The notes beneath the pieces are model-generated. The model made no database searches. It had not been told where the DNA came from and saw only the letters and a list, made by a program, of their open reading frames with translations. Shown in pieces: positions 1-45,379 of a stretch of DNA of 45,379 nucleotides. The DNA lies in NCBI RefSeq assembly GCF_006345805.1, contig NW_021834812.1, positions 1 through 45,379 on the forward strand. The letters are read 5' to 3'. The position numbers and the translations under genes were made by a program. The stretch is from Octopus sinensis. Lineage: Eukaryota. How positions within the stretch are numbered: position 1 is the first letter of the stretch; every line of letters begins with the position of its first letter.

Positions 1-267
1 CACACGTCCACATATAGGAATACATACACAAAGTTAAATAGTCGAAGATAGATATATCTATACACCTACACACACACACGCACACAGACACACACACGCA
101 CAAAGAGGCTCATACACACTCACAAACTCACACACAATTACACACATAAATTAAAATGTCAGTTCGCATGCGAGATTGTGTATGTGAATGCATTTTCATA
201 TAAGGGTATTCAGGAGCACATACATATATGTATACAGACGTATATACATATATATACACATAAATAT

Positions 268-303
<36 letters not shown>

Positions 304-337
304 CTATTATATATAGACACGTGTGTGTGTGTATATA

Positions 338-371
<34 letters not shown>

Positions 372-384
372 GTGTGTGTGTGTG

Positions 385-415
<31 letters not shown>

Positions 416-608
416 ATGTGTATATATAAATATATCTATATATATATATAGAGAGAGAGAGAGAAAGAGAAAACGTGAATATATACATGAATACATATAT
501 ATATTTATATAGATATATATATATATATATATACGTGCTGTTTGTATATATATCTGTATATACATATATCTGTATACACACACGCACGCAGACTTATATA
601 TTATATTC

Positions 609-652
<44 letters not shown>

Positions 653-1960
653 TGCATACGCGGTGTATAGTTATAAAAATATTGAATGTATATATGCATA
701 TATATAAACACACACACAACACCACCACACACACATATATATATATATATATACAGTATATGTACAATCATGTATAGGTATGCATGCATATATAAATGCT
801 TGCATGTGTGTGTGTTTCTATGTGCGTGCGCATGTGTGCGTGTGGGCGCGTGGTATATTTATATGTTTGTGTGTTTGACTAGCTGAAACCAGTGAAAAAC
901 CAGTCATAAACAAATATTTAAATGGGATTTCATGTAAAACAAGATTGCTAACTGGCGAAGCAGTTTTGCAACTGTTTTGTTTCTTTGCTTTTGTTTGGTG
1001 TTTTGCTTTCTTTTTTTCCCCCTTATTTCTTCCCCCTTTTTCACACAACAACTGAGATGGTGATGAGGGCGACCTCTAGTGATATTATTTGAAACCCACC
1101 TATCTTCCTGCTTCTTCTCACTTAGCGCGTGTAATAATGGATAAGGCATTCTGGGACTTATTGAAAACATGATATCAAAATTGTTCCATAACATTGTGAC
1201 ATGTTACATCTGATACTTGCATTAAATATATGCATACATGCATGTTTACATACATACAGACATACATGCATGCATATACACACGCATAGGTACAAACACG
1301 CGCAAAAATGCACACGTCCCCGTGCGTTTTATTCGATTTGCATAAGCGTATAGTCTCTTTACTGTTAACTTACATGCACATATATATATATATATACGTA
1401 TATGTATGGATGGCTCGATGGATGGATGTGTGTGAGGGTGTATTGAGACACACACACATATATATATAATATATATATATATATATACAAACAAATTTAT
1501 ACATAGATATAGATGTACATTTATTTGCGAGTGCGTATGTATGTATACGTATATAGACACATTTATATAAATAGGTATAGAGAAGCATACAAATATATAT
1601 ACTATAGAAATTTGTCTATGTGAGTGTGTATATCATATTATAATATATATATATATATAAGATATATATATATATATTATATATATATATACTATATTAT
1701 TCATACATATATATATAAATATATCCATCCATACATAGATGTATCTGTATATATATATATAAATTTTTGCGTAATGAGATAAAAAAAAACCAAGGCTGTG
1801 TAGATATTAGAACATTTATAGATAGGTCTTACAACTATATGCATATATATATATATATATATTTATGCATATGTGTGTATATGTGTCTATGTGTGCATGC
1901 GCATGCTAGTGTATATATGTGTATGTGTTTGTGCATGTCGGTGTTTGCCTGTGCAGGTGT
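1..1960. repeat. Mosaic (CA)n/(AT)n/(GA)n/(TG)n microsatellite field with a non-repetitive island at about 860-1220
   Basis: Dinucleotide runs visible directly; ORFs here are YIYI/HTHT/CVCV translations. Confidence 0.95.
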
Positions 1961-2082
1961 GTTTATTTGGATGAATAATATATAACGTGTCATATTGGGT
2001 GAGAAAAAACAAAGACGACGGTGACAGGAAGTGCAATGCTACTATTATCATCTTCACGTAATTTGGGGAAGAGTGAACGTTA

Positions 2083-3140
2083 TTCTTATAACTTTAGGCA
2101 CTAGGCCCGAAATGTTTTGAGAGTGGGGGGGGGGCAGTCGATTGCATGGACCCCCACTGATTTACTGGTACTTAATTTATCGATCTCGAAAGGATGAAAG
2201 GCAAAGTCGACCTTGGCAGAATTTGAACTCAGAACATAAAGACAGACGAAATACCGCTAAGCATTTCGCCCGGAGTGCTAACGTTTCTTATTTCTTTACT
2301 GCTCACAAGGGGACAAACACAGAGGGGACAAAGAAAGACAGACAAACGGATTAAATTGATTATATCGACCCCAGTGCGTAACTGGTACTTATTTAATCGA
2401 CCCCGAAAGGATGGAAGGCAAAGTCGACCTTGGCGGAATTTGAACTCAGAACATAAAGACAGACGAAATACAGCTAAGCATTTAGCCCGGCGTACTAACG
2501 TTTCTTATTTCTTTACTGCTCACAAGGGGCTAACAGAGGGGACAAAGAAAGACAGACAAACGGATTAAATTGATTATATCGACCCCAGTACGTAACTGGT
2601 ACTTATTTAATCGACCCCGAAAGGATGAAAGGCAAAGTCGACCTTGGCGGAATTTGAACTCAGAACGTAAAGACAGACGAAATACAGCTAAGCATTTAGC
2701 CCGGCGTACTAACGTTTCTTATTTCTTTACTGCTCACAAGGGGCTAACAGAGGGGACAAAGAAAGACAGACAAACGGATTAAATTGATTATATCGACCCT
2801 AGTGCGTAACTGGTACTTATTTAATCGACCCCGAAAGGATGAAAGGCAAAGTCGACCTTGGCGGAATTTGAACTCAGAACGTAAAGACAGACGAAATACC
2901 GCTAAGCATTTCGCCCGGCGTGCTAACGTTTCTTATTTCTTTACTGCTCACAAGGGGACAAAGAAAGACAGACAAACGGATTAAACTGATTATATCGACT
3001 CTAGTGCGTAACTGGTACTTATTTAATCGACCCCGAAAGGATAAAAGGCAAAGTCGACCTTGGCGGAATTTGAACTCAGAACATAAAGACAGACGAAATA
3101 CAGCTAAGCATTTCGCCCGGCGTGCTAACGTTTCTGCCAT
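2083..3140 (-). mobile_element. Head-to-tail pentamer of a tRNA-derived SINE with a Meta-like central domain
   Basis: Anchor GTCGACCTTGG at 2206, 2423, 2637, 2851, 3053 (periods 217/214/214/202). Minus strand contains GTCGACTTTGCCTTTCATCCTTTCGGGGTCGAT, resembling the MetaSINE domain, and the B-box-like GAGTTCAAATTCC. Confidence 0.85.
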
Positions 3141-3319
3141 TCATTCTAATAACGTAACCACCCACGGTCCCGTAACCCAAGGGAAATTAATATTAAATGA
3201 AACTCACGTATTTGCCCTCTCGGTACTCATTTGCGTTCCGAATACTCACAGAGCTGATTTAAGGAGATTTAAGGAGATTATCCTCTCATCTGTTCATTTC
3301 GAGTGATGTTGTCATTTTT

Positions 3320-4322
3320 CGCGGTCCGACGTCTCCATTGCGAGCAGTGGCGTGCCTCAAGGTTCAGTGCTTGGGCCCTTGTTGTTCCTAGTCTTCATAA
3401 ATGACTTGCCCAACGACCTCACGCAACACACCCTTCTATTTGCCGACGATATCAAACTGGTCGCTCCTCGCGGTAATATAGAGGATCTTCGTCGATGCCT
3501 CCACCAAATTTGGAAGTGGTCTAACAATTGGGACCTGTGCCTGAACGTGTCAAAGTGCTGTCATCTGCCTGTCGGCTCTACTCCTGCAACTCAACTTGAT
3601 TTCGAGCCGGGTCGTCTGCTGCTGGAGAGGACCGATCAGGTAAAGGACCTAGGTATCTTGGTGGATTCCTCCTTTTCGCCTTCGGCCCAGTGCGTCCATG
3701 CTGCCAACAAAGCACGCGGAATTCTGTTCTTGATTCGACGGTCATTCGGAATGCTCACAGCAGCCATATTCCTACCACTCTATGTCACGCTGGTGAGACC
3801 CATATTGGAGTATGGGATTCAAGCCTCTTCTCCTCTTATCTCCTCAAAACATACACATCTCGAAGAGTCCAGAAGCTGGCTACCCGCATGGTTCATGGTC
3901 TCAAAATTTCCTACGAAGAAAGGCTGAGGACGCTCGACCTTTATTCTCTTGAAAAACGCCGCCGCCGTGGTGATCTCATTCTCATCTCGCCCACAACATC
4001 ATAAGCGGAAAGTGTACCTCTCGAAAGAGCTGTTCTTCACTCCTGCTCCAGAGCGTCGGCTGCGGGGTCATTCCGAAAAGCTCTACTTGCGACGATTTCA
4101 TCTCAATCGAAGAGAGGAGCTTTCTCCGTCCGGGTTGCGGATCCGTGGAACAAGCTGCCAGACGAGATGGTGAAGATGCCGACGACCGCTTTGTTCAAAG
4201 CCTACCTTGACCTCAAGTGGCCTGAACTCTTTACATGAACACCACCTTGTACTTAACTCCATGTCCCCCTACATGGCCTTGTTATTTACTTTTGAGCCAA
4301 ATTAACTAACTAACTAACTAAC
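3320..4322 (+). mobile_element. 5'-truncated, frameshifted CR1/L2-group LINE (RT C-terminal half, 3' UTR, (CTAA)n tail)
   Basis: GVPQGSVLGPLLFLVFIND...LFADDIKL, LVRPILEYG, VQKLATRMV..SYEERL..LDLYSLEKRRRRGDLI, RLRGH and WNKLP motifs spread over three frames; ends in taactaactaacta. Confidence 0.9.
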
Positions 4323-4344
4323 ATGTCTGGAACTTCATTTCTTC

Positions 4345-4710
4345 TTTCCTTTTGTTTCAGTCATTTTGACTGTGGCCACGCCTTATAGTTGAAGAAATCG
4401 AGCCCCTGGACTTATACTTTGTAAACCTGGTGCTTATTCTATCGGCCCCTGAGACTTATTCTCTTGCCGAACCGCGAAGTTACGGGGACGTAAACACACC
4501 AAAATCGGTTGTCAAGCGATAGTGGAGGGACGAACAGAAACACACACACAAATATAGACATATTTATTACTGACAGGCTTCTTTCAGTTTCCGTCTAGCA
4601 CACCCACTCACATGGCTTTGGTCGGCCTGAGGCTATAGTAGAAGACACTTGCTCAAAGTGCTACACGGTGGAACCGAACCATGTGGTTGGAAAGCAAGCT
4701 TCTTACCACT
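4345..4710 (-). mobile_element. tRNA-derived SINE with a CORE-like domain (octopus OR2-like; exact name unverified)
   Basis: Reverse complement of the family seen at 8948-9391; diverged. Confidence 0.8.
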
Positions 4711-4880
4711 GGAATAAGCTACCGGACGAGATAGTGAAGATGCCGACGACCGCTCGGTTCAAAGTCTCTCTTGACCAGAAATGGCCTGAACTCTTTGCAT
4801 GAACACCCTCCCTGTACATAACTCCATGTCCCCCATGAGCCAAAAAATTAACTTAACTTAACTCAACTTAACTTAACTTA
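4711..4880 (+). mobile_element. Second, diverged 3' end of the same CR1-group LINE, inserted near the SINE head
   Basis: gacgagatagtgaagatgccgacgaccgc...ggcctgaactcttt aligns to about 4147-4320; (CTTAA)n tail. Confidence 0.85.
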
Positions 4881-5336
4881 AAACACACACACACCTGTGC
4901 CAATCTTGAAATATTTTTTCCGAAGTCAATACCCTTTTCATATCATCTACTCCCATGATGAGACCAACCAATATTAATCTTTGTTGGAATGTCAATGTCG
5001 CACGAACATTTCTGGGTGTCATTTACTGTAATATCGAACTGCTTGTTATTGATTTACAGAGGACACCCTATACACCTCCGCTACTTTATCTATCGATTTC
5101 ATGTGTAGATTTATCTTGAACTTTATGCATTTCCTAACACAATACTCATTTCCGTGTTTACTACCTCATAACACGACCAAAGAATTTTAATGTCTGTTTG
5201 AGAGTCAAAAATTCAAAAATATTCTTAGGTTAGCGAAATCCTTTTCTAGAACGTTGGATTTCGAATCAGGCAATGCTATAAATAATAGCATGTAAATATG
5301 GGGCTAAAAAAAGTCCTTTGGTTAGAAAAGTCGAAG

Positions 5337-5403
5337 GCTGCCAGTGAGAATCGAACCCGAATCTTCTATAAACATGCAAGACGTTCTACCATTCAACCAA
5401 AGC
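5337..5403 (-). pseudogene. Degenerate tRNA-like sequence (tRNA pseudogene or SINE head)
   Basis: Minus strand shows A-box-like TGGTTGAATGGTAG and B-box GGTTCGATTCTC; acceptor and anticodon stems pair poorly. Confidence 0.45.
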
Positions 5404-5619
5404 AATCCTTCGAATTTCCCTGTACATCTTAGAAATTTTTTCTGACCAACGAGAATTAGAATTAGATATTATTGACGTCTCAAGAATTCAGAAACTTCGA
5501 GAGAATGAGAAATAATTATTTTTGGGAACGGTGAATCTAGAAACAAATAAAGCTATAAATAATAGCGTGTAAATATTTGTTTAAAACATCCTTTGGATAG
5601 AAAAATGTCAAAGGTTCCA

Positions 5620-5945
5620 CATGCTGTGATATCGATCTGCTTGTTCTTTTTGAATATATGATATTCCCAATAGCATTCTTCTCTAACACCACGTGATTGC
5701 TGCATTAATGTCCCTCCTACATGTTTCGTTAATTGTTCACATTTCGCAGTAATAAATCCATATTGGTTCTACCATATCTTTTAGCCATCTTGCATTTTTC
5801 TTTTCCTTGCGACACTTCAATATCCTTCAAATTTTCTACATCGTTGTATGAAACATCTTAAGGGATATTTCGGGTTTAGTTTAAACGAAAAGAGCAGGTC
5901 TTGGGGATACTTGGCATCTTCCATATTCTTCAACCATGTAGCCAA
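5620..5945 (-). mobile_element. Possible highly decayed RTE-type LINE C-terminal coding relic
   Basis: Minus-strand peptide WLKNMEDAKYPQDLLFS resembles the RTE-type 'RMEDxRxPKQLLFG' segment; several stops and frameshifts. Confidence 0.25.
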
Positions 5946-6012
5946 GAAAAATAGAATTAACAATTCGTGACTGTGTGGTCAAGTCTCTTGGTTCCTAATT
6001 ATGTGATCTTTT

Positions 6013-6387
6013 GTGGGGGCGCAATGGCCCAGTGGTTATGGACTCGCGGTCGTAGAATCGTGGTTTCGATTCCCAGACCGGGCGTTGTGAGTGTTTATTG
6101 AGCGAAAACATCTAAAGCTCCACAAAGCTCCGGCAGTGGGTGGTGGTGGACCCTGCTGTACTCTTTAACCACAACTTTCTCTCACTCTTTCTTGCTGTTT
6201 CTCTTGTACTTGTATTTCAAAGGACCAGCTTTGTCACACCCTGTGTCACGCTGAATCTCCCCCGAGAACTACGTTAAGGGTACACGTGTCTGTGGAGTGC
6301 TCAGCCACTTGCACGTTACTTTCACGAGCAGGTTGTTTCGTTGTTCTGATCAATCGGAACCCTCGTCGTCGTAACCCACGGAGTGCC
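6013..6387 (+). mobile_element. tRNA-derived SINE, head A + tail X
   Basis: GGGGCGCAATGGCCCAGTGG...GGTTTCGATTCCC head; tail AAGGGTACACGTGTCTGTGGAG...CGTCGTCGTAACC shared with 40593-40918. Confidence 0.85.
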
Positions 6388-6404
6388 ATGAAAGATGGGA
6401 TCTT

Positions 6405-6580
6405 GAAATCAAACCCACTGCGTGGTACCTTGACCAAATGTGTTCTACAATAGCCACAGGCCCGTCAATGCTTTCAGAGGGGATTTGGTAGACGGAACCG
6501 GAAACTGAAAGAAAACGGTCATGTGTGTGTGTGTGTCTTTAAGATCGTCCCTCACCATCGCTTGAAAAACTCTGTTAGTT
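6405..6580 (+). mobile_element. Degenerate CORE-like SINE fragment
   Basis: cccactgcgtggtaccttg...gatttggtagacgg...ggaaactgaaagaa matches the 8948 family. Confidence 0.7.
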
Positions 6581-6589
6581 TTTCTTCCC

Positions 6590-6848
6590 GCATGACCTAG
6601 TGGTTAAAATAATTCCGATTCCAAGACCGGCATCGAGTTAGTTGTGTTCTTGAGCAAAACACTTCACTCCACGTAGTTCCACTCCACTCAACCTTAAATG
6701 GATAACTCTGAGATATATTGATGTTGCGTTTAGGTGCAACGTTAGCTTGCCCATTTAGCCAGCATGATGGCATCATTCGAAAGCTGCATCAATGCGAGGA
6801 AAGGCACTGTGACCAGCGGTGTACAACAACATCCGAGAATCTGGTCAA
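6590..6848 (+). mobile_element. Degenerate SINE, head B + tail Z
   Basis: gtgttcttgagcaaaacacttca as in 14829/19206; tail ttagccagc...tcattcgaaagct...tgtgaccagcg...aacatc aligns to the tail of 22161-22412. Confidence 0.65.
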
Positions 6849-6890
6849 TACAGTGATACAGTGATTTTTCGCTGTACATCTTGAAATATA

Positions 6891-7294
6891 TATTTCTTTA
6901 CTACCCACAAGGGGCTAAACATAGAGGGGACAACCAAGGACAGACAAACGGATTAAGTCGATTACATTGACCCCAGTGTGTAACTGGTACTTAATTTATC
7001 GACCCCGAAAAGATAAAAGGCAAAGTCTACCTCGGCAAATTTGAACTCAGAACGTAACGGCAGACGAATACCTATTTCTTACTACCCCACGGGGCTAACA
7101 CAGAGAGGACAAACAAGGAAGACAAACTGATTTTCTATTACATCGACCCCAATGCGTAACTGGTACTTATTTATCGACCCCGAAAGGATGAAAGGCAAAG
7201 TCGACCTCGGCGGAATTCGAACTCAGAACGTAACGGCAGACGAAATACCGCTAAGCATTTCGCCCGGCGTGCTAACATTTCTGCCAGCTCGCCG
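6891..7294 (-). mobile_element. Dimeric Meta-like SINE flanked by a 14-bp target-site duplication
   Basis: One full and one head-truncated unit; CATCTTGAAATATA at 6877-6890 and 7295-7308. Confidence 0.85.
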
Positions 7295-7989
7295 CATCTT
7301 GAAATATAAAGCGGAAAATATACAACTTGGTATAAACCCTGTCTTTGTCAAAATTTTAGCCTCTCCAGATACATTTATCCAAGCACCATATTCTGTATAA
7401 CGGTTATCCATTAGCAGAATTAAATGCTACTTCTTGCCGCTACATCGATATCCTTTGAAGATTTATACCATAAACACTTAGCCGTATTGATGAAACTAAT
7501 AAGAACGTCGTCGTTGTGGTACACAGATACTCTCTGAGTATGTAGTTTGGAAGCATTGTTCTTTCAGTTCTTGAAATCAGCTTCTTCTGCAGTTAATTCA
7601 CTTTCCCTAATGGGTTCATGGCAGGTTAAACATTTTTTAAAAATCAATTTTGCTCGCATGAAATGTGAGAATAAATGACATCTAACCTATTACAATCCAA
7701 CACGTCGCCCGTCTTTTAAATGGGAATATACAGGGTTAGACAAAAATCACCCGACGGTAAATTAAAAAATTTCAGAAATACTTGAAATTCAATTTTATTT
7801 ATTCATTCCAATTATGAATGTTTGATGATTGAACGCTGTGAGTTAAAAATCTCCTACTTCTTTTTTATTCGTAACTGTGTTGTTGTTGATAAAAGTTCTT
7901 TGTCTAGCTACTTATCCTCTTGGTGATTTTGGATAAAAAGAAAATAATACTAATGAGTCCTTCGAATTTAATTAAATTCTATATTTTTG

Positions 7990-8076
7990 TGCAGCTGAAG
8001 ATTGCTCTACATTTTAAATTGATGTAATGTTTGCATTGTTCAATTAAATGGAGTCGCATGAAACGATCGTACTGCA
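7990..8076 (+). ncRNA. Predicted type-I hammerhead ribozyme with a long stem II
   Basis: UGCAG(7990-94) CUGAAGA(7995-8001), 58-nt AU-rich insert, GAAAC(8060-64) GAUC GUA(8069-71) CUGCA(8072-76). Stem III palindrome ACGAUCGU. The closing pair of stem II is a U-U mismatch. Confidence 0.65.
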
Positions 8077-8209
8077 TTACCTCTGGATATTATCCTTGTT
8101 GCTTATTTTGATTATAATCACCTGATTTTAAATTGTATCGATAATACCATACTAATTTCTGGTGCCCTTAACTTAAGTACCATATTCACCTGAATCTAAA
8201 TTTTACTGA

Positions 8210-8490
<281 letters not shown>

Positions 8491-8865
8491 TCACCTCCAG
8501 ACAGACCTTTCGCGATACCCTTAAAGCGAGGAGCTTATCAGCTTATCTCACTCGTATTGTGAGAGAATATTCATTGACGTCGTAATCACCGTTGACACCT
8601 AAATGTCTCGAGCCCTAAGGGCCAGTAAACCGAGATCATAAAATACACCCCGGACAAGACGCTAGTCTTTCGATGGCGTTACTCACAGCTAAGTAGATTT
8701 CAGCAACGTGAAATGAAGTGTTCACTCAAGAACCCGTAAGTGCGACCCTGCAATCATGCTTGTAGTACCCTAACCGCTGCGTCACGCGCCTTCACTCTTG
8801 GTATATCTATGTATTTGATTATCTGTCTATTTCTTTGTATGTATGTATGTATGTATGTATGTATG

Positions 8866-8910
<45 letters not shown>

Positions 8911-8947
8911 TACCTCTCGATTTATCTATGTATTTATCGATTCCTTT

Positions 8948-9111
8948 GAGTGGCTGTGTGGTAAGTAGCTTGCTTACCAACCACATGGTTCTGGGTTCAG
9001 TCCCACTGTGTGGCACCTTGGGCAAGTGTCTGCTACTATAGCCTCGGGCCGACCAAAGCCTTGTGAGTGGATTTGGTAGACGGAAACTGAAAGAAGCCCG
9101 TCGTATATATG

Positions 9112-9163
<52 letters not shown>

Positions 9164-9391
9164 TGTCTGTGTGTGTGTGTGTTTGTGTGTCTGTGTTTGT
9201 CACGCCAACATCGCTTGACAACCGATGCTGGTGTGTTTACGTCCCCGTAACTTAGCGGTTCGGCAAAAAGAGACCGATAGAATAAGTACTAGGCTTACAA
9301 AGAATAAGTCTCGGGGTCGATTTGCTCGACTAAAGGCGGTGCTCCAGCTTGGCCACAGTCAAATGACTGAAACAAGTAAAAGAGTAAAGAG
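8948..9391 (+). mobile_element. Full-length CORE-like SINE (OR2-like)
   Basis: GTGGCTGTGTGGTAAG head, GGGTTCAGTCCC B-box, CACCTTGGGCAAGTG CORE-like motif, internal (TG)n, AGTAAAAG tail. Confidence 0.9.
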
Positions 9392-9939
9392 TATGTATGT
9401 ATGTATTTTTGTATGTATATGCCTATCTGTCTGTCTATCTATCTGTTCATCAATCTATCTATCTATTTATTTATCTCTCTAGATATCTCTATCTACTACC
9501 CATCGATATATCTATCTATCTATTTGCCTATTTACCTACCTACCAACCCATCTACCTTCCTAACTACCAGCCTACCTACATATCTATATGCCTCTTTATC
9601 TGGAGATATATTTTGATTTATGGAAACACTCTACAGTGTGTCCTCTTCACAAAAGAATGGCAAACCCTCCAGCCCCAATCCAACGTCCTAAAGTACTTCC
9701 AACTTCACAAAAGGTTGTTGAAAGCTATAAACGACCATTTCCAAGGTTGTTGTTGTTGCTATTAAAGCTGCCTTTGTTACATTTTTATTTGTTGTTGTGT
9801 CGTTATTGCTGTTATTATAGTACATTATTTTGGCTTGGTTCAGGTTCGGTCTTATACCTGCTAGGGTTTATGTGGGTAGCTGGTTACTACTTGTAACCAT
9901 AGGTAGCCACAAGTTTTCAGCTGTGTTTCAAGTGCTTTT

Positions 9940-10150
9940 CAGCTGGCAGAGTCGTTAGCGCGCTGTACGAGATGCTTAGCGGTTCTCCACCCGTCGCTAC
10001 GTCCTGATTTCAAATCCCGCCGAGGTCGACTTTGCCTCTCAACCTAACGGTGTCGATAAAATAAGTACCAATTACGCACAGAGGTCGATGTAATTGGCTA
10101 ATCACCTCCTCGTAAAATTCCAGGCCTTGCGCCTACAGTAGAAAAGATTA
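9940..10150 (+). mobile_element. Diverged Meta-like SINE monomer followed by an (ATT/ACT)n tail
   Basis: AGCTGGCAGAGTCGTTAGC...GAGGTCGACTTTGCC...GTAGAAAAGATT. Confidence 0.85.
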
Positions 10151-10188
10151 TTATTACTACTACTACTACTACTACTATCATCATCATC

Positions 10189-10228
<40 letters not shown>

Positions 10229-10230
<2 letters not shown>

Positions 10231-10860
10231 TTCATTGTCATCTTCTTTCATTTCTGTTTCTATTTCTTCCCGAGTATCTTCTTGACACCTAGGACAGAGG
10301 AATGCACTGCATACCTTAGTAGGTCATTAAGATTAACACATCAGATTGTTCATTTCCAAAGTTATGTGATAGAGAAAAAGGGGAAGAAAGACAGAGAGAA
10401 AGATTTAAGAAATAAAAAATAAAGGCGAAAAGAGAAAGAAAATTCACAGCGACAATGCTCTTCTCAGTACGTCAGATGTATCAGTTAAGACAATCTTTTG
10501 CACTTCCTGTATGCATGGTAAGTCAGCGAGCATTCTTAACTAATTTCCAGTTCCTTTTTTTTATCATTCCAAGTGCTCCTACAATCACTGGTATTGTAAC
10601 CGTCTCGAGATGCCACATCTTTTCGATTTCGATTAGCAAATCTTTATATTCTCTGAGCTTATCAAATTCTTTTGTCGAGATATGACCACATGGCATGCTT
10701 ATCTCAATCAATAAACAGACTTTATTATTTTGGTCTTTCACAACTATATGTGGTTTATTAGCTTTGATGGTCCGGTCTGTACATACTGGGAAGTCCCAAA
10801 GAATCGTTACATCTGATTGTCCGGTCTGTACACAATGGTAAGTCCCCAAAAATCGTTGTT
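10229..10860 (-). mobile_element. 5'-truncated R4/Dong-like non-LTR retrotransposon (restriction-like endonuclease C-terminus + 3' UTR) within (TAA)n
   Basis: ILWDFPVCTDRTIKANKPHIVVKDQ..CLLIEIS..KEFDKL.EYKDL.IEIEKMWHL.T.TIPVIVGALG, then after a frameshift IQEVQKIVLT..SDVLRRALSL*. Both flanks are (ATT)n. Confidence 0.85.
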
Positions 10861-10873
10861 ATCATCATCATCA

Positions 10874-10917
<44 letters not shown>

Positions 10918-11098
10918 GAGTGAGAGAGCAGTTCATGGTATCAAAGTGACACTGGGGTAAAATATACGAAGCCCAATATACCCATCATGACTACCCGTCT
11001 GATAAGAGTACACCAGGCACATGCATCACAACCATATGTGCGCGACATGGTGATCGCATATCAAGATAAACAGCACATGACCTTGCAGGTGGGGCCCT
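10918..11098. repeat. Unclassified ~180-bp interspersed-repeat-like segment between two (ATT)n tracts
   Basis: Complex sequence bounded on both sides by pure (ATT)n. Confidence 0.45.
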
Positions 11099-11108
11099 AT
11101 TATTATTA

Positions 11109-11155
<47 letters not shown>

Positions 11156-11372
11156 AGTGGTGAGCCGGTAGAATCGTTAGCACGGAGGGCAAAATGTTTA
11201 GCGCCATTTTGTCCGTCATCACATTCTGAGTTCAAATTCCGCTGAGGTCGACTTTGCCTTTCATCCTTTCGGGGCCGATATCAAATAAGTACTAGTTACG
11301 CACTGGAGTCAATGTTATCGACTTAATCCCTTTCCCCAAAAGTTGAGGCCTAGTACTTCCAGTAGAAAGAAT
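11156..11372 (+). mobile_element. Meta-like SINE monomer
   Basis: GAATCGTTAGCAC...GAGTTCAAATTCC...GTCGACTTTGCCTTTCATCCTTTCGGGG. Confidence 0.85.
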
Positions 11373-11835
11373 CATTTTTGTTTTTGTCCGTACCTGTGGT
11401 GTGTGTCACACTTCAAAGAAGTGGCAAAGCGGGAGAGAGGAGGACAGATAGGAAGTAAGAGAGAAAGAGAAAGAGAGAGTCAGAGATAGTGAGTGCTGCT
11501 CTTTCAGCCATTTCTTTTAATCTGGAGCAAGAAAAGGTGGCAGGTCAGCTTATTTGATGTAAGGTAACGGCATTGTGATAACATTACTAGAATCTCGGGT
11601 AGTTGTGACTGCCTTTCCTAAGTCCATCTCGAAACTTCTAGAATGCAATTCGCGCATGTCGTTTACTGTCGCTGCTTATGTTGAGGCTGTGGATGCTGCT
11701 CACTACAAGGGGGATGATGAGGATCAGGATGATGATGAAGAGTAGAAGGAGGAGGTGGAGGTGAAAGAGGAGGAAGAAGCGGACGATGAGGAGGAGGATA
11801 TCGCTGTTGGACTGTTAGTGTACAATTAAAAGACG

Positions 11836-11891
11836 GTTTAGTAGTAGTAGTAGTAGTAGTAGTAGTACCAGCAAAAGTAGCAGTAGTAGAA

Positions 11892-11935
<44 letters not shown>

Positions 11936-11978
11936 CCATCAAAAGTAGCAGTAGCAGTAGTAGAATAGTAGTAGTAGT

Positions 11979-12020
<42 letters not shown>

Positions 12021-12079
12021 TAGTAGTAGTAGTAGTTTATGACAGTCGTCGCTGTAGGAGTTAGTACTACTACTACTAT

Positions 12080-12117
<38 letters not shown>

Positions 12118-12454
12118 TCACTACTACTACTACTACTACTACTATCACTACTACTACTACTACTACTGCTGCTGCTGCAACTACTACTTCTACTTCTATT
12201 ATCACCACCACTATCTCTACTACTATTACTACTACTACTACTACTATTGCTACTGCTACTATCACCACTACCATCAACACCACCACAATCATTACTACTA
12301 CTACTACTACTACTACAACTACTACTACTACTACTACTAGCAGTACTGCAATTGCAGCTACTGCTACTACAACTACTACTTCTAATATCACCGCCACCAC
12401 CACCACTATCTCTACTAGTACTACTATCACCACCACCACCATCACCACCACTAT

Positions 12455-12485
<31 letters not shown>

Positions 12486-12660
12486 ACTGCTTCTATTACC
12501 ACCACCACCGCCATCTCTACTAATACTACTACTACTTCTACGACTACTACTACTGCTACTACTACTGCTGCTACTACTATTACTATTATCACCACCACCA
12601 CCACTATTCTATTACTACTACTACTAGCAATACTGCAACTGCAGCTACTGCTACTACATT
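11836..12660. repeat. (TAG)n switching to (CTA/CCA/CTG)n trinucleotide mosaic
   Basis: Direct; the orientation flips near 12040-12060. Confidence 0.95.
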
Positions 12661-12829
12661 AGCAGCATTATGCTGTAATAGAGAATAAAAGATGGTATCA
12701 CCTCACAAATGTCCCTCCACATTCGATCGATAAATTCCAATAAAATCAGAAACATGATTGGAAAATATATAAATAAATAAATAAAATAAATAAATAAAAT
12801 AAATAAATATTCTTCCTTTTCTTCTTAAA

Positions 12830-14740
12830 TGGTTTTTCTTCTCTATATTACCTCAAACCCCCACCAACTCCACCACCCTTCCACCCTCTCCTACCCCTTT
12901 CGGTTTTTATATTATTTCCCACCCACCCGCCATCGACATCTCTCCCACCGAACCTACACTTTCTACCCGCCACCCTTCCACGCCCCTTTTCCTTTTTCTT
13001 TTTCCCTTTTTTCTTCTTTTACCTCCACAGCATTTTTCTTACGTCCTCTTACCTTCTTCTCCACTGCTGTGTCTCTTTGTCTTCTGTTTTTCTTGCCTTC
13101 CTCTCCGCCATCTTTGTCTATTAGCGTCTCCACTTCCGCTCTTCCTTTATGGCCTCTCCTTTAACGTTCTCTATTGCCTCCTTCATCTTCACGTCATCAC
13201 TTTTATTGCTTCCTCTCCTACCAGCTCATTCATTCCTCGCACATTTTACTCTATAGCTTCGCCTTTTCTTTTATATTCTTTTATTTAAAACAACCATCCC
13301 TCATTTCTTTATACTCTTCGCCTTTTTCTTTCTTTTCACTATCACCCTCGTTTCAACATCTTCAATATACCCAATCACAAAAACCCTTTATTCTAGACCT
13401 TAACCCTCTTTTTTATTTTTCTCTTTTTTTTTCTTTGTTTTGTTTTGCTATCACCTCTCTCTTCTTTCACTATTACACTGTCTTCACATCTCTCCTCCCA
13501 CTACTACAAAACCCCCTATATTTCAGACTTAATCCCTCTCTAACAATACCTTTCCAGTTCTTTCTCTAATACTCCTGATCGACGTCTCTCCAACCCTTAC
13601 CTTTATTCCAGACCTTAGCCCTCATTTTTCCTTATTTTCTGTCCCCTCTCTCTCTTCTTTCATTATTACCTTGTCTTCACATCTCTCCTCTCGCTACTAC
13701 ACAAATCCCTATATTTCAAACTTAATCCCTCTCTCTATCTATACCTTTCCAATTCTTTCTCTAATACTCCCGATCGACGTCTCTCCAACCCTTATCTTTA
13801 TTCCAGACCCTTAGCTCTTTCTCTTACTATCACATCTCCCTTTCTTTCTATCTTAACCCCGTGTTGACATCATCTCAACCACCCCCACTCATAAACTATC
13901 GTAATTCCAGACGTTAGCCCTTAATTTTCTTATTGCTTCGCCACTTCTTTCTCTATTAGCCCTATTGTATACTCCCAAGCTATCGTTATTCCAGACCTTA
14001 GACCTCATTTTTTCCAACCGCTCCTCTTTCCTGTCTCTGTCGCCCTTATATCTTCTCTCTTAGAGCATTCTCTATAACCCCCACTTTATCCCAGACATTA
14101 CCCTCCATTCTTTCTTTCTCTATTACCCCCATCTCAACATCTCTCCAACTCCCATCCCTAAACCATCTTTAATCCAGACTTTAGCCCATTTTTTCCTCGC
14201 CTCTAGACCAAAGCCCTTTTTTCCTTGTTTCAAGACCATAGACCTTTTTTCCTTGCCTCCAGACCTTAGCCCTCATTTTTCTATCGGTTCTCCTTTCCTG
14301 CTTCTATTGCCCCCGTCTCAACATCTCTTTTTCCCCACTCTCTATAACCCCCACTTTATTCCAGATGTTAGCCCTCCCTTCTATTGCCTCCTTCTACTCT
14401 TACTCTCTTCCCCCCAAACCCCCAAAACACATTTTCTCTGCCGCCTCTCCATTCTTTCTTTCTGTATTACCCCCACCCCATCTCAGCTACTTTCACCTTT
14501 ATTTCAGTTCTCCTCTCTTTTCTCCTATTCCTTCTTCCTTCTTTTGTCTATTACCCCCGTCTCCACATCCCCTATACTCTCCTCCACACCAAAACCAACA
14601 CTATTCCAGAGCTTAGCCTTTCCTTTTCCTTACTTAGCCCTTCTTTTCCCCATTAATCCCTCCTCAAAATAATCTTTTCTACATCCACTCCCAAACCAAC
14701 ATTATTCTAGACATTAACCCTATTTTTTTCTCTTGTCCAT
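12830..14740. repeat. Pyrimidine-rich degenerate minisatellite
   Basis: The motif TTCCAGACYTTAGCCC recurs roughly a dozen or more times at about 90-100 bp spacing between 13390 and 14720; there is a ~195-bp higher-order duplication at about 13450-13830. Confidence 0.7.
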
Positions 14741-14828
14741 CAGAAAAATAGCATTCACTGAACACATCAAAATTTGCGCCACTATGAACAACCCAACTTC
14801 AGAATTTTTCTCCTCTATAACTTCAGGG

Positions 14829-15048
14829 GTGGAGGCTTAGTGGTTAGGGTGTCAGTAACATGATCGTAAGACTGTGGTTTCGATTCCTGGACCGGGCGAC
14901 GCGTTGTATTCTTGAGCAAAACACTTCATTTTCACGTTGCTCCAGTCCACTCGGCTGGCAACAATGAGTAACGCTGCAATGGACTGGCGTCCCATCCAGC
15001 TGAGGAACACATACGCCATAGGCTTTGAAAAGGGCGTATTTATTATTT
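14829..15048 (+). mobile_element. SINE head B + tail Y (V-domain-like) with a 13-bp TSD
   Basis: TATAACTTCAGGG at 14816-14828 and 15049-15061; contains GCAATGGACTGGCGTCCCATCCAG. Confidence 0.9.
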
Positions 15049-15336
15049 TATAACTTCAGGGATGATTCAACCTATAACCAGGGCATTAGCAAGGAGTCAT
15101 ATTTTATCGCAAAATATAAACCCCTTTTGAATGCTTCCACCACACATAACACTATTACAAGGCCCTTAGAACAATACCCACACAAGTATTAAAGACGATG
15201 TATTCAGAACAGTCACTACCCATGAATTTATTCAGAACAATTCCAATCACTACTACTATAAACACAACAGGTCACTTTTAGGTATCTTGACCATTTAAGA
15301 AGACTCTAGCAACAGCCAACTACTGTCATACCGCTA

Positions 15337-16070
15337 CCGTCTTATTCTTGTTATTTCTCCCCCTCCTCCTCTTCTTCTTCTCCTTCCTCTTCTTCCGCTT
15401 CTTCTTCTTCTCCTTCCTCTTCTTCCGCTTCTTCTTCTTCTTCTTCATCTTCTTCTTCCTCCTCCTCTTCCGCTTCTTCTTCCTCCCCCTCCTCCTCCTT
15501 CTCCTCTTCTTCTTCTCCTTCCTCTTCTTCCGCTTCTTCTCTTCTTCTTCTTCTTCTTCTTCTTCTTCTTCTTCCTCCTCCTCTTCCGCTTCTTCTTCCT
15601 CCACCTCCTCCTCCTCTTCCGCTTCTTCTTCTTCTCTTCTTCTTCTTCTTCTTCTTCTTCTTCTTCTTCCTCCTCTTCTTCTTCTTCTTCCTCCTCCTCT
15701 TCTCTTCTTCTTCTTCTCTCTTCTTCTTCTTCTTCTCCTTCCTCTTCTTCCGCTTCTTCTTCTTCTTCTTCTTCTTCTTCTTCTTCTTCCTCCTCTTCTT
15801 CTTCTTCTTTCTTCTTCTTCTTCTTCTCTTCCTCCTCCTCTTCTCTCTTCTTCCTTCTTCTTCTTCTTCTTCTTCCTTCTCCTCTTCTTCTTCTCCTTCC
15901 TCTTCTTCCGCTTCTTCTTCCTTCTCCTCTTCTTCTTCTTTCTTCTTTCTTCTTCTTCTTCCTCCTCTTCTTCCGCTTCTTCTTCTTCCTTCTCCTCTTC
16001 TTCCGCTTTTCCTTCTTCTTCCTCCTCCTCCCCCTCCTCCTCGCCGTCTCCCTCCTCAGCTGCTGCTGCT
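15337..16070. repeat. (CTT)n/(CCT)n polypyrimidine tract
   Basis: Direct; about 730 bp nearly devoid of A. Confidence 0.95.
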
Positions 16071-16363
16071 TAAACAATCAAAACCCAGAACCCACATCCC
16101 TCTTATTCAATATTTCTTCAGATTTGCTACCACCTACCCATCAGGCTCCCACAAAAGTAAAAGAGAAACAGAAAAAAAGGAAAACGTCCCACGTATTTCA
16201 GAACAGAGAAAATATTCTACAAAAAACATTTCATATAATTTTTCAACAATTTAATTGTTTTCCATGCTTTACTCTAAGTTGAAAAATTTGCAAAGTCTGA
16301 AACCGGTACGAAATTGTTCTTCATGATAAAATTATTTTAGTCTTTTCTACCTTGTCTTATTTT

Positions 16364-16402
<39 letters not shown>

Positions 16403-16669
16403 GTAAAAAATAAATACAAACATGGACAAGAACGTGAAACACCAAGGAGACGACACAAGAACCACAGGACGGGACATTTGAAGCCCTCAGTCATCAGTCA
16501 AGAACCAGATCATCTTCGCAATGTATGTATGTATGTATGTATGTATGTATGTATGTATGTATGTATGTATGTATGTGTGTGTGTATGTATGTATGTATGT
16601 GTGTGTGTATGTGTGTGTGTATGTGTGTGTATGTGTGTATGTGTTTGCATGTGTGTATTTGTATGTCTG

Positions 16670-16858
16670 AACTTGTTCCCCTACCGTCGGTAGAGAACCG
16701 ATGTTGATGTGTTTGCGTTCTTGTAACTTAGCGGTTTGGCAAAGAGACCGGTAGAATTGGTACTAGGCTTACAATTAGAATTAGTACTAGGGTCGACCTC
16801 TGCAGCTAAAGGCGGTGCTTCTGCATGGTCGCAATCAGATGACCGAAACAAATAAAAG
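16670..16858 (+). mobile_element. 3' half of a diverged CORE-like SINE
   Basis: aaccgatgttgatgtgttt...aacttagcggttt...aaggcggtgct...atgaccgaaacaaataaaag. Confidence 0.75.
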
Positions 16859-17214
16859 AATACATGTGTGTGTGTATGTGTGTGTGAATCACAGAGACGT
16901 GTATATGTGTGTGTGTATGCGTTTGTCTACATTGGTTTTGTATACGTGTTTCTGTGCTGCATTCTATGTGTGTGACTGTATGAGTTCGTACGTTTGTGTG
17001 TGTGTGTGTGTGGGGTCGGTCTGTCCGTCTGTTTGTGTGTGTCTGTGTCTGTGTGTCTGTGTCTGTGTGTGTGTGATATTCTGTGCAAGGTTGTATGTGG
17101 TTTTATGTCATCGAGTGTATGCGTGCAAGTTGTTGTTCAGCCTCCAGGGGAGACTTGATTGGTCAAATCTCTACTGGACTGAAACGACCGTTGGAACACA
17201 ATTCATGACAAGGG

Positions 17215-17379
17215 AATATAGGAAGAGAAGGAGAAGGCGGAAGAGGAAGAAGAGATGGGGATTAAGGGATAGGTGGAGAAAAAGAAGAGGAAAAAGAAGA
17301 TGATGATGATGGATCATGATAATGATGATGATAGGAAAAGATGAAAATTAAGAAGGAGGAGGGGAAAGATGGAGAAGAA

Positions 17380-17411
<32 letters not shown>

Positions 17412-17606
17412 AGAAAGAAGAAGAAGAAGAAGAAGATTATGATGATGATCATCATGATAATGATAGGAATGGATGAAGAATAAGAGGGGGGAGGGGAAAG
17501 ATGAAGAAGACGAAGAAGAAAAAGATGATGATGATGATGATAGGAAAGGATGAAGAATAAAAGGAATGAGGAGGAGGGGAAAGAAGAAGATGATGAGGAG
17601 GATGAC

Positions 17607-17637
<31 letters not shown>

Positions 17638-17781
17638 GTGTTAATGATGATGATGATGAAGATGATAGAAAAGGATGAAGAATAAAAAGGAGGAAGGGAA
17701 GAAGAAGAAAAAGGAGAAGAAGAAGGAGAAGAAGAAGAAGAAGAAGAAGAAGAAGAAGAAGAAGAAGAAGAAGAAGAAGAA

Positions 17782-17835
<54 letters not shown>

Positions 17836-18060
17836 CATCAACAACAGCAACAAGTACAAAAAGCAACATCGTCGACAACACCATCAGCAAGCAACAACAG
17901 CGACTCTGACAACGGCAACAGGAATAGAAACAAGAAGAAAGACGACAGCAGCGCCACCACCACCAGCAGCAGCAGAAACAAAACAACAACAACAACAACA
18001 ACAACAGCGACGACCAGAACAGCGATAACAATGACAACAGCGATGACAACACCAACAGTG
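17215..18060. repeat. (GAA)n/(GAT)n/(CAA)n mosaic
   Basis: Direct. Confidence 0.95.
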
Positions 18061-18296
18061 TGAACATCACGCCTCAGATTCGATCTTTCTATTTATTAAA
18101 TCACCGTTTAAAAGAGATATCTCAAGAATATCGACTTTTGGGGATAATCTGAACAAAAACCTAGTCTGCAGATTTGTCTGTGATGATTTCTTCCATATCC
18201 TATTGATTGCGAATATCGATCTCTATGTATCATAATGTATTTTAGAAATTGTGTATTTTTGATAGATTTCACGGCGTGGCATAAAATTGAAGTGGC

Positions 18297-18377
<81 letters not shown>

Positions 18378-18541
18378 ATGTGTGTGTACGTGTGTGTGTG
18401 TGTGTGTGTACATGTGTGTGTACAGTGTGTGTGTGTGCGTGTGTGTGTGTACATGTGTGTGTGTGTGTGTGTGTGCGTGTGTGTGTGTGTACAGGTATTG
18501 TAATATCTGTTCGCCTAGATATATAACAAATTGTGTAGATC

Positions 18542-20105
18542 GATACAAGGAAGCCGCTATGCGGTCAATTGTTTTTACTAGAAATAGTAGCTTAATCTCA
18601 GTAAAAAGAAAAAAAAAAGATGGCCGCTACTGTATTTAAAAAAATATATGGATGACGATATTTCATAATGTAGGGTGGTATCTATGTAGCTGCTATATAT
18701 ACTAGAAATAGCAGCGAAATCTCTGAATAATTTACAGTATCTCATCTCTACAAAAATGGGCATTTCGTTATGTATTCCTAGATGTATACCAAACTCTGTA
18801 GAATCAACACAAGGAAGCTGCTATGCGGTCAATTGTCTTTACTAGAAATAGAAGTTTAATCTCAGTAAAAAGAAGAAAAAAAATGGACGCTACTCTATTT
18901 AAAAAATATATGAATGACGATATTTGATAATCTAGGGTGGCTTCTATGTAGCTGCTATATATACTAGACATAGCAGCGAAATATCTGCATAATTTACAGT
19001 ATCTTATCTCTACAAAAATGGACGACATTTCATTATGTAGTCACAGGTGCATACCAAACTATGTAGAATCGATACAAGCCGCTATGCGGTCTATTGTTTT
19101 ACTAGGAACAGTAGTTTAATCTCAGTAAAAAGGGAGAAAAAATGGACGTTACTGTATTTTAAAAAATATATGAATGACGATATTTGATAATGTAAGGTGG
19201 CATCTGTGGAAGTTTGTGACTTAGTGGTTAGGGTGTCAGCATCATCATCGTAAGACTGTGGTTTCGATTCCTGGACCGAGCGACGCGTTGTGCTCTTGAG
19301 CAAAACACTTCATTTCACGTTGCTCCAGTCCACTCAGCTGGCAAAAATGAGTAACGCTGCGATGGACTGGCGTCCTGTCCAGCTGGGGAACACATTCGCC
19401 ATAGAAACCGGGAAACCGGGCCCATGAGCCTGACTAGGCTTTAAAAGGGCGCATTTATTTTATTAAGGTGGCATCTATGTAGCTGCTATATATACTAGAA
19501 ATAGCAGCGAAATCTCTGCATAATTTGCAGTATCATATCTCTACAAAAATGGACGGCATTTCATCATGTAGTCACAGGTGTATACCAAACTATGTAGAAT
19601 AGATACAATGCGGTCTATTGTTTTACTAGAAATAGTAGCTTGATCGCAACGAAATGTTAAAAAATGGACGCTACTGGCTTTTAAAAAATATATGGATGAT
19701 ATCCGATAATATAAGGTGGCATCTATGTAGCTACTTGATATACTAGAAATAGAAGCGAAATCTCTGCTTAATTTACAGTGTCTTATCTCTAAAAAGATGG
19801 ACGACATTTCATGATGTAGTTCTAGATAGACTAATCGTGATAAGAAGAAAATATATACAAAACTAAGTAGACAGGATACAAGGAAGCCATCATGCGGTCT
19901 ATTGCTTTACTAGAAATAGTAGCTTAATCTCAGTAAAAGGAGAAACAGAATAGACGATACTGTCTTTTAAAGAATATATGGATGATGTTCGATAATACAA
20001 GGAGGCATCTATGTGGCTACTTGCTTATACTAGAAATAGCAGCGAAACCTTTGCATAATTTATAGCATCTTTTTCCTTGACAAAAATGGATGATACTTCA
20101 TCAAT
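18542..20105. repeat. Diverged tandem repeat, five ~265-bp units, one interrupted by a SINE
   Basis: Unit starts (GATACAAGGAAGC-like) at 18542, 18806, 19071, 19602, 19875. Confidence 0.9.
19206..19463 (+). mobile_element. SINE head B + tail Y with a 13-bp TSD
   Basis: TAAGGTGGCATCT at 19193-19205 and 19464-19476. Confidence 0.92.
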
Positions 20106-20308
20106 AAACGTGATCAAAAGGAAAACAAAGAAAATTACTAATGTTACTCGATTATTGCTGCTGCTGTTGATGATGATGATGATCATCATCATCATCATCG
20201 TCGTCGTCGTCGTCATTATCGTGAGGATGACAATGCCAGCCTCAAGTCAACATTGAAAGGTAATCTACTCGATCAAAATTGACCGATGGCTAAAGACATA
20301 ATGAACCA

Positions 20309-20344
<36 letters not shown>

Positions 20345-20446
20345 CATCACCACCATCACCACCACCACTACCCCTGCCACCACACCACTACTACTACTAC
20401 TAGAGACACTGCAAAATGATAGAAAGAAGACATGACGGACAGACAG

Positions 20447-20534
<88 letters not shown>

Positions 20535-20556
20535 ACAGACAGACAGACAGACAGAC

Positions 20557-20643
<87 letters not shown>

Positions 20644-21029
20644 CAGATATACGGGATGGTCCTTGCTGGAACAAAATAACTAATACTACATGATCCTCCG
20701 TCGGTATAGACGATGTCTAGTCAGTCGTTCGGTCCATTAAAAACTACCTACGCATTGAATTCGTACGTCATCTTCAGACATGAATGTCTCGCAGGTTAAC
20801 TGTGAAATATACTCAGCCTGACATCGTGTCTCATCCTGACAAGTTGACTGACCAGCCTCAAGTCAACATTGAACGGTAATCTACTCCATCAAAATTGACC
20901 GATGGCTAAAAAAACACAAACCACTACTATTGCTACTACTACAACGACGACAGCATAATATGACAAGTTGACTAAATTTTGCGCAGTTTCAATCCGCTCT
21001 GTTTTGCTCACAATCATGTTAAATATTAC

Positions 21030-21445
21030 GGAGATGTACTTGCATAGTAAGTGACATGATCTGAGATCTTGTGCTGAAACAAAAACAATTGCAGCGTGGA
21101 AGGTGTTTATAAGCCATTTAAAAACAAAAAAAAAACCAGTTAGATTCACTTCAACATTTAAACTTAATTTGTCAAAATATTTTCGTCGCTTTGATACCGC
21201 GACCTATTCCCTTTTTGTCAGTGAACAGGTTGCTGTTTCAAAGCGACGAAAGTACTGCACGAAATTTTGTCAGTGAAGAGGTCGCGGTTTCAAAGCGACG
21301 AAAATATTGGACGGAATTTTGTCAATGAACAGTCGCCGTCTCAAAGCGACGAAAATATTTTGACAACTTAAATTTAAATGTTGAAGTGAATCTAACGGAT
21401 TTTGTGTATTTTTAAATGGCTTATAAACCACCTTCCACGCTGCAA
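21030..21445. mobile_element. Fold-back (head-to-head) pair of a PLE-terminal-repeat-like element with three tandem 52-nt hammerhead-like units
   Basis: 21030-21209 is the reverse complement of the family at 22652-22850; plus-strand units start at 21214, 21266, 21318. Confidence 0.8.
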
Positions 21446-21625
21446 ATGTTCATGTTGAATAACTTCATGTTAAATAACCAAATGAAGGAAAATTGCGCCT
21501 CTCTTTAGTAGCTGCACATGCTGGAAATGGCAGGTGTATCTCATCCTTATCCATTTAATTTTAAATGCTGTGCAGTACGTTCAGTTCCATAGCAAGGCAT
21601 TAGTGTATTTTACTTAGCAATGATG

Positions 21626-21657
<32 letters not shown>

Positions 21658-21926
21658 GATGAGGAGGAGGAGGAGGAGGAGGAACAGACGTTATTTCAAC
21701 GAGATACGTCTTGTCAACTGAGGAGACACATGTACGCCGACGGATACACCTAAACCAAATGTTCGGTATCTCGCTTGTGGGACATTGATGCTAAAAGGGT
21801 CGAAACAATTGTAGCGACCAACAAACATTCTCGTATCCCCCATCTTCCGTCTGTTTCATAAATCCAACAAACACTAAGAAAGCGAACGCTAAGCGACCAG
21901 GTCCATAACATACGATTTATTAAATG

Positions 21927-21957
<31 letters not shown>

Positions 21958-22160
21958 TATATTATATTATATTATATTAAGGGAATTACTACACGTAAAT
22001 GCCTCACGCTATGAGGGACCCTTAAAGTCAAAACTACCATAATAAATATAGTGTGCCTAGAGCGAAGGAATGCAAGTTGGAAGTCAAGATGGTGGTGCAG
22101 CATGGCCGCAGCCATATGACTGAAACTAGCAAAATAATAAGAGTTTGTGTGTATGTATAT

Positions 22161-22412
22161 ATCAGATGTTGCTACACATCGCTGGTCACAATACGCTTCG
22201 CATTGTTTTAGCCTTCAAATGACGCCACCCAGCTGGCTAAGCGAGCAGGCCAACAGAAGAAAGAGTGAGAGAAAGTTGTGGCGAAAGAGTACAGCAGGGA
22301 TCACCACTATCCCCCTGCCGGAGCCTCGTGGAGCTTTAGGTGTTTTCGCTCAATAAACACTCAACAAAACGCCTGGTCTGGGAATCGAAACCGCGATCCT
22401 ACGACCGTGAGT
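22161..22412 (-). mobile_element. SINE head A + tail Z
   Basis: Minus strand GGTTTCGATTCCCAGACC...GAGCGAAAACACCTAAAGCTCCACGAGG, then a tail with TGTGACCAGCGATGTGTAGCAACATCTGAT. Confidence 0.85.
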
Positions 22413-22479
22413 GGGTATATATTTATAAAAAAGAATTTGAAAACGCCACTATATAAGACAAATTTTAATTTTCTCAGGA

Positions 22480-22527
22480 ATTTTACATGTTTCGGTTCTT
22501 CTTGAAAAAACGAATCTTATCAAAAAT
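22480..22527 (-). ncRNA. Candidate (possibly decayed) minimal hammerhead with a U3-A8 core
   Basis: Minus strand: AUUU UUGAUAA GAUUC-13nt-GAACC GAAAC AU GUA AAAU. Stem III palindrome ACAUGU; one mismatch in stem II; stem I is all A-U. Confidence 0.45.
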
Positions 22528-22651
22528 ATTTTAAAGAGTTAAGTGTAATAAAAAAGTTCATAATTGTTTCTTACTGGTCTCAACAGAATCCACGTGGTGG
22601 TTTTTTGTGGGGAGTAAGCAAAATAGCTTATATATATATATATATATATAT

Positions 22652-22847
22652 GCATCACGGACTTTGTCAGTGAACAGGTCGCGGATTTTAGCGACGAAAA
22701 TATTTTGACAAATTAAACTTAAATGTTGAAGTGAATCGAACGGCTTTTGTGTATTTCTTAAATGGCTTATAAACACCTTCCACGCTGCAATTGTTTTCGT
22801 TTCAGCACACGATCTCAGATCAAATTACTTGCTATGCGAGTACATCT

Positions 22848-22850
<3 letters not shown>
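22652..22850 (+). mobile_element. ~200-bp non-autonomous PLE-terminal-repeat-like element inserted in (AT)n
   Basis: Bounded by (AT)n at about 22630-22651 and 22851-22890; homologous to both arms of 21030-21445; carries a hammerhead fold. Confidence 0.7.
22663..22712 (+). ncRNA. Predicted minimal dimer-type hammerhead with a G3-C8 swapped core
   Basis: UUUGUCA(22663-69) GUGAACA G GUCGC-8nt-GCGAC GAAA AUAUUU UGACAAA(22706-12): 7-bp stem I, 5-bp stem II, palindromic AAUAUU stem III. Confidence 0.65.
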
Positions 22851-22894
<44 letters not shown>

Positions 22895-22953
22895 AGTATG
22901 TATGTATGTATATATACACATATCTGTATGTATGTATGTATGTAATAATCAAA

Positions 22954-23355
22954 TTATATATCGGTCTCTCCGTCTTTTGTTGTGATCCTCCGGTCCGTGA
23001 TATAATTCTCTTGCATGAAACCGTGTTCCGCGGTGCAAAAATGGTCGGTGAGCGCTGCATTGCAAGACGCTCTGAAAGGCGATATCCCATGACTATTGAT
23101 TATTAAAATAACCTGAACCAAACCTGGCTGGGAATCTGTCTGCGATTTGTTCCACATTCTAACACTTCTGAATATCGATCCGTATGTACTTTGATATATG
23201 TATTTGGGATAATAGCTATCGATATATTTCAGATATGGGAAGTATTGAAGCGCAAGAATATTAACAGGTATTGTAAAATCTGTTGGTCTACATCTGTTTC
23301 TTCCAAGTAATGCAGCCTCTAGTAAGTCACCAAGCCCGCTAGAAGTAGCAGCCAA
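22954..23355 (-). other. Non-repetitive 133-codon open frame; candidate coding exon or TE relic, product unknown
   Basis: Ordinary amino-acid composition in a stop-rich region; possible acceptor CTTCTAG near 23340 and donor CCAG|GTTTGG near 23124 on the minus strand; no recognisable motif. Confidence 0.25.
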
Positions 23356-23379
23356 ATTTCAGTTAAAATTACACCCTGT

Positions 23380-23604
23380 TCTTTTACTCTCTTACTCTTT
23401 TACTTGTTTCAGTCATTTGACAGTGGCCATGCTGGAGCACGGCTTTTAGTCGAGCAAATCAACCCCAGGAATTATTCTTTGTAAGCCTAGTACTTATTCT
23501 ATCGGTCTGTTATGCCGAACCGCTACGTTACGGGGACGTTAACACACCAGCATCAGTTGTCAAGCGATGTTGGGGGGACAAACACAGACACACAACATAC
23601 ACAC

Positions 23605-23663
<59 letters not shown>

Positions 23664-23765
23664 GACGGGCTTCTTTCAGTTTCCGTCTACCAAATCCACT
23701 CACAAGCTTTGGTCGCCGGGCTATAGTAGAAGACACTTGCCTAAGGTGCCACGCAGTGGGACTGA
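23380..23765 (-). mobile_element. CORE-like SINE, head-truncated
   Basis: Reverse complement of the 8948 family. Confidence 0.88.
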
Positions 23766-24096
23766 ATGCTGTCCATTATTATTGTTATTATTTTTTTGGT
23801 AGTGAATGTCATCGATGTATTGTCTCCAACAAACCAGAAAAGAAAAGGAAGAACTTCACAAAAAAGGCCATGCTGGAATTTTATTAGATAAAAACGGCTG
23901 TCAACAACTGTTATGAGTACGTTTAACACAAACACATACACACACACACAGGTACACGCACGTACATAGCTAGTTACATACGTACACATATACATTCATA
24001 AGCACATATATAAACGCCTTTTGGTATACATATGTAAATACACACACACAAACACATATACGTGTGTATATACTTATGCATAGATACATACTAATA

Positions 24097-24177
24097 CAGT
24101 AATCCCGCGACTATCGCGAGTTTTACGTTCCAAAAACACCCGCGATAGGTGAACCGCAATATGGCGAGGGATTATTG
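24097..24177. mobile_element. 81-bp Tc1/mariner-pogo-type MITE with TA TSD
   Basis: TA|CAGTAATCCCGCGACTATCGCG ... CGCAATATGGCGAGGGATTATTG|TA imperfect terminal inverted repeats. Confidence 0.75.
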
Positions 24178-24335
24178 TATGTGTATATCTCTCTTTCTAC
24201 CTCTCTTTTTCTCATTATCTATCTATCTCTCTGCATCTATCTATCTATCCATCTACTATATGTGTGTGTGTGGGGGGGAGTGTGTATGTGTGTGTGTGGG
24301 GGGGCGAGTGTGTATGTGTGTAGGGGGGGGCGAGT

Positions 24336-24389
<54 letters not shown>

Positions 24390-24426
24390 GTGTATACTTA
24401 TATATAAATCATACATGTATATGTTT

Positions 24427-24487
<61 letters not shown>

Positions 24488-24490
<3 letters not shown>

Positions 24491-24794
24491 GAGGCGCTAT
24501 AGCCTAGTGGTTAGGGCAGCGGACTCGCGGTTTCGATTCCCAGACCGGGTGTCGTGTGTGTATTTATGGAGCGAAAACACCTAAAAGCTCCACGAGACTC
24601 CGACAGGGAAGGAGCCACCCTTGTTGCCTTCTTTCGCCCCAACTTCCTCTCACTCTCTCTTCCTGCTTGTTGAGTAACGCTGCGATGGACTGGCGTCCCG
24701 TCCAGCTGGCGGGGGTGGGCACATACGCCATAGAAACTGGGAAACCGGGCTCATGAGCCAGGCTAGGCTTGAAAAGGGCGCATAAATAATAAAT
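24488..24794 (+). mobile_element. SINE head A + tail Y
   Basis: Head as at 6013 (GAGCGAAAACACCTAAAAGCTCCACGAG) joined to GAGTAACGCTGCGATGGACTGGCGTCC...AAAAGGGCGCAT as at 19206. Confidence 0.85.
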
Positions 24795-24913
24795 ATATAT
24801 ATATATATTATATGTGTTGAGAATTTTATATCGCACGTTCATATATATATCTACATATTTATACGCATACGTCCGCATCTGTGCGTGCGCGCGTGTATTG
24901 CAGCCTATGTGTG

Positions 24914-24946
<33 letters not shown>

Positions 24947-25537
24947 TGTGTGTGTGTGTGTATGAACGTGGTTGCGTATGTATTTGTAAATGAACTGAAG
25001 GGCATAATATTTAAGGCACATGCGTGTGTACATACGTGTTTGTGAGTATTTGTGTCTATGTGTGCGCGTGCATGCTTGTGTGTGTGTGTGTGTGTGTGTT
25101 GATACAACCCCTCTTCAGTAACTCTAATCCTACCGGAAATACCCACTTGTGATTCCGGATAACAATTTGCTCTTAGTGTCCAATACGACCAAAGCGTACG
25201 TTCATGCGTCAACAGAAACCGAAATTCGACTGTTTCCGCTCGTTGACCCTTGCCAACGAATATTTCCCAAACCCTTCATTGATTCAGCTCATATTTCTGC
25301 TCCTTCAAAACACATTTATTATAAACAAAACCAATTAAGAATTTTTTTTTCAAAAACTGTCCATATCCATAACTGTCATCAATTTACCTTTTTCTGAAGA
25401 AAAAAAAAAGAGGTGGGGTTGGAGTGATGAGGACAGAGATTCTACCCGGTCGTTCCACTTGCAAGATATACCGATCAAGTACCCCTTTAAATCACATCCG
25501 GCCATTCTTATTAGAAAAGGGCACAATGTGGGATTAT

Positions 25538-26133
25538 ATATTTCTGTATTGCCCACAAGGGGTTAAACATAGAGGGGACAAACAAGGACAGACAAAGGGA
25601 TTAAGTCGATTAGATCGATCCCAGAGTGTAACTGGTACTTTATTTATCGACCCCGAAAGGATGAAAGGCAAAGTCGACCTCGGCGAAATTTGAACTCAGA
25701 ACGTAACGGCAGACGAAATACGTATTTCTTACTACCCACAAGGGGTTAAACACAGAGGGAACAAACAAGGACAGACGAACGGATTAAGTCGATTACATCG
25801 ACCCCAGTGCGTAACTGGTGCTTAATTTATCGACCCGAAAGGATGGAAGGCAAAGTCGACTTCGGCGTAATTTGAACTCAGAACGTAGCGGCAGACGAAA
25901 TACCTTTTCTTTACTACCCACAAGGGGCTAAACACAGAGAGGTTAAACAAGGACAGACGAACGGACTAAGTCGATTATATCGACCCCAGTGCGTAACTGG
26001 TACTTATTTAATCGACCCCGAAAGGATGATAGGCAAAATCGACCTCGGCTGAATTTGAACTCAGAACGCAGCGGCGGACGAAAGACAACAAAGCATTTCG
26101 CCCGGTGGGCTAACGTTTCTGCCAGCTCGCCGC
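25538..26133 (-). mobile_element. Trimeric Meta-like SINE flanked by a single 16-bp TSD
   Basis: CACAATGTGGGATTAT at 25522-25537 and 26134-26149; one full and two head-truncated units. Confidence 0.9.
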
Positions 26134-26154
26134 CACAATGTGGGATTATGTGTA

Positions 26155-26615
26155 CGCATGGCTCAGTGGTTAGAGGGTAACAACTAAAAAATAACATGTA
26201 TATAAGGGTATGTAATCATGAGGTAGTAAGTTCTATTCCCGGACTGTGTTGTGTTCTTGAGCAAGACACTTTATTTTCACGTTGTTGCAGTTCAGGTATC
26301 TGTAGAAATGAGTTGTGACATCACTGGTGCCAAACTCCATCAGTCTTTGCCTTTCTCTTGGATAACACTGGTGGCGTGGAGACAGAAGGCTGGTATGCAC
26401 GGGCAACTGCTGGTCTTCCATAAACAACACTGCCTTGACTTGTGCCTCGGAGAGGAACTTTCTAGGTGACTAGAGCGTCGGGTTCACGATCACGGGATAG
26501 AGAGTTCGATTCCCAGACCGAGCTGCGTTGTGTTCTTGAGCAAGAAATAAGTTCTCAGCTGCAGAAAAAAGTTGTGACGTCACTGTGTCGGCATTTAGCT
26601 TCCCCTTGGATAACA
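26155..26615 (+). mobile_element. Two degenerate head-B SINEs with a further tail type
   Basis: gtgttcttgagcaaga occurs twice (about 26250 and 26530), each followed downstream by gttgtgac(a/g)tcactg. Confidence 0.6.
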
Positions 26616-26816
26616 TATATATATATGTTTATGTATATATTATGCATGTACGTTTGACTTGCACATGCAAAAGTGTAAAACTTATTTGCAATGCAAGAAG
26701 CCTCTCCAATACCTTTCTCATTCGTTTGCTTCCTGTCTCCCCCCTTTGTTGTCCCTGGTTTCCTTCTCCCAGTGACATTCCGATTTACATGTGGAATTCA
26801 TCACCTTGATGTCGTC

Positions 26817-26848
<32 letters not shown>

Positions 26849-27046
26849 GTGGTGAGAGAGAGAGAGAAAGAGAAAGAGAAAGAGAAGGGGAGAAAGCAAG
26901 ATAGAGTACACATGCATATAGCTCTCTATATATTCGTACTTATTTTCAATGAATATATAACTATGTAAATATAAAGGATTTTTTATGAAGTACATACGAA
27001 CATGTGTATACATGCACACACACACACACACACACACATGTATATA

Positions 27047-27432
27047 GGCGTAGGCGTGGATGTGCGGTAAGAAGTGTACTTCCCAACTACATGGTTCTGG
27101 GGTCAGTCCCGTTGCGTGGCACCTTTGGCAAGTGTCTTCTACTATAGATAGCGTCGGACCAACCAAAACCTTGTGAGTGGATCTTATAGACGGAAACTGA
27201 AAGAAGCCCATCTTATATGAGCATGTGTGTGTTTGTATATGTGTTGGTGTCCCACTACTGACAACCGGTGTTGGTGTATTTATGTCCCCGTGACTTAGCG
27301 GTTCAGCTAAAGAGACCGTTAGAAAACGTACCAGGCTTTACAAAATATTAAGCACTGAGGTCGGTAAATTCGATTAAAATTTTTCAACGCAGTGCTGCAG
27401 CATGGCCACAGTCTTATAACTGAAAGGAATAA
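27047..27432 (+). mobile_element. CORE-like SINE, diverged
   Basis: Same family as 8948. Confidence 0.85.
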
Positions 27433-27499
27433 GTATAAATATATATAATGACACCTCCTTCTATTCCCCTCTGCCCTCTAACCCCACACGTAGCTACCA

Positions 27500-28420
27500 A
27501 CAGACGGTATCCTCACTGTCCAAGACTCATCATCTCGTCCTCCCCGTCTCCCCCGCACCGCATCCAACCTAATTGTGCGAACCCCACGTACCCCCCACCA
27601 TTTACTTCCTCCCCAAAATCCACAAACCCAACAACCCTGGCCGCCCCATCGTCTCCGCCTGTAACTGCCCCACGGAGCTCATCTCTAAATACCTCGACCG
27701 TGTGTCCTTGCCCCCCTAGTGGCATCTTTCCCCCACATCCACGATACCAACCATGCTCTCCGGCTTTTCAACTCTTTCTCCTCCTCCCGGCTCCTCCAAA
27801 ATCCTTTTTACTATGGACATCCAAAGCCTCTATACTGTTATCCCTCACCACGAAGGACTGCAGGCCTTCGACACTTTCTTGACCTCCGCTCTAACCCTGC
27901 CTGACACCTCCACACTCATTCGTCTGGCCGAACTTGTCCTTACTCTGAACTGCTTCTCGTTCGCGGGCGAGTTCTACCATCAGGTCTCGGGAGTGGCCAT
28001 GGGAACGCGAATGGGCCCCAACTATGCGAACCTGTTCGTTGGCTATGTTGAGGCCCAAATATCTCTAATTTCACTGGTCCCACTCCTGAACTATATGGTC
28101 GTTATATTGACGACATTATCGGTGCCACCTCCTCTCCGCGAACATCTAGATTCCTTCCTCTCTTTCGTCCAATCTTTCCATCCAGCCCTCCACTTCACTT
28201 CCACTATCTCCAACACCTCTGTCTCCTTCCTCGACATTTCGGTTAGCATTCTTCACTCCACTCTTACCACCCTCCATTCACTACAAACACACAGACTCAC
28301 ACTCATACCTCAACTTCTCTTCCTCCCACCCAGAACACACCAAGCTTTCCATCCCCTATTCCCAATTCCTCCGTCTACGTAGGCTCTGTAGTGACGACCA
28401 TGACTTTGAGACTCAGTCTC
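27500..28420 (+). pseudogene. PLE reverse transcriptase, frameshifted
   Basis: [56 protein letters not shown] (shifted frame), VSFLDI, TDSHSYL, HPEHTKLSIPYSQFLRLRRLCS. Confidence 0.92.
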
Positions 28421-28759
28421 AACGTATGGCTCACCACTTCACCCTACGTGGATACCCCCTCACCACTATCCACACCGCCCTTGCCAGAGCACGGTCCGTG
28501 GACCGTGTTCTGCTGCTCTTCTCCCCGAACCCGCCCTGTAGTCTCCGCCTCCCTTTTCCCCTCACTTACCACCCCACGACCCTACGTCTCCAACGCACCA
28601 TTCTTCGAGCTTTCCGTCATCTCCAGTCCGACCCGTCCACTTCACACCTCTTCCCTAACCGACCCCTCCCCTCTTTCAAACGAGCCCACAACCTTCGAGA
28701 CCTTTTGGTCCATAGCTCCTTCCCTGACCTACCTCCCAACCCGGCTCGTTCCCTGCCTC

Positions 28760-29140
28760 TCCGCCCACGTTGCCGCACTTGCCCTACCTCTCCAACACCA
28801 CCCGCCTCACTAGCACCCACCATCGACCCTATCCCATCATCCACTCCTTCACCTGCACCTCCAGCAATATTATCTATTGCATCTCTTGCTCTCTCTGCAA
28901 TTCCTTGTACATCGGACAAACGGGACGCCGCTTGGCTGACCGGTTCGCGGAACACCTTCGTGACATCCACCTTGTGAACGACACACCGGTCTCACGCCAT
29001 TTCCGCTCCACCGGTCACTCCTTGCAACACCTATCTGTGTTCGGTTTGTCCTTACACAGAGGCCATCCGGATTCCCGTTTTGCGCCGTGAACAGGAATTA
29101 ATCTTCTCTCTTCGCTCTTATACGCCATTTGGTCTCAACT
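28760..29140 (+). pseudogene. PLE Cys/His linker and GIY-YIG endonuclease, frameshifted
   Basis: CRTC, HSFTCTSSNIIYCISCSLCNSLYIGQTGRRLADRFAEH, VSRHF, RREQELIFSL..YTPFGLN. Confidence 0.92.
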
Positions 29141-29955
29141 CTCCCCCCCCCTCCTATCTAACCCCCCTCTCCCTCCTCACCTTATCCTTTCCGCCCGACC
29201 CCTACTGTATTCCAGTCCTTCATCCTTTCACCCCTACTTCCCCTTCCCTTCTTCCCTCTTTCCCCCCTCTTCCCCTTCCCTCTGCTCCCTCACTCCCTCT
29301 CTCCCCCCTTCTCTCTCCCCTCTCCCTCTTTTCCTCCTTCATCCCCCTCCTCCCCCCTCTCCTCTTCTCCCTCCTCATCCTCCCCCCTCCCCCTCTTCTC
29401 CTCACTACACCACATGACTTTACACATCACATCACATATGATGTGCCATACTAATACACACACCAACTAATACATACTAATACGTACTAATACATACTAG
29501 TACATACTAATACTTACACCAACCCTATACATACACACGTCCAGACCCCGCATACGCACTTATACTTACACACACACACACACACACACCTATACATACC
29601 AATACGTACTAATACATACTAATACATACTAATACATACACCAACCCCATACATACGCACGTCCAGACCAATCTTACGCACTAATACTCTCTCATACACA
29701 CCACACACACACACACACACCCTTATACATACTAATACATACACCAACCCTATACATACACACATCCAGACCCCTCCCACGCACTTTTAGCTGGTCCCTC
29801 AACCCTTTTATCAACCCTATTATCTCCCTTATTTCGCTCTCGCGTCTCATGTTTGATCTTTGACCTCTGGCCGAATCAGATCGCCATGTTGATTCGTTAG
29901 CTACTGCACGCATTTTTTTTCTCTCCTTCTTTCTGTGTTTTTCTCTCTCTGTGTA

Positions 29956-29992
29956 TCTTCTGTTGAAGAGCGTAGGCTCGAAACGTTAAAGA
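29956..29992 (+). ncRNA. Minimal hammerhead-like motif, atypical core (A6U plus an extra A)
   Basis: UCUU CUGUUGAA GAGC GUAG GCUC GAAAC GUU AAAGA; ACGU palindromic stem III; stem I imperfect in this copy. Confidence 0.5.
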
Positions 29993-30098
29993 CTTGTTTT
30001 ATTTATATTTCCTGAGCGCCATACTAATACAATTGTTCGTTGTTTTCCACCTGCCTTCGTCTTTTGTTTATTTTCATAAAGCTTCCCGTTATTATATA

Positions 30099-30135
<37 letters not shown>

Positions 30136-30137
<2 letters not shown>

Positions 30138-30254
30138 ATTTAAAGCAGCAGAAAATTCAACAAAACCTGTTACTCTGAGTTTCCCGTTGCCGTTACGGCA
30201 ACAGGAAACTCAGAGAGTAACAGGTTTTGTTGAATTTTCTGCTGCTTTAAATAA
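30136..30254. repeat. Near-perfect hairpin (57/59-bp arms, 3-nt loop) within a ~200-bp (AT)n-flanked element (30133-30329)
   Basis: Arms 30136-30192 and 30196-30254; one substitution and one 2-nt indel. Confidence 0.92.
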
Positions 30255-30326
30255 AGCATATTACTCTACCACTGGTATTTGAGTACTCTTTTTTCCACCT
30301 TGTTTCACATTTATGTGTTTTACTCC

Positions 30327-30374
<48 letters not shown>

Positions 30375-30397
30375 ATATATTATATATATATATATAG

Positions 30398-30512
30398 TGA
30401 GATTTACAAAAACAAAAGACGTAGACGGGTGGGTGTGTACACAACAATCAGATGTATTGTTTAACGGTGGGGAAGTGAGAAAGTCTTTTACGTTTCGAGT
30501 CTACGCTCTTCG

Positions 30513-30515
<3 letters not shown>
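30398..30515 (-). mobile_element. Truncated copy of the PLE terminal segment between (AT)n tracts; hammerhead 5' half missing
   Basis: Minus strand GAAGAGCGTAGACTCGAAACGTAAAAGAC, homologous to 29960-30110. Confidence 0.7.
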
Positions 30516-30556
<41 letters not shown>

Positions 30557-30738
30557 CAATAAGGGTTCAGCAACGAATTGCCTTACCACATACCGAATTT
30601 AGAAATAGCAGTCAAAGGGTTATAGCTATTTCTTCTACTAAAAAGGGAGATCTCAGTAAAAACAGCAATTGGAAGGCTGACACAAACAGGTAAGAGAGAA
30701 TGAATTAACCGCAATCTATCAAACATTTTAAAAAGTTA

Positions 30739-30844
30739 TCCACGGACGTACGTTTCGAAATCAAGTTTTAGGAAAGCATAAGAATTAAAATATTAAATAT
30801 TAAATAATTCTATCTTACCGAAACTTCTTTCTCTTCAGCGTGGA
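30739..30844 (-). ncRNA. Type-I hammerhead ribozyme, array copy 1
   Basis: UCCACG CUGAAGA GAAA...UUUC GAAAC GUAC GUC CGUGGA. Confidence 0.85.
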
Positions 30845-31341
30845 ATACTATAATCATAAATGATTATATATTGAATTTTGAGATACTAGGATGGTACCCA
30901 ACTCAACTCAGTATCAGAGCGAGCTAGAATCCTCAACTAGTATCACCGAATTCAAATTTGTGAATGAAACGATTGTGTCAACAGCCCCTTCCCACCCGCG
31001 TGTAGCCAAAACAAGATGCTGTTGTAGTCATCTACTGAGATAAAATATGGTTATCCGTAATAATGAAGGGTGAAATTAATTAATTTGGAATAATTATCAA
31101 TTACACCAAGTAGTCTTCGGCATGTAAAAGCCTCATTTGAGGAAAATTTAAGTAATACTAAGCAATAAGGGTTCAGCAACGAATTGCCTTACCACATACC
31201 GAATTTAGAAATAGCAGTCAAAGGGTTATAGCTATTTCTTCTACTAAAAAGGAGATCTCAGTAAAAACAGCAATTGGAAGGCTGACACAACAGGTAAGAG
31301 AGAATGAATTAACCGCAATCTATCAAACATTTTTAAAGTTA

Positions 31342-31448
31342 TCCACGGACGTACGTTTCGAAATCAAGTTTTAGGAAAGCATAAGAATTAAAATATTAAA
31401 TATTAAATAATTCTATCTTACCGAAACTTCTTTTCTCTTCAGCGTGGA
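31342..31448 (-). ncRNA. Type-I hammerhead ribozyme, array copy 2
   Basis: Same fold; canonical core intact. Confidence 0.87.
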
Positions 31449-31938
31449 ATACTATAATCATAAATGATTATATATTGAATTTTGAGATACTAGGAGGTAC
31501 CAACTCAACTCAGTATCAGAGCGAGCTAGAATCCTCAACTAGTATCACCGAATTCAAATTTGTGAATGAAACGATTGTGTCAACAGCCCCTTCCCACCCG
31601 CGTGTAGCCAAAAACAAGATGCTGTAGTCATCTACTGAGATAAAATATGGTTATCCGTAATAATGAAGGGTGAAATTAATTAATTTGGAATAATTATCAA
31701 TTACACCAAGTAGTCTTCGGCATGTAAAAGCCTCTGAGGAAAATTTAAGTAATACTAAGCAATAAGGGTTCAGCAACGAATTGCCTTACCACATACCGAA
31801 TTTAGAAATAGCAGTCAAAGGGTTATAGCTATTTCTACTAAAAAAGGGAGATCTCAGTAAAAACAGCAATTGGAAGGCTGACACAAACAGGTAAGAGAGA
31901 ATGAATTAACCGCAATCTATCAAACATTTTTAAAGTTA

Positions 31939-32042
31939 TCCACGGACGTACGTTTCGAAATCAAGTTTTAGGAAAGCATAATATAAATATTAAATATTAA
32001 ATAATTCTATCTTACCGAAACTTCTTTCTCTTTCAGCGTGGA
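31939..32042 (-). ncRNA. Hammerhead, array copy 3 (core reads CUGAAAGA, one extra A)
   Basis: Plus strand reads ctctttcagcg rather than ctcttcagcg; real mutation or homopolymer sequencing error. Confidence 0.6.
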
Positions 32043-32536
32043 ATACTATAATCATAAATGATTATATATTGAATTTTGAGATACTAGGAGGTACCAACTC
32101 AACTCAGTATCAGAGCGAGCTAGAATCCTCAACTAGTATCACCGAATTCAAATTTGTGAATGAAACGATTGTGTCAACAGCCCCTTCCCACCCGCGTGTA
32201 GCCAAAACAAGATGCTGTAGTCATCTACTGAGATAAAATATGGTTATCCGTAATAATGAAGGGTGAAATTAATTAATTTGGAATAATTATCAATTACACC
32301 AAGTAGTCTTCGGCATGTAAAAGCCTCATTTGAGGAAAATTTAAGTAATACTAAGCAATAAGGGTTCAGCAACGAATTGCCTTACCACATACCGAATTTA
32401 GAAATAGCAGTCAAAGGGTTATAGCTATTTCTTCTACTAAAAAGGGAGATCTCAGTAAAAACAGCAATTGGAAGGCTGACACAAACAGGTAAGAGAGAAT
32501 GAATTAACCGCAATCTATCAAACATTTTTAAAGTTA

Positions 32537-32642
32537 TCCACGGACGTACGTTTCGAAATCAAGTTTAGGAAAGCATAAGAATTAAAATATTAAATATTAA
32601 ATAATTCTATCTTACCGAAACTTCTTTTCTCTTCAGCGTGGA
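32537..32642 (-). ncRNA. Type-I hammerhead ribozyme, array copy 4
   Basis: Same fold; canonical core intact. Confidence 0.87.
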
Positions 32643-33139
32643 ATACTATAATCATAAATGATTATATATTGAATTTTGAGATACTAGGAGGAGGTACCAA
32701 CTCAACTCAGTATCAGAGCGAGCTAGAATCCTCAACTAGTATCACCGAATTCAAATTTGTGAATGAAACGATTGTGTCAACAGCCCCTTCCCACCCGCGT
32801 GTAGCCAAAACAAGATGCTGTAGTCATCTACTGAGATAAAAATATGGTTATCCGTAATAATGAAGGGTGAAATTAATTAATTTGGAATAATTATCAATTA
32901 CACCAAGTAGTCTTCGGCATGTAAAGCCTCATTTGAGGAAAATTTAAGTAATACTAAGCAATAAGGGTTCAGCAACGAATTGCCTTACCACATACCGAAT
33001 TTAGAAATAGCAGTCAAAGGGTTATAGCTATTTCTTCTACTAAAAAGGGAGATCTCAGTAAAAACAGCAATTGGAAGGCTGACACAAACAGGTAAGAGAG
33101 AATGAATTAACCGCAATCTATCAAACATTTTTAAAGTTA

Positions 33140-33246
33140 TCCACGGACGTACGTTTCGAAATCAAGTTTTAGGAAAGCATAAGAATTAAAATATTAAATA
33201 TTAAATAATTCTATCTTACCGAAACTTCTTTTCTCTTCAGCGTGGA
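33140..33246 (-). ncRNA. Type-I hammerhead ribozyme, array copy 5
   Basis: 6-bp stem I, CUGAAGA, GAAA/UUUC stem II enclosing 68 nt, GAAAC, ACGUACGU palindrome, GUC site. Confidence 0.87.
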
Positions 33247-33737
33247 ATACTATAATCATAAATGATTATATTGAATTTTGAGATACTAGGAGGTACCAAC
33301 TCAACTCAGTATCAGAGCGAGCTAGAATCCTCAACTAGTATCACCGAATTCAAATTTGTGAATGAAACGATTGTGTCAACAGCCCCTTCCCACCCGCGTG
33401 TAGCCAAAACAAGATGCTGTAGTCATCTACTGAGATAAAATATGGTTATCCGTAATAATGAAGGGTGAAATTAATTAATTTGGAATAATTATCAATTACA
33501 CCAAGTAGTCTTCGGCATGTAAAAGCCTCATTTGAGGAAAATTTAAGTAATACTAAGCAATAAGGGTTCAGCAACGAATTGCCTTACCACATACCGAATT
33601 TAGAAATAGCAGTCAAGGGTTATAGCTATTTCTTCTACTAAAAAGGGAGATCTCAGTAAAAACAGCAATTGGAAGGCTGACACAAACAGGTAAGAGAGAA
33701 TGAATTAACCGCAATCTATCAAACATTTTTAAAGTTA

Positions 33738-33844
33738 TCCACGGACGTACGTTTCGAAATCAAGTTTTAGGAAAGCATAAGAATTAAAATATTAAATATT
33801 AAATAATTCTATCTTACCGAAACTTCTTTTCTCTTCAGCGTGGA
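33738..33844 (-). ncRNA. Type-I hammerhead ribozyme, array copy 6
   Basis: Same fold; canonical core intact. Confidence 0.87.
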
Positions 33845-34335
33845 ATACTATAATCATAAATGATTATATATTGAATTTTGAGATACTAGGGGTACCAACT
33901 CAACTCAGTATCAGAGCGAGCTAGAATCCTCAACTAGTATCACCGAATTCAAATTTGTGAATGAAACGATTGTGTCAACAGCCCCTTCCCACCCGCGTGT
34001 AGCCAAAACAAGATGCTGTAGTCATCTACTGAGATAAAATATGGTTATCCGTAATAATGAAGGGTGAAATTAATTAATTTGGAATAATATCAATTACACC
34101 AAGTAGTCTTCGGCATGTAAAAGCCTCATTTGAGGAAAATTTAAGTATACTAAGCAATAAGGGTTCAGCAACGAATTGCCTTACCACATACCGAATTTAG
34201 AAATAGCAGTCAAAGGGTTATAGCTATTTCTTCTACTAAAAAGGGAGATCTCAGTAAAAACAGCAATTGGAAGGCTGACACAAACAGGTAAGAGAGAATG
34301 AATTAACCGCAATCTATCAAACATTTTTAAAGTTA

Positions 34336-34441
34336 TCCACGGACGTACGTTTCGAAATCAAGTTTTAGGAAAGCATAAGAATTAAATATTAAATATTAAA
34401 TAATTCTATCTTACCGAAACTTCTTTTCTCTTCAGCGTGGA
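34336..34441 (-). ncRNA. Type-I hammerhead ribozyme, array copy 7
   Basis: Same fold; canonical core intact. Confidence 0.87.
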
Positions 34442-34935
34442 ATACTATATCATAAATGATTATATATTGAATTTTGAGATACTAGGAGGTACCAACTCAA
34501 CTCAGTATCAGAGCGAGCTAGAATCCTCAACTAGTATCACCGAATTCAAATTTGTGAATGAAACGATTGTGTCAACAGCCCCTTCCCACCCGCGTGTAGC
34601 CAAAACAAGATGCTGTAGTCATCTACTGAGATAAAATATGGTTATCCGTAATAATGAAGGGTGAAATTAATTAATTTGGAATAATTATCAATTACACCAA
34701 GTAGTCTTCGGCATGTAAAAGCCTCATTTGAGGAAAATTTAAGTAATACTAAGCAATAAGGTTCAGCAACGAATTGCCTTACCACATACCGAATTTAGAA
34801 ATAGCAGTCAAAGGGTTATAGCTATTTCTTCTACTAAAAGGGAGATCTCAGTAAAAACAGCAATTGGAAGGCTGACACAAACAGGTAAGAAGAGAGAATG
34901 AATTAACCGCAATCTATCAAACATTTTTAAAGTTA

Positions 34936-35041
34936 TCCACGGACGTACGTTTCGAAATCAAGTTTTAGGAAAGCATAAGAATTAAAATATAAATATTAAA
35001 TAATTCTATCTTACCGAAACTTCTTTTCTCTTCAGCGTGGA
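34936..35041 (-). ncRNA. Type-I hammerhead ribozyme, array copy 8
   Basis: Same fold; canonical core intact. Confidence 0.87.
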
Positions 35042-35318
35042 ATACTATAATCATAAATGATTATATATTGAATTTTGAGATACTAGAGAGGTACCAACTC
35101 AACTCAGTATCAGAGCGAGCTAGAATCCTCAACTAGTATCACCGAATTCAAATTTGTGAATGAAACGATTGTGTCAACAGCCCCTTCCCACCCGCGTGTA
35201 GCCAAAACAAGATGCTGTAGTCATCTACTGAGATATATATATTAATGTCAAATAGTGAGAATGAGTTCCCAACACCGCATTGGTGGATAAAATTTCTTCC
35301 CTTGTGTACGATTGGTTC

Positions 35319-35491
35319 CATGTTAAGAAAAATATCTTAATACCTTAACAATTTTTCAAGCCGATCACATGGAAGGATGGTGTCTATCATCAATTTGGAT
35401 GTTCTTTTCATCCAAAATGGAGATGTATACCATCCTTCCATATGATCGACTTGAAAAGTTGTTAAATTATTAAGATATTTATCTTAACATG
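35319..35491. repeat. Imperfect inverted repeat (63-bp arms) with a self-complementary spacer
   Basis: 35319-35381 vs 35429-35491; inner TTTGGATG/CATCCAAA. Confidence 0.8.
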
Positions 35492-35605
35492 AAATAAATG
35501 GTACTCTTAATACATGTATACATATATATATATATATATATATATATCCATATATATATAACAATGATAAATCTCAGAGCGAGTTATAAACAGTAGCGGT
35601 AACAC

Positions 35606-35817
35606 ATCGTGATGCATATATGTCATTTGAATATGGCTAACCCATAAGGGTGGATGCTACTGTAGTTTGTAGCCCCAGGAAGATACCTCCTCCAGCTGGC
35701 TGGACACAGATAGTGTGTCTATAGCCAGCTGGAGGAGGTATCTTCCTGGGGCTACAAACTACAGTAGCATCCACCCTTATGGGTTAGCCATATTCAAATG
35801 GCATATATGCATCACGA

Positions 35818-35818
<1 letters not shown>
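35606..35818. repeat. Near-perfect hairpin, 96-bp arms with one mismatch
   Basis: 35606-35701 vs 35723-35818; inner GACACA/TGTGTC; right arm runs into (AT)n. Confidence 0.95.
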
Positions 35819-35876
<58 letters not shown>

Positions 35877-35909
35877 ATATATATATATATATATATACAT
35901 ATGTGTGTG

Positions 35910-36030
35910 TGAGGGAACAACAAACAACGTACTAGTATGTCACTCAGTTTCGAGTCTATGCTCTTCTACAGGAACGAGGACAGCAAAGAGATTGATGGAG
36001 GAAAGAAACGAAGAGACAAAAAAACCTGTT
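35910..36030 (-). mobile_element. Degenerate relative of the PLE terminal segment
   Basis: Minus strand CTGTAGAAGAGCATAGACTCGAAAC at about 35947-35971; cleavage side lost. Confidence 0.55.
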
Positions 36031-36066
36031 TCGATTAACTCTTGTCTATATTGAATATAATTCTAT

Positions 36067-36476
36067 GAGTGGCTGTGTGGTAAGTAGCTTGCTAACCAAC
36101 CACATGGTTCCGGGTTCAGTCCCACTGCGTGGCATCTTGGGCAAGTGTCTTCAGCTATAGCCTCGGGCCGACCAAAGCCTTATGAGTGGATTTGGTAGAC
36201 GGAAACTGAAAGAAACCCGTCGTATATATGTATATATATATATATGTGTGTGCGTGTGTGTTTGTGTGTCTGTGTTTATCCCCCTAGCATTGCTTGACAA
36301 CCGATGCTGGTGTGTTTACATCCCCGTCACTTAGCGGTTCGGCAAAAGAGACCGATGGAATAAGTACTGGGCTTACAAAAGAATAAGTCCCAGGGTCGAG
36401 TGTTGCTCGACTAAAGGCGGTGCTCCAGCATGGCCGCAGTCAAAATGACTGAAACAAGTAAAAGAGTAAAAGAGTA
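36067..36476 (+). mobile_element. Full-length CORE-like SINE
   Basis: Same family as 8948. Confidence 0.9.
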
Positions 36477-36719
36477 ATATAGGTTCTGGAATCATAAGGT
36501 ATATTCAGATTAATGAAATTCATTCGATTATTCCATACAGCTAGTTTACAATACAATGTTTGACATGTGACCTGTCTAACTCTCCCCCCTTTCACCCTCA
36601 TCCACCTCAAATTTTAATTATATTTCCATATTTGTGTAGCTTTGCAATCGATAAGTTATTTTTATATGTCTGTATCATTAAACTATAATATATATATAGT
36701 GTCAATATACTATATTCTT

Positions 36720-36928
36720 TTTCTACTCTAAGCACAAGGCCCGGAATTTTGGGGGTGGGGGCAATCGATTAGATTGACCCCAGTACGCAACTGGTACTTA
36801 ATCTATCGATCCCGAAAGGATCAAAGGCAAAGTCGACCTCGACGGAATTTGAGCTTAGAACATAACACAGACGAAATATGGTTAAGCATTTCGCTCGGAG
36901 TGCTAACTTTTCTGTCAGCTCGCCGCAT
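36720..36928 (-). mobile_element. Meta-like SINE monomer
   Basis: Reverse complement of the 9940/11156 family. Confidence 0.85.
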
Positions 36929-37281
36929 TTGTATTGATACTATATTAGTCGGTGGGTAATATATTTTTCAAGACTTTTAGATTATCAATCAAGTGTTCTA
37001 TGCATCACATATGATGCACTATATAAATATATATACATTAGTCCTTGTTTCATACGTTCAGAATAATGTAACCTTTTCATTTCATAAGTCGGAAATGACT
37101 CCAGTGGATGAAAAGAAAAATTGGGAATGTTTATCATATACGAAGCATAAACGCCAGAGAAATATGTCCTGCGTACCTCACGTTATACAAAAGACAGTCA
37201 AAACATTAATTAAACTGCTTGAAAAATTTTAATTGCTTAATTCATATTTGCGTTTTAAACACTGTATGAAAAGGATATTTT

Positions 37282-37662
37282 GTGGCTGTTTGCTAAGTAG
37301 CTTTCTTACCAACCACATGGTTCCGGGTTCAGTCCCACTGCGTAGCATCTTGGGCAAGTGTCTTCTACTATAGCCTCGGGCCGACCAAAGCCTTCTGAGT
37401 GGATTTGGTAGACGGAAACTGAAAGAGGCCCGTTGTATATGTGTGTGTGTGTGCGTGTGTGTGTGTGTGTGTGTTTGTGTGTCTGTGTCTCCTCCCAACA
37501 TCGCTTGACAACCGATACTGGCGTGTTTACGCCCCCGTAACTTAGCAGTTCGGCAAAAGAGACCGATAGAATAAGTACTAGGCTTACAAAGAATAAGTCC
37601 GGGGGCGGTGCTCCAACATGGCCGCAGTCAAATGACTGAAACAAGTAAAAGAGGAAAAGAGT
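37282..37662 (+). mobile_element. CORE-like SINE with an internal deletion
   Basis: Same family as 8948; lacks the GGTCGATTTGCTCGACTAAA segment. Confidence 0.9.
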
Positions 37663-37688
37663 ATGATCATACACAGTTTTACTGTATA

Positions 37689-38202
37689 TCTATATATATA
37701 AAACTGTAGTTGTGTGAGTGTCTGTCTCCTACGATTTAGATTCCTAACTACTCCCACATTTTGCGGTGCAGTTTAACCAAAACCGGGTAGCTTATAGTCG
37801 TGATTAATATCGAGCCCCTCTGGCTATTAGCGCGCGTCTACGATGAGTCTACGATTTTAAAAATAATTTAATATCATTTTTTATTCCATTTTAATGCATA
37901 ATTTTTCGTGTGTCGATGGCGGCGGAGTTGGCGTCCACGCTCACGCCTGCACCTGTGTTGCTTCTCCCCCTTCTTCCCTCCCTCGTGAAGCTGTGGGGAA
38001 GGGAGTGTAAGGAAATCAACGTCGTAATGCGTTGTCAAGGAGACCAGCGTTCTTTTAGAACAACGACTTCATGGCTTGAAGACACCAAAACAGAAATGGC
38101 TAAGAAAGCCCGAATTGGCATCTATAAGGGAAGTAACTCTCTAAAAATGCTTATATAGTTATTTCCCTTACAAACCCGAGCAACGCCGGGCGATACTGCT
38201 AG
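37689..38202 (+). mobile_element. Non-autonomous Helitron (514 bp)
   Basis: A|TCTATATATATAAAA 5' end; 3' GC-rich hairpin CCCG-AGCAACGC-CGGG (38175-38190) followed by CTAG|T; inserted between A and T with no TSD. Confidence 0.8.
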
Positions 38203-38529
38203 TGATTCAATAAAAAAATAATTTGGCGTATAATAAAACTAACTTTACGACCTCATCGTAAAATATGATGTTACTTTCGTAGGGGGTGAGAAAATTAATC
38301 AAACATTTTTTTCGGGGCGGTACGAAGCACAGAAATTGTTGGGAACAGTTAGTACCCTAAATAGAAGGCGGAAAATGGTAATATAGACCTCTAAACAGCT
38401 GGACTGTTGATAGATAGAATGATATTTTTTAAAGGAAACCGCACGTAAATAGACGTGGTAGATACTCCTGATGAAAAGGATCAATCGTGAAGCTGTACGT
38501 CACTCAATACTCACCGTATGTATGTGGGA

Positions 38530-38768
38530 GTGTGAGTAAAGTGTATGAGTGTTTGTGTTCAAGTGTGAGTAAAGTGTATGAGTGTTTGTGTTCAAGTGTG
38601 AGTAAAGTGTATGAGTGTTTGTGTTCAAGTGTGAGTAAAGTGTATGAGTGTTTGTGTTCAAGTGTGAGTAAAGTGTATGAGTGTTTGTGTTCAAGTGTGA
38701 GTAAAGTGTATGAGTGTTTGTGTTCAAGTGTGAGTAAAGTGTATGAGTGTTTGTGTTCAAGTGTGAGT
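38530..38768. repeat. 33-bp perfect minisatellite, about 7.2 copies
   Basis: GTGTGAGTAAAGTGTATGAGTGTTTGTGTTCAA repeated without spacers. Confidence 0.95.
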
Positions 38769-38871
38769 GTGTGTGTGTGTTTAATTGTGTAAGTGTGTGT
38801 GAGAGAAGGTGAGGTTTTGTGAGCGTGTGGTTGTGAGAGAATATGCCTGTGTGAGTGCGTGTGTGTGTGTG

Positions 38872-39406
38872 TGTGAATGTGAGGTTGTATAAGTGAAGGT
38901 GATTGTGTGAATGTGTGTGTATTTGTGATTGTGTGTGTGTGTGTGTGTGAATGTGAGGTTGTATAAGTGAAGGTGATTGTGTGAATGTGTGTGTATTTGT
39001 GATTGTGTGTGTGTGTGTGTGTGTGTGAATGTGAGGTTGTATAAGTGAAGGTGATTGTGGTGATGGTGTGTATTTGTGATTGTGTGTGTGTGTGTGTGTG
39101 AATGTGAGGTTGTATAAGTGAAGGTGATTGTGTGAATTGTGTGGTATTTGTGATTGTGTGTGTGTGTGTGTGTGTGATGTGAGGTTGTATAAGTGAAGGT
39201 GATTGGTGAATGTGTGTGTATTTGTGATTGGGTGTGTGTGTGTGGTGAATGTGAGGTGTATAAGTGAAGGTGATTGTGTGAATGTGTGTGTATTTGTGGG
39301 ATTGTGGTGTGTGTGTGTGTGTGTGAATGTGAGGTTGTATAAGTGAAGGTGATTGTGTGAATGTGTGTGTATTTGTGATTGTGTGTGTGTGTGTGTGTGA
39401 ATGTGA
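38872..39406. repeat. ~68-bp TG-rich minisatellite, about 8 copies
   Basis: GAATGTGAGGTTGTATAAGTGAAGGTGATTG... followed by (TG)n in each unit. Confidence 0.92.
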
Positions 39407-39664
39407 AGTTATGTGCTCGTGTGTATGTGCGAGTGTGAATGTAAGCTTCTGTGTGTGTTTGGGGAGAGCGTGTAAAAGTGTGCTTGTGTTTGTGTTTGCG
39501 TGTGTGTAAGTGTGTGTCTGTGTTCATGTGTATGTATGAGGATTGTGTCTGCGTGTGTATGTGTGTGTGTATGTGTGTGCTTGTGTGTTTGTGTTTGTTT
39601 GTATGTGTGGTTGTGTGTATATTAGTGTGTTTATCGGTGTGTGTGTGTGTGTCTGCGTGTTTGT

Positions 39665-39990
39665 GAGTGTGTATGTATGCATGTATTTACTTATGTATGT
39701 GTGCGTGCGTGTGTGTGTGTGTGTATGTATGTATGCGTGTGTTTACCTATGTGTGTGCGTGTGTGCGTGTATGTATGCATGTATTTACTTATGTATGTGT
39801 GCGTGCGTGTGTGTGTGTGTGTATGTATGTATGCGTGTGTTTACCTATGTGTGTGCGTGTATGCGTGTATGTATGCATGTATTTACTTATGTATGTGTGC
39901 GTGCGTGTGCGTGCGTGTGTGTGTGTATGTATGTATGTATGCGTGTGTTTACCTATGTGTGCGTGTGTGCGTGTGCGTGTGCGTGTGAAT
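39665..39990. repeat. ~100-bp TG/TATG minisatellite, about 3 copies
   Basis: Alternating GCATGTATTTACTTATG and GCGTGTGTTTACCTATG. Confidence 0.85.
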
Positions 39991-40248
39991 GCGTATTGTA
40001 TGGCTGAATGTCGATAGTATTTCGAGATGGCATTTTGATTGAACAACCATCAGCTCGGCAGGGAAGCAAAATATGTCTAAGGCAAGAACGGTGATGTTTT
40101 CGTTGACGGACAAGCAGTGTATGTCATCAGCCTGTGGGTAAACTATCCGTTATATACATCCATATATACACAAATATATACATTCACACACACACACACA
40201 CACACGCAGACACAGACGCACAGACGCACAAACAAACATGCACACATA

Positions 40249-41095
40249 TATTGGGCCATCCCATAAATAATGCGGTTTTTTCAATTGCATGAACTAAAAA
40301 TCGGGATAGACTACCTGCATCAACTTGCTATAAAAGCAGGTAGTAATTTTACCTTGTGCTTATTCTTAGTGCAAGTTTTGAAGAGTGCAGTTCGAATTTA
40401 ACATTTATTTTATTTTTTTCAAATCTATAATGGAAGTGACAAAGTAGCATATTTGGCATAGTTTACTTTGTGAGTTCAATAAAGACAACAACGCAACGGA
40501 AAGTACAAGAAATATTAATGCAGTATTTGGGGATCAGACAATAAGCGTAAGCCAATGTTAATGGTGGTTCCAGAAATTCTGAACCAGAAACTCTTCTCTC
40601 TCCGCCGGTTACGACGACGAGGGTCCCAGCTGATCCGATCAACGGAACAGCTTGCTCGTGAAGTTAACGTGCAAATGGCTGAGCATTCCACAGACACGTG
40701 TACCCTTAACGTAGTTCTCGGGGATAATCAGCGTGACACAGAGAGTGACAAGGCTGACCCTTTGAAATACAAGTACAACTCATTTTTGCCAGCTGAATGG
40801 ACTGGAGCAACGTGAAATAAAGTGTCTTGCTCAAGGACACAACGCGTCGCCGGGAATCGAACTCACAACCTTACGATCATGAGCCGAATGCCCTAACCAC
40901 TAAGCCACGCGCCCTCACGAACCAGAAACTACAGCGTAGAAGATGAACCTCATCCTGGAAGACCTGGAGAGCTTGACAAGGACATCCTGCAAACCCTGGT
41001 GGAGCAATATCCCATTGTAACTTTTAAGGAACCAGCAGAGAAGCAGGGATTTGGTCATTCAACCATTCATTGACACATGCGTGCCATCTTTGTAC
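40249..41095 (+). mobile_element. Mariner transposon 5' part (TIR + decayed transposase N-terminus), split by a SINE
   Basis: TIR-like TATTGGGCCATCCCATAAATAATGCGG; from ATG 40430: MEVTK*HIWHSLLCEFNKDNNATESTRNINAVFG..WFQKF, resuming after the SINE as NYSVEDEPHPGRP.ELD.DILQTLVEQ. Confidence 0.88.
40593..40918 (-). mobile_element. SINE head B + tail X with a 12-bp TSD, inside mariner
   Basis: GAACCAGAAACT at 40581-40592 and 40919-40930. Confidence 0.92.
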
Positions 41096-41122
41096 TGTCT
41101 ATGATGACAAATTTTATGAAAT

Positions 41123-41544
41123 AAAGCAGCTTGCTAACGAACCCCATGGTTCCTGGTTCAGTCCCACTGCGTTGCACCTTGGGCAAGTGTCTTCTACTAT
41201 ATCCTCGGGTTGACCAATGCCTTGTGAGTGGATTTGGTAGACGGAAACTGAAAGATGCCCGTCGTATACATATATATATATATATGTATGTATGTATGTA
41301 TGTATGCATGTATGTATGTGTGTGTATATGTTTGTGTGTCTGTGTTTGTCCTCCCAACATCGCTTGGCAACCGATGCTGGTGTGTTTACGTCCCCGTAAC
41401 TTAGTGGTTCGGCAAAAGAGACCGATAGCATAAGTACTAGGCTTACAAAGAATAAGTCCTGGGGTCGATTTACTCGACTAAAGGCGGTGCTCCAGCATGG
41501 CCACAGTCACAAGACTGAAACAAGTAAAACAGTAAAGAGAGAGT
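41123..41544 (+). mobile_element. CORE-like SINE
   Basis: Same family as 8948; head clipped. Confidence 0.88.
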
Positions 41545-42167
41545 AACCCTGTTCTCCGCCCAAATCTAAAATTTTGGTTTCGAAATTATTTTAATTATAG
41601 TTTCAAAATACGGACAGTCCGGACTTGCAATTTGTTTCGATTCATAATTTCAAAATAATTTTTGAACGAAAAAGGAGATTTCGCTGTTGTTTCTAGCAAA
41701 TCTCACGACCACCTGGTACTGCTCTCGTTTCTTTGTCCCTATGATATGTATTGAATGTTTTCCACTATTTTTCTCGCCGAAAACCCATTTTATGGGAAGA
41801 TGAAGTGATGGTCCATTGATGCGATTTAAGCAACAATAACAAAATTTATTTAAAAGCTAACCCCACTCCAGACCAAGCGAGTTTCAACTTTCGGTTACTT
41901 AAGAATACGTTTCTAACATATTCTAACTTCTAAAGACAAATTCACTGCAGTTTCCCGTAAACAGAAAATTCTCACTTGTGTTAAAAGGCGTAAAAACACT
42001 TTATTTGTTCAGTGCCTCCCTCAGGCGGACGTTAATGGTTGTCATCATGATGTTTTTGATATTAGCCAACAATGCCCAAAGGTGAGGTCATTACAAGTAG
42101 AAGTTTACAGCAAAAAGTGAGAGGTTTTCGAGTAAACGAAAGGTAATCAACAACAAAAGAGGTAACG

Positions 42168-42324
42168 ATAGGTAGGTAGGTAGGTAGGTAGGAAGGTAAG
42201 AAGGTAGGTAGATAGGTAGGTAGGTAGGTAGGTAGGTAGGAAGGTAGGTAGGTAGGTAGGTAGGTAGGTAGACAAGCTCATAGACAGACAGCTAGCTGGC
42301 TAGATAGCTGACTAGATAGCTGAC

Positions 42325-42368
<44 letters not shown>

Positions 42369-42399
42369 GGGAGAGAGAAAGAGAAAGAGAGAGAATAAG

Positions 42400-42442
<43 letters not shown>

Positions 42443-42540
42443 AACAGAGAGAAAATTATAGATAGATGCATACATACATACATACATACATACATACATA
42501 CATACATAGACAGATACATATATGGTAGACAGACAGAGAC
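42168..42540. repeat. (AGGT)n/(AGAT)n/(AG)n/(ACAT)n microsatellites
   Basis: Direct. Confidence 0.95.
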
Positions 42541-42785
42541 AGATGAATCTTTGTTTTGTCCACTGAGATTTCCCCTAAAGTCTGGAAACTTCATTATGGA
42601 GTTTTAACAAAACTATAGAGAACAGAAAGAATAAAGAAAGGTGAAGAAACAGAAAAGAATGGGGGAGAAAAAGGGAAAAAATATAACAAAGTTTTTTAAA
42701 AAATGAACAAAAACTCAAAACAAAATCGACCACACAAAATAATTCACAAAAAGATAATTCGACGAAGTTGATTAACACTATGGTA

Positions 42786-42990
42786 TACGAGGGTATGCTG
42801 GGAATTTGCTACCTTTGGGTAAAAGAAAACAGAGGAAGATAAGTGAATTATATTCAAACTATCCCCCTTTCAGATTCACACACTTATTGTAGCAGTCCTT
42901 CAGTTTCTCCAAGCCCTGTAAAACAGCTCACAATGTTGGGCTTTCAACCAAGCGTTTTGCAATATCCTTAAAACTTTTCAGCACCCCACC
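42786..42990 (-). mobile_element. 3' end of a second mariner family
   Basis: TA-CGAGGG terminal repeat; minus strand reads QGLEKLKDCYNKCVNLKG, matching the mariner C-terminal 'GIxKLxxRWxKCVxxxGxY'. Confidence 0.7.
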
Positions 42991-43392
42991 CCAATGCCTC
43001 CAGAGTGGAAGCAATATTATCGATAATGGCCGAAATTGCGTTTGACCTCGTCTAGCTTATAACTGGTGAAGAGTTGGTGACATTCTGTGTTTTCTGTCCG
43101 CCTCTGTATTTCTGTATTTAGTATACGTTCGTTTCTTTATTTACTACACGTTTTTTAAAATCATATATATATATATATATATATTAATAAATGAAATAAA
43201 ACATATGCATATATATAAACATATTTGTACGTACCTACCTCTACATGTACATATACACGCATATATGAGTACAGGACACCAAAGGGACGTCGAACACAAA
43301 GAGAAACGAAAACATAGACACAAACCAAAGGAACTGGACATTTTTTTAAAAACAACAAAAAATGGAGTACAGGACAATATATATATATATAC

Positions 43393-43580
43393 ATAGGGAG
43401 AGTTTACGAAAAAAACAAAAGACGAAGACAGGCGGTGTACAAAAACAAACAGATGTACTGGTATAACGCTCAGGAATAGAAAAATCTTTTACGTTTCGAG
43501 CGTACGCTCTTCTACAGAAAGGGACACAGAAAAAACAAGGAGAGAAAAAAATCTGTGTAGTGGCTAACGATCAATCATGT
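43393..43580 (-). mobile_element. Solo PLE terminal segment between (AT)n tracts
   Basis: Homologous to 29880-30110 (CATGATTGATCGTTAGCCACTAC... vs CATGTTGATTCGTTAGCTACTGC...). Confidence 0.75.
43486..43521 (-). ncRNA. Minimal hammerhead-like motif (36 nt), A6U plus extra-A core
   Basis: CUUU CUGUAGAA GAGC GUAC GCUC GAAAC GUA AAAG: perfect stems I and II, ACGU stem III. Confidence 0.55.
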
Positions 43581-43919
43581 ACGTATATATATATATATAT
43601 ACATACATAGGTATGTCATATCCTCCGTTTGTTATCTTCTTTTTATATAAAACTGAAAAGAAATTACACGCAGACACACTAACATATATATATTAACTCG
43701 TTTTTCTTATTTCAGTGATTTGACTGCGGCCATGCTGGAGCACCGCCTTTAGTCATTTAGTGCCCAGTTAGTGATATTGTAGCTGTAACTTATAACTGGG
43801 GCGGCTATAGTGTTAATACCTATTATCTTGTTTTTAGCATTGAGCTCTGTTTTCAGTATTGATCTAAGTCGTCTATAGTATTCTTTCTTCATTTTCTCTT
43901 TCATTTGAGTGTTGTATCA

Positions 43920-43976
43920 TTTCTAGTTCATTATCATTATTATTATCATCATCATCATCGTCATTATAATTATTAA

Positions 43977-44019
<43 letters not shown>

Positions 44020-44047
44020 GTTATTATTACTATTGTTACTGTTGTTG

Positions 44048-44119
<72 letters not shown>

Positions 44120-44160
44120 CATTATTATTATTATTGATATTATTATTATTATCTTTTATA
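43920..44160. repeat. (ATT)n/(ATC)n/(GTT)n microsatellite
   Basis: Direct. Confidence 0.95.
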
Positions 44161-44343
44161 CTTTATAGTTAGTTACATGGCCATGTACTAATGCTTTAAC
44201 CATATGGTTTCATATCAAGCGGAGGCAATTTAGCAATCATCAGACACGGCTGAATGGAGAAGTTACGGTGAGCAATGATGACATTTGTTGACATTTCCAG
44301 TCAACAAACCTTTCACCACGGACAGCTTCCCATATATACATAC

Positions 44344-44385
<42 letters not shown>

Positions 44386-44521
44386 CATATATACAAATGT
44401 ATATATATAGATACATATAAATATATATATATAAATACTGTTCTAGATCTATACATAAATATATGTCTGTGTGCATATACAACATATGTATGTAGTATAT
44501 ATGTATATGCGCATATATTTA

Positions 44522-44615
<94 letters not shown>

Positions 44616-44671
44616 GAAAATATTAAAATAACTAAGTCTCTCTAAAAGAGAACAGAGCAGCGTTCCCGAAA

Positions 44672-45191
44672 ATAATAGTTATCGCCATACTAATATGGCA
44701 TTCTTATAAAATAAGAAAAAAGCTGTCCGCTTATTAGCTCCATGAGGCCATCGCCTTAAGTTAGCTATTTGATACACAAACTGTATCCATATAACCTTCG
44801 AACAAGGGAGGTCAGTCGCTCCACACTACTTGACCGGCAGCTACAGACGCGTTTCGGAGTATTGCCCCTTTTAGTTATTTTAATATTTCTATTATTGAAA
44901 ACAAGTGGATGTATTCCACCGAAACTAGGTAAATAAAACCATCGAACAGAGATTGTCGGAAGCGACACCTACTGGCTGGCTACGCTGCATTGAAAAGGGG
45001 CAATACTCCGAAACGCGTCTGTAGCTGCCGGTCAAGTAGTGTGGAGCGACTGACCTCCCTTGTTCGAAGGTTATATGGATACAGTTTGTGTATCAAATAG
45101 CTAACTTAAGGCGATGGCCTCATGGAACTAATAAGCGGACAGCTTTTTTCTTATTTTTATAAGAATGCCATATTAGTATGGCGATAACTAT

Positions 45192-45194
<3 letters not shown>
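44672..45194. mobile_element. Fold-back element: 201/202-bp inverted arms around a 120-bp spacer, next to (AT)n
   Basis: 44672-44872 vs 44993-45194 differ by one substitution and one indel. Confidence 0.93.
44984..45025 (+). ncRNA. Predicted minimal dimer-type hammerhead with a U3-A8 core
   Basis: GCUGCA UUGAAAA GGGG CAAUA CUCC GAAAC GC GUC UGUAGC: 6-bp stem I, 4-bp stem II, ACGCGU palindrome, GUC site. Confidence 0.7.
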
Positions 45195-45222
<28 letters not shown>

Positions 45223-45379
45223 TTATGTATATATATATATAAATATATATATATACATATATATATATATGCATATATATGATATATGATATATGTGTGC
45301 GTGTGTGTGCATATATATAAGTATATGTGTGTGTGTGTTCATCATTATATATATATATGAAATAAAGTCCTTAAAGCTT

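What the first reader, a model, noticed from the sequence alone, without database searches (positions are those of the whole stretch)
30554..35235. 4.7-kb array of eight hammerhead ribozymes: candidate ~600-nt retrozyme/circRNA system
Seen: about 7.8 near-identical ~600-bp units bounded by (AT)n. Each minus-strand unit reads UCCACG-CUGAAGA-GAAA-[68 nt]-UUUC-GAAAC-GUAC-GUC^CGUGGA, a complete type-I hammerhead, 7 of 8 with a canonical core. Stem III is only 2 bp in a monomer but is the palindrome ACGUACGU, giving 8 bp in a dimer. The stem II insert refolds into a long AU-rich helix (AAGUUU/AAACUU, AGAAUUA/UAAUUCU). Established: tandem HHR repeats (newt satellite 2, schistosome SM-alpha, metazoan non-LTR retrozymes) self-cleave multimeric transcripts into monomers that can circularise, and PLE-associated small HHRs cleave as dimers. 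Inference: a minus-strand transcript would give ~600-nt monomers starting CGUGGAUAAC and ending GAAACGUACGUC. That is longer than the roughly 170-400 nt I recall for metazoan retrozymes, and the stem II is unusually long. No ORF is present, so mobilisation would be in trans, plausibly by a PLE. Near-identity of the copies suggests recent amplification. I cannot tell whether this family is already catalogued.
Basis: partly seen in the sequence, partly recalled or inferred. Interest (0 to 1): 0.92.

Follow-up and report, generated by a model that had tools for sequence, protein, structure and literature searches.

The report
Tandem hammerhead-ribozyme repeat (animal retrozyme)
A 4.7-kb block of eight near-identical 600-bp repeats each carries a complete self-cleaving hammerhead RNA motif, so it fits the already described class of animal "retrozymes" (non-coding mobile repeats thought to spread through small circular RNAs); it is a new example with an unusually long side arm, not a new kind of element.

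Summary
Window 30554-35235 holds 7.8 head-to-tail copies of a 601-bp, 34% GC unit with no ORF, embedded in (TA)n. On the minus strand every unit carries a type I hammerhead: helix I of 6 bp, core CUGAAGA...GAAA, a 2-bp helix III inside the palindrome ACGUACGU, and cleavage at GUC^C.

A structural descriptor finds only these copies, against 0.0075 hits expected per 45-kb window. Rfam Hammerhead_1 aligns over all 45 model positions but scores 21.6 bits, below the 34-bit threshold, with a 72-nt insertion in helix II.

The monomer RNA folds far better than shuffles (z about -6.5 to -7), and better than its complement (z -3.6). Two copies are predicted to form a double hammerhead with an 8-bp helix III.

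The copies differ by 27 small indels and 1 substitution. That looks like long-read noise, or a very young array.

The best reading is a metazoan non-LTR retrozyme. The 600-nt size lies inside the published range (51-972 bp), so it is not exceptional. The extended helix II, and possibly the host lineage, are the new points.

No relatives were found. Covariation, transcription, cleavage and circularisation remain untested.

The parts
30554..35235 (-). Tandem array of 7.8 copies of a 601-nt non-coding unit (34% GC). On the hammerhead strand it starts at unit position ~308-311 and ends at unit position 190, counting the cleavage site as position 1.
34936..35041 (-). Hammerhead domain 1 (helix I 5' strand to helix I 3' strand); predicted cleavage between 34942 and 34941.
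34336..34441 (-). Hammerhead domain 2; predicted cleavage between 34342 and 34341.
33738..33844 (-). Hammerhead domain 3; predicted cleavage between 33744 and 33743. This is the copy matched full length by Rfam Hammerhead_1 (21.6 bits).
33140..33246 (-). Hammerhead domain 4; predicted cleavage between 33146 and 33145.
32537..32642 (-). Hammerhead domain 5; predicted cleavage between 32543 and 32542.
31939..32042 (-). Hammerhead domain 6, the variant copy: core reads CUGAAAGA (one extra A, with one A missing 5 nt later) and the helix II arm has a 4-nt deletion. Probably sequencing noise; an inactive copy if real. Predicted cleavage between 31945 and 31944.
31342..31448 (-). Hammerhead domain 7; predicted cleavage between 31348 and 31347.
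30739..30844 (-). Hammerhead domain 8; predicted cleavage between 30745 and 30744.
30516..30553 (.). (TA)19 microsatellite abutting the array end that is 3' on the hammerhead strand; presumed half of the insertion target.
35236..35245 (.). Short (AT)n run abutting the array end that is 5' on the hammerhead strand. It overlaps the unit sequence by 3 nt (TAT).
27448..29150 (+). Context only, not shown to be part of the element. A 5'-truncated, frameshifted Penelope-like element fragment with a reverse transcriptase followed by a GIY-YIG nuclease; its 5' end also abuts (TA)n. It represents the retroelement class proposed to mobilise animal retrozymes in trans.

Best explanation
The array is a genomic copy of a metazoan non-LTR retrozyme: a non-coding, non-autonomous retroelement whose unit carries a type I hammerhead ribozyme.

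**Proposed cycle**
1. The minus strand is transcribed as a multimer.
2. Each hammerhead cuts after GUC (C17), giving 601-nt monomers that start CGUGGAUAAC and end GAAACGUACGUC, with 5'-OH and 2',3'-cyclic phosphate ends.
3. Cutting happens in cis through the 2-bp helix III, or through a double hammerhead in which the ACGUACGU of two neighbouring units pair into an 8-bp helix III.
4. A host tRNA ligase of the RtcB type circularises the monomer into a highly base-paired circle.
5. A reverse transcriptase supplied in trans, most plausibly from a Penelope-like element, copies the circle round and round. The tandem cDNA is inserted at a nick in (TA)n.

**Shown here:** the array, the complete motif in every unit, its rarity by chance, the strand-specific fold stability, the predicted dimer, the absence of an ORF, the (TA)n borders, and Penelope-like sequence nearby.

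**Inferred from published work on this class:** transcription, cleavage, ligation, rolling-circle reverse transcription, and the identity of the mobilising enzyme.
For: **Motif**
- All conserved core positions are present: C3-A9 = CUGAAGA, G12-A14 = GAA, A15.1-U16.1, C17, with a G10.1-C11.1 pair at the base of helix II. This holds in 7 of 8 units.
- A descriptor search hits nothing else in the window. The expectation is 0.0075 hits per 45-kb window.
- Rfam Hammerhead_1 aligns over model positions 1-45. Its consensus aUccagCUGAcGAGU..ACGAAACGcgCGUCcuggAu aligns to our UCCACGCUGAAGAGA..UCGAAACGUACGUCCGUGGA.

**Fold**
- The minimum-free-energy and centroid folds of the 119-nt domain, and of the whole 598-nt monomer, form helix I and helix II and leave the core open.
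- The hammerhead-strand monomer folds to -167.3 kcal/mol (z = -6.45); the complement folds to -132.2 (z = -3.60).
- As a circle, the hammerhead strand gives -160.4 (z = -7.0, 19 G-U pairs) and the complement -126.4 (7 G-U pairs).

**Dimer**
- Co-folding two domains gives the double hammerhead at -53.8 kcal/mol against 2 x -20.7.
- In a 942-nt tandem transcript the two ACGUACGU stretches pair with each other.

**Architecture**
- Tandem units, no ORF, 34% GC, and no terminal repeats.
- The array ends at arbitrary unit positions inside (TA)n.
- This agrees with the published definition (PMC7229834) and with the microsatellite insertion bias reported for Penelope-like elements (10.1101/2021.04.23.441226).

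**Copy identity**
- Copies differ by 1 substitution and 27 small indels over 4197 nt, as expected if all units were copied from one template in one event.
Against: - Rfam finds no hammerhead at its gathering threshold, or at E<=10 on the 6-kb region. The only match is sub-threshold: 21.6 bits against 34.
- No relatives were found, so no helix has covariation support and no second genomic locus is known.
- The 72-nt arm replaces the loop 2 that normally contacts helix I, so fast cleavage at physiological magnesium is not assured.
- The adjacent Penelope-like fragment shares no sequence with the unit, lies on the opposite strand, and has no hammerhead.
- Near-identity of copies is equally compatible with recent DNA-level duplication.
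- There is no expression evidence of any kind.
Confidence: 0.75

Rival explanations
1. Ordinary DNA-level satellite. A single hammerhead-bearing sequence, for example an old retrozyme monomer or a Penelope-like terminal repeat, was amplified at this site by unequal crossing-over or replication slippage. No RNA intermediate was involved and the element is not currently mobile.
For: Only one locus is known, and nothing similar occurs elsewhere in the window. Tandem arrays of other units are common in this window. Near-identical copies fit recent local duplication.
Against: The motif is intact in all or nearly all copies. The RNA fold is much more stable on the hammerhead strand than on its complement, which points to constraint at the RNA level. 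The array sits cleanly inside (TA)n with partial units at both ends, as expected for insertion of a multimeric cDNA. This reading does not deny the hammerhead; it denies only the retrotransposition step.
Confidence: 0.13
2. Part of a Penelope-like element. The repeats would be tandem terminal repeats (pLTRs) of the neighbouring Penelope-like insertion rather than a separate non-autonomous element.
For: A reverse transcriptase plus GIY-YIG fragment lies at 27448-29150. Penelope-like elements carry hammerheads in their terminal repeats and form complex tandem and inverted insertions in microsatellites (PMC4209133; 10.1101/2021.04.23.441226).
Against: There is no sequence similarity between the unit and any other part of the window, including the Penelope-like fragment and its flanks. 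The array is on the opposite strand, and no ORF lies between its hammerheads. The motif has the canonical 6-bp helix I and a helix III, unlike the minimal hammerheads of Penelope-like elements. About 1.4 kb of microsatellite, a foldback element and a truncated repeat separate the two.
Confidence: 0.06
3. A chance or decayed hammerhead look-alike with no catalytic activity, sitting in an otherwise ordinary repeat.
For: The Rfam score is below threshold. Helix II is AU-rich and carries a 72-nt arm in place of loop 2. The local fold z-score of the 119-nt domain is only -1.15. Perreault et al. warn that consensus-conforming motifs do arise by chance in large databases (PMC3088659).
Against: The expected number of chance hits for a 600-bp unit is about 1e-4 (derived). 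The helix I length (6 bp), the 4-bp first segment of helix II and the palindromic helix III all match the specific metazoan type I architecture (PMC4209133). The tandem setting is the setting in which such ribozymes are known.
Confidence: 0.04
4. Assembly artefact. The copy number, or the array itself, was inflated or mis-joined by the assembler.
For: Copy differences are almost only 1-4-nt indels, mostly in short homopolymer or dinucleotide runs. That is the error profile of an incompletely polished long-read assembly.
Against: Each copy has its own private pattern of indels, so the copies were not simply duplicated in silico. The 4.7-kb array is short enough to be spanned by single long reads. 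Both junctions with (TA)n are clean. An error in copy number would not affect the identity of the unit.
Confidence: 0.02

Closest known systems
Metazoan non-LTR retrozymes (Cervera & de la Pena 2020, NAR 48:5054, PMC7229834; Li, Clavereau & Pollet 2026 preprint, 10.64898/2026.07.22.740005)
   Same: Head-to-tail repeats of a few hundred bp. One type I hammerhead per unit, on one strand only. No ORF, low GC, no LTR. The array contains eight hammerhead copies; the preprint reports that most families top out at about seven repeat units. A Penelope-like element is present in the same genome. The unit length lies inside the 51-972 bp range of the 2026 survey.
   Different: The unit is longer than the 170-400 nt of the invertebrate examples characterised experimentally. 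Helix II carries a 72-nt extension in place of loop 2. Expression and circularity are untested here.
Amphibian satellite 2 / axolotl hammerheads (the consensus behind Rfam RF00163 Hammerhead_1)
   Same: Type I topology and a 6-bp helix I. The stretch around helix III is palindromic: Rfam consensus ACGcgCGU, here ACGUACGU. This allows a double hammerhead in tandem transcripts.
   Different: The amphibian HHR_Amex1 type has a single-base-pair helix III and conserved loop 1-loop 2 contacts. Here helix III has 2 bp plus a tetraloop, the form the authors call invertebrate-like, and there is no loop 2. The unit is 601 nt against about 330-350 nt.
Minimal hammerheads in the terminal repeats of Penelope-like elements (Cervera & de la Pena 2014, PMC4209133)
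   Same: Type I hammerheads in retroelement-associated repeats. Dimer-dependent architecture with a palindrome at helix III. Insertion into microsatellites.
   Different: Those motifs lack helix III, have a 4-5-bp helix I and a 7-8-bp helix II with a bulged base, and flank a reverse transcriptase ORF. Here the motif is canonical, no ORF lies between copies, and the unit is unrelated in sequence to the adjacent Penelope-like fragment.
Plant LTR retrozymes and hammerhead viroids (Avsunviroidae)
   Same: A highly base-paired circular RNA of about 600 nt is the expected product, which is similar in size to plant retrozyme circles (600-1000 nt, PMC5680766 abstract). Cleavage depends on a hammerhead.
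   Different: Plant retrozymes have type III hammerheads in LTRs, with a primer binding site and polypurine tract. Viroids have hammerheads in both polarities and no DNA copy. Here there is one polarity only, and the element is encoded in genomic DNA.

Membership tests
Hammerhead ribozyme, type I | Conserved catalytic core: C3 U4 G5 A6 N7 G8 A9, G12 A13 A14, A15.1-U16.1 pair, H17 at the cleavage site | tested here: met
   CUGAAGA ... GAAA ... GUC^C is exact in 7 of 8 units. The eighth has one extra A in the core, probably noise.
Hammerhead ribozyme, type I | Three helices around the core, with helix I open-ended | tested here: met
   Helix I is UCCACG/CGUGGA (6 bp). Helix II is GAAA/UUUC followed by an extended arm. 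Helix III is AC/GU capped by GUAC. Helices I and II appear in unconstrained MFE and centroid folds of the domain and of the whole monomer.
Hammerhead ribozyme, type I | Match to the curated covariance model (Rfam RF00163) at its gathering score | tested here: inconclusive
   No hit at gathering or at E<=10 over 6 kb. On the 127-nt stretch there is a full-length alignment (model 1-45) at 21.6 bits against a gathering score of 34, E=0.0027, with a 72-nt insertion where the model has 10 nt. This threshold is an operational cut-off, not a biochemical criterion.
Hammerhead ribozyme, type I | Helices supported by compensatory changes among relatives | not testable with these tools
   The eight copies are identical in the helices. 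No relative was found in the protein, metagenome, prokaryotic-genome or viral collections.
Hammerhead ribozyme, type I | Site-specific self-cleavage | not testable with these tools
   Needs in vitro transcription of monomer and dimer constructs.
Metazoan non-LTR retrozyme | Head-to-tail tandem repeats, each unit with one type I hammerhead on the same strand | tested here: met
   Eight hammerheads at 597-603-nt spacing, all on the minus strand and none on the plus strand.
Metazoan non-LTR retrozyme | Non-coding unit of low GC content (<45-50%) | tested here: met
   Longest stop-free stretch is 58 or 80 aa on the circularised unit. GC content is 34%. No homologue was found for any six-frame translation.
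Metazoan non-LTR retrozyme | No long terminal repeats | tested here: met
   The array ends in partial units directly against (TA)n. The primer binding site and polypurine tract that accompany LTRs in plant retrozymes were not searched for.
Metazoan non-LTR retrozyme | Unit length within the reported range | tested here: met
   601 nt. This is above the 170-400 nt of PMC7229834 but inside the 51-972 bp of 10.64898/2026.07.22.740005.
Metazoan non-LTR retrozyme | Expressed as linear and circular RNA of unit length | not testable with these tools
   No transcript data are available. Only the predicted fold stability of the hammerhead strand was obtained.
Metazoan non-LTR retrozyme | Dispersed multiple loci in the genome (evidence of mobility) | not testable with these tools
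   Only one 45-kb window is available, with no other copy or fragment in it. The source genome is not in the searchable collections.
Penelope-like element terminal repeat (pLTR) hammerhead | Hammerhead-bearing repeats flank a reverse transcriptase / GIY-YIG ORF and are part of that element | tested here: not met
   There is no ORF between the hammerheads. The unit has no similarity to the neighbouring Penelope-like fragment or its flanks and lies on the other strand.
Viroid-like replicon (Avsunviroidae type) | Self-cleaving ribozymes in both polarities | tested here: not met
   No hammerhead on the plus strand, even with a relaxed descriptor. No other ribozyme family was found by Rfam.

The most novel reading that the evidence does not exclude
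The element may define a structurally distinct subclass of animal retrozyme. It would be a 601-nt, viroid-like, highly base-paired circular RNA from an invertebrate lineage in which none has been described. Its type I hammerhead keeps the canonical 6-bp helix I and the 4-bp first segment of helix II, but loop 2 is replaced by a 2x2 internal loop and a 72-nt arm. The tertiary contact would then have to be made between two internal loops, or be dispensed with in favour of obligatory dimer cleavage. The arm could serve as a second functional module, for example a recognition site for the mobilising reverse transcriptase or the ligase.
Probability: 0.3. Interest if true: 0.55.

Novelty: new member of a known kind. 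Interest (0 to 1): 0.4.

Why it matters
If the array is transcribed and processed as predicted, it adds a host lineage and a larger, more structured RNA to the list of animal retrozymes.

It also offers a natural test case for how much helix II extension a type I hammerhead tolerates. The two possible compensations are an internal-loop contact and dimer formation.

The clean (TA)n junctions and the essentially identical units make this locus a good substrate for testing the rolling-circle reverse-transcription model, and for testing its proposed dependence on Penelope-like elements.

It does not open a new class of element.

Tried and rejected
1. **Rfam, whole window and 6-kb region:** no ribozyme hit. 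Only the narrow 127-nt search recovered Hammerhead_1.
2. **Relatives through spurious ORF calls:** the 65-aa unit ORF, exact look-up of ten window ORFs, and a 456-aa concatenate of all six-frame stop-free stretches of the unit all found nothing.
3. **DNA pattern scan of metagenome contigs:** 23 hits, all at the start of a bacterial thioredoxin-like gene with no helix I. They are chance matches multiplied by relatedness.
4. **Scan of prokaryotic genomes:** 5 chance hits without an upstream core. The viral contig scan gave 0 hits.
5. **Link to the neighbouring Penelope-like fragment:** no shared sequence and no hammerhead in its flanks under a relaxed descriptor. The three loci fetched for them show no hammerhead by descriptor or Rfam.
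6. **Helitron reading of the array ends:** rejected. The 3' end (GCTT) lacks CTRR and a hairpin (read).
7. **Hammerhead-like motif in a repeated 'tail' element near the array** (CUGUWGA-A-GAGC-GUAG-RCUC-GAAACGU): it has U at the essential A6, no conserved helix I, and no Rfam hit. It is a resemblance only.
8. **Literature string searches** for the hammerhead sequence and for repeat sequences that might name the organism: nothing relevant. No paper in the held library links hammerheads or retrozymes to cephalopod repeats.
9. **tRNA scan:** no tRNA genes found by ARAGORN.

Full report

Yes. Direct-repeat analysis of 30000-36000 finds eight in-register copies with start-to-start spacing of 594-606 bp. 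TRF missed the array only because its longest period is 500. Cutting the minus strand at every CGTGGATAAC gives seven complete monomers of 597-603 nt and two partial end units.

The array occupies 30554-35235. It is bordered by (TA)19 at 30516-30553 and by a short TA run from 35236. The majority consensus is 601 nt with 34% GC.

On the minus strand seven units read UCCACG-CUGAAGA-GAAA[...]UUUC-GAAA-C-GUAC-G-UC^CGUGGA exactly. The eighth unit (32042-31939) reads CUGAAAGA and has a small deletion in the arm.

**2. Is it more than chance?**

I wrote a type I hammerhead descriptor: full core, helix I of at least 5 bp, helix II of at least 3 bp, helix III of at least 2 bp, and a helix II insert of up to 130 nt. 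It hits only the seven canonical copies in the real window. It gives 0.0075 hits per simulated 45-kb window, with 3 of 400 simulations having any hit. For a single 600-bp repeat unit the expectation is therefore about 1e-4. A much looser descriptor still finds nothing else in the window on either strand.

Rfam finds nothing at gathering thresholds and nothing at E<=10 over 6 kb. Restricted to 127 nt, where its filters are laxer, Hammerhead_1 (RF00163) aligns over all 45 model positions at 21.6 bits (gathering 34) and E=0.0027. The consensus aUccagCUGAcGAGU-[10]-ACGAAACGcgCGUCcuggAu aligns to UCCACGCUGAAGAGA-[72]-UCGAAACGUACGUCCGUGGA. The shortfall most likely reflects the 72-nt insertion in helix II. 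Rfam draws the ACGcgCGU stretch as a 4-bp helix with no loop, which is possible only in a dimer. The same palindromic logic applies to ACGUACGU here.

**3. Anatomy of the ribozyme**

- *Helix I* is 6 bp (UCCACG/CGUGGA). A 2x2 internal loop (AU/UA) follows, then two more pairs.
- *Helix II* starts with the conserved G10.1-C11.1 pair and runs 4 bp (GAAA/UUUC). A 2x2 internal loop (AG/GA) follows, then AAGUUU/AAACUU and an AU-rich hairpin that includes AGAAUUA/UAAUUCU.
- *Helix III* is A15.1-U16.1 and C15.2-G16.2, capped by GUAC.

Cervera & de la Pena describe the canonical metazoan type I motif as helix I 6 bp, helix II 4 bp, and helix III 1-2 bp with a small palindromic loop (PMC4209133). This element fits that description except that loop 2 is replaced by an internal loop plus a long arm.

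The unconstrained MFE and centroid of the 119-nt domain already show helices I and II with the core open. Forcing the full hammerhead costs only 1.1 kcal/mol (-19.0 against -20.1).

**4. Monomer or dimer?**

Co-folding two 113-nt domains gives the domain-swapped double hammerhead. It has an 8-bp ACGUACGU/ACGUACGU helix III and scores -53.8 kcal/mol against 2 x -20.7. In a 942-nt tandem transcript the MFE pairs the two ACGUACGU stretches, which lie 601 nt apart.

It is not required, however. The authors of the retrozyme paper describe a 2-bp helix III with a tetraloop as the usual invertebrate form, and report efficient cleavage by the hammerheads of most invertebrate retrozymes (PMC7229834). 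What is uncertain here is the tertiary contact, because loop 2 is absent.

**5. The rest of the unit**

There is no ORF. The longest stop-free stretch on the circularised consensus is 58 aa on the hammerhead strand and 80 aa on the complement.

The monomer is strongly structured, and more so on the hammerhead strand:

| Form | Strand | MFE (kcal/mol) | z-score | G-U pairs |
|---|---|---|---|---|
| Linear | hammerhead | -167.3 | -6.45 (0 of 100 shuffles as good) | not counted |
| Linear | complement | -132.2 | -3.60 | not counted |
| Circular | hammerhead | -160.4 | -7.0 | 19 |
| Circular | complement | -126.4 | -3.65 | 7 |

The hammerhead helices I and II are part of the global MFE. The strand asymmetry and the G-U pairs argue for constraint at the RNA level on the strand that carries the ribozyme. 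This fits a stable, largely double-stranded circle.

**6. Age and quality of the copies**

Against the consensus, the seven full units show 27 indel events and 1 substitution over 4197 nt. Most indels lie in short homopolymer or dinucleotide runs, and a few are 3-nt duplications. Real divergence is normally dominated by substitutions (general knowledge, not tested here). The differences are therefore best read as long-read consensus noise. Less likely, they are slippage during copying.

The true units are probably identical. This also makes the one 'non-canonical' core (an A gained and an A lost 5 nt apart) suspect. Identical units fit a single insertion of a multimeric cDNA or a very recent duplication.

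**7. Surroundings**

The array begins at unit position ~308-311 and ends at position 190, counting from the cleavage site. Both junctions lie in TA repeats.

The neighbourhood is a patchwork of insertions into (TA)n:
- a 5'-truncated copy of a repeated 'tail' element at 30397-30515 (minus strand);
- three foldback elements at 30129-30261, 35306-35504 and 35606-35818;
- a 5'-truncated, frameshifted Penelope-like fragment on the plus strand at 27448-29150.

The Penelope-like fragment has weak RVT_1 and GIY-YIG Pfam hits, 890 database homologues at E<=1e-5, and RT-then-GIY-YIG order on one strand. Its 5' end also abuts (TA)n. Penelope-like elements are reported to prefer microsatellite targets (10.1101/2021.04.23.441226).

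The fragment shows that the class exists in this genome. It shares no sequence with the unit, has no hammerhead, and lies on the other strand. Nothing ties this particular copy to the array.

**8. Comparison with what is known**

A 2026 preprint extends the range of consensus lengths to 51-972 bp, with a mean of 650 bp in ray-finned fishes. It finds that most families top out at about seven repeat units. It also shows sequence relatedness between retrozymes and Penelope-like terminal repeats in Xenopus (10.64898/2026.07.22.740005).

All features testable from sequence are met here. Expression, circularity and dispersal are not testable with these tools. The 72-nt helix II extension is not described in the papers I read. 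No paper in the held library reports hammerhead repeats from cephalopods. I could not verify the host organism.

**9. Relatives and covariation**

Every route open to me failed. These were protein searches with unit translations, exact look-ups, and DNA pattern scans of metagenome, prokaryotic and viral collections, which returned only chance matches. The helices therefore have no covariation support. The claim rests on motif statistics, fold predictions and architecture.

**10. Verdict**

The interpretation, a hammerhead array that is a retrozyme candidate, is supported. The most likely mechanism is the published retrozyme cycle: multimeric transcript, hammerhead self-cleavage at GUC^C, ligation to a 601-nt circle, rolling-circle reverse transcription in trans, and insertion at (TA)n. 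Only the DNA-level features are shown here.

This is a new member of a known kind with one unusual structural feature. Interest is moderate (0.4).

Noticed in passing
window 27448-29150 (+), possibly extending to ~29450: A 5'-truncated, frameshifted Penelope-like element. Reverse-transcriptase ORF pieces are followed by a GIY-YIG nuclease piece (YIGQTGRRLADRFAEH). The 5' end abuts (TA)n and a CT-rich stretch lies downstream. The best database relative is only 65% identical.
   Followed up: partly
window 29965-29984 (+), 30492-30511 (-), 35947-35966 (-), 43493-43512 (-), with ~250 nt around each: Four copies of a repeated 'tail' element ending in CGTCTTTTGTTT...(TA)n. It contains CUGUWGA-A-GAGC-GUAG-RCUC-GAAACGU, which resembles a Penelope-type minimal hammerhead but has U at the essential A6 and no conserved helix I. 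Rfam gives no hit. The copy at 30397-30515 is truncated exactly at the (TA)19 that borders the array. The copy at 35947 follows a sequence at 36023-36154 that looks by eye like a tRNA-derived SINE; ARAGORN finds no tRNA there or anywhere else in the window.
   Followed up: partly
window 30129-30261, 35306-35504, 35606-35818: Three foldback (hairpin) elements with arms of 48, 96 and 103 nt (96%, 83% and 96% complementary), each next to a (TA)n run. They give spurious microRNA-precursor hits in Rfam. They look like small palindromic insertions into TA repeats.
   Followed up: no
window 2164-3135, 6883-7249, 25539-26083: Three further tandem arrays (214 bp x 4.6, 176 bp x 2, 182 bp x 3). The TRF consensus units of at least the first and third share a segment (ACTGGTACTTA[A]TTTATCGACCCCGAAA); the listed part of the second overlaps the third. 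This suggests a second repeat family that occurs in short tandem arrays. No ribozyme motif was found in them.
   Followed up: no
window 18514-19205 and 38529-38768: A 262-bp tandem repeat (2.6 copies, 86% matches), and a 33-bp repeat with 7.3 perfectly identical copies followed by GT-rich 74- and 225-bp periodic arrays up to 39410.
   Followed up: no
window 3352-3927 (+): A LINE-type reverse transcriptase fragment (RVT_1, E=7e-13). It shows that a second class of reverse transcriptase is present in the region.
   Followed up: no
window 30554-35235 (copy differences): Differences between copies are 27 small indels against 1 substitution. This suggests the assembly is an incompletely polished long-read consensus, so single-base indels elsewhere in the window, including the frameshifts in the Penelope-like ORF, should be treated with caution.
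   Followed up: partly
loci L001-L023 (soil metagenome contigs): A relaxed hammerhead-like DNA pattern matched the 5' region and first codons (MTTKNIVQVTDQNFETTV) of a bacterial thioredoxin-like gene in 23 related contigs. This is a reminder that core-only patterns give family-multiplied false positives.
   Followed up: yes

What the first reader, a model, noticed from the sequence alone, without database searches (positions are those of the whole stretch)
44672..45194. Young fold-back element with a U3-A8 hammerhead, its left arm broken inside the catalytic core
Seen: 201/202-bp arms differing by one substitution and one indel. The plus strand at 44984-45025 forms a full HHR with GUC site and ACGCGU palindrome. 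The inverted left copy ends right after AAAA of the core (44872), so it keeps only the 3' half. Established: PLEs often leave inverted terminal-repeat structures. Inference: a recent 5'-inverted PLE-type insertion in (AT)n. Read-through RNA would form ~200 bp of dsRNA that sequesters most of the ribozyme, and would be a likely ADAR or siRNA substrate.
Basis: partly seen in the sequence, partly recalled or inferred. Interest (0 to 1): 0.72.

Follow-up and report, generated by a model that had tools for sequence, protein, structure and literature searches.

The report
Head-to-head hammerhead retroelement insertion in (AT)n
Two nearly identical, oppositely oriented, non-coding copies of a small retroelement with a hammerhead self-cleaving RNA motif sit inside an (AT)n microsatellite of an animal genome; the layout matches a known Penelope-type insertion pattern, so the finding is real but ordinary.

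Summary
Arms 44672-44872 and 44993-45194 are inverted copies differing by one substitution and one indel. The + strand at 44984-45025 fits a type-I hammerhead: 6-bp helix I, 4-bp helix II, a 1-bp helix III inside the palindrome ACGCGU, a GUC cleavage site and a U3-A8 core. It is the only such motif in the window. RNAfold recovers the topology unprompted, and two copies are predicted to dimerise through ACGCGU. Rfam does not detect it.

The left copy starts at A6 of the core, so it is truncated as described.

The element is probably larger than reported. The left copy carries 62 extra nt (44610-44671). Their last 26 nt recur, inverted, at 44871-44895, at the 5' end of the right copy. Both outer junctions read CTATTAT|(AT)n. 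I read this as a non-coding, Penelope-type or retrozyme-like element. It was copied from both ends of one break in (AT)n, with a one-sided "tail", from a head-to-tail parent of about 361 nt.

All of these traits are published for Penelope-like elements, including the U3-A8 core. No homologue could be retrieved, so conservation, the parent element and cleavage remain untested. This is a new member of a known kind, of modest interest.

The parts
44530..44609 (.). Left flank: (AT)n microsatellite, the target.
   Evidence: Sequence. Joining 44609 to 45195 restores an uninterrupted (AT)n tract.
44610..44635 (-). Segment x. It is the distal part of the extra 3' extension ('tail') of the left, inverted copy, and the reverse complement of 44871-44895.
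   Evidence: blastn gives 26 nt at 96% identity; local alignment gives 25/26 with one 1-nt indel. Read in the copy's own sense, it ends CTATTAT|(AT)n, the same junction as the right copy.
44636..44671 (-). Segment y. It is the proximal 36 nt of the extension and is present only in the left copy.
   Evidence: In sense orientation the left copy continues ...AACTATTAT|TTTCGGGAACGC... past the point where the right copy meets (AT)n. Whether x and y belong to the element or to the old flank is inferred, not shown.
44672..44872 (-). Left arm: an inverted, 5'-truncated copy. It starts at core position A6 and keeps only the 3' part of the hammerhead.
   Evidence: Matches the reverse complement of 44993-45194 at 200 of 202 aligned columns.
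44871..44895 (+). Segment x', at the 5' end of the right copy. It duplicates the tail end of the left copy. Its first two bases (TT, 44871-44872) are shared with the left arm, giving a 2-nt microhomology at the inversion junction.
44896..44992 (+). Unique part of the right copy. It holds the 5' strand of the long closing stem (about 44940-44983), the 5' strand of helix I (44984-44989) and U3, U4, G5 (44990-44992).
   Evidence: Minimum-free-energy structures. 44940-44989 pairs with 45020-45068.
44984..45025 (+). Type-I hammerhead motif with a U3-A8 core. Helix I is 6 bp. Helix II is 4 bp (44997-45000 with 45006-45009), with loop CAAUA. G12-A15.1 is 45010-45013. The helix III palindrome ACGCGU is 45013-45018. 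C17 is 45019, with the predicted cleavage just 3' of it.
   Evidence: Not found by Rfam.
44993..45194 (+). Right arm: the part of the sense-oriented copy shared with the left copy. Its 3' end is CTATTAT|(AT)n.
45195..45290 (.). Right flank: (AT)n and (ATGT)n microsatellite, the target.

Best explanation
The locus 44610-45194 is one insertion event of a small, non-coding retroelement that carries a hammerhead. The element is of the kind mobilised by Penelope-like elements: a pLTR-like sequence or an animal 'non-LTR retrozyme'.

Proposed mechanism (inferred):
1. An endonuclease broke an (AT)n tract.
2. Both DNA ends primed reverse transcription of element RNA, so the two cDNAs point their 3' ends outward and meet head to head.
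3. The right copy (44871/3-45194, 322 nt) started at an internal site, ...AACUAUUAU. It ran through the whole hammerhead.
4. The left copy (44610-44872, 263 nt, inverted) started 62 nt further downstream at a second ...CUAUUAU site. It therefore carries a one-sided 'tail'. It stopped inside the catalytic core, at A6.
5. The two ends were joined at a 2-nt microhomology.

The last 26 nt of the tail equal the first 25 nt of the right copy. The template must therefore have been longer than one unit. It was either a head-to-tail multimer or a circular RNA with a period of about 361 nt.

In the parent, two hammerheads would pair through the ACGCGU palindrome into a double hammerhead and cut the multimer into units.

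At this locus there is only one complete ribozyme. It is flanked by a perfect antisense copy of most of itself. The insertion is most likely an inert, dead-on-arrival copy. Any read-through RNA would fold into a ~200-bp hairpin instead of an active ribozyme.

Shown: the sequence anatomy, the motif and the predicted folds. Inferred: the retrotransposition route, the tail, the periodic parent and the catalytic activity.
For: - Arms at 99% identity, and inner boundaries that cut through one continuous structured RNA domain. This is what 5' truncation of a cDNA gives.
- A hammerhead with canonical animal type-I dimensions and G10.1-C11.1. It is the only hit in the window. The expected count is 0.053 per window; the strict version gave 0 hits in 48 Mb.
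- The minimum-free-energy fold equals the hammerhead topology, z = -3.7.
- A predicted double hammerhead through ACGCGU/ACGCGU: -82.9 kcal/mol against 2 x -38.4.
- Both outer junctions read CTATTAT|(AT)n, and the joined flanks form a clean (AT)n tract.
- The 26-nt x/x' overlap.
- No open stretch longer than 55 codons.
- GC 0.40, and a strongly self-paired RNA, z = -5.6 to -5.7.
- A Penelope-like remnant in the same window, so the machinery exists in this genome.

Literature:
- U3-A8 covariation, and paired hammerheads on opposite strands 100-700 bp apart, in Penelope-like elements (PMC4209133).
- A small palindromic helix III in hammerheads of Penelope-like elements from several animals.
- An inverted 5'-truncated adjacent copy, a one-sided 30-40-bp tail and a (TA)n insertion bias (PMC8557442).
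- A purified Penelope-like element protein cleaves and extends both strands, and starts at two sites that define the tail (PMC11167929).
- Animal retrozyme units of 150-450 bp with GC below 50% (PMC7229834).
- Monomeric retrozyme copies are common, and retrozymes are related to pLTRs (bioRxiv 10.64898/2026.07.22.740005).
Against: - No second locus of this family was found anywhere, so there is no conservation or covariation evidence and no parent. Negative searches.
- No Rfam hammerhead model matches.
- The arm has no similarity to the resident Penelope-like remnant, and no hammerhead lies near that remnant.
- The 'tail' is 62 nt, whereas the published range is 30-40 bp.
- Segments x and y could instead be old flanking DNA. 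In that case the periodic-parent inference fails.
- (AT)n on both sides hides any target-site duplication.
- The relaxed motif would occur by chance about 1.2 times per Mb, so genome-wide it is not rare. The strict descriptor was chosen post hoc.
Confidence: 0.6

Rival explanations
1. Same kind of insertion, but with the reader's boundaries. Here 44610-44671 (x and y) is old flanking DNA, and both copies started at the single site ...CTATTAT. The 25 nt at 44871-44895 would then be a templated filler, copied in inverted orientation from the nearby flank when the two cDNA ends were joined. No tail and no periodic parent would be implied.
For: The arms end at exactly the same nucleotide, as expected for one defined reverse-transcription start site. 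At 62 nt the 'tail' is longer than the published 30-40 bp. Nothing in the window shows y or x attached to another copy.
Against: It needs two template switches, with a template 236 nt away from the junction. It leaves unexplained why x itself begins with (AT)n|ATAATAG, the same junction as the right end. It also makes the empty site (AT)n-x-y-(AT)n rather than a clean (AT)n tract.
Confidence: 0.17
2. A DNA-level rearrangement rather than two-ended reverse transcription. A single sense copy, or a short tandem, sat in a fragile (AT)n tract. It was partly duplicated in inverted orientation by replication template switching or by hairpin-mediated repair.
For: Long (AT)n tracts form cruciforms and are known breakage sites (general knowledge). 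The junction has only 2-nt microhomology, which fits microhomology-mediated repair as well.
Against: Each copy ends independently at a CTATTAT|(AT)n junction, and the two copies end at different points of the element. An in-place inverted duplication does not predict this. The layout matches the documented Penelope-like insertion pattern point by point.
Confidence: 0.1
3. A fold-back or MITE-type DNA transposon with roughly 200-bp terminal inverted repeats, moved by a transposase. The hammerhead-like motif would be incidental or a captured fragment.
For: Long, nearly perfect terminal inverted repeats, small size and no coding capacity. A TA duplication cannot be excluded inside (AT)n.
Against: There is no target-site duplication of 2-12 bp at the boundaries 44672/45194. 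With the boundaries 44610/45194 the two ends share only 7 nt. The inner arm boundary cuts a continuous RNA domain that is complete in only one copy. That indicates truncation of a longer unit, not a designed repeat.
Confidence: 0.07
4. The hammerhead is a chance match, and the repeat is an unrelated inverted duplication or an assembly artefact.
For: No Rfam hit. The relaxed motif occurs about 1.2 times per Mb in random sequence. The degenerate core pattern also hit an unrelated GC-rich bacterial contig that has no helix I.
Against: Several features were not used in the search: a 6-bp helix I, a 4-bp helix II with G10.1-C11.1, a palindromic helix III, and about 40 further base pairs closing helix I. 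The strict version gave 0 hits in 48 Mb. The fold z-scores are -3.7 and -5.7. The arms differ at two positions and are separated by 120 nt, unlike missed-adapter palindromes.
Confidence: 0.06

Closest known systems
Hammerheads in the pLTRs of Penelope-like elements (Cervera & de la Pena 2014, PMC4209133)
   Same: Type-I topology. Helix III is reduced to one pair inside a palindrome, so the active form is a dimer. The U3-A8 covariation is documented in Schistosoma Cercyon elements. Motifs mostly occur as single dispersed copies, or as pairs on opposite strands 100-700 bp apart.
   Different: The helices here have canonical animal type-I sizes: 6-bp helix I with an internal loop, 4-bp helix II, and no bulge between A9 and G10.1. 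The 'min-HHR' has a 7-8-bp helix II and a 4-5-bp helix I. No reverse transcriptase or endonuclease ORF is attached, and there is no similarity to the Penelope-like remnant in the window.
Animal non-LTR retrozymes (Cervera & de la Pena 2020, PMC7229834; Li et al. 2026 preprint)
   Same: Non-coding, GC 0.40, a type-I hammerhead, strongly self-paired RNA, and an inferred unit of about 361 nt within the 150-450-bp range. Monomeric dispersed copies are known, and the family is thought to depend on Penelope-like elements.
   Different: This locus is not a tandem array. It holds one complete and one truncated copy, head to head. The tandem or circular parent is only inferred from a 26-nt overlap. No circular RNA evidence exists.
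Penelope-like element insertion architecture (Craig et al. 2021, PMC8557442; Frangieh et al. 2024, PMC11167929)
   Same: 5' truncation, an adjacent inverted 5'-truncated copy that forms inverted repeats, an optional extension at one end only, and an AT-rich or (TA)n target. The enzyme cleaves and extends both strands and uses two reverse-transcription start sites.
   Different: The extension is 62 nt rather than 30-40 bp. No ORF is present. Both start sites share a CUAUUAU motif next to (AT)n, whereas the purified anole element's protein started at sites not homologous to the target.
LINE-1 twin priming and dual priming (PMC2837659)
   Same: Two cDNAs are primed from the two strands of one target site. 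This gives an inverted 5' segment joined to a sense 3' segment at a microhomology.
   Different: A different enzyme family (GIY-YIG endonuclease, not APE-type), no poly(A), and no recognisable target-site duplication. The two segments overlap by 26 nt and share 201 nt, because the template was longer than one unit.

Membership tests
Hammerhead ribozyme, type I | Conserved core: C3 U4 G5 A6 N7 G8 A9, G12 A13 A14, A15.1-U16.1, H17 | tested here: met
   UUGAAAA ... GAAA ... U C. Positions 3 and 8 are U and A instead of C and G. C3-G8 is a Watson-Crick pair in the active fold (PMC3884650). The U3-A8 covariant occurs naturally in hammerheads of Penelope-like elements (PMC4209133).
Hammerhead ribozyme, type I | Three helices around the core, with helix I open-ended | tested here: met
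   The RNAfold minimum-free-energy structure of 44962-45048 gives helix I (6 bp, then an internal loop, then 12 more bp) and helix II (4 bp). Helix III is only A15.1-U16.1 in the monomer. In the predicted dimer it becomes a 6-bp ACGCGU/ACGCGU helix.
Hammerhead ribozyme, type I | Match to a curated covariance model (Rfam hammerhead families) | tested here: not met
   No hammerhead family matched at gathering score on the window, nor at E<=10 on 1,080 nt or on 91 nt. This is plausibly due to the U3-A8 core and the 1-bp helix III, but that explanation was not tested.
Hammerhead ribozyme, type I | Conservation or covariation of core and helices among homologues | tested here: inconclusive
   Only the two local copies exist, and they are identical over the shared ribozyme part. 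No other copy was found in the window, in metagenome, viral or prokaryotic contigs, or among predicted proteins.
Hammerhead ribozyme, type I | Site-specific self-cleavage | not testable with these tools
   Needs in vitro transcription of a dimeric construct.
Penelope-like element (autonomous) | ORF encoding a reverse transcriptase and a GIY-YIG endonuclease | tested here: not met
   The longest open stretch in the element, or in the inferred unit, is 55 codons. The element is therefore at most a non-autonomous derivative.
Penelope-like element insertion signature | Inverted 5'-truncated copy adjacent to a sense copy, with 3' ends outward | tested here: met
   definition in PMC8557442.
Penelope-like element insertion signature | Optional 30-40-bp tail at one end only | tested here: inconclusive
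   A 62-nt extension sits at the left end only. Its length is outside the published range, and it cannot be shown to belong to the element without other copies.
Penelope-like element insertion signature | AT-rich or (TA)n target | tested here: met
   (AT)n lies on both sides, and the joined flanks give a continuous (AT)n tract.
Penelope-like element insertion signature | Sequence similarity to the pLTR of an autonomous element in the same genome | tested here: not met
   There is no similarity to the only Penelope-like remnant available, at about 27.6-29.2 kb, and that remnant has no recognisable hammerhead. The rest of the genome could not be searched.
Animal non-LTR retrozyme | Head-to-tail tandem repeats of 150-450 bp, each with a type-I hammerhead | tested here: not met
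   There is no direct repeat of the unit at this locus. A period of about 361 nt is only inferred from the x/x' overlap. Monomeric derivatives are, however, described for the family.
Animal non-LTR retrozyme | Non-coding, GC below 50%, highly self-paired RNA | tested here: met
   Longest open stretch 55 codons. GC 0.40; circular minimum free energy -108.7 kcal/mol, z = -5.6; right copy alone z = -5.7.
Animal non-LTR retrozyme | Expressed as circular RNA | not testable with these tools
   No transcriptome data available.
MITE or fold-back DNA transposon | Terminal inverted repeats flanked by a fixed-length target-site duplication | tested here: not met
   There is no 2-12-bp duplication at 44672/45194. 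With the boundaries 44610/45194 the ends share only 7 nt, and a TA duplication is undecidable inside (AT)n.

The most novel reading that the evidence does not exclude
The locus may be a sequence fossil of a Penelope-like enzyme copying a longer-than-unit retrozyme RNA, either multimeric or circular, from both ends of one (TA)n break. It would have used two reverse-transcription start sites marked by the same CUAUUAU motif. The ribozyme would be the first canonical-architecture animal type-I hammerhead with a natural U3-A8 core. If confirmed in other copies, this would give direct insertion-site evidence that animal retrozymes are mobilised by Penelope-like machinery. At present that link rests on co-occurrence and pLTR phylogeny. 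It would also supply a natural U3-A8 ribozyme for testing the C3-G8 pair in a tertiary-stabilised context.
Probability: 0.3. Interest if true: 0.45.

Novelty: new member of a known kind. Interest (0 to 1): 0.3.

Why it matters
The locus is a clean, young example in which every junction of a Penelope-type head-to-head insertion can be read to the base. Both start sites, the truncation point inside the ribozyme core and the 2-nt joining microhomology are all visible.

Such loci help to test the in vitro model that the Penelope-like enzyme cuts and extends both strands and starts at two sites. They also help to test the proposal that animal retrozymes ride on that machinery.

It does not reveal a new kind of element. 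The hammerhead type, the U3-A8 covariation, the inverted 5'-truncated copy, the one-sided tail and the (TA)n target are all in the literature.

For genome annotation, the point is practical. Rfam models miss this ribozyme, and the fold-back could be mislabelled as a MITE.

Tried and rejected
1. Other copies in the window: blastn with word size 9 found only the two arms and the x/x' pair.
2. External copies by exact-ORF look-up of six ORFs from the window. Four were from the element (38, 67, 36 and 36 aa); two were from the LINE and Penelope-like remnants. None is on record.
3. External copies by exact DNA pattern. The 20-mer CTCCGAAACGCGTCTGTAGC gave 0 hits in metagenome, viral and prokaryote-genome contigs. 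A 25-mer from the arm gave 0 hits in viral contigs.
4. A degenerate core pattern in metagenomes gave one hit (L003). It is a GC-rich bacterial contig with no helix I, and I rejected it as chance.
5. A protein search with four concatenated reading frames of the arm, meant to catch spurious ORF calls on other copies, found nothing.
6. A search with the reverse-transcriptase piece of the resident Penelope-like remnant gave best hits at 63% identity, on unnamed ENA metagenome contigs. The two loci fetched (L001, L002) have no similarity to the element and no hammerhead. The source organism therefore stays unidentified. A decapod crustacean is only a guess from the microsatellite load (7.4% perfect SSRs).
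7. Rfam found no hammerhead. The sub-threshold mir-297, mir-466 and similar hits in the flanks are (TA/TG)n hairpins, far below gathering score.
8. Supplementary files of PMC4209133 are not held, so I could not compare with the shrimp hammerheads shown there.
9. A coding function for the element is rejected: no open stretch exceeds 55 codons, and none has a homologue.

Full report
**1. The observation**

The inverted repeat is real. The repeat finder reports a gapless 165-nt core (44708-44872 / 44993-45157, 99% complementary, 120 nt apart). A global alignment extends it to 44672-44872 (201 nt) against the reverse complement of 44993-45194 (202 nt). The arms differ by one indel in an A-run (44708/45158) and one substitution (44738/45127).

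The + strand at 44984-45025 reads GCUGCA-UUGAAAA-GGGG(CAAUA)CUCC-GAAA-CGCG-U-C^UGUAGC. That is a type-I hammerhead with these features:
- a 6-bp helix I;
- a 4-bp helix II closed by G10.1-C11.1;
- the invariant G12 A13 A14;
- an A15.1-U16.1 pair inside the palindrome ACGCGU;
- a GUC site, with C17 at 45019;
- U and A at core positions 3 and 8 instead of C and G.

The left arm ends at 44872, the complement of A6 (44993).

**2. Is the ribozyme motif more than chance?**

My descriptor requires C3-G8 or U3-A8, helix II of at least 3 bp, GAAA, UH, and helix I of at least 4 bp. It finds one site in the whole window on both strands, and that site is this one.

Control runs gave:
- 0.053 hits per window in 300 dinucleotide-preserving shuffles;
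- 1.2 hits per Mb in 48 Mb of first-order Markov sequence.

The bare motif would therefore occur by chance many times in a gigabase genome.

A stricter version requires a palindromic helix III, helix I of at least 6 bp, helix II of at least 4 bp and G10.1-C11.1. It gave no hit in either control. I defined it after seeing the motif, so it is only indicative.

Independent support comes from folding:
- RNAfold of 44962-45048, given no constraint, returns the hammerhead topology as the minimum-free-energy structure. Helix I continues through a small internal loop (UAC/U) into 12 more pairs (-38.4 kcal/mol, z = -3.7).
- In the whole right copy, helix I is closed by about 45 imperfect pairs between 44940-44989 and 45020-45068 (z = -5.7).
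- Two copies of the 87-nt segment are predicted to form the classic double hammerhead. The ACGCGU palindromes pair between molecules (-82.9 kcal/mol against 2 x -38.4).

Against this, no Rfam hammerhead family matches, even at E<=10 on a 91-nt stretch. No homologue is available to show conservation.

**3.

blastn of the element against the window found a second inverted pair. 44610-44635 is the reverse complement of 44871-44895 (26 nt with one 1-nt indel).

Read in the sense of the ribozyme, the two copies are:
- left copy: arm, then 36 nt (y'), then 26 nt (x'), then (AT)n;
- right copy: x', then 97 unique nt, then arm, then (AT)n.

Other details:
- Both outer junctions read CTATTAT|ATATAT.
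- Joining 44609 to 45195 restores an uninterrupted (AT)n tract.
- The boundaries 44672/45194 have no target-site duplication of 2-12 bp.
- The inversion junction has a 2-nt microhomology (TT, 44871-44872).

The element has no open stretch longer than 55 codons. A protein search with its four longest frames found nothing.

**4. Context**

The window is animal DNA rich in microsatellites (7.4% perfect SSRs). It contains two other retroelement remnants:
- a LINE-type reverse-transcriptase fragment at 3352-3927 (RVT_1, E = 7e-13);
- a degraded, frameshifted, 5'-truncated Penelope-like element at about 27.57-29.16 kb on the + strand. Its reverse-transcriptase motifs include [16 protein letters not shown], and its C-terminal GIY-YIG motif is IIYCISCSLCNSLYIGQTGRR.

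Penelope-like machinery has therefore been present in this genome. That remnant shares no sequence with the element and has no recognisable hammerhead nearby.

**5. What it most likely is**

The layout matches published traits of Penelope-like element insertions.
- Craig et al. 2021 (PMC8557442) describe frequent 5' truncation, an inverted 5'-truncated copy next to the sense copy, an optional 30-40-bp tail at one end only, hammerheads in the pLTR, and a (TA)n insertion bias.
- Frangieh et al. 2024 (PMC11167929) show that a purified Penelope-like element protein cleaves and extends both DNA strands. It starts reverse transcription at two internal sites, and the spacing between them defines the tail.
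- Cervera & de la Pena 2014 (PMC4209133) report the U3-A8 covariation in hammerheads of Penelope-like elements. They also report hammerhead pairs on opposite strands 100-700 bp apart, a small palindromic helix III in several animals, and action as dimers.

The element is non-coding, has GC 0.40, and gives a highly self-paired RNA. Its inferred unit is about 361 nt (arm 202 + y' 36 + x' 26 + unique 97; circular fold z = -5.6). It therefore also resembles the animal non-LTR retrozymes (PMC7229834). A 2026 preprint derives these from pLTRs and notes that many copies are monomers.

**6. Proposed mechanism (inferred)**

1. A break formed in (AT)n.
2. Both 3' ends primed cDNA synthesis on element RNA. 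This corresponds to twin priming on one RNA, or dual priming on two, in LINE-1 terminology (PMC2837659).
3. The right cDNA began at the first CUAUUAU site and ran 322 nt, through the ribozyme.
4. The left cDNA began at the second CUAUUAU site, 62 nt downstream, and ran 263 nt to A6.
5. The ends were joined at TT.

The tail end (x') equals the sequence upstream of the unique segment. The template therefore contained the unit more than once, as a multimeric or circular RNA or a partial tandem.

In such a parent, neighbouring hammerheads would pair through ACGCGU and cut the RNA into units (prediction only).

At this locus only one complete ribozyme is left. A read-through + strand RNA would form a ~200-bp perfect hairpin (-409.6 kcal/mol). 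That hairpin takes A6 through the 3' strand of helix I out of the ribozyme fold. The copy is therefore probably inert.

Whether it is transcribed, edited or diced is unknown.

**7. Rivals**

- (a) x and y are old flank, and x' is a templated filler. This fits the identical arm ends. It needs two template switches, and it leaves the (AT)n|ATAATAG junction at 44610 as a coincidence.
- (b) A DNA-level inverted duplication in a fragile (AT)n tract. This does not predict two independent CTATTAT|(AT)n ends.
- (c) A MITE or fold-back transposon. There is no target-site duplication, the ends are asymmetrical, and the arm boundary cuts a continuous RNA domain.
- (d) A chance motif or an assembly artefact. 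This is unlikely given the features not used in the search.

None of these can be excluded without other copies.

**8. Searches that failed**

No eukaryotic nucleotide collection was available.
- Exact-ORF look-ups found nothing on record.
- Exact-pattern scans of metagenome, viral and prokaryotic contigs were empty.
- A degenerate core scan gave one chance hit, L003.
- A frame-translation protein search found nothing.
- The reverse-transcriptase search reached only relatives at 63% identity or less, on unnamed ENA contigs without the element.

The organism is unidentified.

**9. Verdict**

Every trait is already described for Penelope-like elements and retrozymes, so this is a new member of a known kind. 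Interest is modest, about 0.3. The locus is useful as a base-resolved example of two-ended priming and as a natural U3-A8 hammerhead in a canonical type-I frame.

Noticed in passing
window 27570-29160 (+): A degraded, 5'-truncated Penelope-like element. Its reverse-transcriptase motifs ([18 protein letters not shown] ... YHQVSGVAMGTRMGPNYANLFVGYVE ... [quoted passage not shown] FGLN) are spread over three frames, with stops. Its best database relatives are 63% identical or less, on unnamed ENA contigs. It has no hammerhead nearby and no similarity to the fold-back element.
   Followed up: partly
window 3352-3927 (+), possibly from about 2900: A LINE-type reverse-transcriptase fragment (Pfam RVT_1, E = 7e-13, C-terminal half of the domain).
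   Followed up: partly
window 44329-44542 and 45202-45355: Sub-threshold Rfam matches to mir-297, mir-466, mir-3149 and similar families (up to 46 bits against gathering scores of 75-100). They lie in (TA)n/(TG)n tracts that form hairpins by composition. I take them for low-complexity artefacts.
   Followed up: partly
window 12000-16000, 28000-30000 and 38000-40000: Blocks with extreme GC skew (-0.65, -0.57 and +0.64 in 2-kb windows). They coincide with CT-rich, AC-rich and trinucleotide low-complexity tracts. Overall, 7.4% of the window is perfect microsatellite, with (AT)n and (AC)n dominant.
   Followed up: partly
window 44940-45068 (+): The hammerhead sits at the tip of an imperfect stem of about 45 bp, formed by 44940-44989 and 45020-45068. 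Part of the left arm (about 44797-44845) is therefore also an imperfect direct repeat of the unique segment. The locus thus holds three mutually related stretches.
   Followed up: partly
L003 8813-8841 (JGI contig Ga0114939_10003973): A GC-rich, ORF-dense, bacterial-looking contig matches the degenerate core pattern TTGAAAAGGG...CCGAAACGCGTC but has no helix I pairing. It shows how easily the bare core occurs by chance.
   Followed up: yes
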